This document shows, one piece after another, positions 1 through 64,000 of a stretch of 64,000 bases of DNA. Origin of the DNA: Fonticula alba ATCC 38817 (taxonomy: Eukaryota > Protista > Nucleariida); the NCBI GenBank assembly GCA_000388065.2, contig KB932201.1. One strand, written 5' to 3'. Every line of letters starts with the position of its first letter. Position 1 is the stretch's first letter. The position numbers and the translations under genes were made by a program. The notes under the pieces were generated by a model that did not search any database, had not been told where the DNA came from, and worked only from the letters and a program-made list of their open reading frames with translations.

Positions 1-1407
1 ACCGGGGGCCGGAGTGGGGGGGGGGGGGGGGGGACGAAGGGAACCCCACGCATCCGGGCCGGGGCATTTCCGGGGCCAGGTGGTTCGGCCCACATTTTCA
101 TACGCCTCTCCGGCTCCCCCACCCGGTGTCTGCCCATCCAGAATGCCCGCGGAGGCCGTTGCTTCCCGGAGGTCTGCCGTCCGCACCCCCCCCCCCCCCC
201 CCAAGCGCAGGCCCCGACTTGGCTCTCCACGACCCAAGGCCCAGCCACATGGGAGCGACCCCACCGGCACGCGGGGAGCTGATCACTCCATGTGGTCATA
301 TGATCACACACAACTCCCCACCCCAGGCCCCGATGCAGCACTCCCGCGCGCGCGTTATGCGTCCAGGGCCGCTTCCCGCGCTCTTTGTCCGCGTCTCTCC
401 CTGTCCCGTTCTGTCTCGATGCCTGTGTGTGCGTGTGTCCTCTCTCTCTCCCACTCTCTCTCTCTCTCTCTCTCTCACTCCCTCTCGCTCTCTCTTTCCG
501 AAGGGGAAGCCACGCAGCAGGAGGGGGCGTGTCCAGACCCTGGGAGTCTTGGCGTTTCCGGGCCGGGAGGGGGGGGGGTGAAAAAACAGTGCCGCGCCCA
601 TCCCCGCGGCCTCCACCCTTTTTATGCTCGGGAGTAGTAATAACAAGTCTTGCAGCGCAACTGACGCCTGGAGATCGCGGCGGATCTTCGACCCCCGGGC
701 CCGGGGGCCCTCCTGTCTTCTCTTGCCATTGTTTCTTGCTCACTTGTCTCTCTCCCGCCCCCCCCCCCCCTCGAGATTTCTCGGAGCCCACCCGGGGCGG
801 CTATCTTGAGGGCCAGCGATTGCCCCACCCTCCCTGGTCTTTTTCCTCTTGCCCCCCTCCTGCCACTTTCTCACAAGGCAGGGGATGTTCCGTTGCCGTC
901 ACTAGCCCACATTCAGGCACGTCGGCCAGCCCCACTGTCGTCGCATGCTTATTTGTACGTTATAGTGCCGGGCTTGCCGTTTGGGGGGGGGGGGGGGCAC
1001 AGATTTCCCCCGAGCGCCGAAAGGGGACGCACATGGAGAGCACAGACAGAGGGGAATGATTTTCTTGCTATATTTGGTGCAGTTGCCATGTTGCCAGGCA
1101 GCACGAACGGCCGCGCGCGCCAATGGCCAGTGAGGGGGAGAGGACAAGCCGCAGTATGTGCAACGATCGGAGGAAGCGCGAGCGAGCCAAAGAGAGGGAG
1201 AAAGAAAGACACAAAGAAAGACAGGAGGGGGGGGGGAGGGGAGGGGAGGCGCGGAGAGGGTGGGAGAGGGTGACATAGTGCACTGACACGCCCATACCCC
1301 CGCGTGTCCACACAGGGGGGGCCGATTTCCCGGAGACAATGGGCACCATGAAAGGGCAGGAGGTCAGGGAAGAGGGGAGGAAGGAGAGTGCCCGACACGG
1401 GTGGGGA

Positions 1408-2562
1408 TTACTCGCTGCCCCCGGTGGGGGTGGCGGCGGTGGCCGACATCGACACACCGGCACCAGTCACCGAGTGATGGTGCGGGGCACGCGGCCGAGC
1501 ACCGGGGTGCCGGGGCCCCGGACGCCCGGACGCCATTCCCCCCTGTGGCACGCCGTCCGCCTGGTAGGCCAGGCCATAGGCCGCCTGCGGGGCGAGGGGC
1601 ATTCCCCCGCCGGCCGGGAACCCGGCTCCCGGCATGGTGCCATGATAGGCGTTGCCCTGGGCGCCGCGAGGATGCTGCAGAATGTGCGGCGCCGGGGGGC
1701 GCGGGGCCCCGGCATTGCGAGGCTGCCCGCCGGCGGCGGGGAACTTGCTCAGCGGCCGCTGCTGGCAGGGGACATAGCTGCTGTGCTCGGCACAGTAGAG
1801 GCAAAGGCCGGCCTTGATGCGACGCTCGCGCTCCTCCGCCGACAGGGGGCCACGGTGACGGCGCTGGCCCGATTGCTGCGAAGAGGCGGGCGCCAGGGCA
1901 GCCGGCGACTGGCCGGCCGGCTGCATGGACGGATCCGACACGGCCACCTGGGCGCCGGCCGCCCCGGAGGCCGTCAGCGACACGGCCGTCGGGGCCGACA
2001 TCGGGTCCAGGCCGTTTTGCACGTGGGCCGGCCGCGTCGGACAGGGAGCACTGCTCGGGTGCACGCCGCAGTAGGAGCACAGTCCGGAGGCGGTCCGGCG
2101 GTTGCGCTCCTCCTGAGTGAGGGAATACCGGCCGGTGGTCAGATCCAGGACTCGGCCCATGCGCAGCATCTGCATGCACTGGACATTGTTCGGGTGACCG
2201 CCGCAAATCATGCACAGCCGGTTGAGAGCCCGATCGCGCTGCTGCCGGGCATGGTCCTGCAGCGAGGGGGGCCGGAAGGCCTGAAGTGGAGGGACGCCCC
2301 GGCGAACGAGGCGCATGCAGGGAAGCGTGGCGCTGTGCTTTCCGCAGTACATGCACTGGCCCTTTTGCATGCGGGCGGCGCGCATGTCGTCGGTCAGCGG
2401 CCCGATCGACCCGTCGGCCGAGGGGGAGGACTCATCGTCAGACTGGTCGTCGATGGCCGGGCTGCCAGCCGTCAGGGCGGTCTGGTCGAAGGCCGCGTGG
2501 GGGGAAGAGCCGGCCAGGGGCTCGGTGCCGGCATCGCCGGGGGACTCGAGGTAGGCTTGCAT
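1408..2562 (-). CDS. Intronless 384-aa protein with four CX2CX2HX5C zinc-knuckle modules resembling Ty3/gypsy Gag nucleocapsid; low-complexity Q/G/P/A C-terminus
   Basis: Single ORF with ATG in a GCC-ATG context. Four modules: LTDDMRAARMQKGQCMYCGKHSATLPC, LQDHARQQRDRALNRLCMICGGHPNNVQC, LTQEERNRRTASGLCSYCGVHPSSAPC, LSAEERERRIKAGLCLYCAEHSSYVPC. Codons are C/G-ending, as in the other genes. Confidence 0.8.
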   Translation of the reverse strand: MQAYLESPGDAGTEPLAGSSPHAAFDQTALTAGSPAIDDQSDDESSPSADGSIGPLTDDMRAARMQKGQCMYCGKHSATLPCMRLVRRGVPPLQAFRPPSLQDHARQQRDRALNRLCMICGGHPNNVQCMQMLRMGRVLDLTTGRYSLTQEERNRRTASGLCSYCGVHPSSAPCPTRPAHVQNGLDPMSAPTAVSLTASGAAGAQVAVSDPSMQPAGQSPAALAPASSQQSGQRRHRGPLSAEERERRIKAGLCLYCAEHSSYVPCQQRPLSKFPAAGGQPRNAGAPRPPAPHILQHPRGAQGNAYHGTMPGAGFPAGGGMPLAPQAAYGLAYQADGVPQGGMASGRPGPRHPGARPRAPHHHSVTGAGVSMSATAATPTGGSE

Positions 2563-5500
2563 GGCAGGCGGAAGCAGGGCGGAGGGGGCCGAAGGAGGAG
2601 AAGAGGGGAGGAAAGAGAGGGGAAAAGGAGGAGGATGGAGGGATATGGGGGAGGGGGGGGGGAGGATGGGGATGGGGAGAGGGGGAGGGCGGGTGTGACG
2701 TGCAGGACGTCGTGGGTCTGCGAAGGGGTCACACGCAGAGGAGTGGAGCGGGGAGGGAGGGAAAGGGAAGAGAGAAGGGGAGGTGGAGACCGGGTGTCCC
2801 TGAAGGCCTGTGTCACAGGATGGCCAGGCAGGTGGGTGTCAACCTGAGCCCTCAAAAGCTCGGGGCCCGTGAGCCGGCCAGGGGAATCAACCCTGGGAGG
2901 GGTGTGAGGGTGTGCGTGAGGCGCCGAGACCTGCGGCCCGGCCGAGCGACGTCCCGTAACATGATGTGCGTCGAGCCGACAAGGGGGGGGGGGGGGGGGG
3001 GCGGGGGCGCCGAGGCGGGGCTGGGCCCCAGGCAGCGGGTTGGACCGGAGAGACCCCCTGCACGGACATCGGGCTGTGCACGGCTATGGCGGCGGATCGT
3101 CGGGAGCATCGTCCATCCGGAGGGGGGGCGGGGGGGACAAGAGTGACGCGTCGCTCGGCCGAACTAGGCAAGATGGCGGCCAACTGGCGCCCGCCCGGCA
3201 GTGCCGTGCGCCCCCGCCCAGCGAGAGCGCTTTGGTGTGGGAAATGGTCCGCACCCAGGGTGTATGCCTGTGTGCCAAGGGCTCTCGGCCTGCGACTGGT
3301 TGAACCGCTGGGCTTCCCGCGAAATGAGTGCGCGTGTTTTGGGAGGCCCAGCCATTCACATGCCGCCGGCCTCGGAGACGGGGGCGGCGAGGGCTGTCTC
3401 CTGCCAACCAGGGTGCGGGAGGCCGGGCCGCCCGGGGGTCCTTCGCCCGCCCGTCCCCCCCCCCCCCGGCGAGCCTCTGGGTCGGCAACACCTCTCACTA
3501 ACGGGGAGCCTGGCGCCAACAGCCCGGCGCGGGGGAAGGCCGGGACGGGGGAGATCGGCTCGCCCTTTCGAGGGCCAGAAGCTTGACTGGCCAGCGGGGG
3601 GGGGGGGGCGGGGGGCGGGAGCGAGGCGGGCGTGGTAGATGTCCATACGCCCCGGCCCTGGGGGCGGACGGGTGGTTGAGGTCTGTCTCAAACGTCGGTG
3701 TACGCGGCGCGCGTGCTCGCCTCCGGGCGACCCTTCACTCGGGCGATCCGCCACAGTGCGGCCCGGGTTCCGCCCCCCCCCCCCCGGAGGGCGTGTGTGC
3801 GAGAGAACGGGCCAGCGGGCACTGGGAAAATGATCCGGCGCCCAAGCAAGCTGCCGGGTGTGAGAAAAAAGCCATTCTTCTCCCAGCGCCAGCCAGACAA
3901 AGGACCGACCAAGGGCCGGCGGACGGCTGCAAAGGGGGGGGGGGCCGGACCCGGGGGAAGCGGATCGCGCGGGATCTCTCCCTGGTCCGCCCCCCGGCGG
4001 CATGTGCCGGGCGCCCTGTGGGTCTCCCAGGCGAGGGTGGGACCGGACCGGCCGGACACCCCCGCCCGCCCGCGGCCAGGTCATGTCTTGTGCTGTGCCT
4101 CCGCGGGCCCGGGGGGGGGGGGGGGGCACGCCGTCGGGAGGGCGCCACCCCAGCTCCGCAAGGCCGGCCGCTCTGGAGGCTTGATCTGGGACCAACTGGC
4201 GCAAAGGTCATGGGCCTTTCAGCCCCAGGGCGGCGGGGATCCGCGGTAACGGTTTGCGGGGCACTCGGAGGGTCTTCCTCGCTCCGCTGCCGCCCTCCCC
4301 GAAGGTCCACACCCGGGCCCGGGGTGCTCTAGGGCGCGCGCGCACGCGCGCCCGGCCAGATGGGGCCGGTCCTCGGAAGTATGGGAAGCCCCGGACTCGG
4401 CTGTGGTGGGGAAAACAAATGAATAAAAATACGTGGCAGACAGGAGGACAGCGCCCGTCGCCCTCCGGGGGCAGGCCCTTTCGGCGGGCTTCTCCCCGCG
4501 TGACTCGGCCCCCGGCGCCACCCCCACCCGCTCGGGCCGCTTCCCCGTCCCCTCTCCCAGGCACAGGGGGGAGGGGGGGGGATCCATTGCGCGTGTGGGC
4601 TTCCTTGCGCCATCATGCAAGCCGGCCCCCATGTTGAGGCGCCGACCAGTTTGTTGAGGCGCCGGCCAGCTTGTTGCTTCCGGGTGCGGCTTCCCCGGGG
4701 CCGCAAGCGGGCCGCCTCGGGGGACATTCGCCTTCAGGGACGACCAGGCCCCCTGTCTTTCTCGGCTTCTCTTCCGACGCATCCGCCGTGCTTCCGGGAG
4801 AGGGGGGCCCTCCCCGGGAGCGGGCGTGCACGCGCGCGCGAGCAGACATGCGCACACGCGCTTCCCCGCCAACCGCCTGGTCTGAGGCTGCAGGGGGCAC
4901 TGCCCTTCTTGCCGCCTGCCCCCCCCCCCCCCTCCCCCCCGTTCCACCCTCTGGGGTCGGCTCTGGCAGCCTTCCGGCCTGGGAGACCTTTCCCAGATCT
5001 CCCCCCCCTCCCCACCCCGGTTTCTTCCTTCCAGAGTCTGCGAGCCAGGCCCAAGGGCGCCCAGAATTTCAACGTGCTGGGTGGACCCCCGCCCAACCAA
5101 GAGCGGGGGAGGGGGCGGGGCGGACATGCCCGGGGAGCCGCCCCGAGACGGGAAACGCACAGAGCAGGCCGAGCCAGCAACGGTGATCGGGGCGCATGCA
5201 CCGCGCCCCGCACACATATGGTCACGCGACCTGCGTGGCAACGGCCACGGCCTCTTTCCTCCCCGATCCCTCATCTCCCGGCCGGTGGCGACCAAAATGC
5301 CGCTCTCACCCCTCGGCCCGACGGTCCTGCCCTCGCCCGCGCCATTGGGAGCATCTTCCCCACTTGGCATGACCCTCGCGCCTCCCTGTACCACACACAC
5401 AAACACCCCCGGCGGCAGCGCGACAGGGATAGACAGGCGTGCGCGCACGCGGCCTGCAACACACCAGAGACATGATTGTGCTTATATTTTACATCTCTGT

Positions 5501-5698
5501 GTAGGAGGGGAAGTGTTTCCTCCTCCCCCCTCTCCCCCGGCCAAACACACAACAGGGCGTGCGATGGAGGCCCCTTGCGGAAAGAGGACGGACAGGGGGA
5601 GGAGAGAGGGGAAGAGAAGAAGAGCGAGGGTGAGACACACACGCACACCCACCCACCCGAACAGGGGGGGGGGGGGAGAAGGGCGGCTCGTGCCACAC

Positions 5699-7510
5699 TC
5701 AGTTATGGCCCCAGAGAGCGGTCTCCGGCGAGGCGCCAGCGCGGGGCTGGCCGCCGACAGCAGTGCGGATGGCCTTGCCCAGGCCACCCAGGTCCAGCGG
5801 CCCGGCCAGCAGGCGCTCCGTGATGGAGGCCAAATCCAGGCCGAGATAGTTCCGGACAAAGAGGCCAACATCGGTGTTCTCGCGGTTGCCGGCCAGATCG
5901 CGCATGATGTCGCGCGCCGTGGCGGCATGGCTGCCACCATACGCATAAAGATTGACATCGGCCGCGGTATGGCCATGCGTGGTCCAGCCAAGCTCCGCAC
6001 GGACGGAGATCACCTCCCCCAGGGCAACCATCATGGCAGCCTGGTTGGCGGCCTGGCCGCCGAGCGCCAGGGTGGTCAGGTTGTCCAGCTCGGCCATGGT
6101 AAGGTCACTGACGCCCTGGTAGTTCTCGATGGTGGTCAGGACATAGGTGCGCATCTCGATCTCCGAGGGCGGGGCATCCGACCCAGACCCAGCGGCATAG
6201 GCAAAGAGGTCGGCCGCCACGAAGAAGGTCGACCGAGACACCCGAGCAATGACCTCCGGGTACCAGATGTACTCCGGATACTCCGGGGTCAGCTGCCGGC
6301 CGCCGGACAGGCCGCCGGTCTCATGGTCGGACACCGAAATGACCACGGTGCCCGGATGCTCATCGACGAACTTCTTCACCATGGCCACCACCTCGTTGTA
6401 CATGATCAGGTCATAGATGTGCGCGGCCGGGTCATTGTCATGGGCGGCATGGTCAATGCGCGAGCCCTCGATCATCAGGAAGAAGGGGGTCCGGTGGTCG
6501 CGCAGCTCTCCACCAAGGACATCCAGCGCGTAGGCGGCCATGTCAGCCAGCGAGGGCTGGTCCGTGGTGGGCCGGTCCACCTCATAAGCCATGTCGCTGG
6601 TGGAGAAGAGCCCGAGCACCGGCAGGGAGCTGGCATCACGCGGGAGAGCCGCCAGCTCGGCCGCCGACTGGACCACCGTGGCGTTGAAGATCTCGGCCGC
6701 CTCGATGCGGAGGTCACGGTCGTCCGTGCGCACGGAGCCGGGCACATCGCGCGGGATGAAGTGACGACGGCCACCACCGAGCACCAGATCGGCCATGAAC
6801 TTGAGCGGGGTCGCGCCGGCGACCTGGTGCTCGGCAATCAGGTTTTCCGAATCGCGATGGGCCACATGCGCCGTGAAGGCGGCCGGAGTGGCGTGCGTCA
6901 CGCGCGAGGTGACCACCACGCCGGTACGATAGCCAAGGACATGGGCCGCCTCGAGCAGGGTGCCACAGGGGCGGATCTCATCGGTGACAGCCACCGCGCC
7001 GTTGTAGGACTTCTGCACGCAGGAGAAGGCCGTGGCACCGGCGGCCGAATCGGTCACCAGCGACGAGGAAGACCGCGTCCGGGAAGACCCAATCAGCATG
7101 GTATCCAGGGGAAGCTGCATGCTGACCGGGGTGGTCGGGTCCGCCTGCGACTGGCGGTACTGGGCGAAGTTCCGGGCCACCGTCATCGAGGTAGGCCCGC
7201 ACCCGTCGGACACCATGAAAATCACCGCCCGCGGGGGGTGGGTGTGGTTCTTGGTCACCAGCACCACGGCCGCCACGATGGACCCGAGCACGGCCGCCAC
7301 CAGGATCGAGGCGAAGGCATAGAACCAGAGGGAGCGGCGCCCGTTGGAGTTGACGCTCATGCTCTCGGCGTCGTCATCGTCATAGGTGCCGACCGGGTGG
7401 CTGGCGATGTCGTGCGTGGCGCCCGAGTCGAAGGAGGAGGTGTTGACCGAGGCATTCCCACCTGACGGGTGGGGCACCTGGTCGGAGCCAAGAAGAGGAC
7501 TATTCTCCAT
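5699..7510 (-). CDS. PHO8: Alkaline phosphatase, Pho8-type type II membrane protein, 603 aa, intronless
   Basis: Motifs SDGCGP, VTDSAAGATAF (catalytic Ser), SRVTHATPAAF, FLMIEGSRIDHAAHDND, SDHETGG, WTTHGHT. N-terminal TM segment FYAFASILVAAVLGSIVAAVVLV. The ATG at 7510 lies just downstream of an N-gap. Confidence 0.95.
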   Translation of the reverse strand: MENSPLLGSDQVPHPSGGNASVNTSSFDSGATHDIASHPVGTYDDDDAESMSVNSNGRRSLWFYAFASILVAAVLGSIVAAVVLVTKNHTHPPRAVIFMVSDGCGPTSMTVARNFAQYRQSQADPTTPVSMQLPLDTMLIGSSRTRSSSSLVTDSAAGATAFSCVQKSYNGAVAVTDEIRPCGTLLEAAHVLGYRTGVVVTSRVTHATPAAFTAHVAHRDSENLIAEHQVAGATPLKFMADLVLGGGRRHFIPRDVPGSVRTDDRDLRIEAAEIFNATVVQSAAELAALPRDASSLPVLGLFSTSDMAYEVDRPTTDQPSLADMAAYALDVLGGELRDHRTPFFLMIEGSRIDHAAHDNDPAAHIYDLIMYNEVVAMVKKFVDEHPGTVVISVSDHETGGLSGGRQLTPEYPEYIWYPEVIARVSRSTFFVAADLFAYAAGSGSDAPPSEIEMRTYVLTTIENYQGVSDLTMAELDNLTTLALGGQAANQAAMMVALGEVISVRAELGWTTHGHTAADVNLYAYGGSHAATARDIMRDLAGNRENTDVGLFVRNYLGLDLASITERLLAGPLDLGGLGKAIRTAVGGQPRAGASPETALWGHN

Positions 7511-7535
7511 GGCCGGGGGGATGGGCGGGCAGGGG

Positions 7536-7994
7536 NNNNNNNNNNNNNNNNNNNNNNNNNNNNNNNNNNNNNNNNNNNNNNNNNNNNNNNNNNNNNNNNN
7601 NNNNNNNNNNNNNNNNNNNNNNNNNNNNNNNNNNNNNNNNNNNNNNNNNNNNNNNNNNNNNNNNNNNNNNNNNNNNNNNNNNNNNNNNNNNNNNNNNNNN
7701 NNNNNNNNNNNNNNNNNNNNNNNNNNNNNNNNNNNNNNNNNNNNNNNNNNNNNNNNNNNNNNNNNNNNNNNNNNNNNNNNNNNNNNNNNNNNNNNNNNNN
7801 NNNNNNNNNNNNNNNNNNNNNNNNNNNNNNNNNNNNNNNNNNNNNNNNNNNNNNNNNNNNNNNNNNNNNNNNNNNNNNNNNNNNNNNNNNNNNNNNNNNN
7901 NNNNNNNNNNNNNNNNNNNNNNNNNNNNNNNNNNNNNNNNNNNNNNNNNNNNNNNNNNNNNNNNNNNNNNNNNNNNNNNNNNNNNNNNNNNNNN
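7536..7994. other. Assembly gap (N run)
   Basis: N run immediately upstream of the alkaline phosphatase ATG. Confidence 1.
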
Positions 7995-9437
7995 AGGCTG
8001 GCAGAGAAGCGGCCAAGGCGCGGGCCCGGTGTGGAGGTGCGGGTGCGAGGACGGGGGGCGGAGAGGTACCTTGCCAAGGCCAGGAGGGGAGGGGAGGAGA
8101 GAGGGGAGGAGGGCAGGGAGGGGGGAACGACCCAAGGAGAGAAGGGAAAGGGGGAGGGGGGGAGGAATCGTTGCCGGGGGCTGGAGGCGAGGCGCTCCAG
8201 CCCGTCACCGGAGTGGCTGATCAGGGGGGAGGCGGGGGAGGCATGCACTGGCGCGCATCGGTCAGCGGTGGCCTGGGGGCGTGAGGGCCGGGGGGCACAA
8301 AATTCGGCCGATGCGCCGGGGCAGAGGGCCGCAGCGGGCAGATGGGTGTGCGCCTGTGTGCCTGCGTGCCTGTGTGCCTGTGTGCCTGTGGTTGTCGGCC
8401 GCGGTCATGGCCCCGTCTCGGGGTTCCGGTCCGGGCCGGGAGGAGGCTGTGCGCGGGAATTACGAAGCAGTCGCCATGCAGGCCTGGCGGGCGCACAACG
8501 GCGGGACGGGCTGCCGACGGCGCGCCCCCCGCCTGCCGCGGCGGGGCCGGGAGCAAGTCGCCCGAACCCGCGCCCCGATCCCCGGGATTTCGGCTATGGT
8601 ATCAGGCCACATTACGATAGGGCGCCGGGTCCTGTGGCCCCGGCCTACAGGGCGGGGGGGGGGCGCCTCGTGGCATGCAGGCCGATGTCCGGAAGATCCG
8701 GGCGGAGCTGCTGGTTCCCCTCCAATATGGTTGCAACGGCCACCCCCCCCCCCCCCCCCCCCACACAGGCCGCGGTCTATGGCCTCCTCCTGCACGAGGC
8801 CCAGGCGGCCGAAAGAGGAGGAGCCCCGGGGGGGAGAGAGGGGGAAGGGCGAAGGGGCGAAAGAGTCGCTCCTCCCCAGACCAACAGCACTGCCTACACA
8901 GAGAGGGCAATAACAATGTCCCAGTCCAGGGCCACTCTCAGCTGGGGCCATGCCCCGGGGATGCCACGCTTGGGTCACCCCCCCCCCCCCCCCTGCCGGG
9001 GTGGGGCGGGTCTCTCTTTGTCCCGCCCCGGCGACCTAAGTGCGGGCTGGGGCGACTTCTTGTCCCCAGCGAACGGGCCTCCGGGCCGGGGTGCCACAGC
9101 GGAAAATATAGTGGCACGTGTGTCACTCTCCACGTGTGGGATATGAGTTAACCCGATCTCCCAGCCTCGCCGCGCTTATCTGTCACAGTTACCCTCGCGA
9201 GCTGGCAAACGGCCAGTCGTGAGGGCAGGCATCGTTGGCTCAGGGGCTTGAGCCGTTGGCGTGCAGGGGGCGCGTATGTGCGTGCATTCTCCCTGCGCCC
9301 ATGCTGGCCGCAGGTGCACGCATGTGCGCTTCCCGGCCGGACCTTTACTTGCTTCCCTGGACCACGCCCCCTCTCCCTCTTCGTAAGTTGCCGGCCTGTT
9401 GTTGGCCATCTCCGTGGGAGGCCTTTGTGTCAAGCCG

Positions 9438-9502
9438 NNNNNNNNNNNNNNNNNNNNNNNNNNNNNNNNNNNNNNNNNNNNNNNNNNNNNNNNNNNNNNN
9501 NN
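9438..9502. other. Assembly gap (N run)
   Basis: N run. Confidence 1.
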
Positions 9503-10325
9503 CCCCCCCCAGGACGCAAAAAGGCAGGGTGGCAGGGACCGGGCTCTGGGGTAGGCGCTTTTGCGAGTTCGTATGTTTGTATTGTTATCTGATTTTTTTT
9601 CTGGCCAGCAGCACAGCAATCCCTCCAAGTGGCTCTGTTTTTGGGAAACGCCACACGAGCAGGGGAGCAAGAGGGGAAGCAGGAGAATACCCCCTCTTCA
9701 GGGCTTCCCGCCCCTTCCCCTGGAGGTGTGTTTCCTCCTTGCCCTGAGGGATGCTCCCCGACACATGCCGATCCCTCTCGCAGCGGCACATCGCCAGCGG
9801 AGAAGGGCACGATACACGGGGAGTGGCGGGGCGACCACCAGGTAGCCACCCGGAGAGGGGGGGGGGGCGGCGCACGACGCGCAGGGGAGAGGAAAGTGAA
9901 GGCAGCTCCCCCTGGTGCCTGTGTGTCGCCATGATTGCTGCGGTCTCTGCCTCTTCGCGGCGCAAAGGCCGAAGAAGGGCGAGGGCACGGAGGGCTGCAT
10001 GGTGCTGACGATTTCTGTTCGCCCACCTCCTCCCAGCCGCAGAGACCGGACTAGGATGGCTCTGCGAGAGAGGGAGAGAGAGAGAGAGCGCGAGCGAGCG
10101 AGGGAGAGACAGAAAAGTAGACAGGAGGACGGCAGATGTGTTTGGAGGGAGAAAGAGAGACGGAGAGAGAGGGGGGGGGGGAAGAGAAGGGCGCAAGTGA
10201 GCGCGGCGCCCGGGCAAGGCGCCAGCTCTTATGCTTCTCCATGTGGGCATGAGTGCCGTGTGGGAGCCCCCTCTCTTGAGCGTGACCCTCTAAGCGCGCG
10301 TTGCCGCCATTGGGCCACACCACGC

Positions 10326-12735
10326 CTAGATGACATTCTCCTGGCCGCTGTCGTCGCTGTCGTTGTCAGACGACAGGTCCAAGGGCTCGGCCCCGGAGGG
10401 GGGAGCAGCAGCATCGCTGTCCCCGGCCCCGGAGGGGCTGGCCACGGAGCGTGGCGAGGAGGGTGCCGCGGCCGCGGCCGCCGCCGTCACCTCAGGGGTG
10501 GTGGTGACCACCATCGGCGGCTCGGAGACCACCACGGTGGTGGCAGCTGGGGGAACGGTGGTCGGGGCGGCATGCGGCTGCTGGTCGGCGGCCGAGAGAG
10601 ACTGGACATCGGAGCCGGCCAGCGAGGCGATGCTCTGGGCCCCGATAGAAGCACGCCCTGCCATCTGGTAGGTGCTGTCCACGGGCGACATGGCCGTCAG
10701 GCAGGGGGAGGGCATGGCCGAGGAGATGGAGCCGGTGGCCACGGCACCCGGCAAGTGGGACATGCTCATGTTCGGAGAGGTGGCCTCGGATTCATTCTCG
10801 GCCATGGACTCCAGCTCGTATTCGGTGGTCGTGCTGTAGGTGGCGTACGAGGGGGTAATCTCGTGCATGGAGATGGACTTCTCCAGGTCGCGGTCCTTGC
10901 CATTGGCGCGGTTCTTGCGGTCCTGCTTGCGAGAAGAGCGCGACGCGCCGGTCGAGCCGCGACCGCCACTGGACGAGTCGAAGGCGAACTCGAAGTGCGC
11001 GGCAAAGCGAACGAGGTACTCCTCGCGGTTGAAGATGCTGCGCGCATGAGAGCAAGGCGAGGGGGGGGGGGGGGAGGGAGGGACAGTCAGCAAGGGGTGC
11101 ACATGATGGGGCGCCACCACCACCGGGGGGGGGGAGGGAGAAAGCAGTCACATCCGGGGGCGCGGCAAAGGGCGACCAAAGGAGCGTGAGGCAGGGAGGG
11201 GCCCGGACGTACTGGTGGTAGAGCGGGATGCCGACAATCGGCCAGTAGAAAATCATCACCGAGGCCCAGGGGAGGACAATGCCCCAGTAGCCCCCGGGCA
11301 TGGTGTGATACCGGTGCGAGGAGATGGCAATGTAGGAGGCGAAGAGCACGGCGAAGATGCTCAGCTGGAAGAGCGTGCGCCGGTACTCGTTGAAGTGCTT
11401 GGGCGGGAGCTTGCGATTGATGAACATCAGCCCGGCCAGGCCGAGGAAGCTCCAAATGAACACGGTCAAGTTGATCCACACATGGAAGGGCTTGACATTG
11501 ATGCAGACCAGGGTCTTGATTGAGCCGGCCTGTAATTTTAAGGGACAGGGGGGCGAAAGGGGGAGACGAGAGGAGGACGGTAAGCAGCAGGTTGAGAGGA
11601 GGGGAAGATGGCAAAATGCGAGGGGGTGACACGCACCACCGGGAACAGGCGAATCATGTTCATGGAGGTGAGGATGATGGCATCAATCAGGTGGGGCAGG
11701 TAGAAGAGGAAGGTCACGCCGTAGAGGGTCCAGAAGGTCATCTTGATCTTCTTGAAAATGAGGAACAGGCGCCACATGCGGAAGAAGAACATGGCCAGGA
11801 ACAGCCCCAGGCCGAAGGGGACCATGAGCCAGTCTGGAAATGGTCCACATGTGCCGGGGAGGAGAGCGGCGGCAGGGGGGGGGGGGGGGATGGAAAGCAC
11901 GCGCGAGTCACCGGGGTCAGAGGGGTGGGTGCAGGCAGGCGGCGACAAAAAGGAACGAGCATGTGGCGCGTCCTCAAGCGGCATAGGACGCACAGTAGAA
12001 AATGCACCACCAGGGCCAGAAGCAGGGGATGAACTTGTAGACAGTCTGAGCAGGCGTGTGTGTGCGTGTGTGTATGTGTGTGTGTGTGTACGAGCGAGTG
12101 TAAAGTGCCAGGCGGACGGGTCAGTATCAGGGGAGAGGGCGCACCAGGGCGGTGGCAGAGGTGGGCAGGTGGGAGGGCCAGCAGCGAAAGGCGAGGGCAC
12201 AGGAGCAACGCACGCAAACGCCAACAAAGAAGTTGATACCGCCTGGGGGAGGCCGCGGGAGGAAGGTCGAGCCATGCGTGTCAAGGTGTGAAGGTGGCGC
12301 AGTCAGCAGGGGGAAGGCGCCGGAGGAAGATGCAGCAGGGGGTCGGCCCGGGCTCAGAGCCGATGAAGGGGCAGGGTGGGAGGAAAGGAAGAAGAAAAAG
12401 GCACAGGGAGACGTACCGATGATCATGCCGCCGACGACGGCCGGCTGGCGTGCCTTGAAGGGAAGCCAGTTCCGGTTGAACCAGATGTACACGAAGGAGA
12501 CGAAGGACAGAATGAGGGTAAAGAAACCGATGGACCCGAGGATGGTCTTGCCGAGGACCTGGCCCAGCTCGACGGCCAGGTCAACCGACGGGTCGGTCCA
12601 GCCAAGCTGCCCCTGGGGGGTGATGTAAAGCTGGTACTTGGGCGAGCCGGCGGCGGAGATGTTGTCGGCGGCACTCTGCGAGATGCTGGCGAACAGCTCC
12701 GGCAGGGTGGCGATGACGGGGGTTAACCCGGACAT
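10326..12735 (-). CDS. Seven-transmembrane receptor, class C (7tm_3)-like, short N-terminus, long Ser/Thr-rich C-tail; 6 exons
   Basis: Exons 12735-12417, 12242-12214, 12045-11994, 11833-11637, 11529-11213, 11037-10326 join in frame via GT-AG. Seven hydrophobic helices; class C-like motifs RNWLPFKARQP (ICL1), FFRMWRLFLIF (end of TM3) and PKHFNEYR (ICL3); Cys at the top of TM3 and in ECL2. Confidence 0.8.
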
Positions 12736-14074
12736 GGTGAAAGTGGGGCTGGTGCTGTGGCTATGCTGCTGCTGCTTGTGGGCCGGGGGCAGGGGGGGGG
12801 GGGGTGCGAAGGCCCGGCGGGGGCATACCCATTCCGACTGGTAGACCAGGCAGGCGGCCACGAAGGGGGGGGAAGTGAGTAGCCGCGTGGTGGGGAGGGG
12901 AGGCGAGGGGAGGGCGGGGAGGGGGGCGTACACAAAGTGACAGGCCAGAGGGGAGGGATCGCTTCGCCGAGGGGTGGACGAGGAGGGGCGGTGGCTGGGC
13001 CTTTCGCTCACTCGCTCACTCTCTCACTGAGGGGAGGGGGGATACCTGGCTCCAAGGAGGGGGGGGGGGGGCGGGCACGCGCGCCTGGATCGAGGGGATC
13101 CAAGGTGGGGCGGGGCGAGAAGGGAGGCAAGGGGGTGGAGTAGGGCGGGGCGGGGGCAAGGACAGAAGGAGGTGGCGAGAGGGCAGGCCTGTGAAACGCC
13201 AGGTGGGAGCGATGCCGGGAAGGCCCGTCGGTTCCCGGAGCAGTCTGCCGCGGTTTTCTCACCCACACCCGGGGCAGAGGGCGGGCCGACCTGGAAGGAA
13301 CGCCCGGGCAGGGGTGCCGGGGCGGCGGCGGGGGGGGGGAGGGCGCACGAGACAGCGCGAGTGTAGCCGGCGATCCGCTCGACCACGCCCGGATATGGTC
13401 AAGGGGCCATTCTCCCGGGCCGGGGAAGGCGTCCGGGCGTTGCCTCGCGCTTGGCGGGCGCCGCGGTCGGGGCAGTGTCTCTCCCCCACCCCCGGCCCCC
13501 ACTCGCATGTGCACAGCCTCCCCCCCCCCCCCCCTCGCGCACTCTAAGGCCCGGAGCTCTCCGGTGGCGGGCGACCAGCGGGGGCTGTGTCGGGTTTTTT
13601 TTTTCCCGCAACACCGCACGATGCGTGCGTGTGTGAATAGGTGGCAGCCGCGGCTCGGCCCTCGGCGGCCCGACCTGGCGGGGAGGGTGTTGTTCGGGTT
13701 GTCCACCCCGGGGTTTGTTTGCCCTGCCTTCGTGTCCGGGGCATATGTCGCCAGGCTCGCGGGCACTCCCCCCTCCGGGCAGCCAGAGTAGCTGGTGGCC
13801 AGGGGCGGCGCCGGGGGGAGGGCAAAGAGAAGAAAAGCCCAGGTCGATGTGCGGCGTGGCACACCGACACGATCTCCTCTGCCGTGTGTTCTCCGGGGGG
13901 GGGGGGGGGGCTCGCGCGGCGGATCCCAAGATCCACAGCACCCCGGTCCGAGGCCCGGCCACCCGGACGCATGGTGACCGGCGCGCCCGCGCGGTCAGCA
14001 ACAGGCGTGCTTGCGCGCGCGTTTGTGCGATGGCTCGCGCGGGGACTTTCGGCTCGGCCAGCGGGCGCCGGCGG

Positions 14075-14280
14075 NNNNNNNNNNNNNNNNNNNNNNNNNN
14101 NNNNNNNNNNNNNNNNNNNNNNNNNNNNNNNNNNNNNNNNNNNNNNNNNNNNNNNNNNNNNNNNNNNNNNNNNNNNNNNNNNNNNNNNNNNNNNNNNNNN
14201 NNNNNNNNNNNNNNNNNNNNNNNNNNNNNNNNNNNNNNNNNNNNNNNNNNNNNNNNNNNNNNNNNNNNNNNNNNNNNNNN
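14075..14280. other. Assembly gap (N run)
   Basis: N run. Confidence 1.
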
Positions 14281-17200
14281 CCCCCCGGCAGGCCAGGCGC
14301 GCCCCGCACCCCTACCCCCGTCGCGAGCCAATGTACCGTCCCCCGGCCATGCCGCCACCCGGCCGGGGAAGGAATGGCGAGAGAGAGAAAGAGAGAGAGC
14401 CCCCCCCCCACCTCCCCCTCGAGGGGCGGATGGCGAGCGCGGGGCGCGCCTTCGGGCGGGACACCCTCGCACAGGGGCCTCCCTCCGGTCGCCGGGCGGT
14501 TGTCTCTCGCGACGGCCCCCCCCTCCCCCCGGGCGGCCACGCCGGCGAGGGGGTACCCGTCCGCCCCGGCTCCTTCGGCTGCCTGACAGACACGGGCGTG
14601 CTCGCCTGGCCACCGGCCACATCTGTGTGCGCGCCCGCGCGTAAACAAAGGCCAAACAGTGTAGCGTGGCCTGGGGGCAAACAAATGCGCAGCCGGGGCG
14701 CCAGCGGGACGTCGCCGGCCGGGGGCCGCCAGCCGGGGCGCTCGGGCGCCGGGGCGCTCTGCACCGTGCAGGGGGCACCTCCGGAGGGTTGGTCTTAGCA
14801 TTGGCCGGGCCATTGCGCCTGTTCGCCGGCCATTGGTGCTAGCCGGCGCCCTCCGGCGGCCGGGACGGGGGAGGAGGGGCGATCCTTTTGCGGGCAGGGC
14901 GATTGGAGAGAGGAGCCCGCACCGCCAGGGCTGTCCCGGCCGGGGGGCCTCCGCGCCCCGCCCCCCCCCCCCTGAATAGTTGCCACAGAACGCGTCCGGT
15001 GGAAATGCGATTGGCATGCACCGGCGGTGCACTGGCTCCGCCGGTGCCTCCCCGCACCCCCCCCCCACCGGGGGAGCCCGCCTCGGCCACCTCCCCGGCG
15101 ACTGGGGCGCCCGCCGGGTAGGCTTCCGTGCGCCGGGCAGTGCGAAGCCCCGGTCCGGGGGACAAATAAACCCCGCGTATGCACCCATCCGGGCCCTGCG
15201 CCCCTCACTCCCGGGCAGGCCGCAGGAAGGGGCCCCCTCCATCGGTGCCCCAGTCGCGGCGCGGGGGCGAGGCGCGGCCCGGGAGACGGATGCCGACCGC
15301 CCTTTCGGGTCGGAACTCCACGCCTGGGCCAGCCTAACGTATGCGCCTGGCTCCATGCGTGTTTCTCTCACTCTCCGCCCCCTTCTCGCGCTCGCGCCCG
15401 CACTCCGCGACGCATGAGGGCCCGGGGGCCACTGGCCGCGGCCGGTGCCGATGATACACGCTCCCAGCCCGGAGCACCCGGGGCACGTGCACGCACAATG
15501 GCGCTCACAGGTGTCTGCCCGCCCCGCCCCGCCCCCCGGCCCGGGGCCCCGCTCCGCTCCGGCCTCCGCGGCACCCGAGTCGTCCTGGGACAGACGAAAC
15601 GGCATGGCGGCGTCGGGCCGTGCGGCAGCCCCCGCCCCCGGCGTACGCCCCCTCCCCCTGGGACTCCTGATCTCCGTCGGTCAAGGGCTGCGGCGAGAGG
15701 CGGACCGGTCCCTGTGGGGCTGGCCTGCCTGTGAGTCGGGCGGCAAGGCACGGGCGCGCTGCCCGCGCCGGCGGCCATCCGCCGGAACACGCGTGGTCTG
15801 ATCCCCCCCGCCTCTCCCTGCCCGAAGGCCGCCCGACATATCCCCCGGCGGCGGTCCGCCCACATGCAGCCCCTGCCGGGGATGGGGAGGGGATGCTCCA
15901 CGGGCTCCGGCGCCCCCTTCGCAGTTCGGAGTACGGGGCGGTTCGTCCGGGGAATCCGGCGGTCGACGTGGGCCGGCCCCCCCCCCCCGGCAAACCCGCA
16001 GCCGGACGCCAATCTTTCCCGACGCATGCCGCGCGCGCGCCGGGGCCTCCTTTCCTGGCCCTCGGGCGAGGGCCGGGAGGGGGCGGCGGGGCAGGCCGGG
16101 CCGGCTGCGTTGCTCCGGCGCTTGGGCAACCCGCTGGCGCCGGGCCCTGCAGCACCGACCGACCCGGCCCAGCGGGCGAGGGGCCCCGTGCGTGCCGCGG
16201 CCCAAGCACTTACGCCCTCGGCGTCCGGGCAACCCCGCCGACGCCACCGCGCCGCCCAGGAGGCCGGGCCGGGCCGCAGACGGGAGCGCCCTGGCGCCCG
16301 ACCCGAGGTCCCCCGCCCAGCTGGGGCGTTCCCCCCTGTGAAGTCCCAAGGGGGGGGGGGGGCGGGTTCGGCAGCCGGCCACCTTGTCGACAAGAATACG
16401 ACATCGCGCCACGGCCGGAGCCGCATGGCGGGGCGCAACGCGCCGGGCTCCCCCCCCCCCCCCCCGACCGGGAAGCGGGCGCGTTGCCCCGGCTTGAGCA
16501 GGGCCACACCCACGCACACCCAGCGTACACACGACCACGCAGGCACCTCCTCGGGGCAGGGCCGTGCCGGGGAGGCCTCCGGCGGCGCGGCACCCGCGCA
16601 CGGGCGCGGGCATTCCTGCGCGGACTGGCGTCGGACGACGGGACGCCCGCCGGGGGGCCATCTCACCACCGTGGGCACGGGCGCCCAAACAAACCCAGGG
16701 ACCAGCGCAGGCGCCGACGCCGGGGAGCGTGCACTAGCCGCGCGCGCGCGCGCGCGAGCGCCCGACGATCGGAAAAAGAGCCGGCGCCCGCCAATGCCTT
16801 CGACACCCCCCCCCCCGGGCGAGGGTGACTCAGACGGGCCCGGAGACCGGCGGCCGGGGATGCCCGCCCCGCCGGCCGCGAGGCGAGGGCCTGCTGACGC
16901 CCGGCCGCGCCCCATTCCCCCCAGCAGGGGGGGGGGGGGGGGAGGCGGGGCGGAATGTGCTCCGGTCTCGGGGGCCCTCGATGGCAATCTCCGTTGCGAG
17001 GGCGCGCTCGGGGGTACGGTGCGCCTCCGGTTTGCCGGTCTCCAACGATCGCGCCAGCCGGCTGGGAAAGAGCGCGCGCCGGAGCCGGGGTTCGGGCGCA
17101 TCACCCCAGGCCCCCGGGGCCCGTGTGGGAATCACCGCACAAACAGAGGAGGCCGCCCTTACGCCCGGCAGCCGGGTAGTCCGGGCACTTGGGGGAGGGG

Positions 17201-18032
17201 GGGGGGAGGGGGGGGCGAGAGACCCGGGGCGGCCCGCGCGTCCGACTGCGCCCCGGGGCCTCCGAATCCCAGGCGCGAGGGGCGACGCCTGGCGAAAAAG
17301 CGCCGCCGGAGGTCCCACTCCCCCTGGCCCCCCGCCGGCCCGGCGCGCCCGCAGGCCATAGAAGCCTGGGACGCCCCGGCCCTCGACGAGGCGGCGACGA
17401 ACCGACACCATGGGTCAGGGCGAACGGATGGACGGCTGTTTCACTCCCTTACGGGGCCTGCGCCACGGCGTTGCGCCCACCTGTAACTCTTGGCGATTTC
17501 AAATCCCGCCCCGCCCTGCGGGAAATGCATCTCCTGGGCCGCGCTGAGGCACATCGGCCGGCGCACAACCATGTCCCCCGCTCGTCCCCCGGGCGCGCGC
17601 CCCTGCCGGGGGCCGGGGCCGGGCGAGAGCCGGGGGAGTCTTCTCTCGTCCAGCCCCGGGCTGGAAATCGCCTCGGGGCCCGGCAGCCAGAAGGCGGCCG
17701 GCCGCGCCTCCCATGCCTTCTCTCTCTCTCTCTCTCTCTCCCTCTCTCGCCGGGCGTGAGCGGCCCCGCGGCCCCGCCCGCCCGCCAGAGCAGGACGCAC
17801 CCCGCCCGGCCTGGCTGCCGCGTCAACCTCGGGCCACGAGCCCGGCGCCAAGGGAGGCTCCCGTGGGGCCGCGACCCTGGCGCGCGCGCCCGCGCGAGCA
17901 TGTTGTGCGAAAGGCGCGCGGCCCCGGCTGAGCGCGGGGGCGACGCATTCCTGCGCCCTTTCTGGGAAGGCTCTGCTCCGTTTACCCCGCGTGCGCGCGC
18001 CGCCCGCCCAGGTCCCCTATCATCTGCATGCG

Positions 18033-18109
<77 letters not shown>
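18033..18109. repeat. Poly-C homopolymer of about 77 nt (length unreliable)
   Basis: Direct reading; one of very many G/C homopolymers in the window. Confidence 0.8.
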
Positions 18110-18963
18110 TTCCCTCGGACGCGCAGGAACTCCCCGGCCACCGAGCCCAAGCGCGCACAAAAGTTGACACCCCGCACACGCCCACACGCGCCATGCGATC
18201 GGCCCGCTCCCTCCGCCTGCTCAGTTGACCGATCCCGGCCCGCATGACAAAAGGATCGCCACTGCATGGCGCGCACTCTGAGCCCGCCCCCGGGCCCCTG
18301 CTCTTCACGCCCGGCCGCGTGCGAACAACGGTCACACTGACACGGACCGCAACGCCCTGGGGGGACGCCTCCTCCGGGGACCGCCCGGCGCGCGCCACTC
18401 CGAGCCAGGACAACGCCCCCCCCCGGCGGACTGGCTCGCGACGGGCCGGGTCGGCCTCGCAGTCGGGCCCCGAGATGGCCGATGTGCGTGATCACGAGAT
18501 GGGCTACAGGGCGAACATCGCTTATCAAGGTCCGCCAGGGGTCAAGCCGGGCACGGGGCACGCGCGCACCCGCCCGTCCAAGCGCCGGGCGGCCCCCCCC
18601 CCAGTCCCTCTGCCGCCGGCGGCTCCGTGGCACGTCTCTCGGGCGGACTCTTCCTGGGTGTGTGTGTGTGTGTGCGTGTGTGTGCGTGTTTCCGACGAAG
18701 TGTCCCTCTCGGGCCCTGGCCGACCCAGTTTGCGCGGTTTCCAGCCCGGAGTGCTTCAGGAGGCGGGCCTCCCGCCGTAGGGTGGTCGGCTCGGAGCAAT
18801 GGGGCGCCCCCGTTCGACGGTCTCCGGCATGAAAAAAAGAGCCATAAATATATATCCCCATTCCTCGGTCCACTCTCTGCCGCCCCTCCCTGGCAAGTTC
18901 GGCATGCGATCCCTGAGGGGCCTCCCCATGCTGGGGCGAGAGGGGCGCGTGAGCCCCCCCCCC

Positions 18964-19508
18964 NNNNNNNNNNNNNNNNNNNNNNNNNNNNNNNNNNNNN
19001 NNNNNNNNNNNNNNNNNNNNNNNNNNNNNNNNNNNNNNNNNNNNNNNNNNNNNNNNNNNNNNNNNNNNNNNNNNNNNNNNNNNNNNNNNNNNNNNNNNNN
19101 NNNNNNNNNNNNNNNNNNNNNNNNNNNNNNNNNNNNNNNNNNNNNNNNNNNNNNNNNNNNNNNNNNNNNNNNNNNNNNNNNNNNNNNNNNNNNNNNNNNN
19201 NNNNNNNNNNNNNNNNNNNNNNNNNNNNNNNNNNNNNNNNNNNNNNNNNNNNNNNNNNNNNNNNNNNNNNNNNNNNNNNNNNNNNNNNNNNNNNNNNNNN
19301 NNNNNNNNNNNNNNNNNNNNNNNNNNNNNNNNNNNNNNNNNNNNNNNNNNNNNNNNNNNNNNNNNNNNNNNNNNNNNNNNNNNNNNNNNNNNNNNNNNNN
19401 NNNNNNNNNNNNNNNNNNNNNNNNNNNNNNNNNNNNNNNNNNNNNNNNNNNNNNNNNNNNNNNNNNNNNNNNNNNNNNNNNNNNNNNNNNNNNNNNNNNN
19501 NNNNNNNN
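18964..19508. other. Assembly gap (N run)
   Basis: N run. Confidence 1.
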
Positions 19509-19777
19509 ACACTTTTCTCGCACGACCGCCGACGAGATCCCCGCCTTTCACCGCACCAGGGTCTCCCCCCCCCTTCCGGCCTGCTCATGACCCAGTCGGG
19601 GCTTCCCTTGATCGGCAGTTGTGTATTGTTACAGGGGGGTGTCTTTCTTTCTCTCTTCCCCCTTCTCTGGTGCTTTGTCTTCTCGCCACCCAGCTTCCAC
19701 CCTTACGCTCTCCCCCACAAGGGGGCACGCGTCCGTGTGAGTGTGGCTGGACAGGCGTGGCAGAGCAGGAAAGGCCG

Positions 19778-19821
<44 letters not shown>

Positions 19822-19990
19822 GCGCGCGCGTGCGAGGGGGCAAGGACATACGAGCAGACAGCGAGAAGCGGCGCACATGGGCGCATGCAGCGGGGCGCGA
19901 ATGCCGCCATCCCGCGGCGTGCGGCTCTTCTCCTGGCTGCGCTTTTCTCCTTGACCACCCCCACACGCACACGCACACACAAACACAAAC

Positions 19991-20029
<39 letters not shown>

Positions 20030-20050
20030 CACGGGCCCCCGCCCCTCCCA

Positions 20051-21988
20051 TCAGTTGATCTCGATGTTGAAGATGTCCGAGTAGATGGCGCGGTCCTCCA
20101 GGATGGACGGGTCCTCCGGGTCGATGCGGTTGAAGTGGAAGTCGTACAGCGGGAGCTCCTTCATCGGCGGCAGGACATCCATGTAGGGCATGATGTGCTC
20201 GACCATCGGCGAGTTGGCCCCCTGGTCCTTGTGGTAATTGACACCCTTGTCACGATAGTTCACCACGAAGGCCTGGCCATCGGGGAAGTTCGTGTACAGG
20301 GCGTAGTACCCGCGCTCGGCCGCGAAGCGCATGAACCAGGCCGACCAGACGGCTCGGCCGCCGCCACGCGCCAGGAACCAGCTGTTGGTGATCATGTTGC
20401 TGAAGAGCGGCTGGAAGGAGGGGTCGCTGGATTTCTCGTTGAACCTGGGAGAGAGGGAGATGGAGAGCGGGCGGTGCGCACACGGCAGGGTACCAGGGGG
20501 GGGGGGACACAGGGCCAAGCATTGGCGGTGGCCCGAGGGGGGACGCATTTATGTTTGCGCGTGTGGTGTGTATGTGTGTGTGTGTGTGTGCGTTTGTTAG
20601 TCGCCGGTGTGTGAAGCTACTCATCTTGGTGTGTGCGGCCCTTGTTGTGGGGTGGAGTCCCCTGCGTGCCCCCCCCCTCCCCGCCCCCCCCCCCAGAGTG
20701 ACCCCCCACACACGCGACCAAACACATCGCGAGCCCCCGAGAGACAGGTCACCATTGCCGCCTGCCCCACCCCTCCCCCCTTCTTCGATTCCCCTCTCCG
20801 AGTCTCGTGGCCCAAAATCTCGACGCCTCACCGCCATCTGCGCGCATGACACCGTCGGGACTCTTCCCCCGCCCCCCCTCTCTCTCTCTCCCCCGCCCGA
20901 CTGCCCAATCGTCGATGGGGCCCTCCACACACACACACAGCAGGGCATACGCACCAGGAGATGAACTCGGCCCAGTGGTGCGGGAAGAAGACCGGCCCCC
21001 AGGTGCTGAGCAGCTGGTAGCGGAAGAACTTGGCGTCGTGCGGCAGGAACTCCTTCGGGCGCTTGGGGTACCGGCCCGGGATCATGTGCTGGCTCTGCAG
21101 CATGATGCCATACACTCGCGGGTCAAACTGCTCCGGATTGAAGTAGTAATACTCGACGGCGCGCTTGAGCCACACATAGAAGTACGGGCTGACGATGTTG
21201 TCGTCCTCCAGGATGATGGCGATTTCGGTGGTGCCCATGGGGAACCAGGAGGCCAGCCACTGGCCGGCCAGGCCGTAGTGCTTGTCACGGGCGTGGACCT
21301 GCTTGCGGCCATGGCGCCAGCGGTACACCTCGGACATCTGCCGCACGCGGGCATACTCCTGCAGGGAGATGTCCGCCTCGTTGTTCGGGTCATTCTGCTC
21401 CAGGGTGGCATTGGCCACCAGCTCCGGCGACGGGAAGTCGATGTAGATGTCCAAGTCCACCTTGTCTCCCATGAAGTCCGCCGCATCCAGCGACCGGAAC
21501 AGCCGGAGCAGGGCGCGCGGCCGGTTGAAGGCGATGATCTTCACCGTCAGGCGGAAGTCCTTCACGGTGGCCGGAACCGGCCCGTTGCCGGGGGACAGGG
21601 CCGCGGGGCTGCTGGCCAGGGCGCGCATGCCGCTGGACCCGCGCGCCGGCGGCCCGGTCACATGGGCCAGCGGCAGGGTGTACGGCGTCGGGGCCTGCAG
21701 CCCGGGGAAGGCCTGGCACCGGAGGTCATCATCCACCAGCCACATGGAGATGTTCATGAAGCGCTGGCGCTTGTTGTCCACGCCGATGATGTAGTTGTTG
21801 TGGATGGCAGCCGGCCACTCGCCGTTCTTCTGAGACAGCTTGTCAATGAAGAAGCTGTTGTTCGATTGTGGGTGTATCCCCCCGCCCGGTCCGTAGCCGC
21901 GGCCGAGCGCCGAGAGAGGGTGCATTTTGCGTTCTGATGTCAGTGGGCGTTGTCACTTCGGATCTTCTCTCTCTTCCTCTCTGTGGCA

Positions 21989-22045
<57 letters not shown>

Positions 22046-24306
22046 ATGTGTGTCTGCGGGAGCGGGTCCTCAGGATCGCAGGATGATGCTCCCTCGAAGG
22101 CCCCCCCCTCCCCTCCCCGCCCCCCGGTGGCACACTGCTCACGCCGATGACCACGCACCGCTTGCCATCAGCCACCACCTTCTCGTCGATGGTGCCCCAC
22201 TTGATCTCGTCCGGCTTGGCGGCCTTCAGCAGCTCGTTGACCAGCTCCTGCTCGGTCATGCTGTGGATGTTGAAGTTCTCCATGGCCTGGATCTTCTTGA
22301 AGACGGTCCGGTGCTGAAGCAGGACCTTGACCCACAGGGCGCGCGCGGCGTCGGTCGCCCGGAAGTAGATGAACCCGCCGGTGATCTTCTCCACCTTGTG
22401 GGCACCGCCCTGGATGTCCAGGTTCCGGTCGACAAACTGCAGCGGGTCGCGCAGGAACACCACGTCCACGTCCGACAGCAGGACATTGTAGCCCTTCTGC
22501 AGGATCTTGTAGATGAACTCGGTCCGGCTGTTCATCAGGGCCTGGTACGCCACCGACCCATAGTCGTAGGCCTTCTCGCGGGGGGTGCCATCGGCGGCGG
22601 TCTCATCGGCGGAGACAATGAACGAGCCATTGGCCGACTGGGCCAGCAGGGCCTTGTACTCCAGGGCGATGTTACTCTCGTAGTAGATGACCGGCAGGCC
22701 GCGATCGCGCAGGATCGTGTACATGGCCCGGTCGGTGGCGTGGAAGAGGAAGTTCTTCCGGCCAATGCGCAGCAGGGTGCACATCCAGTTGATGGAGAAG
22801 TCCAGGTAGCCGGAGTTGACGGTGGCCACGATGACATCGCGCGTCTGCGGGTCGGCCTGCTTGGCCAGCATGACGTCGATGGACTGCTCCTTCGGGCGCA
22901 GGGTGCAGAAGGGACACGCCCCGGAGGGGGCCGAGGAGGTGGTGCTGAAGTCGGCGCCGGGCCGAGTGAACACCGACGGGGCCGACTCGCCGGCCGGCAG
23001 GTTCTTCGGGCTCAGGGCATTGCCCGGGGAGTTGGGGATCGGCGCCAAGTAGTAGTCGCAGGACTCCACATCGCCGAGCTTCTTCGGGTCAACGGCATCG
23101 GACTTGGTCAGGTTGATGTTGTAGTCGGTGCCGGAGCGCGAGTGGCTACCTCCGACCTGTGGCGCGTGTTGCGGCGCGTGGGGCAATGTCCCAGGAGGGC
23201 AGGGCGGCGGGGACGTGGGGTTAGCATCTGAGGGAGGGCGGGCGTTCTCGGGGGATGCCCCCCCCCCGGGCAAGGTGGCACCCGAGGGGACGGGGATTTG
23301 GCCAAGTCCCGCGCGGTGGCACATACCTTCATGTGGTTGAGGTGCACGGCGAAGACCACCTCGGTGGCATCGACGGCCGCGGCATTCTGATTGCCGATGA
23401 ACTGCGCCAGCAGCCAGTTATCCCAGCGGACCTGCAGCATTCCCCCCCAGCCCCCGGAGCGGATGGGTGGCAAGGTGCGACACCGGCAGGATGGTGATGG
23501 CCGAAAGCGCGAGCCAAGATGCCGATGCGGGGGGTTTCCTCTTGGTGTTAGAGTGCCACGGAGCAGCATCATAAAGCGAGTCGCTTCTCCCGGGGTGGGG
23601 GCGGGGCCTTGGCGATGGCAGGGCGTGCTCGGGTGGCGTGTGGCACGGCGGCCAGGTGGGCCACAGAAAAGAAGAAGAAGAAGAAGAGGGGGAGCATGTC
23701 ATGTGTAACGCACACGGCCAACGATGAAGGGCGGCATGGGGCGGGCATAGCGGGTGCGGTACAGGAAGTAGTCGATCCCATACTTGCCGTGTGTCTTGCC
23801 GTAGCGTTCGACCTGTGGAAGGCCGCGGCGGGGGCGCGATCGTGGCAGGGCGATCAGCCGGGAGGAAGAGGCGCACGCCTGCGTGTCAGTACCATTATCG
23901 AGTGGTGTGCACCGGGTTTTTTTTCCCCTCCACTGGGCATCTGCCCATCTCTTTTTCTTTCTCTCTCTCTCTCTCTGTCTCTCTCGACCCCTTCCTGGGA
24001 GAAAGAAAGGGCAGCCACTGCGGCGCGCTCGCCCTCACGGGTGTGTGCACAAAGAAAAACACGCGACGCGAAGGGGGGGCGATGACAATGCGTGTTCCAG
24101 TGGACGCACGGTGCGCTTGAAGTCCTCGCGCCACATGGGGTTGTTGAAGTCAATCAGACGCGGGTACAGGATGTCGATGCGCTGGCCGACCATCAGGAAG
24201 TCCTCATGCTGGGAGGCAACCTATCCGGCCGAATTTGGCCAATGGACGGAGTTGATCGGGCAGTGGGTGGCGGGATGAAAGATGCATCAAGTCAGCACAC
24301 GGAGGA

Positions 24307-24341
<35 letters not shown>

Positions 24342-25641
24342 TCCCCCCCCTCACACCGGGAGGATATCCCCGAGCGGCGGGCCGTCTCTGTTTTTCTTCC
24401 CCCCAGCGCTTGATGTTTCTCCGAGCGGAGCACGCACCGAATGCATGGCATAGAGGATGTCCTCGAAGTAGACCATGTCCGAGTTGGAGTACATGATGTA
24501 CTCGGTGTCGGCCAGCTCGGCGGCCCGGGCAAACAGGCAGTCGTAGCGGGGGACATTGAGCTCCGGGTGCATGCAGGGCACCTGAAGACACACCGCCCGC
24601 GAGGGGGGCACGAACTGCGAGTGTTTTTTTTTCCCCACGTTAGAGTTCAATTCCACCGGTGGGCGTTCGGCTGGGATAGGAGAGGAGGAGTGCAGGGAGG
24701 GAGGGGAGCAAAGCAAGCTGGACGCAGGGGGTGTGCGCCGCCCCCCCCCCCCCGACCAGGGGAGAAAGGTCGCCCAGTGGGTGGGCAGCGGTGTACGGCC
24801 AGATCGCCGCAGCCGATTGGACTCTCTGCTTGTCTGCTTATCTCCACATGTGTGCGTGCGTGCGTGTGTGTGTGTGTCTGGGCGCGTGTGTGCGCATACG
24901 CACCGACATGACGAAGTCGCAGCTGCGCTCATCACCGAACAGGATGATCTTGACCCCGGGCAGACGAACCCACGACTGGATGGCGTTGTATGTGTGCAGG
25001 GTCTCCAGCCAATCGGTCTGGGTGTTGCCAGCGAAGTTGATGGAGTTCAGGTCGGTGACCGTCAGCTCGCGCAGAATGGTCCAGATGGTCAGGTCGCGGC
25101 CGAGGGTCGGATCCCCGGGGGGGAGGATCTCCCGCGCGGCCGGGTGGTCGGTGAATTCGCTCGGGCGTCCGGTGACCGAGGCCGAGGTCAGGGGGCTGGC
25201 GCCGCTGGAGCCGAAGTACGGCGAGGAGGTCCGGGCCGAGGGGTGTCGGGGCGTCGGCAGCATCGGGCCCGACCAGGGGGGGGGGGGGGGGAGGGGGGAA
25301 AGACGCGGCAAACCAGCAGGCCACAAGGGACCAAGGCACGCGATCCATGCATGTGTTAGCTGACGCTCGGCGGCCGGGGGTGTCCTGTTTTTTTCCCCGA
25401 CAGGCCAAGCTGGCCCACGGGGTCTGGCAAAGGGGGAACAAGCAGGCATTCCGGGTGCGCGCACACTCTCCCGTACCATGCCCATGTTGTAGGAATCGGC
25501 CGGGCTGCCGGAGGAGGCAAAGAAGGCCACCGCGCCAATGAGACCGACCAGGACGAGGCCCACCATGAGCATCGAAGACATCAGGCGTCTCCTGGGCCGG
25601 GACGGCGTCAGGGCGATGGATTCGCCCCGGGAGTGTCGCAT
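20051..25641 (-). CDS. Type II membrane, three-domain glycosyltransferase (uncharacterised GT-A domain + Nucleotid_trans/GT77-like domain + GT2-like domain), about 1,070 aa
   Basis: Exons 25641-25477, [possible 5-nt exon 25423-25419], 25204-24904, 24581-24438, 24220-24110, 23812-23714, 23431-23327, 23156-22159, 21854-20955, 20444-20051 join in frame. Domain 1: NAIQSW..YSNSD..FLMVGQRID..GIDYF..PPFIVGRVRWDNW..DAT..HLNH. Domain 2: NSGYLDFSINW..GYNVLLSDVDVVFLRDP..TGGFIYFR..EQ..IHNNYIIG. Domain 3: IIAFNRPRALLRLFRSL..WRHGRK..LEDDNIVSP..STWG. The first two junctions are the least certain. Confidence 0.85.
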
Positions 25642-25696
25642 GTTTGACAAGCTGCGCGCTTTGGCTCGGCGGGACTAACCAGCTACTGTGCCTGTG

Positions 25697-25756
<60 letters not shown>
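25697..25756. repeat. (TGCG)15 microsatellite just upstream of the glycosyltransferase start
   Basis: Direct reading of tandem TGCG units. Confidence 0.95.
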
Positions 25757-28497
25757 TGTGTGTGAGTACGTATGGCAGGTGAGTCACAGGGAGGGAAGCC
25801 AGTAAGAGGCCCAGACGGGGGGAGGCGCTGCTGGCGTGTTTGCGTCTGACAGCATAGCACAGCGCATGGCACATGCATACGTGCGCGTATGCGTATGTGT
25901 ATATATATATATATGTGTGTGTGTGTGTGACTGTGTGGACATGGGCGCCCATCGCCGGAGCCCCAGCATGCTGTGTACCTATTCTGGAGGTAAAAAGGAG
26001 AGAGCGGAGGCAGGGAGAGGGATGGACAAGGGGGAGGGGGAGGAGAGGGGCCGGTCGGGATGCAATCCAGACTGTAGAGAGACAAATGCTCTGAGATCCA
26101 CCTGCGGAAGGGTGCGCGCGAGGAGGGTGCAAGAGGGCAAAAAGGCAGGGGAGTACCGAAGATGTGACGGCACCGGGGTTCCGGAATGGGGCCCCTTCAG
26201 ACCTCCCGCGAGAGGAACGTCGGCATGCGCGCCTCGACTCCACCAGCCCCGGGCCGGGCTCTTCTGCCCCTCCCCACGCCCCCACCCCCTGCCCCCGCGC
26301 TGCTGCCTACACCCCTCCGGCCTGCTCTGGGAGTTGTTCCTGCCCCATCCTCCCCCCCCCCCCCCGGTCGGGCGTGGGAGACAGTGCCGCCTCGGTGGCA
26401 GGCAGAGCAAATGGGGCGCCGCCGAGGCGAGACGGCTTGCCAGGCCCCGACAGGGGCATCAGTACCTGTAGAGTGGCCTCCCCTCGCCGCCTCGCCATCG
26501 CCCCATGTCCCCGGTCCAGCCCTGCTGCGTACTCGGGCTGAGTCTCTTTCTCCCCTGTGGCAGCGTGCCGTGCTGCGGAGGGCGATGTCGCCAGCCGAGC
26601 GTCCCTGCGCGGAATCCCCGCTCGACCATCCGGACAGGGGGCCGCCCGGTGTTCACCCCTTGGAGCAGCGCCGACAAGACTTGCTGCGGCCGAATTCGGC
26701 CCTCTTCCCGGCCCCCCCTCGCGAATGAGCCTTCCTGTCCCTGGTGTCCATGGCTTCGATCGGTGCCGGCTGGGCCGCGGTATCGGCATGTTGGCCCCCT
26801 CGAGGGATGGGAAAGAGACCGAGGGAGCAGCCAGACAGGGCGACGCGTTGCGCGTGTCCCGCATGAGGCCGCGGAGGCGGGGAGGGATGTCCCCCACTCA
26901 AGATGACCCAGCCTCCGGATTGGGCGTCGAAAGCCGTGCCTGGGCCCGTCCGCGAGCCCCCCTCCTCCTCCCCCCGCCCCGAATGACGCCATTCAGCAGG
27001 AGAGGCAAATGGGCGTGGCGTATCTCTTCCTGCTGCCTCTCGGCCCTTGACTGGGTCTTCATAGATAACGAAGCATGCAGTAAGAGGGGGCGACCGCCGG
27101 CGGGTAGGAGGAGGGGCTGCAAATAAAAAAAGGGGGCGACTTGTGGAGGGCAAGTCTCCGCTGGGTGCCGGGCAGGAAAGAGAAAAGAAAAGAAAAGGCC
27201 GAGCCGAAATTAAGACACCTGCCCGCCACAGGCATGCGCAGAATGCCCCGGTGCAAAGAGGACACCCTCCCCCAGGGCTAGGGCAGACACATCCGGGCAT
27301 CGGTGGAATCGCTGGCACTATGCCGGACGCTGGGGCTGGGTATGCCGAAGCGCTGTTACCCGCCGGGCGGCGGCCGGCACACATTGGCATGCCTGTGCGC
27401 CTTCATGCGGACCGGCAGCCACCCCCCCCCCCCCTTCCCCCGCGATCTGTCAGGCGGTTGACAGGACACAGGGATGGTTCTACAATTGGAGAATGCCATC
27501 TTCCCCCTTTCGAGACGCCGGAAACCAAAGGCCTCCGGCCCGGCGTGGGGCGAGGGGGGGGGGGGGGGGGGGAGGGCACACCCTCTGCCGCGCCTCCTAT
27601 GTTCGATATGTGTAGCCATGCCGGCTCGCGCTGCCGTTCTTCTGGCCCCATGTCGCTACCTTGGTTGGTCGGTCGGTCGGTCGGTCGGTCGGACTCCTTG
27701 CTCGCCGGCCTCCACTCGCCGTTCTCTCGGTGCGTGTGTGTGTGCGTCTCTGCGTGTTGCACGCGGACGCCCCCTGAAAGAGGGGGAGCCTTGGCGTGGA
27801 TCCCCATGACCAGGCGAGGCCCCCGCCCTCGCCGGCCCCCTCTCCCAGCTGGTCCTGGCCGGGCACACCCCCAGGGGGGGGGGGAGTTCGGATTAATCAG
27901 TCATGCTGCGCGGGCGCCGGGGGAGCACAACGCAGGGGATATTGCCCACAAGCCAGCCGACCGACGCCTTGTGGGCGAGGGAGCCACCCTGGCAGTAAAC
28001 AAACAGAGCCCTCAAGCCGGCCAAGTTGGGAATGATGGTGGGGCAAGACGCATGTCGCCACCCCCGGGGCATGCTCTTCACGGAAATTCGCGCTGCAACC
28101 CTAGGCACAAGGTGCTCCCGAGGATGGCGCCACCAGGTGCCGAGACAATCACATGGCCAGATTATTTAAATTTCACGTTTCGCCGCCCGCAGCGCGAGCC
28201 CTTCGCGCGATCCCCGCTTCGCCGGTGGCCGGCTGGCTCGCCCGCCCCGCCCGCCCCCCGGGCCCGCGGCCCGATCCGGCACGAGCCGCCCGCACCGGCA
28301 CCATCGCCTCGTTGGTCATATCTCGGGGAGTACCCCCCTCGGGGCTCGGTCTCAGGCCGATCGATCAGCTTCCTCCTCCCCTCTCCTCCCGCCACCTGCC
28401 GATTGTCCGCAGACCCTCGCCTTTTGTCGCGGACTTCCTCCTTCCCCTCCCCCTCTCTTCCTGGCCCTCTGGATGGCTTCCACATCCGCGGCGCTCC

Positions 28498-31400
28498 ATG
28501 GAACGTGTACGTGTGTTCCGCGCCATCTGTGCCGCCATGCTTCCTTTCCACCCGCTTTCTCTGACCCCCCCCCCCCCCCCCCCCCGCCCCCCCGGCCGCC
28601 CCTCCCCCCGCCTCGTCCTCCACCATCACTTTGCCCATACNNNNNNNNNNCCCCGCCTCGTCCTCCACCATCACTTTGCCCATACGGAAGACGGCTACCA
28701 TCTTTGTTGTCGCGCGTGGCGGCGCCGGGCCGCGAGAGCAGCGCGAACGGGCGCTCAGCTTTGTGCGATTGTTCCTGGCCCAGCGGGCCATTGACGGTCG
28801 GCGGTCCGAGTGCGCCGGTGTTGTATCCGCTGACGGGGTCCCGCCGCGCTTGATCGACGATTTCCCCGATCTGCAGGATGCCGGAGCCGGGGCCGACCCC
28901 ACGCAGCAGGCCCCATGCGTGCTGGTGCCTCTCCAGCCGAGCGCGCGTCCCGGGCTCGAGCGAGTACATCGCTATGGCCAAGCGCTGCCGGCGGGGCCGC
29001 CGGACATGGCCGACGGGTTGTCGCCCTTCCGGCCGGTGGACTGGCTGGCGGCGCTGGCTTTCGCCCGGGAGCTCTTCTTTGCCTATCGGCTGAGCAACCG
29101 CCGGGTGACCTTCCACTTCAAGCGCATCGTGCTGGTTATGCCCTTCTACGGGTGCATCCCCGGGGATGGGATCCTGTCGGGGGAGTGTGAGGATCCGTCA
29201 CTTGCGCCGGAGGCTGAGCCAGCCATCCGGCACATATTCCAGCGGCTAGACGAAGACAACATCGTGTTGGAGGTGCTGTGCGTCTCTTTGCCGTTGTCTC
29301 TTTCTCCCCCTCTCCTGGTTGCACTCTCGAGAGGGCTTTCTTTCACTGCCCGCGCATGCATCTCTGCACATCCACACACCTATGCATGTGTGTGTGTGTG
29401 TGTGTGTGTGTGTATCCGTACATTCGTACACTCACACCTCTGTACATTTGTCCACCTGTATATTCACACGTCCGCACATCTGCACATGCGTCGCGGCGCA
29501 ACGTAGCGACATCGGATCTGGCGTGCCGCACATCATTTCGCCCATCTCCACCACCCTGAAGCTGGCCTTGCCGACGGTGACGACCTTGCTGCCGCCGGCG
29601 CCCAGCCCGCGCCCCGTGTTCAAGGGGCCGCTGATAATCGGCTCGCCGGCCTGTGCGGCCTCCAGCCGGAATGCCTTCCACACGGAGGACCACCATCCGG
29701 CCGGGCTAGAGCTAGAGGTGGCGGTTTTCGCTCGAGTTGGCACCCCGCGCACGCTCACCTACAAGCTGGCGTTTCTGCTGCCCCCGGCGGCCGGGGCCGC
29801 TGCCGGGCCAGGGCCCAACGGCAGCGATGCCGGTCAGTACCGCCTGCTGCCGTTGGTGCTGGACCGGGTGCCGGTGCGTGCGGCCGAGCGCACTCTCGGC
29901 GGCCTGGCCACCGGCGATCCAGCCGATCAGGACCCGGCCATCGTCCCGGCGGAGCACCTGGCCCGAACGTACCGCTATGGGAAGCAGCGCATTGCCGTCA
30001 CCCGAGCCGATGAGCTGATCGCCGCCGCTGGGGCTGGCTGCCCGGCCGAGGCGGAGCGGTCCCTGCAGCTGATCTGCTTCTTTGAGGCCCGTAGCTTGCC
30101 CCCGGCTTTTGCCCTGCACGCTGGACCCACCTACTGGATGGTGGCTGTGGGCGCGCCGGCGGAGGCCACCACCCCGGGGGGGCCTGGCGCGGGCGCGTGC
30201 CCGCGCGGCACGGCCCCGGCCAATGCCCTGGCGCTGGCCCACCTCGTTGGGCACATGCGCCTGACCGGGCGCATTGCCCTGCTCCGGTATGTGCGCGTCA
30301 GCGGCGCAGCGCCACAATTGATGCTGGCACGGACCCAGCCGGGCACCGATCGGCCGGTCCTCCTGCTGACGCGTCTGCCCTTTGCCGGGGAGGTGTTGCA
30401 TTCGGCGGTGCCGGGGTCTGGCCGGCTCCGACGGGCGGTCCAGGCGGCCAATCCGGCGGCCGATGCCGCCATGGACGCCCTCATCGACCAGCATCTGGCC
30501 GCCGAGGCTGGCGCGATTCCCCTCAAGACGGAGCTCGACCCGGGGGCAGTTCCCCGGGCGGCCGATGTGCCCGGCTCCGCGGGCCGGGAATTGCCGCTGT
30601 TCCGGAGCCCGAACTACGCCCTGCAGCGGCACTTGGCCCTGTGCCTGTTGGTTCCCGAGGCAACTGCCTGGCTGCCTCCCCTGTCGACGGTTCTGGGGCC
30701 GATCCTGCCGGAGCCCGGGTCCGGGCCAAAGGCCGATCCGCTGGCCGGGGTGTTTGCCCTGCGCAAGCGTCCTGCCCTGGGGGAAGCCGGATTGGAGGAT
30801 GGGCCGGTTGCGGCCGGGGCCAAGCGCCCGGCGGCCCTCTCGACTGGCTTCCGCAGCCAGGACACCGAGGCTCGGGTCCGGTCGATCATGTCCTCGCGGC
30901 CGGAGCTGGCGGTGCTGGACAAATTCCTTCTGGCCACCGGGCCGGTGGCCCTGCTGGCGGCCCTGCCTCGGCATGGCTTCCAGCCGGCACCCGGGGCCGG
31001 GGCCGGGGCCAGCGCCAGCGGCGGCAGCATGGCCGGCGTGGCTGGCGCGGGCGGCGCGGTGCCACTCCTGCAGGCCGCATGTGCCGAGCTGGTCGAGTGG
31101 CTGGGCGCCGGGGCCGATCGTGGTGGCCGGGCAGCCGAGCTCCCCGGCGAGGCGGATGCCTGGCTGGCCTTGAGGGCATTGTCTCTGCGCGAGCGGAGCC
31201 ACGACATTTATGACTCGGCGCTGGCGGCGGCGCAGGCGCGCGGGTCGCTGGCAGCGCTCCGAGCCCCGGGGCCCCTCGGCCCGGTGGCCCACGACCCGGA
31301 TGATGGCCAGGACCTGATGGAGTTTGCGCCGGAGATCCAGGCCCCCGGCACCGGGCTGGCGGCCCTCCCGGCCACCCTACAAGCTGGCTTCCATTCCTTC

Positions 31401-31638
31401 CCCTCCCAGCCGCTGCCCAGCCAGGCGTCCCTGTCCTCCTTGGATGGGGGGGGCGTTGGGTCGGCTGCCTTCGGCCACTCGGCCATGGCCGACGATCCGG
31501 AGGGCGACCTGGTGCGCTTTTTGCTGGGCCATTCTCCCCACGCCGGCCTCCCTGCTTCGCTTGTCGCCACTTCACGGCTCCTCTTTCTGACGCCTGGCCC
31601 TGACCCCCTCTCTCGACCAGTTTGCCGACCTGGACTAG
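28498..31638 (+). CDS. XRCC5: Ku80 (NHEJ DNA end-binding subunit), strongly diverged
   Basis: Exons about 28498-28506 (start uncertain), about 28691-29277, 29507-31511, 31621-31638. Core motifs PVFKGPLIIG, YRYGKQRIAV, LQLICFF, ALLRYVR..APQLML..LPFAGEV, AMDALID, SPNYALQR. C-terminal helical domain and acidic/hydrophobic tail DDPEGDLFADLD*. Confidence 0.8.
28641..28650. other. 10-N gap with an overlapped 35-bp duplicate on both sides
   Basis: 28606-28640 is identical to 28651-28685. Confidence 0.95.
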
Positions 31639-31954
31639 GAGAGGCCCTTGGCTCGCGGGCCCGGGGTTCCATGCACATACACATGTGTGCATGTATGTCT
31701 GTGTGCGCGCGCGCGCGCGCGTGCATGCAGCCGCCCCAGGCCCCCCCCCCCGTCCCCTGGGAGGAGGGAATATACCCTGCTCCAGAAGCACATGCATGTG
31801 TTCATGTGTGCGTGCATGTATACGTGTATTGGTGCATGGTCGAGGGCCGCGGGGCGACAGGGTACTGTCCCTGGATGCGCGCCGGGTGGGCCGCTCGCTT
31901 GCTTGAGCACGGGCGCGGCTCCAAGACAGAGGTCTGCTCCGCCTCGCCGGGCCC

Positions 31955-34057
31955 CTACTGACCGGTGTCGCCGGCCCCGCGGGAGAAAACCATCTGCGAG
32001 GCGACAACCACATGCGAAAGGGGACTTCCTGCCAGGGAGGGCGGGGCCATGCCGGCCACAATCGGGTGCGGCGGGGCCGGCATGTCCGCCGGGGGCGAGG
32101 GATGCGCCGGCCCGGCCCCGGTGGTGGGTGGCTGAGGGGTCGCCTCGTCGACCGGGGCCGGCTGCATCCGGGCATTGATGTACGAGGACATCAGCTGGGT
32201 GAGGCGGTTCGGCTGCCGGAGCGCGATGGAGAGGGGCACCCGCATGGGGGGAAGAGAGAGAGAGAGAGAGAGGAGAAGGGAGGGGCAGGATCGGCCACAG
32301 GAAGTGGCACACACACATGCATACAACGAAGCGGTCAGTCACAGGGGAAGGGCGGGGGAATGGCCACCAGCAGAGCCGGGGGGCGGGGGCGGAAAAGCGC
32401 AAACAGGCAAGACCCCGCGCGCCGCGGCGGCACACGCACCGCCAGCATGTGGAAGTAAAGGCGCGTCACACCGTGCACCGGGGACTGGGCGCGGAGAAGG
32501 TCCCGGCCGCTGTCCTGCCGGGCAAGGGCCGGGTCCAGCAGATCCGTGTCAGTCGGCTCCGGCTGACAGGCCGAGGCCAGGAGCTGGAGCAGGGTGGCCT
32601 GCGACCGGGACTCGGCCACCAGCAGCGTGAAGACGCCCACATGGGTGCCGGCCCCGGGGCCGGAGGCCGGGTCGCCGCCCAGCCCGAAGGCGATCAGGCT
32701 GCCCGGGGCCGAGGCCGACTCGACGCCCGCGCCGAAGAAGTTCAGGTGCCTGTGGCTCATGGTCGGGCTGCCGATGAGCCCGGCCACGAAGTGCGCCCCG
32801 GCCGGGGCGTGGTAGTAGTCGGCCGCGGCCGCGGCCGCCCCGCCATCCGAAGCCAGCATGTCGGCCTCGAGGATCGGGTCGCCACCGGCCGCCAGGCCGC
32901 CGGCGCCCTGGCCGGCTCCCCCCGGGCCGCTGGTGCCGATGCTTGACAGACTCGATGTCGACAGGGACAAAGAGCTGCCATAGAGCGAGCCGGGCCCGCC
33001 GGGGCCGAGGCTGGCACCCATGCCCGGGCCGCCGGCGCCGGCGCCGAAGGACCCAAGCGAGGGGGCCGAAGCGGGAGCCCCGCCGGGGCCGAGCAGGTCC
33101 TGGCCAGGCCCCGGGCCGCCGGCCGCCAGGCCGGCCAGATCGCCCGCGTGCCCGTGGAAGGGGGTCGACGCGCCGAAGGGGAAGTACGACCCGAAGCCCA
33201 CGAGATGCTGGTCGTACTGGTAGTCTGCCACCACGGCCAGGGTGTCCGGGTTCATGAGGCTGATGCCGTCGTGGCGCACGGCCAGCAGGACCGTCTGGCC
33301 CCCGGCCTCGGCCGCGAAGAAGGACGACCCGCATAGGCGCCACCGGCGGAAGGCCCCGAGGAAGATGCGCATGCATTGGTGCGCGGTGCGGCCCTTGAGC
33401 CGGCGCCAGTTGTCATGGAAGCCATTGCTCCAGGAGCTCATGGTGGATTCCTCGCGCAGGCGCATGGGCAAGAACCGATCGAAGGCGAAGCTGTTTCCGA
33501 AAGGGAAGCCAGGCGAAGGGTCAGAAGGAAGGCACACAGGAGCACACAGCGGCCAGGGCGAGATGGCCCGAGGGCGCCTGGGGACAAGGGGGAAGACACA
33601 GGCGTGTGGTTGGCCATTGGGGCTCTTTTCTTGGTGTCATGTGTCTCTCTCACCCCCCCCCCTCCCCCTGTCCCCGGTAATGGAGGCAGCAACACAAGGA
33701 TGGCCACATGCACGAACCGAGATTTCTTGTTGGAGGCGGCACCACCGGAGGCGCTGGCCCCGGTCGGGGTGGCCCCCGAGATGGCCTCATAATCACCCCA
33801 CTTCGCCTGGGACATGACGGCCACGAGGAAGGTGGCCGTCTCAATGGCGACCGGCGCCATCGAATGGGTGAACTGCCGGCCGGCGATCAGAGGGGGGGGG
33901 GGAGGGCGCGAGCACGGCCGGGCCCGACGGCGAATCGGATGTCAGAGACCATGGGCAAGTGGATAGAGGCACACATGCCAGTGCGCGGCGCCTGCTGTGC
34001 GTGCCGGTCGCGCGGAGGCCAAGGATGGGTAGGAGGAAAAATGGGGAGCTTCGGCCG

Positions 34058-34116
<59 letters not shown>

Positions 34117-37100
34117 CGGCTCCCTCCGGCCAGCCGCTCACAAAGAGACGCCTGCGTACCTGGTGCGTGTAGTAGCCATAGAGGAGCTCCAGCTCCGAGG
34201 GGGTGGCCGTGGTGAAGACCCCATCATCACCGATGTTGGACTCCAGCCGGGCCGGATTGAGCGGTCCATTGAAGTCATGCGTGACCCCGGTCAACAGGGG
34301 GGTCACCGTGTCGGACAGGGTGTCGAAGGTCTCATTCGGCAGGAGGCGCGGCCGCAGGGGGAAGAGGACCTTCGGCCGGAAGACGAAGACCAACGGCTCG
34401 GAGGACACCTCGCCCCAGGCGCGCATGTCATTCATGAGGCTGTGGTACACATCGGGCAGGGGGCCCGTGTTGCCGGAGGTCCCGTCAGCCGGCCGGCGGA
34501 AGGACGCCAGCCGGGCCTCGAGGTCCTGCAGCATCGGCCGGGCCGAGGCCGAGGTCGAGCCCCTGACTCCGGGACCGGCCGGGAGGTGGAGAGCACCGGC
34601 GCCGGGCCCGGGCCCGGCCCCGACCGACCCGGCCCCGCTGCCAGCGGACCCGGCGGCCCCGGGGCCGGACAGACGCGATCCCTTCATGCCGTAGGCATGG
34701 AGGTCATCCTCGACGCTGTGGATGAGGTCCGCCACGCGGGTCCTCGGGCTCAGGGGGAGCTCCAGCTGCCCGGTGCTCATGGACACCAGGAACAGGCCGT
34801 AATCCTCGCGCGAGGTGAGGCAGAATTCCAGCTTCTCCGACTGCACCACCCGGTCGATGAGATCCGACACCCGGGCATTGACCGGCAGGGCCACGTGGAC
34901 CAGCTTCTCGGTCAGGACGTCCGGATCGTCGACCGACCGGGGCTTGGCCGATACCGGCATCTGGAGCTGCACATACACCCCGAGCGGCTCGAGGTTCAGG
35001 CGAACTCGCGATTCGACCTACGGCGGCGAGGTGGGGAGGAGACGCGGAGTGGGGGAGGAGGAGGAGGAGGAGGAGCATGGTCGGTCAGCGGGAGTCGGCG
35101 ACAAGGGCAACCGAGGCGGCGGCCGGTCCGAATGAAAGCAAACATGGTCCATAGGCGCGCCTTGCCCACCCCCCCCCCCAGGCCACCCATCGGCCGGGCA
35201 ACGCACATTGATCACGGCCAGGATCTCCTGGCGGCTGGGGACAAGCGCCCGCTCGGCCGGGGGCGGCTCGTCCGGCCGGCCGGACCCCTCGGCAGCCAGG
35301 CGGGCCGCCTCAATCAGCCGCTGGACCGTATGCAGGGAATAGGCTGCCAGCATGGCCGAGGCATTTGCGTCCTGGTTGGCGGCACAGCGCTGCAGGTGCG
35401 CCAGCAGGTAGTCGCGGACGGTGGTCCGCTGGGGCAGGAAGGCCCCGCACATGATGGCAATCAGGTGCCAAATCTGGATGTTGTGGGCACTGCTCGGGTA
35501 GGGGTGGTTGCAGGATTGCTTGATCAACTGCAGGTACACCTCGCTGCGGAGCTCCGGCACCGCCACGCAGCGCTGCAGGATGGATCGAGCCAGGCCAATG
35601 TGATAGCCAATGCCATTGACCGTGGCCGGGGTCTTGGAGCCGCCGGAGGCAATCGACAGGGAGGCCCCGCCGGCCACGGAGGGCGGGATGGCGGCGGCGG
35701 CCCCGGGGCCGGGCTTGCGGCTGATCAGCGTCGAGGCATAGCGCTGGATCAGGCGGAAGAGCTTCAGCGCCTCGGACCGGATGCGCGGCGTGAAGAGCGT
35801 CGACAGGGGGTGCAACAGGGGCTCCCGGGTGAAGACCAGCAGCGGGATGGCCTCGGCCAGCGACTCGAAGCCGCAGTCGCGCACCCGAGCCGACCAGGCC
35901 TCAAACAGGGCCGCCGGGTCGATGGAGCCGGCCGCCCCGCCGCGCGGGCAGTACAGCCCGGCGGTGGTGGCATCGCGTGCATAGAAGAACCGCATGTCCA
36001 GGCTCGGGTACTCGGCGCGCATGGCCGTCAACGCGTGCACCAGGCGCTCGGTCGGCGAGCTGAGCGCCGCATTCTCATTGCACACCAGCTGGATGTGGGA
36101 CATCCAGTGGAAGGCGTCCGAGGCGGTTAGCGCCTCGAAGAAGTACGTCTTGAAGGGGTCGGCCTTGAGGACACTGGTGGCGGCGGCCACCTCGGCCTCC
36201 GGCCGCGGCACGCGCAGCATGAACATGACCACCCGGTCGCCGGGCCGGGTGCCGGCCCGGGGGGACCACCCGAGCCCCTGCGAGGGGTGGTGCGTCACGG
36301 AGAAGAGCTGCGGCCCGGACATCGGGCCTCCGGCGAAGGACCCATGGCTGGGGCCGAGGGCCGACATGCCGGCACCGGAGGCAGCCATGGGCCCGGGCCC
36401 GGCGCCCCCGCCACCGGAGCCACTGCCACTGCCGCCGGACATGGCGGCCATGATGCTGGAGGTGCTGGGGACGCGGCCGCGAATGCGCAATGTCGACCCG
36501 AAGACGCCCTTGCGGCTGCTGCCGGCCGTCGAGGGGGCCGCACTGACGGCCGAGCTGATGGACGAGGTGGATACCGTCGAGGCGGTGGACGACTGGCTGG
36601 CCTTGCGCATGAGCGAGGGGCTGGCGCGGGTCTTGCTGGCGGCCGGGGTCCCGGCGGCGGTCGGCGGCACGAACAGGTTCTCCAACTGCTCGCAGCCGCC
36701 ACCGACCGACCCATCGGAGGAGGTGGAATTGAAGGTGGCCGTCAGGTCCAACCCGGAGCCGGACTCGCCGATGCTGCTCAGCTGCGAGGAGGATGACAGA
36801 TCCCGGCCATGGTGTGGCAGGTGCTCTGGCATGTCGGCCGGCAGGGCGCCCAGCGGGCCGGCCCCGGCCGGAGCCAGCGACGTCAGGGCGTCGTCAAACT
36901 CCGAGTCCGACTCGTTGTCCGGATTGACCAGCTCCACCACCGTGGCCCGGGTCAGGTGGATGACATTGACCGGGCGTTCGTCACGCGGCGACCGGTAGTA
37001 GTAGAGCCCGCTTGGCTTGAGGACGACCCAGCGTGTGGCGGAGAAGCCTGGACGATGGAGGCAGCCAAGACGGGGGGAGGAGGGGGGGGGGGGGAGGGGG

Positions 37101-37836
37101 GCAGCGGAGGTAGGCATCAGCAAGCTGGCAGGAGACGCGCGCGTCGGGGGCGCAGGCGGGAGGGGGAGTTTCTTGTGGCGTTGTCGCGGGCGCACCGTTC
37201 TTGTGCTTGATGAGCCAGCCCTGGGTGATGATGTCCCCGCTGTTGGCCAGGGGCCCGGTGTCAGCCGGTGGCGGGACCGAAATGACGGCCTGTGCGCATG
37301 GAGGGGAGAGATGAGTCAGTGGGCCGAGGGGCAAGGTGTGGCTGCAGTGGTTGCGGGAGGAGAGGAAGACCGGCAGGGGGGAGGCGAAGGGGGAGGAGAT
37401 CCGGCCGAGCACACGCACGTCACGCTTCGCCACCAGTGACAAGGCCCGGACCCACTGGCGCATATCGGCATCCGACACCGGCGAGGCCAGGTGGAAGACG
37501 CGTTGCGGCGTGTGAAGCTCGAAGGTGAAGGGCTGGAGCTTGGACGAGGAGGAGGAGGGGGGCGGCCCGGCCGACGAGGCGATCGACAGGCCGGAGAGCC
37601 CGGTGCCCGGGCCGCCGCCGAGGAGACCGCCAGCGGGCAAGTCCCCGGGGGTCGACTTGTCCGGGGTCTGGGCCAGCACCGCCAGCAGCGATCCACCCGA
37701 GAGGGAGATGTGCCCGATGGCGCTGGCGCCGGAGACCACGTCGTCGGCGGACTTAAAGTACCAGAGAATCTGGTGGCGCAGGACGAAGTACCGGCTCTTC
37801 CAGGACTGATATGGGGAGGGGAGCCGATGTGCGTGC

Positions 37837-37872
<36 letters not shown>

Positions 37873-38858
37873 ATGTAGGCCGAGATGTGTGCATGTGCGC
37901 GTGGCCACGCGTGTCCAGGCTGGCACACGAAGGGCCGAGGCAAAAAGGAGGCGCCAGGAAACACACCTTGTTCCGGCTCTGCTTGAACAGGTAGCCCTGG
38001 TACTCGGCCGCACGAGTGGAGAGGAACTGCCGCGTGGTGGCGATCACCGACGGCCGGGCAGGGACCAAGGGCCCAACCCCGGGCCGGCCGGGCGGCGCCT
38101 TGGCGGGGTCAGCCTCGGAGGCCGAATCGCCGGCCCCGGACTTGGCCCCATCCGAGGCCGGCAGAGAGGGGCTGGTTTCGGTGGGCCCCGCCATCGGGGC
38201 CACATTCTTCTGGGACATGAGATTGGCCACTTGCAGGCGCAGGGTGCGGACCTCATCGTCGAGTTGCTCGGCGCGCGTGGCCTCGGCCTGGGCGCGTGAC
38301 TCCACCATCTCCAGGCGAGCCTCGACGGCGGCGCGCACGCGGCGCGCCGCCGCATCGAAGTGCTCGGCGTCGGCGATGCGCGCGGCCTGCGCCGACCGAA
38401 GGGCGTCGCGCAGGACCTCGGGGTTGTTGGAGGACAGGGGATCCGCGGGGGAGTCGCCGCCAGCCGAGTGGTCGACGGTGGGGGCGGGCCCGGCGGGCGC
38501 GGCAGCCGAGAGCTCCTTCAGCTTGGCTTGAGCTGGTGGCCGGGTCCGCAGGTGCGACCGAGCAAGAAGCCAACCCAGGCAAGACAGTCAGCCACTAGGC
38601 GATTAGGGGGGGAGGGAGGCGGGGGAGGAAGGGCGAGCGAAGGCAATGTCGAGTTCCCAAGGGACGAAAGGGGCCCAGGCGCGCACCCTCCTCGAGGGAC
38701 TGCCGGAGCTGGGCGTTCTCCTCACGGGCCGAGGTCACATGCTGGACGATGAGGCTGCGAGCGCGCTCGATCTTCAGCTCGCGCTCCCGGAACTCATTCT
38801 CACGCTGGGAGACCTGCTGCTCCAGGTACAGGTAACGAGCCTCCCAGCTGTCGGCCAT
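31955..38858 (-). CDS. PLEKHH: Coiled-coil-PH-PH-MyTH4-FERM protein (PLEKHH/MAX-1 family), about 1,793 aa, 9 exons
   Basis: Exons 38858-38687, 38532-37967, 37805-37419, 37289-37196, 37047-35207, 35017-34160, 33872-33718, 33490-32440, 32212-31955 are in frame. PH1 YQGYLFKQ..WKSRYFVLR; PH2 QGWLIKH..RWVVLKP..AFHWMSHI; MyTH4 LRSEVYLQLIKQ..WHLIAIMCGAFLP..PSRQEI; FERM W..L.G..CM..F..W..CGSSFF..LMSSYIN. Confidence 0.9.
34059..34116. repeat. Poly-G of about 58 nt (poly-C on the pre-mRNA) in a PLEKHH intron
   Basis: Direct reading. Confidence 0.8.
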
Positions 38859-39678
38859 TCTCACTGCGGTGACGGGGAGGAGGGGGGGGGGGGAGGGAGC
38901 GCAAAGGGGTGTCAGTTTGGATGAGGCCCGGCAACGGAGGCGAGGAGAGGGGAGCAGCGCCTGCCCAGAGCGGGGGCCCGGCGGCGACGACGGCGTGCCT
39001 GTTTAGAGATCTCGACGGGGCGGGGAGAGTTCGGCGGGATGTGGGGCGGAAAGGGGGAGAGGGGGAGGAAGGGCAGAGAGGAAGGGAGCAGGGCAGATGG
39101 TGCTTGCAGGGGGGGGGGGGGTGTTGTGTATGAGCCTTGTGTGTGTGGGTGTGTGGGTGGATGGGTGTGCTTGTGCGGGTGGATGGTCGGGGGAGGAGGG
39201 GAGGGGGTGAGTTCTGGCGGTCCCTGGGTCCGCTGGCCCCGGCGAGGGACGCTTTGAGCCCCCCTCCCCCGCGTCCCCCCCCTTCCCCCCTGCGCCCAGG
39301 TGGTCGAGATGAGCTGGCGCCCATGGTGGGCGTGTTGTTGAGCGTGCATCCCCGTGGGCCTGGGGCCTTCGTGACGCCCGCCCATGCAGCCTCTCTCTCT
39401 TTCTCTCTCACACACACACACACACACGCACACAGGCGATGTCTCGGGGCCGGGGCCGGAGGGTATCTCGGCGGCGAGCCGGTTTTGGTCCGCACTGCCC
39501 TCCCGAGATGGACCTAATGACGGTTTGATGAATGTCTCACTACGCCGGGAGCGGGGCACATGTTGCATATCCGCGCGAGCCGCGGCACAGGGAGAAGTGG
39601 CGTTGGCCGACGCGACTGCCTTCCCGGCCAGGATGGATGGAGCGGGGGGCGGGGGGGGGGGGGGGGGCCGGGGAAAAA

Positions 39679-39844
39679 NNNNNNNNNNNNNNNNNNNNNN
39701 NNNNNNNNNNNNNNNNNNNNNNNNNNNNNNNNNNNNNNNNNNNNNNNNNNNNNNNNNNNNNNNNNNNNNNNNNNNNNNNNNNNNNNNNNNNNNNNNNNNN
39801 NNNNNNNNNNNNNNNNNNNNNNNNNNNNNNNNNNNNNNNNNNNN
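39679..39844. other. Assembly gap with duplicated flank
   Basis: N run; 39533-39566 is identical to 39845-39878. Confidence 0.95.
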
Positions 39845-39936
39845 TGTCTCACTACGCCGGGAGCGGGGCACATGTTGCGCGGTGGGCGCGGGGGTGGTGG
39901 TGGGGGCGGGGGGGTGGGGGGCGGGTGGGGGGTGGT

Positions 39937-39979
<43 letters not shown>

Positions 39980-41625
39980 CGGGGGAAAAATGCCCCACGC
40001 CTGCGCAACGCACAAAGGCACCTCCCGGCAGGCGGCATCCGAGCCCTGGTCCGTGGGTGTTGGCGCCCCGCGCCGGCGTACGTCCGCCCCGGGCGCTCCT
40101 GGACCCCCGGGGCCGGCCCCTCTCCCTCACATCTCCCGCGAGGGCGCTTGTTTTTTCTAGTTCCGCCCGCCCATGGCCCCCTCCTCGCCGCCCTGTCCGG
40201 CTGGCCAGCGGCGGGTGGTGCGTAGGTCTGACCCCCCCCCCCCCCCCGCCCCCCCGCCCCCCCGCCCCCCGCCTGCTGCGGGCTCATCCGAGCAGCCGAG
40301 CGCGATCATGTCCCGGCAAAGGCTCTAGAGCCCGGGCGCCGGCGACTTGGCGTGTGAGCACACCCTGAGAAGCCCGGCGACCAGGACCGCGGGCGCGCGA
40401 GACCGGGGCCCGCAGATCGGCCTGGTCCCAGGCAACAGGCCGTGGTGGGGGGACACATTTTTCCGGGGCTCCTCCTGCTGGCCCCTTCCTCCTCGGGGCT
40501 CGGGGTGGGAGCGCTTCGGCCGCGGCGCTGGCAGGCGGCGGGCGGAGGTCCCGCGATCTTGGGCCTCCCCCGCCCCCCGGCCTGGCCGCGGTCTGTCGCC
40601 GCCGGCTTTCTCGCTCTGACCTCCGGTCCCTGTGCTGCTCCCTCTTTCCCCAGGCCTCTTCCCTCGCGCACGGATGTGCATGCATCTCGGTTTTCATGCG
40701 CCGGAGACCCGGCGCGCGGCGGGCTCTCACACTCGGCGCCAGATGCAGACAGGAAGTAGACGCGGCGGTGGGCCCCCGGCCATCTGAAAAGGCACACTGA
40801 ACCCGGCCCTTGAGGGGAGCTCCCTGACGCATTCCTTGTGCGCGCGCGCGCGCGCGCCCGAGAGGCAAGGAAGGGCCGAGGCGGTGTGCCGGGCCGGACG
40901 CCGGCGCCAAGTCCGGCGCGCCGGCCTGGCTGGCGAAATATTGATGGCTGCGATCCGGGCGTCCGCCCTGCGTCCAACACTTTGGTCCCTTTCGGTGCGC
41001 AGGGACGGCCCAACGCGGCGGCCCCCCCCCCCCCGGGGGCACGCCCCCCCGGGCGGGGCCCGCCCCGCCGACCTGGGGCCTGCGCCCCCCCCCCCCCCCC
41101 CCCGTCCCCACTCCGCCCCGGCCTTCCGCCGGCCCCCCCCGCCCAATGGAGAAAATGACCCGCTCACCCTGGGCCGGTGTTCGAAGAAGGAAAAGCCATT
41201 GGAGGGTGGGCCGGGGGGGGGTGTTTGCCCCCGCCCGCCCGCCCGCCCGCCCGCCCGCCCGCCCGCCCGCCCGACTCCGCCCCCGCCCCCGATCCTGCCG
41301 GGAGGCGGTGGTACGCACCGCCGGAGAGACGGCATCCTGCGCCGGGCGTTCTTGAGCGCCCACATTCCAAGAAGGTCACGTAATTGCGCGGAATGGCATT
41401 CCAACAGGCCCCACGTGCGGCAATCACGTCCCCTCCAGAAGCTAGCCCACAATCGGCCACTGGATTTGGCGCAGCCGGTGCCCACCGTATATTGTGTTGG
41501 CGGGAGGGGGGGGAGACAGGGCGGGAGGGAGAGCGAGAGCAAAAACCGGAGGGGGACGGGCGGATGTCCAGGGGGCGCGAGCGGGCGATGGGCCTCTGCT
41601 TGTGGCCCGGAGGGGCTCCACCCCC

Positions 41626-42657
41626 TCAGGGCAAGTACGCCAGCTGGCCATCCGGCGTGCGGGTCACATAGTCCAAGTCCACGAGGTAGTCCACCACCGA
41701 GGCCACCTCGTCCTTGGTGGGGGGGCGGATTTGCGGGAACTTCAATTGCTGCCAGTTGGCAATCATGTCCCGCAAGGCCGCCACACTGGGCACCTGGCGG
41801 GTGATCTTCATGATGCGCACCGCCGTGGCTTGGTAGAATTGTCGGCGCCAGCCGCGAGAGCCATTGACCAGCGGCGGGGCCGTGGTGGCCATGGCCCCGG
41901 CCGAGGCACCAGGCAATTGCCCCGGCGCCGGGGACGTGGCAGCCGAGTGGGCCGCGGGTGCGGGCGGGGCGCTGGCGGCGCCGGGCGGGCTGGCGTTGGG
42001 CCCGGGGAAGGGCCGCGACGGGCTGCCGGTGGCCTGGCCGGCGCCGGAGGCCGTGGCCGCGGCCGCGGCCGCCGCCCTGGCCAAAGTCGATGCCAGGGAC
42101 AACTGGTCCACGGCCCCCGGGCCTGGGGCAGTGCCGCTGCCCGAGGACGCCCCCGAGGAGGCGGTCGACGAAACCGTGGACATGGGCCGGAAGGACACGC
42201 TCGAATGGTCGGCCCCCTCGCTGGAGGCGGACCCCGAGCCGCCGGAGGGCAGGGTCGACAGGTCGTCCTCCATCGACATCGACCGGCCGGCCTCCGAGTC
42301 GACTGTGGCCCCCATCTGGAGGTCCAGCTCGGACACCTCCTCCAGCCCGGCCAGGCTGGCCAGCAGGTTGATGTTGAGCTCCAGCGCCGGGGCCGCCGGG
42401 GCGGGCAGATAGCCGGCCGTCGGGTCGGCGCCTTGGGTGTGGAGCCGGCTCCCGGCGGGGGCTGCCTGCATGTTGGCGACCCCGCTGGCGGGCGTGTCCG
42501 CAAAGAGGAAGCCATTGCCCCGGTAGGCCGGATCCTCGAGGGTGGCGCGTCGCATCGGGAAAAAGGCGATGTCCTCCTCGGTGCTGCTTGGGTCATCGTG
42601 TTACTTGCGGCGTGTGATGGGTGGGGGAAGGGGAGATGACGCAGGCCAGGTGCAGAT

Positions 42658-42744
<87 letters not shown>

Positions 42745-44139
42745 ATGTGTGCATGTGTACATGTGTGCATGTGTGCATGTATACATGTGTGCATGTGTGC
42801 ATGTGTGCATGTGTGCATGTGTGCATGTGTGCGAACGTACGGATGATAGGCCGGATTCAAATCCAGCACTAGGTCCGGTCCCAAATCCCACAGGCACACG
42901 TCCGCCTGCTGGGGAGGCGGGCCTTGCAAAAGGATTAGCCCCGCCTGGCAGAGGGGGCCTACCTGGAGGAGGAACTGCAGGGGGTCTTGCAGCCCCGCAT
43001 GCTCCATGAAGTGTCCCACCGAGGCCGGGCCCCAGATCGTCAGCAGGCGAAGGATCAAGGCCTGGTGCGCGGTGGCGTACACCTCCACCGGGGCCGGCAG
43101 CCGGGGGGAGGTCATGCGCAGGCACGCGCGCCCGGCGTCATGCAGCCAGGTGAGCCGCCGCCCGGGGAACCGTGACACATACTCCGTCTCGAAGTGAAGG
43201 ACCACACCAAGCAGCTTGGTCGGTCAAATGCCCGGTCGTGGTTAGGCACAGCATCGGGGATGGGAGGGCACAGCAAGGGGCGCGACAGGAGAGCAGATGC
43301 GACATGCAGGTCAGGCACCTCGGCCGGCAGCTGCAGCGTCGTCGGCCGCGGGCCATCCAGCGGCCCGGGCGACAGGCCAGAGCGTGCTTGGATGCTCGGT
43401 GTCAGGGGAAAGCCAAAGGTGTCGCTCACGCCGGTGGTCGACGGGGCAATCGAGGAGTTGGCTCGGCCCGGGACCATCGGCCAGAAGAAACGGTTGCACA
43501 CGAGCACATGGAGCACCGGCGGTGGGGGCTGGCCTGCAGGAGCTCCGACCGAGGGAGACAGTGGCCCGTGTCAGGAGGGTGAGCAACGATGTCGGAGGAA
43601 GGACGGGCCGGGTGCACGGGCGGAAGCGGCAGCAGCAAAAGGGCCCCGAATACCACATGCACAGAGGGCAGATGCACGGGCCAAAGGGGCAAAACATACC
43701 ATCGCGCGGCTGGTATGCCGCCGCTCCGCGCAGCGAGAGCATCTGCTTGTTCAGGGTGAAGGATTGTCCCGCGTCGCCGAGCATTCGCCGCATGGGGTAG
43801 ATGTAGTTGCGCCCACACAGGAGCCCAAGGATGTTGAGGTACCGGCTCTCGAAAGCCATCTGCGCATTCCACAGGGCCAGCACACGCTCCATGTCCGGCA
43901 GGGGATTGCGCAGGAGCTTGTCCGCTCGGAAGAAGGACAGCACATTGTGCAGGAACATGAGCCGGTGGTTCAGGTACCCGATGTAGCATTGCCGGAAGTG
44001 GGACTTGTTGCTGAGGAATTTGAAGAGAAGCGTCGTGGCGGCCTGGACATTCTGAATGGCGTCTGGTTCATCGACATGCAGGGGCAGGGGGTTAGTCCCA
44101 GGCGAGCGGGGTATTTCTGCATCTGTGTATCTGTGTATC

Positions 44140-44205
<66 letters not shown>

Positions 44206-47200
44206 CATGGGAGAGGAGCGGGCCCAGGATGGGCGCAAGCTAGTCCTCCCGGACGAACCATTGTCCTCGCGTGGCTGAAAGCGCCCCAGGTGGCAGTCCT
44301 CGGTCAGCTTGAGGGAGAGCATCATCCCTCGAGGGGCGATACTGGACAGCTCCCAGCCGGCGAAGGAGAAGGCGATCAGGTGCATGGCAAAGGCCAGCTG
44401 CCGATAGAAGGGTATCAGGTGGTGCTCCGGGTCATTGAGGACCTCTCGAAAGGCCTTACCAGGCGAGGAGGGAGGACCCGCGGAGGGCATTAGCACGGCG
44501 CGAGGCGGGTGCGAGGAAGTGCGCGCGTGTGTGTTCGGGGCAGAGCTAATCCGCGGAACGGAATTGCGTGTGCGTGTGTGTGTGTGCGTGCGTGCGTGTG
44601 TGACCCCGAGCTGGCGCACCTTGTCAATGGAAGCCGTGAACAGCGGCTCATCATCGAAGAGGATGCGCACGCGTGACCGATGGCTCAGCAGCAGGCGACA
44701 CATGTCAAGAACATAGGAGAAGGTGGTCTGGAAGGGGGCAGGCGCCAGGAGTCAGTCGGCAGCCTCGGCCGGGAGTGGGCGGCGGAGGGGGGACCAAAGA
44801 GAGACAGGGGAGAAAATGGAGACGCGGGAAGGGGGCACCTTGGCCGTGTTGCCCGGCTCGATGGCTCGAGCCTCTTGGGTGATGTGCGCCTGCAAGGTAG
44901 TCTGGAAGGAGGTCAAGCCCTCGGGCACAAAGCTGACCAGGTGGTAAATCTTGGATAGCTCTGCCCAGCCCAACACCAGTGACGGTCAGTGGACAGAGGA
45001 CGGGGAGCGGGGGGGGGGGGGGCGGATGGCAGGCGGAAGCATGTGCATTCCGGAGGAGAAAGGAAGCGGGCAGGAGGAGGCGAGGGCATGCGCACCGGTT
45101 GTGGCATTCTGCCGGATGAGGGCCTCGGCCTCGGAGGAAAACAGCCGCAGATGGTCCCCCACGAGGCTCTGCCGGACTTGGGCCAGCAGCTGAAGGAAGA
45201 GGTAGGACGGTCAGCAGGGCAGGAGGCGGGGAACCCCCCTTCGTGAAAAAATAGAGCCCCCAGTCATCCGCGCATGCGATGTAGCAATGGCAGCGAGGGA
45301 AGGGCAGGGAACATTTACAGGCATTTGTGGGACCATGTAAGACCTCCCTCACCCGGCCCGGGGCCAGGAGCACGCACCCGAGCGAGAGCGAAGGTATCCA
45401 GGAAGACCTCGGCGTTTTTGGCCTCGAATTCCAGGCATGCCTCGACCGTCTCGACGTAGCGTCCAAAGGGAAGGGTGCCGGCGGACATGCCAGGCCGAGC
45501 CCCGGACAACTCGCACTGCCGAAGCATTTCCGTCGACTTGGAGCTGTAGTAGCTGGCCGTCTGCCGGAGGAACGGCTCGACAAAGCAGTTCCGGAAGACG
45601 GAGCGCGGGTTGTCGCCGAGCTTGGACGAGTCCTCGAGCTCGCCGCCGGCATTCTGTGCGCTGAAGAGCCGGCGCTCGACAAATTCTGCCACATTCAAGG
45701 CCATGGGCCAGCATGGGAGTAGGGGAAGGGAAGGAGGAGAGGACCGAGCGGAAGTCAAGCACGGCCGCAGAGGGGACGACAGTGCGACCGAAGGAGCGGC
45801 CCGGGGGGGGGGAGGAATGTTAGCCCCCGTCCGGCCGGGCGTCAGGGGGGGGGGGGGGAGAGGAAACACATGAAATGCCAACCCCACAACATACGGAGGG
45901 ATCGAACAATGATGGCGATCAGGTTGAGGGCACTGCTGCCGGGCTGTGGAGAGACACCGGCGTGCGTGCTGGCGCCCGCCGTGGTGAAGGAGCCAGCCTC
46001 TTCGCGAAGTTGGCGCAGGCAATTCAGTAGGGCCCGGATGAGGGGGCCATTTTCCTCCAAGCACATCGGATGGATGACTTTCCGGCTCCAAGAGTGCAGT
46101 GCAAGCTGCATGGCGCCAGTCCCACATGGACCCCATGTGTCAGAGGAGCAACAGACGGGCACAAGGGGGGGGGGGGGGGCGGGCGGCAGTGCGCCACACC
46201 GGGGCGGAAAGGAGGACCCACCGAGAGACAAACAGGCAGACAGGCGCATATGGACAAGCACGCACCTCTAGCAAGGATAGCCGTGATCGCGGCGAGGCAG
46301 ATAGAGCCCGGTACTTGGCCAGTAAATGGGCATGCTGTTGTGACGGCGGCGGATGGCCAGCGCGGCCAGGGTCACTCGGGCCCAGAGAGGATGCGGACGC
46401 CGGGGCGGCTGTTCCCCCGGCTGCCACGTCCTTATGGTTGAGGCTGGCCAAGTGGGACTTGAGCAGGAGATTCACATGAGAGAAGGCCGCATCCAGGGAC
46501 CGAGCACATGTGGAGAAGACAATCCACCGCATGGAGTACTCCCCCAGCAGGTAGGTGTCTCCCCGGGTGACTACCGCCTGCAGGGCCTTCACAACGAAGA
46601 AGGTAATATCCAGTCACGCCCCGGGGGGGAGGGGGGGGGGAGGGGCCAAAGAGAGGCATGTCAGGCCAAGGCCGTGTTGGGGAGGGGCTCATTCGCCAGG
46701 CTAGAGCGCGTACCCGGGCCTGGTCGGCCGCGATTTTGTGGAAGCAGGCCGAGAAAAGAAGGTGCAGTGCTTCGAAATGCCCGGCGTTGATCAGCTGGTG
46801 TACATCGCTTCGTAAACGCAGTGCGCGGGTCGGCGATGGTTAGCTCGAGGGCAGGGCCGTGCATGCATGCATGCATGTGTGCATATCTGCCTGTGTGTCT
46901 CCATGTATAGACATGTATGTGCGTGTGCGTGTGCGTGTGCGTGTGCGGGAATGGGTGCAAAAGGAGGGGCAGAGGTGGGGGCGGCGGCGGCGGCGGCGGC
47001 GGCGGAAGGGGGCGCAAGTGGAGCTGAGGGCAGGGGGGCGGAGTGGGGGGGGGGGGGGATATGACAGCGGGAGCAGCGAATGCAAGGGGACGAAGGACGC
47101 ACGAAATCCGCTCGGCCGCCGGCAAGGGGATATCCGTGAAGACCGAGTGTCGTAGAAGCGGTCCCTCGGGGCCGGGCTCCGTGGCAATACAGAACATGTT

Positions 47201-47278
47201 GTCCATGAAGCCCTGGATGCGTCCCCATGTCCGGCCGAATTCCGGGTCATGGAGGCTGTTCAAGATGGTGGCCCACAT
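41626..47278 (-). CDS. Divergent cullin-family scaffold, about 1,176 aa, 13 exons
   Basis: Exons 47278-47103, 46807-46714, 46577-46266, 46105-45895, 45685-45378, 45189-45096, 44960-44839, 44727-44620, 44454-44259, 44062-43700, 43533-43319, 43214-42841, 42583-41626. Motifs LLGEYSMRW, FVEPFLRQTASYY, LFKFLSNKSHF..Y..YLNHRL, VLVCNRFFWP, FETEY..GRRLTW, and the Nedd8 domain AVRIMK..VDYLVDLDYVTR..LAYLP*. The start could lie further upstream. Confidence 0.88.
42659..42832. repeat. Compound (GT)n + (GCATGTGT)11 repeat in the last cullin intron
   Basis: GT dinucleotide tract (about 42667-42742) followed by 11 8-bp units at 42743-42830. Confidence 0.95.
44141..44198. repeat. (GT)n microsatellite, (CA)n on the pre-mRNA, in a cullin intron
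   Basis: Direct reading. Similar tracts occur at about 12056, 19795, 19990, 21990, 29388, 37835, 60727, 62766 and 63135. Confidence 0.9.
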
Positions 47279-48060
47279 GGGAAGAGTGCGCAGCGCGCCG
47301 GGCCGGGCGGCGGCGGTGGCTACCGTGGTGCGGGGTCACCTGAGAGGAGAGAGAGAGAGAGAGAGGCCGAGAGGAAGGGAGAGAAGGGGCCGGCGCGCGA
47401 CGTGCGGGGAAGGGTGGCAGGAGGCCTTCGCGTGGCCGAGGACAGGCGCGCAGGAGGCAGCAGGAAGACCGGGGCAAGCAGAAAGGAGCAAGGGAGGAGG
47501 GGCAGGAGGAAACTGGGGAAAGAGGGCCAGGAGGGGGAGGATGGTGCAGGCTGGCCGCATCGCCTTCCAGGGGCCGGAACCCAGCCGGCTCCCGATCGGG
47601 TTGGCCCTTCTGCGTGCGCCCCTTCGCTCCCTGCTCCGGCCGGGTGCCCACCCAAGCCCGGCTGCCCCCTCCTCGCCCGTGGGCAGGGGAGATCCGGATC
47701 GGCGCTCTGGCCGTCGGCGTACATGACAAAGAGACACCTTCCCGCCCATTCTCCAGCCAGGCGGCAAGCGCCCCCGCCCCCCCGCCCCCCGCCCCCGGTG
47801 TCGGCCACCGTCGCCGACCGCCGCCCGCGCGAGAACCAGAACTGTCTCAGGGATCGGGATGTCAGAGCTGTGCTGCCAACGGATCGCCCGATTGGACATC
47901 GGCCCCCAGCCCACGATCTCGGCGCCCGAGCTGCCCGGCCTCGCCCCGACAGCCGAAAGGGGCGCCGGGGTGCTTGCGTCTGCTGCTACTGCTGCGGCGA
48001 TGGCATTCCCGTCGCGTTGGTTTTCGAGGCACAAGCATGCTCCCAAGCGGGGAGGAGTAA

Positions 48061-48092
<32 letters not shown>

Positions 48093-48284
48093 AAAACTCG
48101 CACGCCCCTCTGGCATGCATGCACAGGAGGGGAAATGGGAGGCTATCTATTTCACGGGTCCGCCGCCGGGTGCATGCGCGCTCGGCAGGGAGGGCATGCC
48201 GGCGGACATGTGCGCAAATCCAAAGTGAGCATGAGGGGAGAGAAGGAGAGGCATGGATGCCGGAGGAGGCGGCAGCCGGTGGGA

Positions 48285-54191
<5,907 letters not shown>

Positions 54192-54426
54192 GGCAATGAA
54201 GCGGGCAGAGCAGGCAGGGGAGCTGGAAGGGGAGGGCCGGCTCCGACTTAGGGCTGGCCCTGTTGGCAGTATCGGTGGCGGCGGCGGCGGCGGCGGCGGC
54301 GAAGGAACAGGAGCAAGAGGTGCGAGAGATCGCGATAGCCCGGCGGACAGGCGGACAGCAGGCGGAGGGCGCGGGGCGCGGCAAATGGAACGGGGTGAAT
54401 GGGTGTGTGTGTGTGTGTGTGTGTGT

Positions 54427-55122
54427 NNNNNNNNNNNNNNNNNNNNNNNNNNNNNNNNNNNNNNNNNNNNNNNNNNNNNNNNNNNNNNNNNNNNNNNNNN
54501 NNNNNNNNNNNNNNNNNNNNNNNNNNNNNNNNNNNNNNNNNNNNNNNNNNNNNNNNNNNNNNNNNNNNNNNNNNNNNNNNNNNNNNNNNNNNNNNNNNNN
54601 NNNNNNNNNNNNNNNNNNNNNNNNNNNNNNNNNNNNNNNNNNNNNNNNNNNNNNNNNNNNNNNNNNNNNNNNNNNNNNNNNNNNNNNNNNNNNNNNNNNN
54701 NNNNNNNNNNNNNNNNNNNNNNNNNNNNNNNNNNNNNNNNNNNNNNNNNNNNNNNNNNNNNNNNNNNNNNNNNNNNNNNNNNNNNNNNNNNNNNNNNNNN
54801 NNNNNNNNNNNNNNNNNNNNNNNNNNNNNNNNNNNNNNNNNNNNNNNNNNNNNNNNNNNNNNNNNNNNNNNNNNNNNNNNNNNNNNNNNNNNNNNNNNNN
54901 NNNNNNNNNNNNNNNNNNNNNNNNNNNNNNNNNNNNNNNNNNNNNNNNNNNNNNNNNNNNNNNNNNNNNNNNNNNNNNNNNNNNNNNNNNNNNNNNNNNN
55001 NNNNNNNNNNNNNNNNNNNNNNNNNNNNNNNNNNNNNNNNNNNNNNNNNNNNNNNNNNNNNNNNNNNNNNNNNNNNNNNNNNNNNNNNNNNNNNNNNNNN
55101 NNNNNNNNNNNNNNNNNNNNNN
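54427..55122. other. Assembly gap with duplicated flank
   Basis: N run; 54326-54395 matches 55123-55192 with one substitution. Confidence 0.95.
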
Positions 55123-55630
55123 GAGATCGCGATAGCCCGGCGGACAGGCGGACAGCGGGCGGAGGGCGCGGGGCGCGGCAAATGGAACGGGGGGGTGTGT
55201 GGGTGGGTGTGGGGGTGTGGGGTTGGGGGGGGGGGGGGGGATGGAACGGGGTGTCAAAGCATCCACGGCGGTCTCGCCTGGGTAGCATGCGCCCTCGAAA
55301 AGGCCCGGTGCCGGCGCGCCAGTCCCCGGGGACCAACGCGGAGCTCCCTCCTCCTGCCCTGTCTCTGTGGCCTCCTCTCGCGGCTGCGCATGGTGGCTGC
55401 GCCCTGGCCGGCACGTCTGGGCGGCCCCCGGGGCACGGAGGGGGCGGACGCTAGTGGGATTGCCGCCCTTTCCCCGGCCCAATCCGCCTGGCCCCCTCGC
55501 CGGCGAGGTAGAGCGATAAACACACGCCCAAGAGACTGGAGAGGGGGGTTGCCTAGGTGAATGCCCCCCCCCCCCCCCCGACGCCGCACCAGCTGTCCTG
55601 CCCGTCCTTCGGGGCATGCAGGGTGTTGTT

Positions 55631-56065
55631 NNNNNNNNNNNNNNNNNNNNNNNNNNNNNNNNNNNNNNNNNNNNNNNNNNNNNNNNNNNNNNNNNNNNNN
55701 NNNNNNNNNNNNNNNNNNNNNNNNNNNNNNNNNNNNNNNNNNNNNNNNNNNNNNNNNNNNNNNNNNNNNNNNNNNNNNNNNNNNNNNNNNNNNNNNNNNN
55801 NNNNNNNNNNNNNNNNNNNNNNNNNNNNNNNNNNNNNNNNNNNNNNNNNNNNNNNNNNNNNNNNNNNNNNNNNNNNNNNNNNNNNNNNNNNNNNNNNNNN
55901 NNNNNNNNNNNNNNNNNNNNNNNNNNNNNNNNNNNNNNNNNNNNNNNNNNNNNNNNNNNNNNNNNNNNNNNNNNNNNNNNNNNNNNNNNNNNNNNNNNNN
56001 NNNNNNNNNNNNNNNNNNNNNNNNNNNNNNNNNNNNNNNNNNNNNNNNNNNNNNNNNNNNNNNNN
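55631..56065. other. Assembly gap (N run)
   Basis: N run between two microsatellite-like ends. Confidence 1.
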
Positions 56066-56658
56066 GTGTGTGTGTCTGTTCGGCGGCTGGCCCGGCCCGG
56101 CCCGGCCCGGTCTGGCCTGGTCGGTTGCTCTTTTTTTTTTGACACCCGACGGGGCGTGTTCGGCGTCCACCACGGCTGCGCAATGGCCGAGTCTGCGGCC
56201 CCCTCCCCGGACGACGGCGCGCACTCCACATGTGCCGAGGCCTTTAATTATCCCCACCGAGGGGACTTCTGGCGATCTACCGCTCCCGCCCCCGTCCCGG
56301 GGCCCGCGGTGACATCCTCACTGAGCCCCGGGACCCGGCGAGGGGCATAGGCACACGTTTGCGTGCGCGCGCGCGCACACACACACACACACACATACAT
56401 ACATACAGAAGGGCCGGGCTGCTACCGGCCCCGGCCCGCCCACCGCCGCCCAAGGCTTCTCCCTCCTCCCTCCTCACAGCGTGCCGAGCCCCGCCTCTTG
56501 CTCCGCCGCCTCCTTCTCTCTCCGCCTCCCTCCTCCGCCTCTCGCCTCTCCCTCCCCCCCCCCCCCCCCGCATCGACTCCTCCCCCTTCTCGCCTCCCCC
56601 CCCCCCTTTCCTTCCCCCCTCCCCATCTGCCTCCTCCCTCTGAGAAGCGTCGCCCCTA

Positions 56659-58613
56659 ATGGCCCTGCTCCAGGTTAAATATGAGCGCCTGCTGTCGGCA
56701 CCATGGAGCGTGACGCTGGCCCCGTCGGCCAACGGGGAACCCAGCGGCACCGGGGCCGACGCCGATGCCGGGAACATCAACAGCCCGGTGGCCATTCGCG
56801 CGCGGCTAAACCACCTCCGGCGGCTGGTCCTTCTGGATGGGCTGCCTCGGTCGGCGCCGCAGTCGCTCCGGTCGCGCCTGTGGACCGTGCTCCTGTGTGA
56901 CTCGGACCGGCCCTCGGCCGCGGCCTACAGTGCCCTGATCGCGCGTGGCCCGAGCAGTGTGCACTCGAAAATTTGCAACGATGCCTTCCGGACCTTTCGC
57001 GGGGATGCGGACTTCGGCGACCGCGTGCCCGAGGCCTCCTTGGTCCGGGTCCTCAGCGCGTATGCCCATACGGTGGCCGACCGGCGCCCCGGCATGGTCG
57101 GTTCCGGGCCGGATGCCTTCTCGCTGTCCTCCACGTCGCCTTCCTCCTCGGCGTCGGGCTTCTCCTCGCCGGACGAGGGGGCCGGCCGGGGGTTCGGCGG
57201 GCCGGCCCGCAGCCACCGGCGCTCGCGGTCCAGCAACATCCTGCTCCTGCAGTCGGACGCCGAGCCGACCGTCCCCAGCCCGGAGCTCCTGCCGACCGCC
57301 CTGCAGGTGGGCTCCCCGCGGCTGACTGCCGCCGGGTCTCCCCGGACGTCCCCCTATGTGCAGGGCATGAATGTCCTCCTGGCGCCGATCCTCTACATCA
57401 CCATGCCCGGCGAGGTGGATGCCTTCGGCCTGTATCGCCTCCTGTGCTCCTACTACATTCCCATGTACCTGGTGCCGAGCCTGGACGGCGTGCACATGGG
57501 CTGCCAGGTGCGTGCGCACATGCGCCCCGTCGCAGGGGGGCGGGAGGGGGGGGGGGGGGCGTCCCCCTGAGTGTGGCCCGGCTGCCGGCCTCCCTCTCCC
57601 GCCCTTTTTTTCTCTCCACCTCTGCCCTGTCCGGCTGTTCTCTGACTGCCACTGTGCTTGCTCTCTCTCTCTCTCCCTCCAGATCATTGACGAGTGCTTG
57701 AGCTTCTTTGATCCCGAGCTGGCGGCCTTCTTCAACTCCAAAAACATGCCGGCCTCGCTCTATTCCTTCCCCTGTGCGTCGCAACATGCGGGTATATGCG
57801 CGGTGGTTTTTTTTTTATTTCACCATTTGTTCCGTCCGCCCTCTCCGTTTTCTCTGTTCCTGACCCCGGCTTGCCACCTCTTGCTCCTTTGGCCTGGACC
57901 GCTCCGCCGTTTAGGGGTGCTCACTCTGTCAGGGGCGGCCAAGCCGCTGAGCGAGGTCCTGCGTCTGTGGGACTTCCTCTTTGCCTTTGGGCCACACTTG
58001 AACATCCTGATCATTGTGGCCCGGCTCTTGCAGATCCGCAACGCGCTGCTCAGCTCCCCCAGGTGCGTGCCACATCTGTCACATCGTCCCTCCCCTCCCT
58101 CCCCCTGCTCGCCTTCCTTGCGCGGCTCCTTGCTCACCTCTTTCTTCCTTGCCGCCATGGCCTCACTCATGGCCCGCTCATGGCCCGCTCATGACCCCAC
58201 TCATGACCCCACTCATGGCCCCACCCATGGCCCACTCATGAACCCACTCATGGCCCCACCCATGGCCCCACCCATGGCTTCCTGCCCGCTGCCCCTGCCG
58301 GCTTTGCCTCTCCCCCCTCCCCCTCCCCCAAAACACGCCCTCCTTCTCGCGCATGTCAAGCCCGATGCGCGTTTTCCGCAACATGCCCGATCTGAATGCC
58401 GGCCATGCCATCTCCCTGACTTTGCAGCTGGTCAAGAGCCTGCCGCCCGGTCTCTTTGACCGGCTCAACCGGCACACCTGGGACTCGAGCCTGTACACGG
58501 CGGCCGCCGGCTGGACCGGACCGCAGTCGACCCCGGACCACATGCCCTCCACGCCGCTCGGCATGGGGACCTCCTCCAACTACAACACATCCGAGAGTGC
58601 CGACGAGTTTTGA
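56659..58613 (+). CDS. BUB2: Bub2/Cdc16-type TBC-domain GAP (mitotic exit/septation initiation network), 4 exons
   Basis: Exons 56659-57507, 57683-57773, 57915-58062, 58361-58613. LRRLVLLDGLP..LRSRLWTVLL, catalytic ICNDAFRTF and YVQGMNVL, LDGVHMG, DPELAAF, VLTLSGAAKPLSEVLRLWDFLFAFGPHLNIL. Confidence 0.9.
58157..58279 (+). repeat. 11-12-bp minisatellite, consensus ATG(G/A)CCC(C)AC(T/C)C, about 10.5 copies, in BUB2 intron 3
   Basis: Units atggcctcactc, atggcccgctc x2, atgaccccactc x2, atggccccaccc, atggcccactc, atgaacccactc, atggccccaccc x2. Confidence 0.9.
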
Positions 58614-59866
58614 CCCCGGCATATGAGTCCCGAGAAGCCAATATGGTGGCCGAGAGGCGCATATGGCGCCCTGGGCTCCACCCGCGTCTATGTACATGCT
58701 TGCACGTGCCCTATAGAATCCCAGATAATGTATTTCCTTGTCCCTGCACTTTGGAGGCCGTTGCTTCTTCCCCCTCCTCTTGCTCGGTTTTCGCCGAAGT
58801 GCACGCCCGCGCGCCCGGCCAATTCCTCCCCCTCTACCATCACTCTTCTTGCTTTCCTTTCCTTTTTTTTCCCCCTGCGATCAGCCGTCCCCCAGCCTGG
58901 GGACGCACCGCCGGCACCGAGTGTGGCTTCACAGCGGCAGCCGCGAACCTTCTGCCGGAGCGTGCAGGCGGAGACACAGGCAAAAGGGGGGGGGGCACCT
59001 CCAAAAATACACACCCAAGCCGTTCGTGCACCATGTCGCCCTCGGTGGTCGGGCGTGGCAACCCCGGCGGAAGCGCGGCCAGCCACGGCCCCGGGGGAAG
59101 AAGAGGGCAAGTCCCGGGAATAGGATGTGTACCTGTTGCTGGTCGCCGGGTGCCCGGGCGCGTGCCTGCACGGCGGAATGCGGCGATCAATCGCCAGGCC
59201 GTTGGCACATCGGCCGAGGTGACAACCGTTCTGCACGTGACTCGGGTCTGTCAGTGTTCGGGCTCCCTCCAGCTAGGCCGGCTGCCCGAGTTCCCGGGGC
59301 GCAAGGGGCGCGGGAAAGGCCGCTGCGCGGGCAACTCCCCCAGGACCGCGGAAGGGCGATGGCTGGCGCGCGCGCGCGCGGGAAGACATGCCTTTGTCGG
59401 GGGAACGGGGGGGGGGGGGGGGGGGGGGGGGACGCGGCCCCGATTGGGTGGGGGAGTTGGGCCCGGGGGATGAGCGGCTGCCGCCCGTGGCGGATCGACC
59501 GTCCGATGACAACCTGCAAGGGGCAGGGCGGCGGGCTGGGTGTTTTGAAAACCGCCGCTGGGAGCAGGAGCGCCAACACGCCCAGGGAGGAGACCGAATT
59601 AATGACGCGCCGCGGCAGGGCGCCGGCCCGGGCCACCCCCGAGCTATCCCTTCCCGTCTAGCCGGCGCAGGTCTTCTTGCTTCCTCCTCCCCCCCCCCTG
59701 CCCCTCTCTTCCTCCTCCCTGGTTTCCCCTCCGTGCCTGCGTCTCTCCTTTGCCCGCCCGCCCCCCCCCCCCCGCTCTCCTTCCGCTCCTTCTCTCCGTC
59801 CTCCCCCTCTCGCGCCCGCCTTGCGCCTTCTCCCCGCTTCCAGACGCACGCCGTGGAGAGGCCCCC

Positions 59867-60096
59867 ATGAACTTCCTCAAGTCCTTTGTCGGGTCCGGCG
59901 GCGACTCCGCCGCCATGAGCCCTGCCAGCGCCGGGCTGGACTATAGCTCGCCGGCTGGCGTCATTCAAACCACCTGCGACCGGATCATCAGCGCCACACT
60001 ACATGATGTGCGTGCTTTTCACTCTGGCCAGCCGCCAACCGGCAGGCACCCTTGCTGGGTCTCTCCTTGGCCTAACACCCGCTTGCACATGTGCAC

Positions 60097-60187
<91 letters not shown>

Positions 60188-60728
60188 TCCGTCGCGTGCG
60201 CATACACACACGCGCACGCACTGCCACTCCCCGTAGGATTGCCTTGCCTCGCTGCAAACCCTGCGGTCCATGTCGAACTCCTACAAATCCGTACGCGCCC
60301 TCCTCCACCCGGCTTTGGTGCTCTTCCGGAAATGGCATGGGACACGCCACCAAAACTGACTCCCCATCAAATGCCTTTCCTCGGCTGTGGACAGCTTGTG
60401 GCCGAGCGTGCCCTGCCGGCGCTGATGAGCACCCTCACCGGCGAGCCGGCCGAGCAGAGTGCCAATGGCGTGGCCAAAACCTACCTCCCGCATGCGGACC
60501 TGGCCCGCATCGCGCTGGACACCCTGTTCATTCTGACCACCCCAGACCCCCCGGCTGCTGGCGTGGCCGACAGCAGTGCCACCGTGTGCCAGTCCATTGT
60601 CCAGGTGCGCCATGGTGACATGTCCGACCGCCGTCCATCCTCGGTCCTGGCAATTGCCTGACCCACTGACTACCTCGTCCCTTCCCTCCCCCCTCTCCCG
60701 TCTCCCGGTTTCCCTGTCTTCCCCTGCG

Positions 60729-60760
<32 letters not shown>

Positions 60761-62765
60761 TCGCGCACGTGCGCTCGTCTGGCAAATCACCAGAACCGGG
60801 ACTTCCTGCTCTTGATTATGCGCCAGCTGCAGCCCTTCGATGAGCTCCTGCCGCTCGAGCCGGATGGCACCCGGTCGGACTATGAATTCCGCATTGCCAC
60901 GCGCATTTCCGCCATCAAGCTCCTGGGACGGCTGCTCAATGTCAACCCCCATCCAGTGCGCTTTCCATCCATTCCCCTTCGCTCGCAGGGGGATGCCCCA
61001 CCTCCAGCCAGTCAGCCAGCTCGGGCCCTCTCGGCTGAGCCTCACCGGCGCGTGTTCCTCTGACATATGCCCCCTCTTCTCGAGCAGATCCAGGATGCCG
61101 CCCTGCAGGATCCGGATTTCGTGGTCAACATTCAGGCCGGTCTGTCGGATGGAAGTGATCAGCTGCGCACCGGTGCGCCCCCTCCCCGCTCTCGGCCATC
61201 CGTCCTCATTCCCTGCGATGGCCCTCCTTCCTGGCGTTTTTGGTGCCTCTAACTTCCTCTCTCCCTCTCCCTCTCTCCCTCTCCTTCTCGTGCTCCCTCA
61301 CGCCCGCCGCTTTCATTTGGTGGTCCCCCTCCTTCCACTGGCAGAGATTCCGCTTCTGATTGCTCCGCTGGCTCAACGGTCGCCACACATCCAGCAGGCC
61401 TTGGCCTACAACAACTGCATGGAACTCCTGCTGACGATTGCTCTCAGCGAGGACGGCATCTATGGCGGGATTGTGGTGACCGACGCGCTGGCCGCGCTGG
61501 CTTCGCTTCTCCGCTCGGAGAAGGTCCGCGGCATGTTCCTCGAGTATGACCTCTTCCCGAAGTTGTGCAGCCTCCTGCACATCGACGACGTGTCCGGTAT
61601 GTGTCCACTGCCATCGGGAGGCTGGGCGAGGGGAGGCCGAGCGGTGGGGAATCCCCCCTCTCCCCCCCCTCCCTTCGTGACTCGCCTCTCGCCCTTCATG
61701 CCTTCGCATGCCCCTTCGCATTCGAGAGAAATCCCCCGCCCCTTTCCCCCTCCCGCCTAGATATACACACGCAAACGCCCCTGTGTCGACTCACGCATGA
61801 ATGTCCATGGCCATATGCACATGCCACCACCAGACATCAGCCCCTCGAACGACCTGAACCTGACGCAGCGGTCGTCCTCGCGCGCGCACATCGTCACCCA
61901 GATTATTGGCATCATTCGGCTGTTCATCCTGCCAGAGAACTCCGGCATCGATGCCGGCTTTTCCAGCCTGGTGTCCCCCTCATCGCAGTCGCTCTTCGGC
62001 CCGATGTCCGGCGGCGGGGCCATGATGATGGGCTCGATGGCCCCGAATCGCACGGTCGAGCGCAATCTCCTGCGCACCAACATCATGACCCTCATCGGTG
62101 GCCTGGCCGTCGGGTCGGGCATGCAAATCTACGCGCCCATCCGCCGGGAGGCTTTGCTGGCCATCGGCGACACCATGCGCATTTACCAGGAGTGCCGCAA
62201 GCAGTTTGCCTCGCTGTCGCCGACCCTCTCGCACCAGGCCTCCGGTGGCCGGGTTCGCGAGGATGCCATCTCCCACCTGCTGCAGGTGGCCCTCGGCTCG
62301 CCGCATTATGGGCCTTCGTTGTCGCTTGGGATCCGCTCGGCCGCGGCCTATGCCTTCCGGTCCTTCATCTTCGGCCACCCGGACTCGCAGCAGGTGGTTC
62401 TCAACTCGCTGCTGGTTCCCTCGCCGGATGGTGCGTGGGCTTTCCATGGCCGGTGGCCCCTGCTGGGCTTTCTCCCCTCTGCCCACTGACACTGTGGCTC
62501 GTTGCCTGGGCATTCGCTCCTTCGGCTGGTCCTTTCCCTTTGGTGGCAGATGACGCGTCGTCCCTTCGAACTCTGGCCATCGGTCCGCTGGCGTCTCTCT
62601 CGCAGGAGGAGCTCGAGGCTGACCCCTACCGCGTGTGGTTTGTCTGCAACATCCTCAGCCACATTCTGTCGGTACGTGCCGGGGCTCTTGGTCTGTTCCT
62701 TGATGGCAATGTGCCCTGCCAAGCTTGCCTCTGCTCCGCTTGCAGCCCATGACTCGATTCCGCTG

Positions 62766-62796
<31 letters not shown>

Positions 62797-64000
62797 CGCA
62801 CGTCAGAACACCCCCGCCTGCAAGGAGAAACTGCTTCAGGCCTACATTGATCCCACTCAGCCGGGTGCGTCGTGCCGAGCCTCGTCATGCTCGCGACCGT
62901 TGCCTCCCTTTTGCTTCTTGGATTTTGCTGACAGGCACTCTTTCCCCGCGCCTCTACAGGGAGCCAGTTGCTCTTCTTTGCCATTTGCGATCGAATTGTC
63001 TCTCTTACTGCGGACGCCCAGCTGATGGCGTCCAGTCGGCCGATTTCCATGTGCGACCTTGCCTCCATGATGTCCCCGAATCGCCTTGCTCCGGGCCAGC
63101 TGGATTTCCTCTTCGTGCTCATGTTCGAAACGCTCACACACACACACACACACGCACACGCACACGCACACACACGCACACGCACACGCACACGCACACG
63201 CACACGCACACGCACACGCAAACAGCGCTCTTGTGGCCCTTCTCTCGCTGCTGGCAATCTGGATGCATGACTTCACTCCGGCCGTCATCATGGCACTTAA
63301 TCATGGCCGCATCATCCAGTCGGTATGTTGCCTCCCGCGATGCATGTCTCCCGCCTGCCCGCCTGCCCGCCGTCTCATTGACCTCCCTGTTGCTGGACCA
63401 GCTTGTCAACACTGGCAAGATGTCCCACATCCCGGACCCCTATATCCCGGCCCTTTGCGTCCTGCTGTTGGGTCTTCTCGTGGCCGGAAATGACAACTCC
63501 CTCCCGGAGATGGATCGGTATCGTCTTGCTGACCCCCTCTCCTCTCATCTCCTCGGCCCTCTGGCCCCCTCCCTCCCCTTGCCTGTCACGCGGCCCGGCC
63601 CACTGACGTGACCGTCTGCCATGTAGAGCTCGCATTCGCCGCGAACTCATCGGCCTCCACCTGTCGCGGGAGAACTTCTTCGCCCTGTTGACCTTCCTCC
63701 AGGACTCGGCTGCCTTCAGGTCGGCTGTGTCGGCCTCGTTCGCCCCGCTGCCGCATGTGTCCTCCATGCCGACGGTCAACTCGCCCCATTGGCGGCCCTG
63801 GTTCAGCGGAGATGGCGGCTTTGCCAGCTCCCCGGTTGACCATTCGGTCCCGCTCTTCTTCGATGCGGACTTTGTGCGGTTCTTCCAGTCGGTTGTTTGT
63901 GCGTGGTCCCACGGGCGGCTGTCCCTCTCCCGGGCCATTGTTCGCCGTCCCTTGTTCGACAGCTTCGCCTGCACTGATGGCATCCTCACTCCCCCCCCCC
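59867..64000 (+). CDS. USO1: Uso1/p115 vesicle-tethering factor, N-terminal armadillo head; 3' end not resolved (may run past the window edge)
   Basis: Exons 59867-60007, 60237-60290, 60395-60604, 60794-60955, 61088-61172, 61345-61596, 61834-62430, 62550-62671, 62825-62864, 62960-about 63122, 63226-63322, 63402-63517, 63627 onward. MNFLKSF..CDRIISATLHD, QQALAYNNCMELLL..SEDGIYGGIVVTDAL, YRVWFVCNILSHIL, LLAIWM..PAV, FFDADFVRFF. Confidence 0.88.
60099..60181. repeat. Poly-C of about 83 nt in USO1 intron 1
   Basis: Direct reading. Confidence 0.8.

What the first reader, a model, noticed from the sequence alone, without database searches (positions are those of the whole stretch)
1765..2397. Stand-alone protein built from four Gag-nucleocapsid-like zinc knuckles with novel CX2CX2HX5C spacing
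Seen: four modules, each an L(T/S)xxxRxxR-type helix followed by C-x2-C-x2-H-x5-C with identical spacing (knuckles at 2355-2317, 2214-2176, 2079-2041, 1803-1765). The gene is intronless, has an acidic N-terminus and a Q/G/P/A/Y-rich low-complexity tail. I saw no capsid, protease, RT, integrase or LTR nearby. Known: 'LxxEE(R/K)xRRxxxxLCLYCG' leading into a CX2CX4HX4C knuckle is typical of Ty3/gypsy Gag and domesticated Gag such as PEG10. Inference: a retrotransposon nucleocapsid module was captured, its His spacing re-tuned and the module multiplied into a host multivalent RNA-binding protein. It could act in RNA granules or as a decoy/restriction factor against retroelements.
Basis: partly seen in the sequence, partly recalled or inferred. 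Interest (0 to 1): 0.75.

Follow-up and report, generated by a model that had tools for sequence, protein, structure and literature searches.

The report
Gag-knuckle-derived zinc protein family in Fonticula
An unannotated gene of the slime-mould-like amoeba Fonticula alba encodes four copies of a helix-plus-zinc-knuckle unit that matches the RNA-binding tail of retrotransposon Gag proteins. It has two larger sister genes in the same genome, so it looks like a small host gene family made from a retrotransposon part.

Summary
The 384-aa intronless ORF at window 1408-2562 (-) carries four C-x2-C-x2-H-x5-C motifs at exactly the stated coordinates. Each follows a basic helix. No such motif occurs elsewhere in the six frames of the 64 kb (chance expectation 0.15).

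The window is Fonticula alba scaffold KB932201.1.

- **Gag link supported:** a profile of the four modules, run against 1.84 billion proteins, returned 132 hits. Most are Ty3/gypsy Gag proteins.
- **Stand-alone supported:** no capsid, pol or LTR lies nearby.
- **Spacing is not new to this gene:** genuine chromovirus-type Gag proteins carry the same spacing. Three of them lie beside protease, RT or integrase genes. The spacing was therefore probably inherited, not re-tuned after capture.
- **Not an orphan:** Fonticula has two paralogues, H696_05279 (10 knuckles) and H696_02790 (about 8), both among ordinary host genes.

All 20 Fonticula modules keep the four ligands, although identity elsewhere is 17%. 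This argues for function.

Pfam, PDB sequence search and Foldseek do not recognise the module. Zinc binding and nucleic-acid binding are inferred, not shown.

One caveat on homology: the helix-plus-CxxCG half also matches bacterial C4 zinc ribbons.

Verdict: a new variant of a known kind, of moderate interest.

The parts
1408..2562 (-). Complete intronless CDS (384 aa plus stop) = P0001, a hypothetical protein of Fonticula alba scaffold KB932201.1
   Evidence: ORF list. NCBI gene call identical to the ORF. GC3 0.85 in this frame.
2383..2562 (-). Acidic N-terminal region, residues 1-60 (12 D/E, 0 K/R, pI 4.05)
2293..2427 (-). Module 1: pre-knuckle helix, CCHC knuckle (2317-2355) and start of the post-knuckle helix
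2152..2286 (-). Module 2: helix plus knuckle (2176-2214), 47 residues after module 1
2017..2151 (-). Module 3: helix plus knuckle (2041-2079), 45 residues after module 2. It is 54% identical over 35 aa to the nucleocapsid of retroelement Gag P0054.
1858..2040 (-). A/S/P/Q-rich linker between modules 3 and 4 (residues 175-235), predicted disordered
1741..1875 (-). Module 4: helix plus knuckle (1765-1803), the most Gag-like module. AF2 with the module alignment gives pLDDT 80.
1411..1752 (-). G/A/P-rich basic low-complexity tail (residues 271-384, pI 11.3)

Best explanation
The gene is one of three Fonticula alba paralogues: this 384-aa protein, H696_05279 (932 aa) and H696_02790 (1213 aa). All are built from tandem 43-47-residue units. 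Each unit is a basic amphipathic helix, then a 13-residue Cys-Cys-His-Cys loop (C-x2-C-x2-H-x5-C), then often a short second helix.

The unit most likely descends from the capsid-nucleocapsid junction of a chromovirus-type Ty3/gypsy Gag that already had this unusual spacing. It lost its capsid and pol context, was amplified, and the resulting array gene then duplicated.

Inferred mechanism:
- Each loop chelates one Zn2+ through its three Cys and one His.
- The basic helices and the largely conserved aromatic residue between the first two Cys contact single-stranded nucleic acid, as in retroelement nucleocapsids.
- Four such units in a basic array (pI about 10) give multivalent, chaperone-like RNA or ssDNA binding.
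- The acidic N-terminus and the G/A/P-rich tail act as disordered modulators.

Shown: motif, repeat architecture, ligand conservation, paralogy, similarity to Gag nucleocapsids of the same spacing, and absence of capsid, pol and LTR.

Inferred: zinc binding, nucleic-acid binding, direction of transfer, cellular role.
For: - The motif occurs four times at the exact coordinates, against a chance expectation of 0.15.
- The profile of the four modules gives 132 hits at E<=1e-3 among 1.84 billion proteins. Of 131 hits scanned, 45 have Retrotrans_gag, 38 Ty3_capsid and 26 DUF4939, all in parts not used as query.
- The two best single-module hits, P0008 (45.9 bits) and P0010 (45.0 bits), both have the identical C2C2H5C spacing and match across all four ligands.
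- P0008 lies upstream of protease and RT/RNaseH genes.
- P0054 lies beside a PR-RT-RH-IN-chromodomain Pol.
- P0056 lies just upstream of RVP, RT_RNaseH and integrase fragments.
- P0021 and P0111 carry Retrotrans_gag.
- In the reverse direction, Gag queries hit only the modules, and only with their nucleocapsid part. P0054 versus module 3 is 54% identical over 35 aa.
- A profile built only from the 20 Fonticula modules still scores C2C2H5C Gag nucleocapsids at 33-39 bits in one stretch.
- Host-gene status: the two paralogues sit on other scaffolds among ribosomal, DnaJ/PPR, WD40 and ABC-transporter genes, and one has an intron.
- P0001 is colinear with P0004 residues 777-989 (32% identity, E 1e-21) and also matches P0002 (E 5e-18).
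- The ligands are invariant in 20/20 modules, while identity elsewhere is 17%.
- Each protein is the sole member of its 90% identity cluster, so there are no near-identical copies among called proteins.
Against: - Pfam zf-CCHC and all other Pfam zinc-knuckle models fail to hit, even at E<=10.
- There is no PDB sequence relative and no Foldseek match, so the fold is not independently tied to retroviral knuckles.
- The helix-plus-GLCxxCG half of the profile also hits bacterial HNH-linked C4 zinc-ribbon repeats (P0007, P0009, P0012, P0014). That half is therefore generic, and homology rests on roughly 35-residue matches.
- No Fonticula retroelement with this knuckle was seen, though the genome itself could not be searched.
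- No orthologue outside Fonticula was found, so selection could not be measured.
- No expression, zinc-binding or RNA-binding data are available.
Confidence: 0.6

Rival explanations
1. This is a cellular zinc-binding repeat that resembles Gag nucleocapsid only by convergence. A basic helix running into CxxCG is a common way to start a zinc knuckle or ribbon, so the family arose independently in the Fonticula lineage.
For: - The same profile retrieves bacterial C4 zinc-ribbon repeat proteins with a very similar 'R..GLC.YCGKH' start at E 1e-5 to 1e-7.
- Pfam zf-CCHC does not match.
- There is no structural match.
- The modules are short.
Against: - The bacterial hits match only the first half and reach significance by summing several weak stretches. 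They are C4 ribbons with 8-12-residue loops.
- Gag hits with C2C2H5C match in a single stretch across all four ligands with identical spacing. They also share the [PS]-L-[ST]-x-E-E helix cap and G-x-H-[PS].
- The top two single-module hits out of 1.84 billion proteins are such Gag-type proteins.
Confidence: 0.17
2. This is a decaying remnant of a retrotransposon gag gene, called as a gene by annotation, with no host function.
For: - The only database relatives outside Fonticula are retroelement Gag proteins.
- The protein is annotated only as hypothetical.
- The tail is low-complexity.
- No expression data were available.
Against: - The 384-codon ORF is intact, with a sustained coding GC3 signature.
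- All four ligands are intact in 20/20 modules across three paralogues that are otherwise 17% identical.
- There is no capsid, pol or LTR trace.
- The paralogues lie among host genes and one carries an intron.
- There are no near-identical copies.
Confidence: 0.07
3. One reading: the family acts as a decoy or restriction factor, competing with retroelement Gag for element RNA or poisoning particle assembly.
For: - The modules are most similar to the nucleocapsids of a specific chromovirus group.
- From the literature, Gag-derived restriction factors such as Fv1 exist in mammals, as summarised in PMC10516033.
Against: - Nothing here bears on it directly.
- No matching retroelement was seen in the Fonticula sequence available.
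- Known Gag-derived restriction factors use capsid, not nucleocapsid.
- Two paralogues have Arg-rich, acid-poor N-termini that look more like organelle-targeting presequences.
Confidence: 0.06
4. The transfer ran in the opposite direction: an old cellular helix-knuckle module was captured by a chromovirus lineage, replacing its canonical knuckle.
For: - The C2C2H5C variant is rare among Gag hits: 6 clusters out of roughly 100 Gag-like hits.
- Those clusters could be a single derived retroelement lineage.
Against: - Gag proteins show a graded series of spacings: C2C4H4C, C2C3H4C, C2C2H5C, C2C2H6C and a C2C2H7C form. All follow the same pre-knuckle helix, which fits variation arising within Gag.
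- The cellular family is confined to one species in a collection of 15 billion proteins.
Confidence: 0.05

Closest known systems
Nucleocapsid (C-terminal Gag) region of chromovirus-type Ty3/gypsy LTR retrotransposons with a variant C-x2-C-x2-H-x5-C knuckle (P0008/L005, P0054/L004, P0056/L006, P0021, P0111, P0010)
   Same: The ligand spacing is identical. They share a basic helix with a [PS]-L-[ST]-x-E-E cap and an Arg six residues before the first Cys. They also share Leu before Cys1, Tyr between Cys1 and Cys2, and G-x-H-[PS]. Identity reaches 54% over 35 aa.
   Different: In the retroelements the module is single, follows a capsid domain and precedes or adjoins protease-RT-RNaseH-integrase. 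Here there is no capsid or pol, the module is repeated four times (10 and about 8 times in the paralogues), and the genes sit among host genes.
Canonical retroviral-type zinc knuckle, Pfam zf-CCHC PF00098 (C-x2-C-x4-H-x4-C)
   Same: Same ligand set (Cys, Cys, His, Cys), a very short loop, Gly after the second Cys and a basic context.
   Different: There are two fewer residues between Cys2 and His and one more between His and Cys3. The Pfam model does not detect the module at E<=10. No solved structure has this spacing by sequence search.
Domesticated metaviral Gag genes of mammals (PEG10, RTL/SIRH, PNMA, ARC)
   Same: Host genes derived from Ty3/gypsy gag. Some keep the nucleocapsid and bind RNA (PMC10516033). 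Many hits of the module profile carry the DUF4939 or PEG10-type capsid domains.
   Different: Those genes are defined by a retained capsid domain. This family has none. Only the helix-knuckle unit was kept, and it was amplified.
Cellular multi-knuckle nucleic-acid binders (CNBP/Gis2, trypanosomatid HEXBP/UMSBP, Air1/2); comparison from general knowledge
   Same: Tandem arrays of 4-10 CCHC knuckles in a basic protein, working as multivalent single-strand RNA/DNA binders or chaperones. This is the best functional analogy.
   Different: Those proteins use canonical spacing with short linkers and are recognised by Pfam zf-CCHC. Here the period is about 45 residues with helices between knuckles, and Pfam does not match.
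Bacterial/phage HNH-associated repeated C4 zinc ribbons (Pfam DZR_2/DZR; P0007, P0009, P0012, P0014)
   Same: A repeated basic helix running into G-L-C-x-x-C-G-K-(H).
   Different: The second half is C-x2-C after an 8-12-residue loop (four Cys ligands), and some of these proteins end in an HNH motif. Matches cover only the first half of the module.

Membership tests
Pfam zf-CCHC (PF00098) retroviral-type zinc knuckle | Score above the gathering threshold of the family model | tested here: not met
   No hit at E<=10 for the whole protein, the 225-aa array or any single module.
Pfam zf-CCHC (PF00098) retroviral-type zinc knuckle | C-x2-C-x4-H-x4-C spacing | tested here: not met
   All four motifs are C-x2-C-x2-H-x5-C. 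There is no canonical motif in the window.
Ty3/gypsy (Metaviridae) Gag nucleocapsid | A CCHC knuckle preceded by a basic helix, with significant sequence similarity to the nucleocapsid regions of bona fide Gag proteins | tested here: met
   The module profile gives 132 hits at E<=1e-3 in 1.84 billion proteins, 45 of them with Retrotrans_gag and 38 with Ty3_capsid. Identical spacing occurs in Gag proteins that lie beside pol genes. The reverse tblastn hits only the modules. Caveat: the first half of the profile is generic.
Ty3/gypsy (Metaviridae) Gag nucleocapsid | Located downstream of a capsid domain in the same protein | tested here: not met
   No Retrotrans_gag, Ty3_capsid or DUF4939 in P0001, P0002 or P0004. 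The capsid parts of seven Gag queries find nothing.
Ty3/gypsy (Metaviridae) Gag nucleocapsid | Part of an element with protease, RT, RNaseH, integrase and LTRs | tested here: not met
   No pol hit at E<1 in the window or in L001-L003. No long direct repeats within 10 kb on either side. The neighbours are cellular genes.
Domesticated Gag genes (PEG10/RTL/PNMA/ARC type) | Retained capsid (Retrotrans_gag / PEG10_N-capsid / PNMA) domain | tested here: not met
Zinc-binding knuckle fold (any CCHC) | Tetrahedral coordination of one Zn by three Cys and one His; a knuckle-like fold | tested here: inconclusive
   The ligands are invariant in 20/20 modules. The AF2 module model has pLDDT 80, with a helix plus a small hairpin. 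Coordinates could not be inspected. Foldseek gives no PDB match and no significant BFVD match. Zinc binding needs an experiment.
Double zinc ribbon (Pfam DZR/DZR_2) repeats | C-x2-C ... C-x2-C four-Cys ribbons scoring on the Pfam models | tested here: not met
   No DZR hit for P0001. Each module has only three Cys.
Mobile element (multi-copy) | Many near-identical genomic copies | tested here: inconclusive
   P0001, P0002 and P0004 are each the only member of their 90% clusters and occur on one contig each. The whole Fonticula assembly could not be searched at the DNA level.

The most novel reading that the evidence does not exclude
Fonticula alba has domesticated only the nucleocapsid helix-knuckle unit of a chromovirus Gag, with no capsid. 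It amplified the unit into arrays of 4 to 10 and spread them over three genes that serve as a lineage-specific class of multivalent RNA chaperones. Two of these may be organellar. One may act against the very retroelements the unit came from. This would be a nucleocapsid-only Gag domestication outside animals, built on a zinc knuckle of a spacing class with no solved structure.
Probability: 0.3. Interest if true: 0.6.

Novelty: new variant of a known kind. Interest (0 to 1): 0.42.

Why it matters
Known Gag domestications (PEG10, RTL, PNMA, ARC, Fv1) centre on the capsid. A host family that kept only the nucleocapsid unit and multiplied it would show a different route from retroelement to host RNA-binding protein. 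It would do so in a unicellular relative of fungi.

The C-x2-C-x2-H-x5-C knuckle is missed by Pfam and has no solved structure. A full-text search for four spellings of the spacing found no paper. It nevertheless occurs in real chromovirus Gag proteins from soil and marine samples. A profile for it would improve Gag and nucleocapsid annotation. A structure would show how a CCHC knuckle tolerates a shifted His.

Tried and rejected
- **Word-index protein search:** run on the whole protein and on residues 48-275. It found only the protein itself. The length window and the low-complexity tail limit this search. The exhaustive profile search was then justified, because the claim rested on absence of relatives.
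- **Pfam:** run on the whole protein, the array and single modules. It gave only a sub-threshold DUF5679 match (best E 0.004, 17.7 bits against a cut-off of 27), rejected as noise.
- **PDB sequence searches:** run with two profiles and the array. They gave only E about 0.3-1.6 matches (HNH endonuclease, GATA-1, CbbY, MID49, uL24), rejected as chance.
- **Foldseek of the module model:** zero PDB matches. The best BFVD match had E 1.4. The module is too small for this method.
- **Single-sequence AF2 of the array:** pLDDT 50, used only for helix positions.
- **Word search with Gag P0054, to name the host of the C2C2H5C elements:** it found one unnamed relative. A paper search for the run accessions found nothing. 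The hosts of these elements remain unknown, apart from the sample types (Tara Oceans and soil metagenomes).
- **Literature:** no paper gives this spacing. There is nothing on Fonticula retroelements.
- **LTR search around the gene:** only CT/GA and poly-C low-complexity repeats.
- **Considered and rejected:** the overlapping long ORFs 1339-2847 (+) and 1364-2356 (-). Their GC3 is lower than their GC1, as expected of non-coding frames in GC-rich DNA.
- **hhalign of Fonticula modules against Gag nucleocapsid segments:** not run. Those segments had been selected by the same profile, so the test would be circular.
- **Operators' rules:** the window is not human, so no human contig was handled. P0002 has an intron.

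Full report
**Where the window comes from.** The 384-aa protein occurs once in the protein collection, on a 4.77-Mb record: NCBI GCA_000388065.2, scaffold KB932201.1. A preprint names this accession as the Fonticula alba genome. The two paralogues found later are named 'hypothetical protein H696_... [Fonticula alba]'. Fonticula is a cellular slime mould on the fungal side of Opisthokonta. The window is GC-rich (about 0.63-0.77 where there are no gaps) and holds eight runs of N. It is not human sequence.

**The observation.**
All four are in one frame of the minus strand, inside ORF 1408-2562.
- There is no other match in the window and no canonical C-x2-C-x4-H-x4-C. From six-frame residue frequencies, 0.15 matches per window are expected by chance.
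- All 12 cysteines of the protein are in these motifs.
- The frame has the coding signature of a GC-rich genome: GC3 0.85 > GC1 0.72 > GC2 0.61 along the whole ORF. The overlapping long ORFs lack it.
- The NCBI gene model equals the ORF, so the gene is intronless.
- The four modules align without gaps, sharing an Arg six residues before the first Cys.
- Residues 1-60 are acidic (pI 4.05), the array is basic (pI about 10), and the tail is G/A/P-rich.

**Surroundings.**
- The called neighbours are an alkaline phosphatase, an AMP-binding enzyme, a TFIIB-domain protein and unannotated genes.
- Within 10 kb on either side there are only CT/GA and poly-C low-complexity repeats, nothing LTR-like.
- tblastn used a complete chromovirus Pol and seven Gag proteins against the window and the three Fonticula loci. 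There was no capsid or pol match at E<1. The only hits were the nucleocapsid parts of the Gag queries landing on the modules.

**Relatives.**
- Pfam finds no zinc-knuckle family, even at E<=10.
- The word-index search finds only the protein itself.
- Because the claim rested on absence of relatives, I ran the exhaustive HMMER search with a profile of the four modules (alignment A1). It gave 132 proteins at E<=1e-3 among 1.84 billion.
- Two hits are Fonticula paralogues on other scaffolds. P0002 (H696_05279, 932 aa) has ten C2C2H5C motifs. P0004 (H696_02790, 1213 aa) has six, plus one C2C2H6C and one canonical C2C4H4C motif.
- Module spacing in all three proteins is mostly 43-47 residues.
- P0001 is colinear with P0004 residues 777-989 (32% identity, E 1e-21). 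It also aligns with P0002 (E 5e-18). The array therefore predates the gene duplications.
- The paralogues lie among ribosomal protein, DnaJ/PPR, WD40 and ABC-transporter genes. P0002 has an intron.

**The link to Gag.**
- Of 131 hits scanned with Pfam, 45 carry Retrotrans_gag, 38 Ty3_capsid, 26 DUF4939 and 24 zf-CCHC. These domains were not part of the query.
- Most hits have the canonical knuckle and match profile positions 4-28, that is, the helix plus CxxCG.
P0008 and P0010 are the two best single-module hits in the whole library.
- P0008 is followed by protease and RT/RNaseH genes.
- P0054 lies beside a 1241-aa Pol with protease, RT, RNaseH, integrase, SH3 and chromodomain.
- P0056 lies just upstream of RVP, RT_RNaseH and integrase fragments.
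- P0021 and P0111 carry capsid domains.
- Related variants also occur: C2C3H4C, C2C2H6C, and a C2C2H7C form in a complete chromovirus, L007.
- P0006 is a Gag with three helix-plus-knuckle units.
- So the spacing is a natural variant within chromovirus-type Gag, and module multiplication happens within Gag too. 'Novel spacing, re-tuned after capture' is not.
- Named canonical hits come from basidiomycetes. The C2C2H5C elements come from unnamed eukaryotes in metagenome, Tara Oceans and read-archive assemblies.

**A caveat on homology.**
- The same profile also retrieves bacterial proteins made of repeated C4 zinc ribbons, some ending in an HNH motif. Their repeats begin 'R..GLC.YCGKH'.
- They reach significance by summing several half-length matches, and their ligand geometry is different.
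- They show that 'basic helix into CxxCG' is a generic start.
- The case for descent from Gag therefore rests on the full-length, same-spacing matches of about 35 residues. These score 33-46 bits, and P0054 versus module 3 is 54% identical. It also rests on the shared helix cap and G-x-H-[PS].
- I put the Gag origin at about 0.75 and convergence at about 0.17.

**Is it a working gene?**
- Across the 20 Fonticula modules, the four ligand columns are invariant. Pairwise identity elsewhere averages 17%.
- Arg six residues before Cys1 is kept in 17/20 modules, Leu before Cys1 in 14/20, Gly after Cys2 in 16/20 and Pro after His in 14/20.
- This pattern is that of a constrained metal site, not of a decaying relic.
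- There are no near-identical copies among called proteins.
- Expression could not be checked.

**Structure.**
- AF2 on one module with a 23-row alignment gives pLDDT 80, about 90 in the core. The model has a ten-residue helix followed by a small hairpin over the knuckle.
- The single-sequence model of the array has low confidence. It places helices before each knuckle and after knuckles 1 and 2.
- Foldseek finds nothing in PDB and nothing significant in BFVD.
- PDB sequence searches are empty.
- No solved structure represents this spacing class.

**How it most likely works.**
- By analogy with retroelement nucleocapsids, which bind and package RNA (PMC10516033), each unit should hold one zinc ion.
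- With its basic helix and the aromatic residue between the first two Cys, each unit should bind single-stranded nucleic acid.
- By analogy with cellular multi-knuckle proteins (general knowledge), four units in a basic array would give multivalent, chaperone-like binding.
- The acidic head and the G/A/P-rich tail are probably disordered.
- This mechanism is inferred, not shown. The decoy or restriction idea remains possible but has no support here.

**Verdict.** This is a lineage-specific, unannotated family of multi-knuckle proteins. It is most likely a nucleocapsid-only derivative of a chromovirus Gag with a variant CCHC spacing. It is a new variant of a known kind, of moderate interest.

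Noticed in passing
L002:8001-10966 (P0002) and L003:8001-11642 (P0004): The two long paralogues begin with Arg-rich, almost acid-free N-termini. In the first 60 residues P0002 has 0 D/E and P0004 has 2. These look like organelle-targeting presequences. The window's protein starts with an acidic stretch instead. No targeting predictor was available.
   Followed up: no
P0003 (XP_026205824.1, Anabas testudineus; not in the window): A 1027-aa fish protein consists of 12 near-identical repeats of roughly 85 aa. Eleven carry an intact canonical C-x2-C-x4-H-x4-C knuckle behind a Gag-type helix. It is either an independent tandem amplification of a nucleocapsid fragment or an annotation of a satellite.
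   Followed up: partly
P0007, P0009, P0012, P0014, P0031 (not in the window): Bacterial-type proteins are built of 3-5 repeated C4 zinc ribbons, each introduced by a basic helix and 'GLC.YCGKH'. P0012 carries a C-terminal HNH-like motif. Six hits score on Pfam DZR_2. The start of their repeats is strikingly like the Gag/Fonticula module.
   Followed up: partly
window 5699-8248 (-): The alkaline phosphatase gene (Pfam Alk_phosphatase in the called product) is interrupted in the assembly by a 459-base run of N at 7536-7994. Seven further N runs lie in the window.
   Followed up: no
window 440-495; L001 about 12050-12140 and 19660-19750, and many other intergenic sites: Intergenic DNA is full of CT/GA dinucleotide runs, GCAC repeats and poly-C tracts of 12-20 bases. 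The stretch upstream of the gene's ATG (about 2565-2790) is almost pure pyrimidine on the coding strand.
   Followed up: no
L004:3-5058: On this 5.3-kb read-archive contig the Pol ORF (3-3728) lies upstream of the Gag ORF (4111-5058) on the same strand. This is the reverse of the usual order. It suggests tandem elements or a circularly permuted assembly.
   Followed up: no
L007:1270-6641: A complete chromovirus from a soil metagenome has a 449-aa gag and a 1239-aa pol with RT, RNaseH, integrase, SH3 and a weak chromodomain hit. Its Gag knuckle has yet another spacing, C-x2-C-x2-H-x7-C. The identical Gag is found in three independent assemblies.
   Followed up: partly

Follow-up and report, generated by a model that had tools for sequence, protein, structure and literature searches.

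The window, a 64,000-nucleotide stretch of contig KB932201.1 from Fonticula alba ATCC 38817, carries on its minus strand (25641–20051) one gene that, read from the sequence, consists of eight exons separated by seven canonical introns. The eight exons, when joined, give a coding length of 3507 nt (1169 codons) with no internal stop; the introns are 170–510 nt long and are bounded by GT..AG in all seven cases, with GTGCGT donors in six and GTATGT in the other, and with NCAG acceptors throughout. Exon 1 (possibly exons 1 and 2; 24904–25641) begins with the ATG at 25641 and encodes a short basic cytoplasmic tail, a transmembrane segment and a Pro-rich stem, followed by the opening part of the first glycosyltransferase (GT) module, D1; this part extends from DLTIWTIL (25095) to ILFGDERSCDFVMS, and its start was placed by alignment with stand-alone and fused relatives (alignment A5). 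In the Pro-rich stem (25476–25130), no in-frame GT..AG pair using pyrimidine-tract acceptors was found, and 25641–24904 was for this reason taken as one exon; frame and domains are the same whether the stem is a single exon or in-frame donor–acceptor pairs are considered. D1 continues through exons at 24438–24614, with N-S-D (24485–24477) in the place taken by DxD in GT-A domains; 24110–24208, with a GQRID block (24187–24173) conserved in the alignment with relatives; 23714–23812, with conserved GIDYF (23779–23765) and PPFIVGR; and 23327–23431, with RWDNW (23428–23414) and the conserved His of VHLNH (23344–23333). Exon 7 (22159–23156, ending in phase 2) contributes the C-terminal end of D1, SHSRSGTDYNINL, with its conserved YN..L; a linker then leads into the second module, D2, the larger part of which (from VIVATVNSGY at 22835 onward) is encoded here. 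Exon 8 (20955–21854, also ending in phase 2) completes D2 with FFIDK...HNNYIIG (HNNYIIG at 21802–21782) and, after a linker, encodes the nucleotide-binding half of the third module, D3 (FRLTVKIIAFNRP at 21556), with an EDD motif that is conserved in alignment A3. The last exon (9; 20051–20444) supplies the C-terminal half of D3, PLFSN...WSAWFMRFAAERGYYALYTNF...YDFHFN, and the stop codon TGA (20053–20051); its identity to P0001, P0006 and P0013 is 54–68%. The neighboring genes (Ku70/80-like and MyTH4/PH) have no link to glycans.

An earlier note on this DNA had proposed that segments appearing as separate open reading frames (ORFs) splice in frame into a single polypeptide. The three junctions it quoted are all real, have GT..AG borders and are bridged by ORFs of relatives: HLNHMK|VGGSHSR (23327|23156, phase 0), PPFIVGR|VRWDNW (23714|23431, phase 0) and DGKR|FFIDK (22159|21854, phase 2, with the Arg codon divided CG|C). 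Continuous ORFs of relatives in fact span all seven junctions, E2|E3 and E3|E4 in L005 (2931–3323), E4|E5 and E5|E6 in L005 (3411–3728), E6|E7 in L001 (87–677, in which the RWDNW exon is likewise unbroken), and E7|E8 and E8|E9 in P0001, P0002 and P0013. Moreover, two exons straddle module borders, exon 7 joining the D1 tail to GT77 and exon 8 joining the GT77 end to D3, which excludes separate genes at the DNA level. Together with uninterrupted three-module ORFs in the relatives P0031 (L002), P0019 (L003) and P0014 (L004), these exons bear out the single polypeptide, and 25641–20051 is confirmed, as far as the DNA can be read, as one real gene for a predicted membrane-anchored three-GT fusion protein.

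The N-terminal transmembrane anchor claimed in the same note was also recovered. One hydrophobic segment lies at residues ~20–42 (25572–25516), with a mean Kyte–Doolittle value of 2.64 over 19 residues, and no further segment of the product exceeds 1.6 in a 19-residue window. The anchor is preceded by RPRRR and followed by the Pro-rich stem, giving the type II layout of basic N-terminal tail, single transmembrane segment, stem and luminal modules. This supports a type II (N-terminal signal-anchor) membrane protein of ~1170 residues with three predicted luminal GT-A modules; the topology is also the sole ground for a presumed Golgi location.

Exons were searched singly, and whole domains were studied via intronless relatives. 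The central module, D2, is a GT77 domain by its match to PF03407 (Nucleotid_trans), which in exon 7 reaches 66 bits (cut-off 22; E = 6.2e-18) over profile positions 5–172; the remaining positions lie in exon 8, as seen via P0001 (profile positions 142–208), and in P0014 the match is full (4–208). The DxD of D2 is followed by ..DP in LLSDVDVVFLRDP, with DVD at 22472–22464. GT77 is a retaining family, and those of its members that have been characterized transfer alpha-Gal, alpha-Xyl or Araf. The known enzymes of the family carry a single GT domain, joined in AgtA to a beta-propeller, whereas here GT77 is flanked by two other GT modules. The Pfam family and the DxD are shared with Dictyostelium AgtA and the plant enzymes RGXT1–4, RRA and XEG113, and with the plant members also the luminal or Golgi-type setting predicted from topology; RGXT activities are listed in PMC12168206. 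When exons 1, 7 and 8 were searched by sequence against the PDB, no genuine match and no GT77 chain came up, the matches of Fab light chains to the exon-7 linker being due to chance (GSHSRSGTDYNINL against GSGSGTDFTLTI-like sequence).

For D3, there was no Pfam match in the exons of the window or in P0006, and the threshold of PF03071 (GNT-I) was not reached; sub-threshold GNT-I matches occur in 4 of 42 relatives (best E = 2e-4), and the A3 profile matches POMGnT1 weakly (E = 3.2e-4). The AF2 model of D3 from P0006 (pLDDT 94.9), which is 54% identical to the window in exon 8 and 68% in exon 9, superimposes on GnT-I (1foa) with a VIA Z of 18.8 (233 aligned residues, r.m.s.d. 3.6), on POMGnT1 (5ggi) with Z 18.7 and on GnT-II (5vcm) with Z 16.6, compared with ~13 for other GT-A enzymes; Foldseek matches it to the GnT-I-type fold with E = 2.5e-9. 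D3 can thus be assigned, with confidence as to its predicted fold, to a GnT-I/GnT-II-like GT-A module with EDD at the metal site, E103, D104, D105 and ~20 other columns being nearly invariant in A3. These structural neighbors are inverting beta-GlcNAc transferases. Along its entire length, D3 has the GT-A variant of the GT13/GT16 enzymes (GnT-I, POMGnT1 and GnT-II), and it shares with them the EDD at the metal site; at ~16% identity, however, it is a separate family, one that comprises at least 3790 cluster representatives, stand-alone mollusc proteins among them.

D1 has no Pfam or NCBIfam match, PF00535 included, apart from one in the stand-alone homologue P0170 (E = 0.082). No match came from a word search in which the D1 of a relative was used by itself; stand-alone homologues of bacterial type surfaced only in a profile search. 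The AF2 model of D1 from P0031, a relative's domain and not the window's own sequence, has a pLDDT of 89.8 and a pTM of 0.90, and matches K4CP with Z 16.0 (215 aligned residues, r.m.s.d. 3.4) and SpsA, ppGalNAc-T2 and BcsA with Z 13.9–14.2; LARGE1 and CHSY3 are also among its structural neighbors. The model thus points with confidence to a GT2-like GT-A fold, in a family that has no Pfam model.

The three modules had been described as unrelated, and so they are as sequence families: Pfam sets D2 apart, and hhalign finds no relation in sequence between the profiles of D1 and D3 (probability 0.1%). Beyond sequence families the description does not apply, because the GT-A fold is common to all three modules, by Pfam assignment for D2 and, for D1 and D3, by models predicted on relatives' domains that are 25–55% identical to the window; the shared fold itself carries no information on donor or acceptor. 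Likewise, the three acidic motifs were found where the note had placed them, N-S-D at 24485–24477, DVD at 22472–22464 and EDD at 21208–21200. That each module has its own metal/nucleotide-sugar motif is borne out in the canonical form by DVD and EDD, but D1 has N-x-D and not DxD.

The D1–GT77–D3 fusion, in the same order, is present in at least 14 of the best 150 cluster representatives (50% identity), including Hyaloraphidium and complete Gloeochaete transcripts, and recurs in chytrids, in an alga of the glaucophytes and in numerous uncultured or environmental microbial eukaryotes; three-module MMETSP transcripts are among the relatives (for example P0164, marked type:complete). By sequence, the architecture is conserved and not unique to Fonticula alba. 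In other lineages, such as the red alga P0138, GT77 and D3 are fused in the opposite order, an arrangement suggesting that the fusions arose independently and that the modules are functionally coupled; versions of 2000 residues also exist. The literature on Fonticula glycosyltransferases, on GT77 multidomain proteins and GT13 fusions, and on PF03407 yielded no description of this architecture, and no protein with D1 or D3 appears in a survey of early-fungal GT77 that was based on Pfam. Within the GC-rich genome itself (31.3 Mb, 214 contigs), GT77 and D3 are each confined to this gene. The D1 of P0031 matched nothing there; this search missed the present gene too and is therefore uninformative on D1 paralogues.

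We consider it fairly probable, from sequence and models, that this is a single-copy gene for a type II GT2-like/GT77/GnT-I-like protein whose modules are all catalytic and act sequentially on the same acceptor. D1, D2 and D3, with putative donor sugars and order of action, would work successively on one acceptor in the secretory pathway; their joint product may be a repeat unit or else a glycan that is short and defined, and the fusion would keep the stoichiometry and proximity of the three modules.

The form of the D1 motif bears on an alternative that we regard as unlikely without being negligible, namely that only one or two modules are active enzymes and that D1, or another module, is a GT-A pseudo-enzyme, an acceptor or nucleotide-sugar binder or a scaffold, a part played by accessory GT-like domains of certain multidomain enzymes. 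The motif reads N-S-D, and the canonical DxD of GT2 enzymes is absent, which would suit such a role; against this, N-x-D is the form found family-wide: most fused relatives and the stand-alone proteins P0168–P0171 retain N-[GSA]-D, and in the bacterial-type P0168, P0169 and P0171 there is no further domain from which activity could come. The remaining conserved features of D1 (GQRxD, G[IV]D[YL]F, RWDNW and a His) also occur in stand-alone homologues, and all conserved blocks are intact in the window's gene, with canonical DVD in D2 and EDD in D3. More favorable to a pseudo-enzyme are the fused relatives P0014, P0015 and P0016, which keep the three-module layout with the D1 motif lost (HPE, ESN and EAG) and the GQRxD and GxDYF blocks partly lost, so that D1 apparently can be dispensable or non-catalytic, and the outcome of the Pfam, NCBIfam and word searches, which found no characterized relatives of D1 or D3.

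Improbable, in our judgment, is a processive polymerase of a repeating extracellular polysaccharide, for example of the sorocarp stalk matrix, as opposed to an enzyme that builds a short glycan on proteins or lipids. Two-GT polymerases (K4CP, heparosan synthase and LARGE1) are indeed among the structural neighbors of D1, but the single transmembrane segment offers no membrane channel, a combination of three distinct linkages is met more typically in a defined oligosaccharide or side chain, and relatives are found in stalkless organisms (the glaucophyte, chytrids and, as D3 alone, molluscs). The last point shows that organisms other than stalk-formers have the fusion too, though in Fonticula it could yet serve the stalk. 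An artefact of the gene model, in which two or three adjacent genes are only seemingly spliceable, is hardly tenable: a further intron may exist in the 5' stem region, but the straddling exons, the in-frame bridging of seven junctions by relatives' ORFs or transcripts, and the lack of a start and anchor of their own in both D2 and D3 argue against it.

With at least two GT-type domains predicted in one polypeptide, the protein falls among the multi-GT fusion proteins. LARGE1/2, EXT1/2, the chondroitin synthases and PgtA of Dictyostelium are bifunctional type II Golgi GTs whose tandem domains work alternately or successively; the present protein shares their type II tandem-GT layout. All of these have two modules, compared with three here, and belong to other families (GT8 + GT49 for LARGE1/2, GT2 + GT74 for PgtA, GT47 + GT64 for EXT1/2 and GT31 + GT7 for the chondroitin synthases). 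The chlorovirus PBCV-1 protein A111/114R, of ~860 residues, has three putative transferase domains of ~300 residues, and the proposal for it is that they attach three sugars of a single glycan one after another (PMC7826918). It resembles the present protein, as does A064R, in being a three-domain polypeptide that builds a glycan, a function that is putative here; it is, however, viral and soluble, its modules are an LgtC-like GalT, a K4CP-like XylT and a GT-B FucT, and the architecture is not homologous.

Multi-GT fusions reveal which enzymes share a glycan, and this one links GT77 to two GT-A families that are unmodeled in Pfam and NCBIfam, so that domain-based surveys see the Nucleotid_trans part only. 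Extending the proposal, we suggest tentatively, and with some doubt, that D1–GT77–D3 may be an old, conserved eukaryotic three-enzyme glycan assembly line (Holomycota, glaucophytes and many uncultured protists) that makes a three-sugar product and includes two GT families unmodeled in databases. One characterized member would provide the first activities for the D1 and D3 families and would direct attention to a glycan of protists and early-branching fungi that is conserved yet undescribed; as the sole GT77 and sole D3 gene of its organism, the gene described here is a clean target. The relatives with four or five modules (2100–2550 residues) would, if the proposal is true, extend the assembly-line logic further.

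The gene on the minus strand between 25641 and 20051 encodes a protein with a signal anchor and three GT-A modules, D1, D2 (GT77) and D3, all of them intact, a set that has stayed together across distant eukaryotes. Its reading frame runs from an ATG at 25641 to a TGA at 20053–20051 through eight exons: 25641–24904, opening with the ATG, 24614–24438, 24208–24110, 23812–23714, 23431–23327, 23156–22159 (exon 7, as the first is counted as possibly two), 21854–20955 (exon 8) and a last exon at 20444–20054. Exon phases are compatible, the coding sequence sums to 3507 nt (1169 codons), and the seven introns (170–510 nt) all end in CAG, with six GTGCGT donors and one GTATGT, in GC-rich eukaryotic DNA (64% in the gene, 68% in the window). 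A further intron may lie within the Pro-rich stem (25476–25130), because CTAAC and a C-tract are present there; no in-frame GT..AG pair in this stem fits these signals, and each of the stem-intron options considered preserves the frame.

The earlier note had read these segments as one spliced polypeptide, and the three junctions and three acidic motifs (N-S-D in D1, DVD in D2, EDD in D3) that it quoted lie where it placed them in the window. Exons were searched one by one, and relatives without the introns were sought. Metagenomic proteins recovered with exon 8 (P0001, P0002, P0013 and others) read through ...DGKRFFID... and ...FxSW...KSSxxxFxPLFSN..., and at one relative's locus (L001) a single ORF contains PPFLVGRIRWDNW and VHLNHMNIGASHSRCGTDYN and continues into the GT77 domain. 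The other four module-1 junctions are bridged by two ORFs on the contig (L005) of the closest relative, P0013, and in three relatives (P0031, P0019 and P0014) the whole protein is one unbroken ORF. The P0031 group includes MMETSP transcripts from the glaucophyte Gloeochaete; P0164 is labelled ‘type:complete’. Judged by these sequence comparisons, the splice junctions are real. Moreover, exon 7 comprises the conserved C-terminal tail of D1 together with GT77, and exon 8 the end of GT77 together with D3. At the DNA level this rules out separate genes, and the single polypeptide is borne out both by these exons, which straddle the module borders, and by the relatives' bridging ORFs.

The description of the three domains as unrelated holds in that they belong to different families, no sequence relation being found between the D1 and D3 profiles, but not at the level of fold, since one fold class is common to them. 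D2 belongs to Nucleotid_trans/GT77, scoring 66 bits on PF03407 (cut-off, 22), and carries an LLSDVDVVFLRDP motif. D3 has no match in Pfam or NCBIfam; its profile retrieves 3790 proteins at E ≤ 1e-3 and 606 at E ≤ 1e-30 among 1.84 billion representatives. The complete D3 of a relative, P0006, which is 54–68% identical to the window's exons and was used as a stand-in, gave a predicted model (pLDDT 94.9) that superposes best on GnT-I (Z 18.8, 233 residues aligned, r.m.s.d. 3.6), POMGnT1 (Z 18.7) and GnT-II (Z 16.6), whereas generic GT-A enzymes score clearly lower (Z ~13). The family profile also matches POMGnT1 by sequence (E 3.2e-4), 4 of 42 family members give sub-threshold matches to PF03071, and a language-model look-up named GNT-I-like clusters. 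The EDD of D3, in ILEDDNIV, is nearly invariant.

No model was found for D1 in Pfam or NCBIfam. The D1 of P0031, from an intronless locus, is predicted to form a GT-A domain (pLDDT 89.8, pTM 0.90) with GT2-type enzymes as structural neighbours (K4CP, Z 16.0; SpsA, ppGalNAc-T2 and BcsA, ~14), and the window's five D1 exons cover it end to end. The DxD position is N-x-D throughout the family. The main alternative to three active modules is that D1 is non-catalytic. Indeed, in three fused relatives (P0014, P0015 and P0016) the N-x-D and adjacent blocks are degenerate (HPE, ESN, EAG), and D1 in these proteins may be decayed or non-catalytic. However, the window copy is intact, retaining all conserved blocks (N-S-D, GQRID, GIDYF, RWDNW and the His of VHLNH), and N-x-D is also the form used by homologues that stand alone, both bacterial-type proteins of ~290 residues and one type II protein.

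In at least 14 of the best 150 cluster representatives, sequence matching D1 exons is followed by GT77 and then D3, as in this gene; named carriers of this order are found in Hyaloraphidium curvatum (KAI9033218.1) and among the transcripts of Gloeochaete. GT77 and D3 are also present in Blyttiomyces helicus RKO89338.1, where BLAST with the D1 exons gave no match. D3 precedes GT77 in P0138 (from the red alga Purpureofilum), P0072, P0060, P0058, P0052 and P0044, which suggests that the same two modules were fused independently in reverse order; such fusion would be a classic sign of action in one pathway. In three eukaryotic metagenome proteins (P0131, P0064 and P0080; 2104–2547 residues), GT77 is present as two or three stretches, alongside a piece of D1 and, at the C terminus, D3; these appear to be four- or five-GT fusions drawn from the same module set. 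D3 also occurs alone in bivalves and one gastropod (Dreissena, Mercenaria, Gigantopelta, Sinanodonta and Pecten), as stand-alone type II proteins of ~350–375 residues (P0011, P0032, P0049, P0057 and P0063) annotated ‘uncharacterized protein’. Neither GT77 nor D3 occurs elsewhere in the organism's genome (31.3 Mb, 214 contigs).

The three modules would probably be luminal enzymes of the secretory pathway, with D1, GT77 and D3 adding three sugars in turn to a common acceptor; the linkage formed would, by analogy, be retaining for GT77 and inverting for D3. A polymerase or builder of stalk matrix, which the earlier note raised, is a possible but unlikely alternative; the fusion is also present in organisms without stalk formation.

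Multi-GT polypeptides are an established kind, including LARGE, PgtA, EXT, chondroitin synthases and bacterial O-antigen enzymes. The chlorovirus proteins A064R and A111/114R are further examples, each with three domains (PMC7826918). No description of the D1–GT77–D3 composition was found in the literature that was searched. In early-diverging fungi, a Pfam-based survey reports Nucleotid_trans in GT77 proteins either by itself or together with GDP_Man_Dehyd or Branch, so that no D1- or D3-containing architecture appears in it (PMC8778642). The chief value of the gene lies in tying two unmodelled GT-A families, D1 and D3, to GT77; being single-copy, it is a clean target.

The linker at the start of exon 7 (23156–23100, GSHSRSGTDYNINL) draws hundreds of weak PDB matches with antibody light chains (E ~1e-3), a chance likeness to the GSGSGTDFTLTI framework. 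Eight N runs occur in the window, one (18964–19508) ~540 nt downstream of the stop and the others at 7536–7994, 9438–9502, 14075–14280, 28641–28650, 39679–39844, 54427–55122 and 55631–56065; they represent gaps in the assembly or else sequence that was withheld. Neighbouring long ORFs match Ku70/Ku80 beta-barrel (29319–31961, plus strand, E 4e-9) and MyTH4 and PH domains (35018–37195, minus strand, E 6e-20), both unrelated to glycosylation. (CA)n and (GA)n microsatellites mark the introns and flanks of the gene, with tracts in five of the seven introns (for example, 21993–22038, 23960–23987 and 24303–24338) and none in those at 23713–23432 and 23326–23157; a 60-nt tetranucleotide repeat, (CGTG/GCAC)n, lies at 25696–25755, ending ~55 nt before the ATG.
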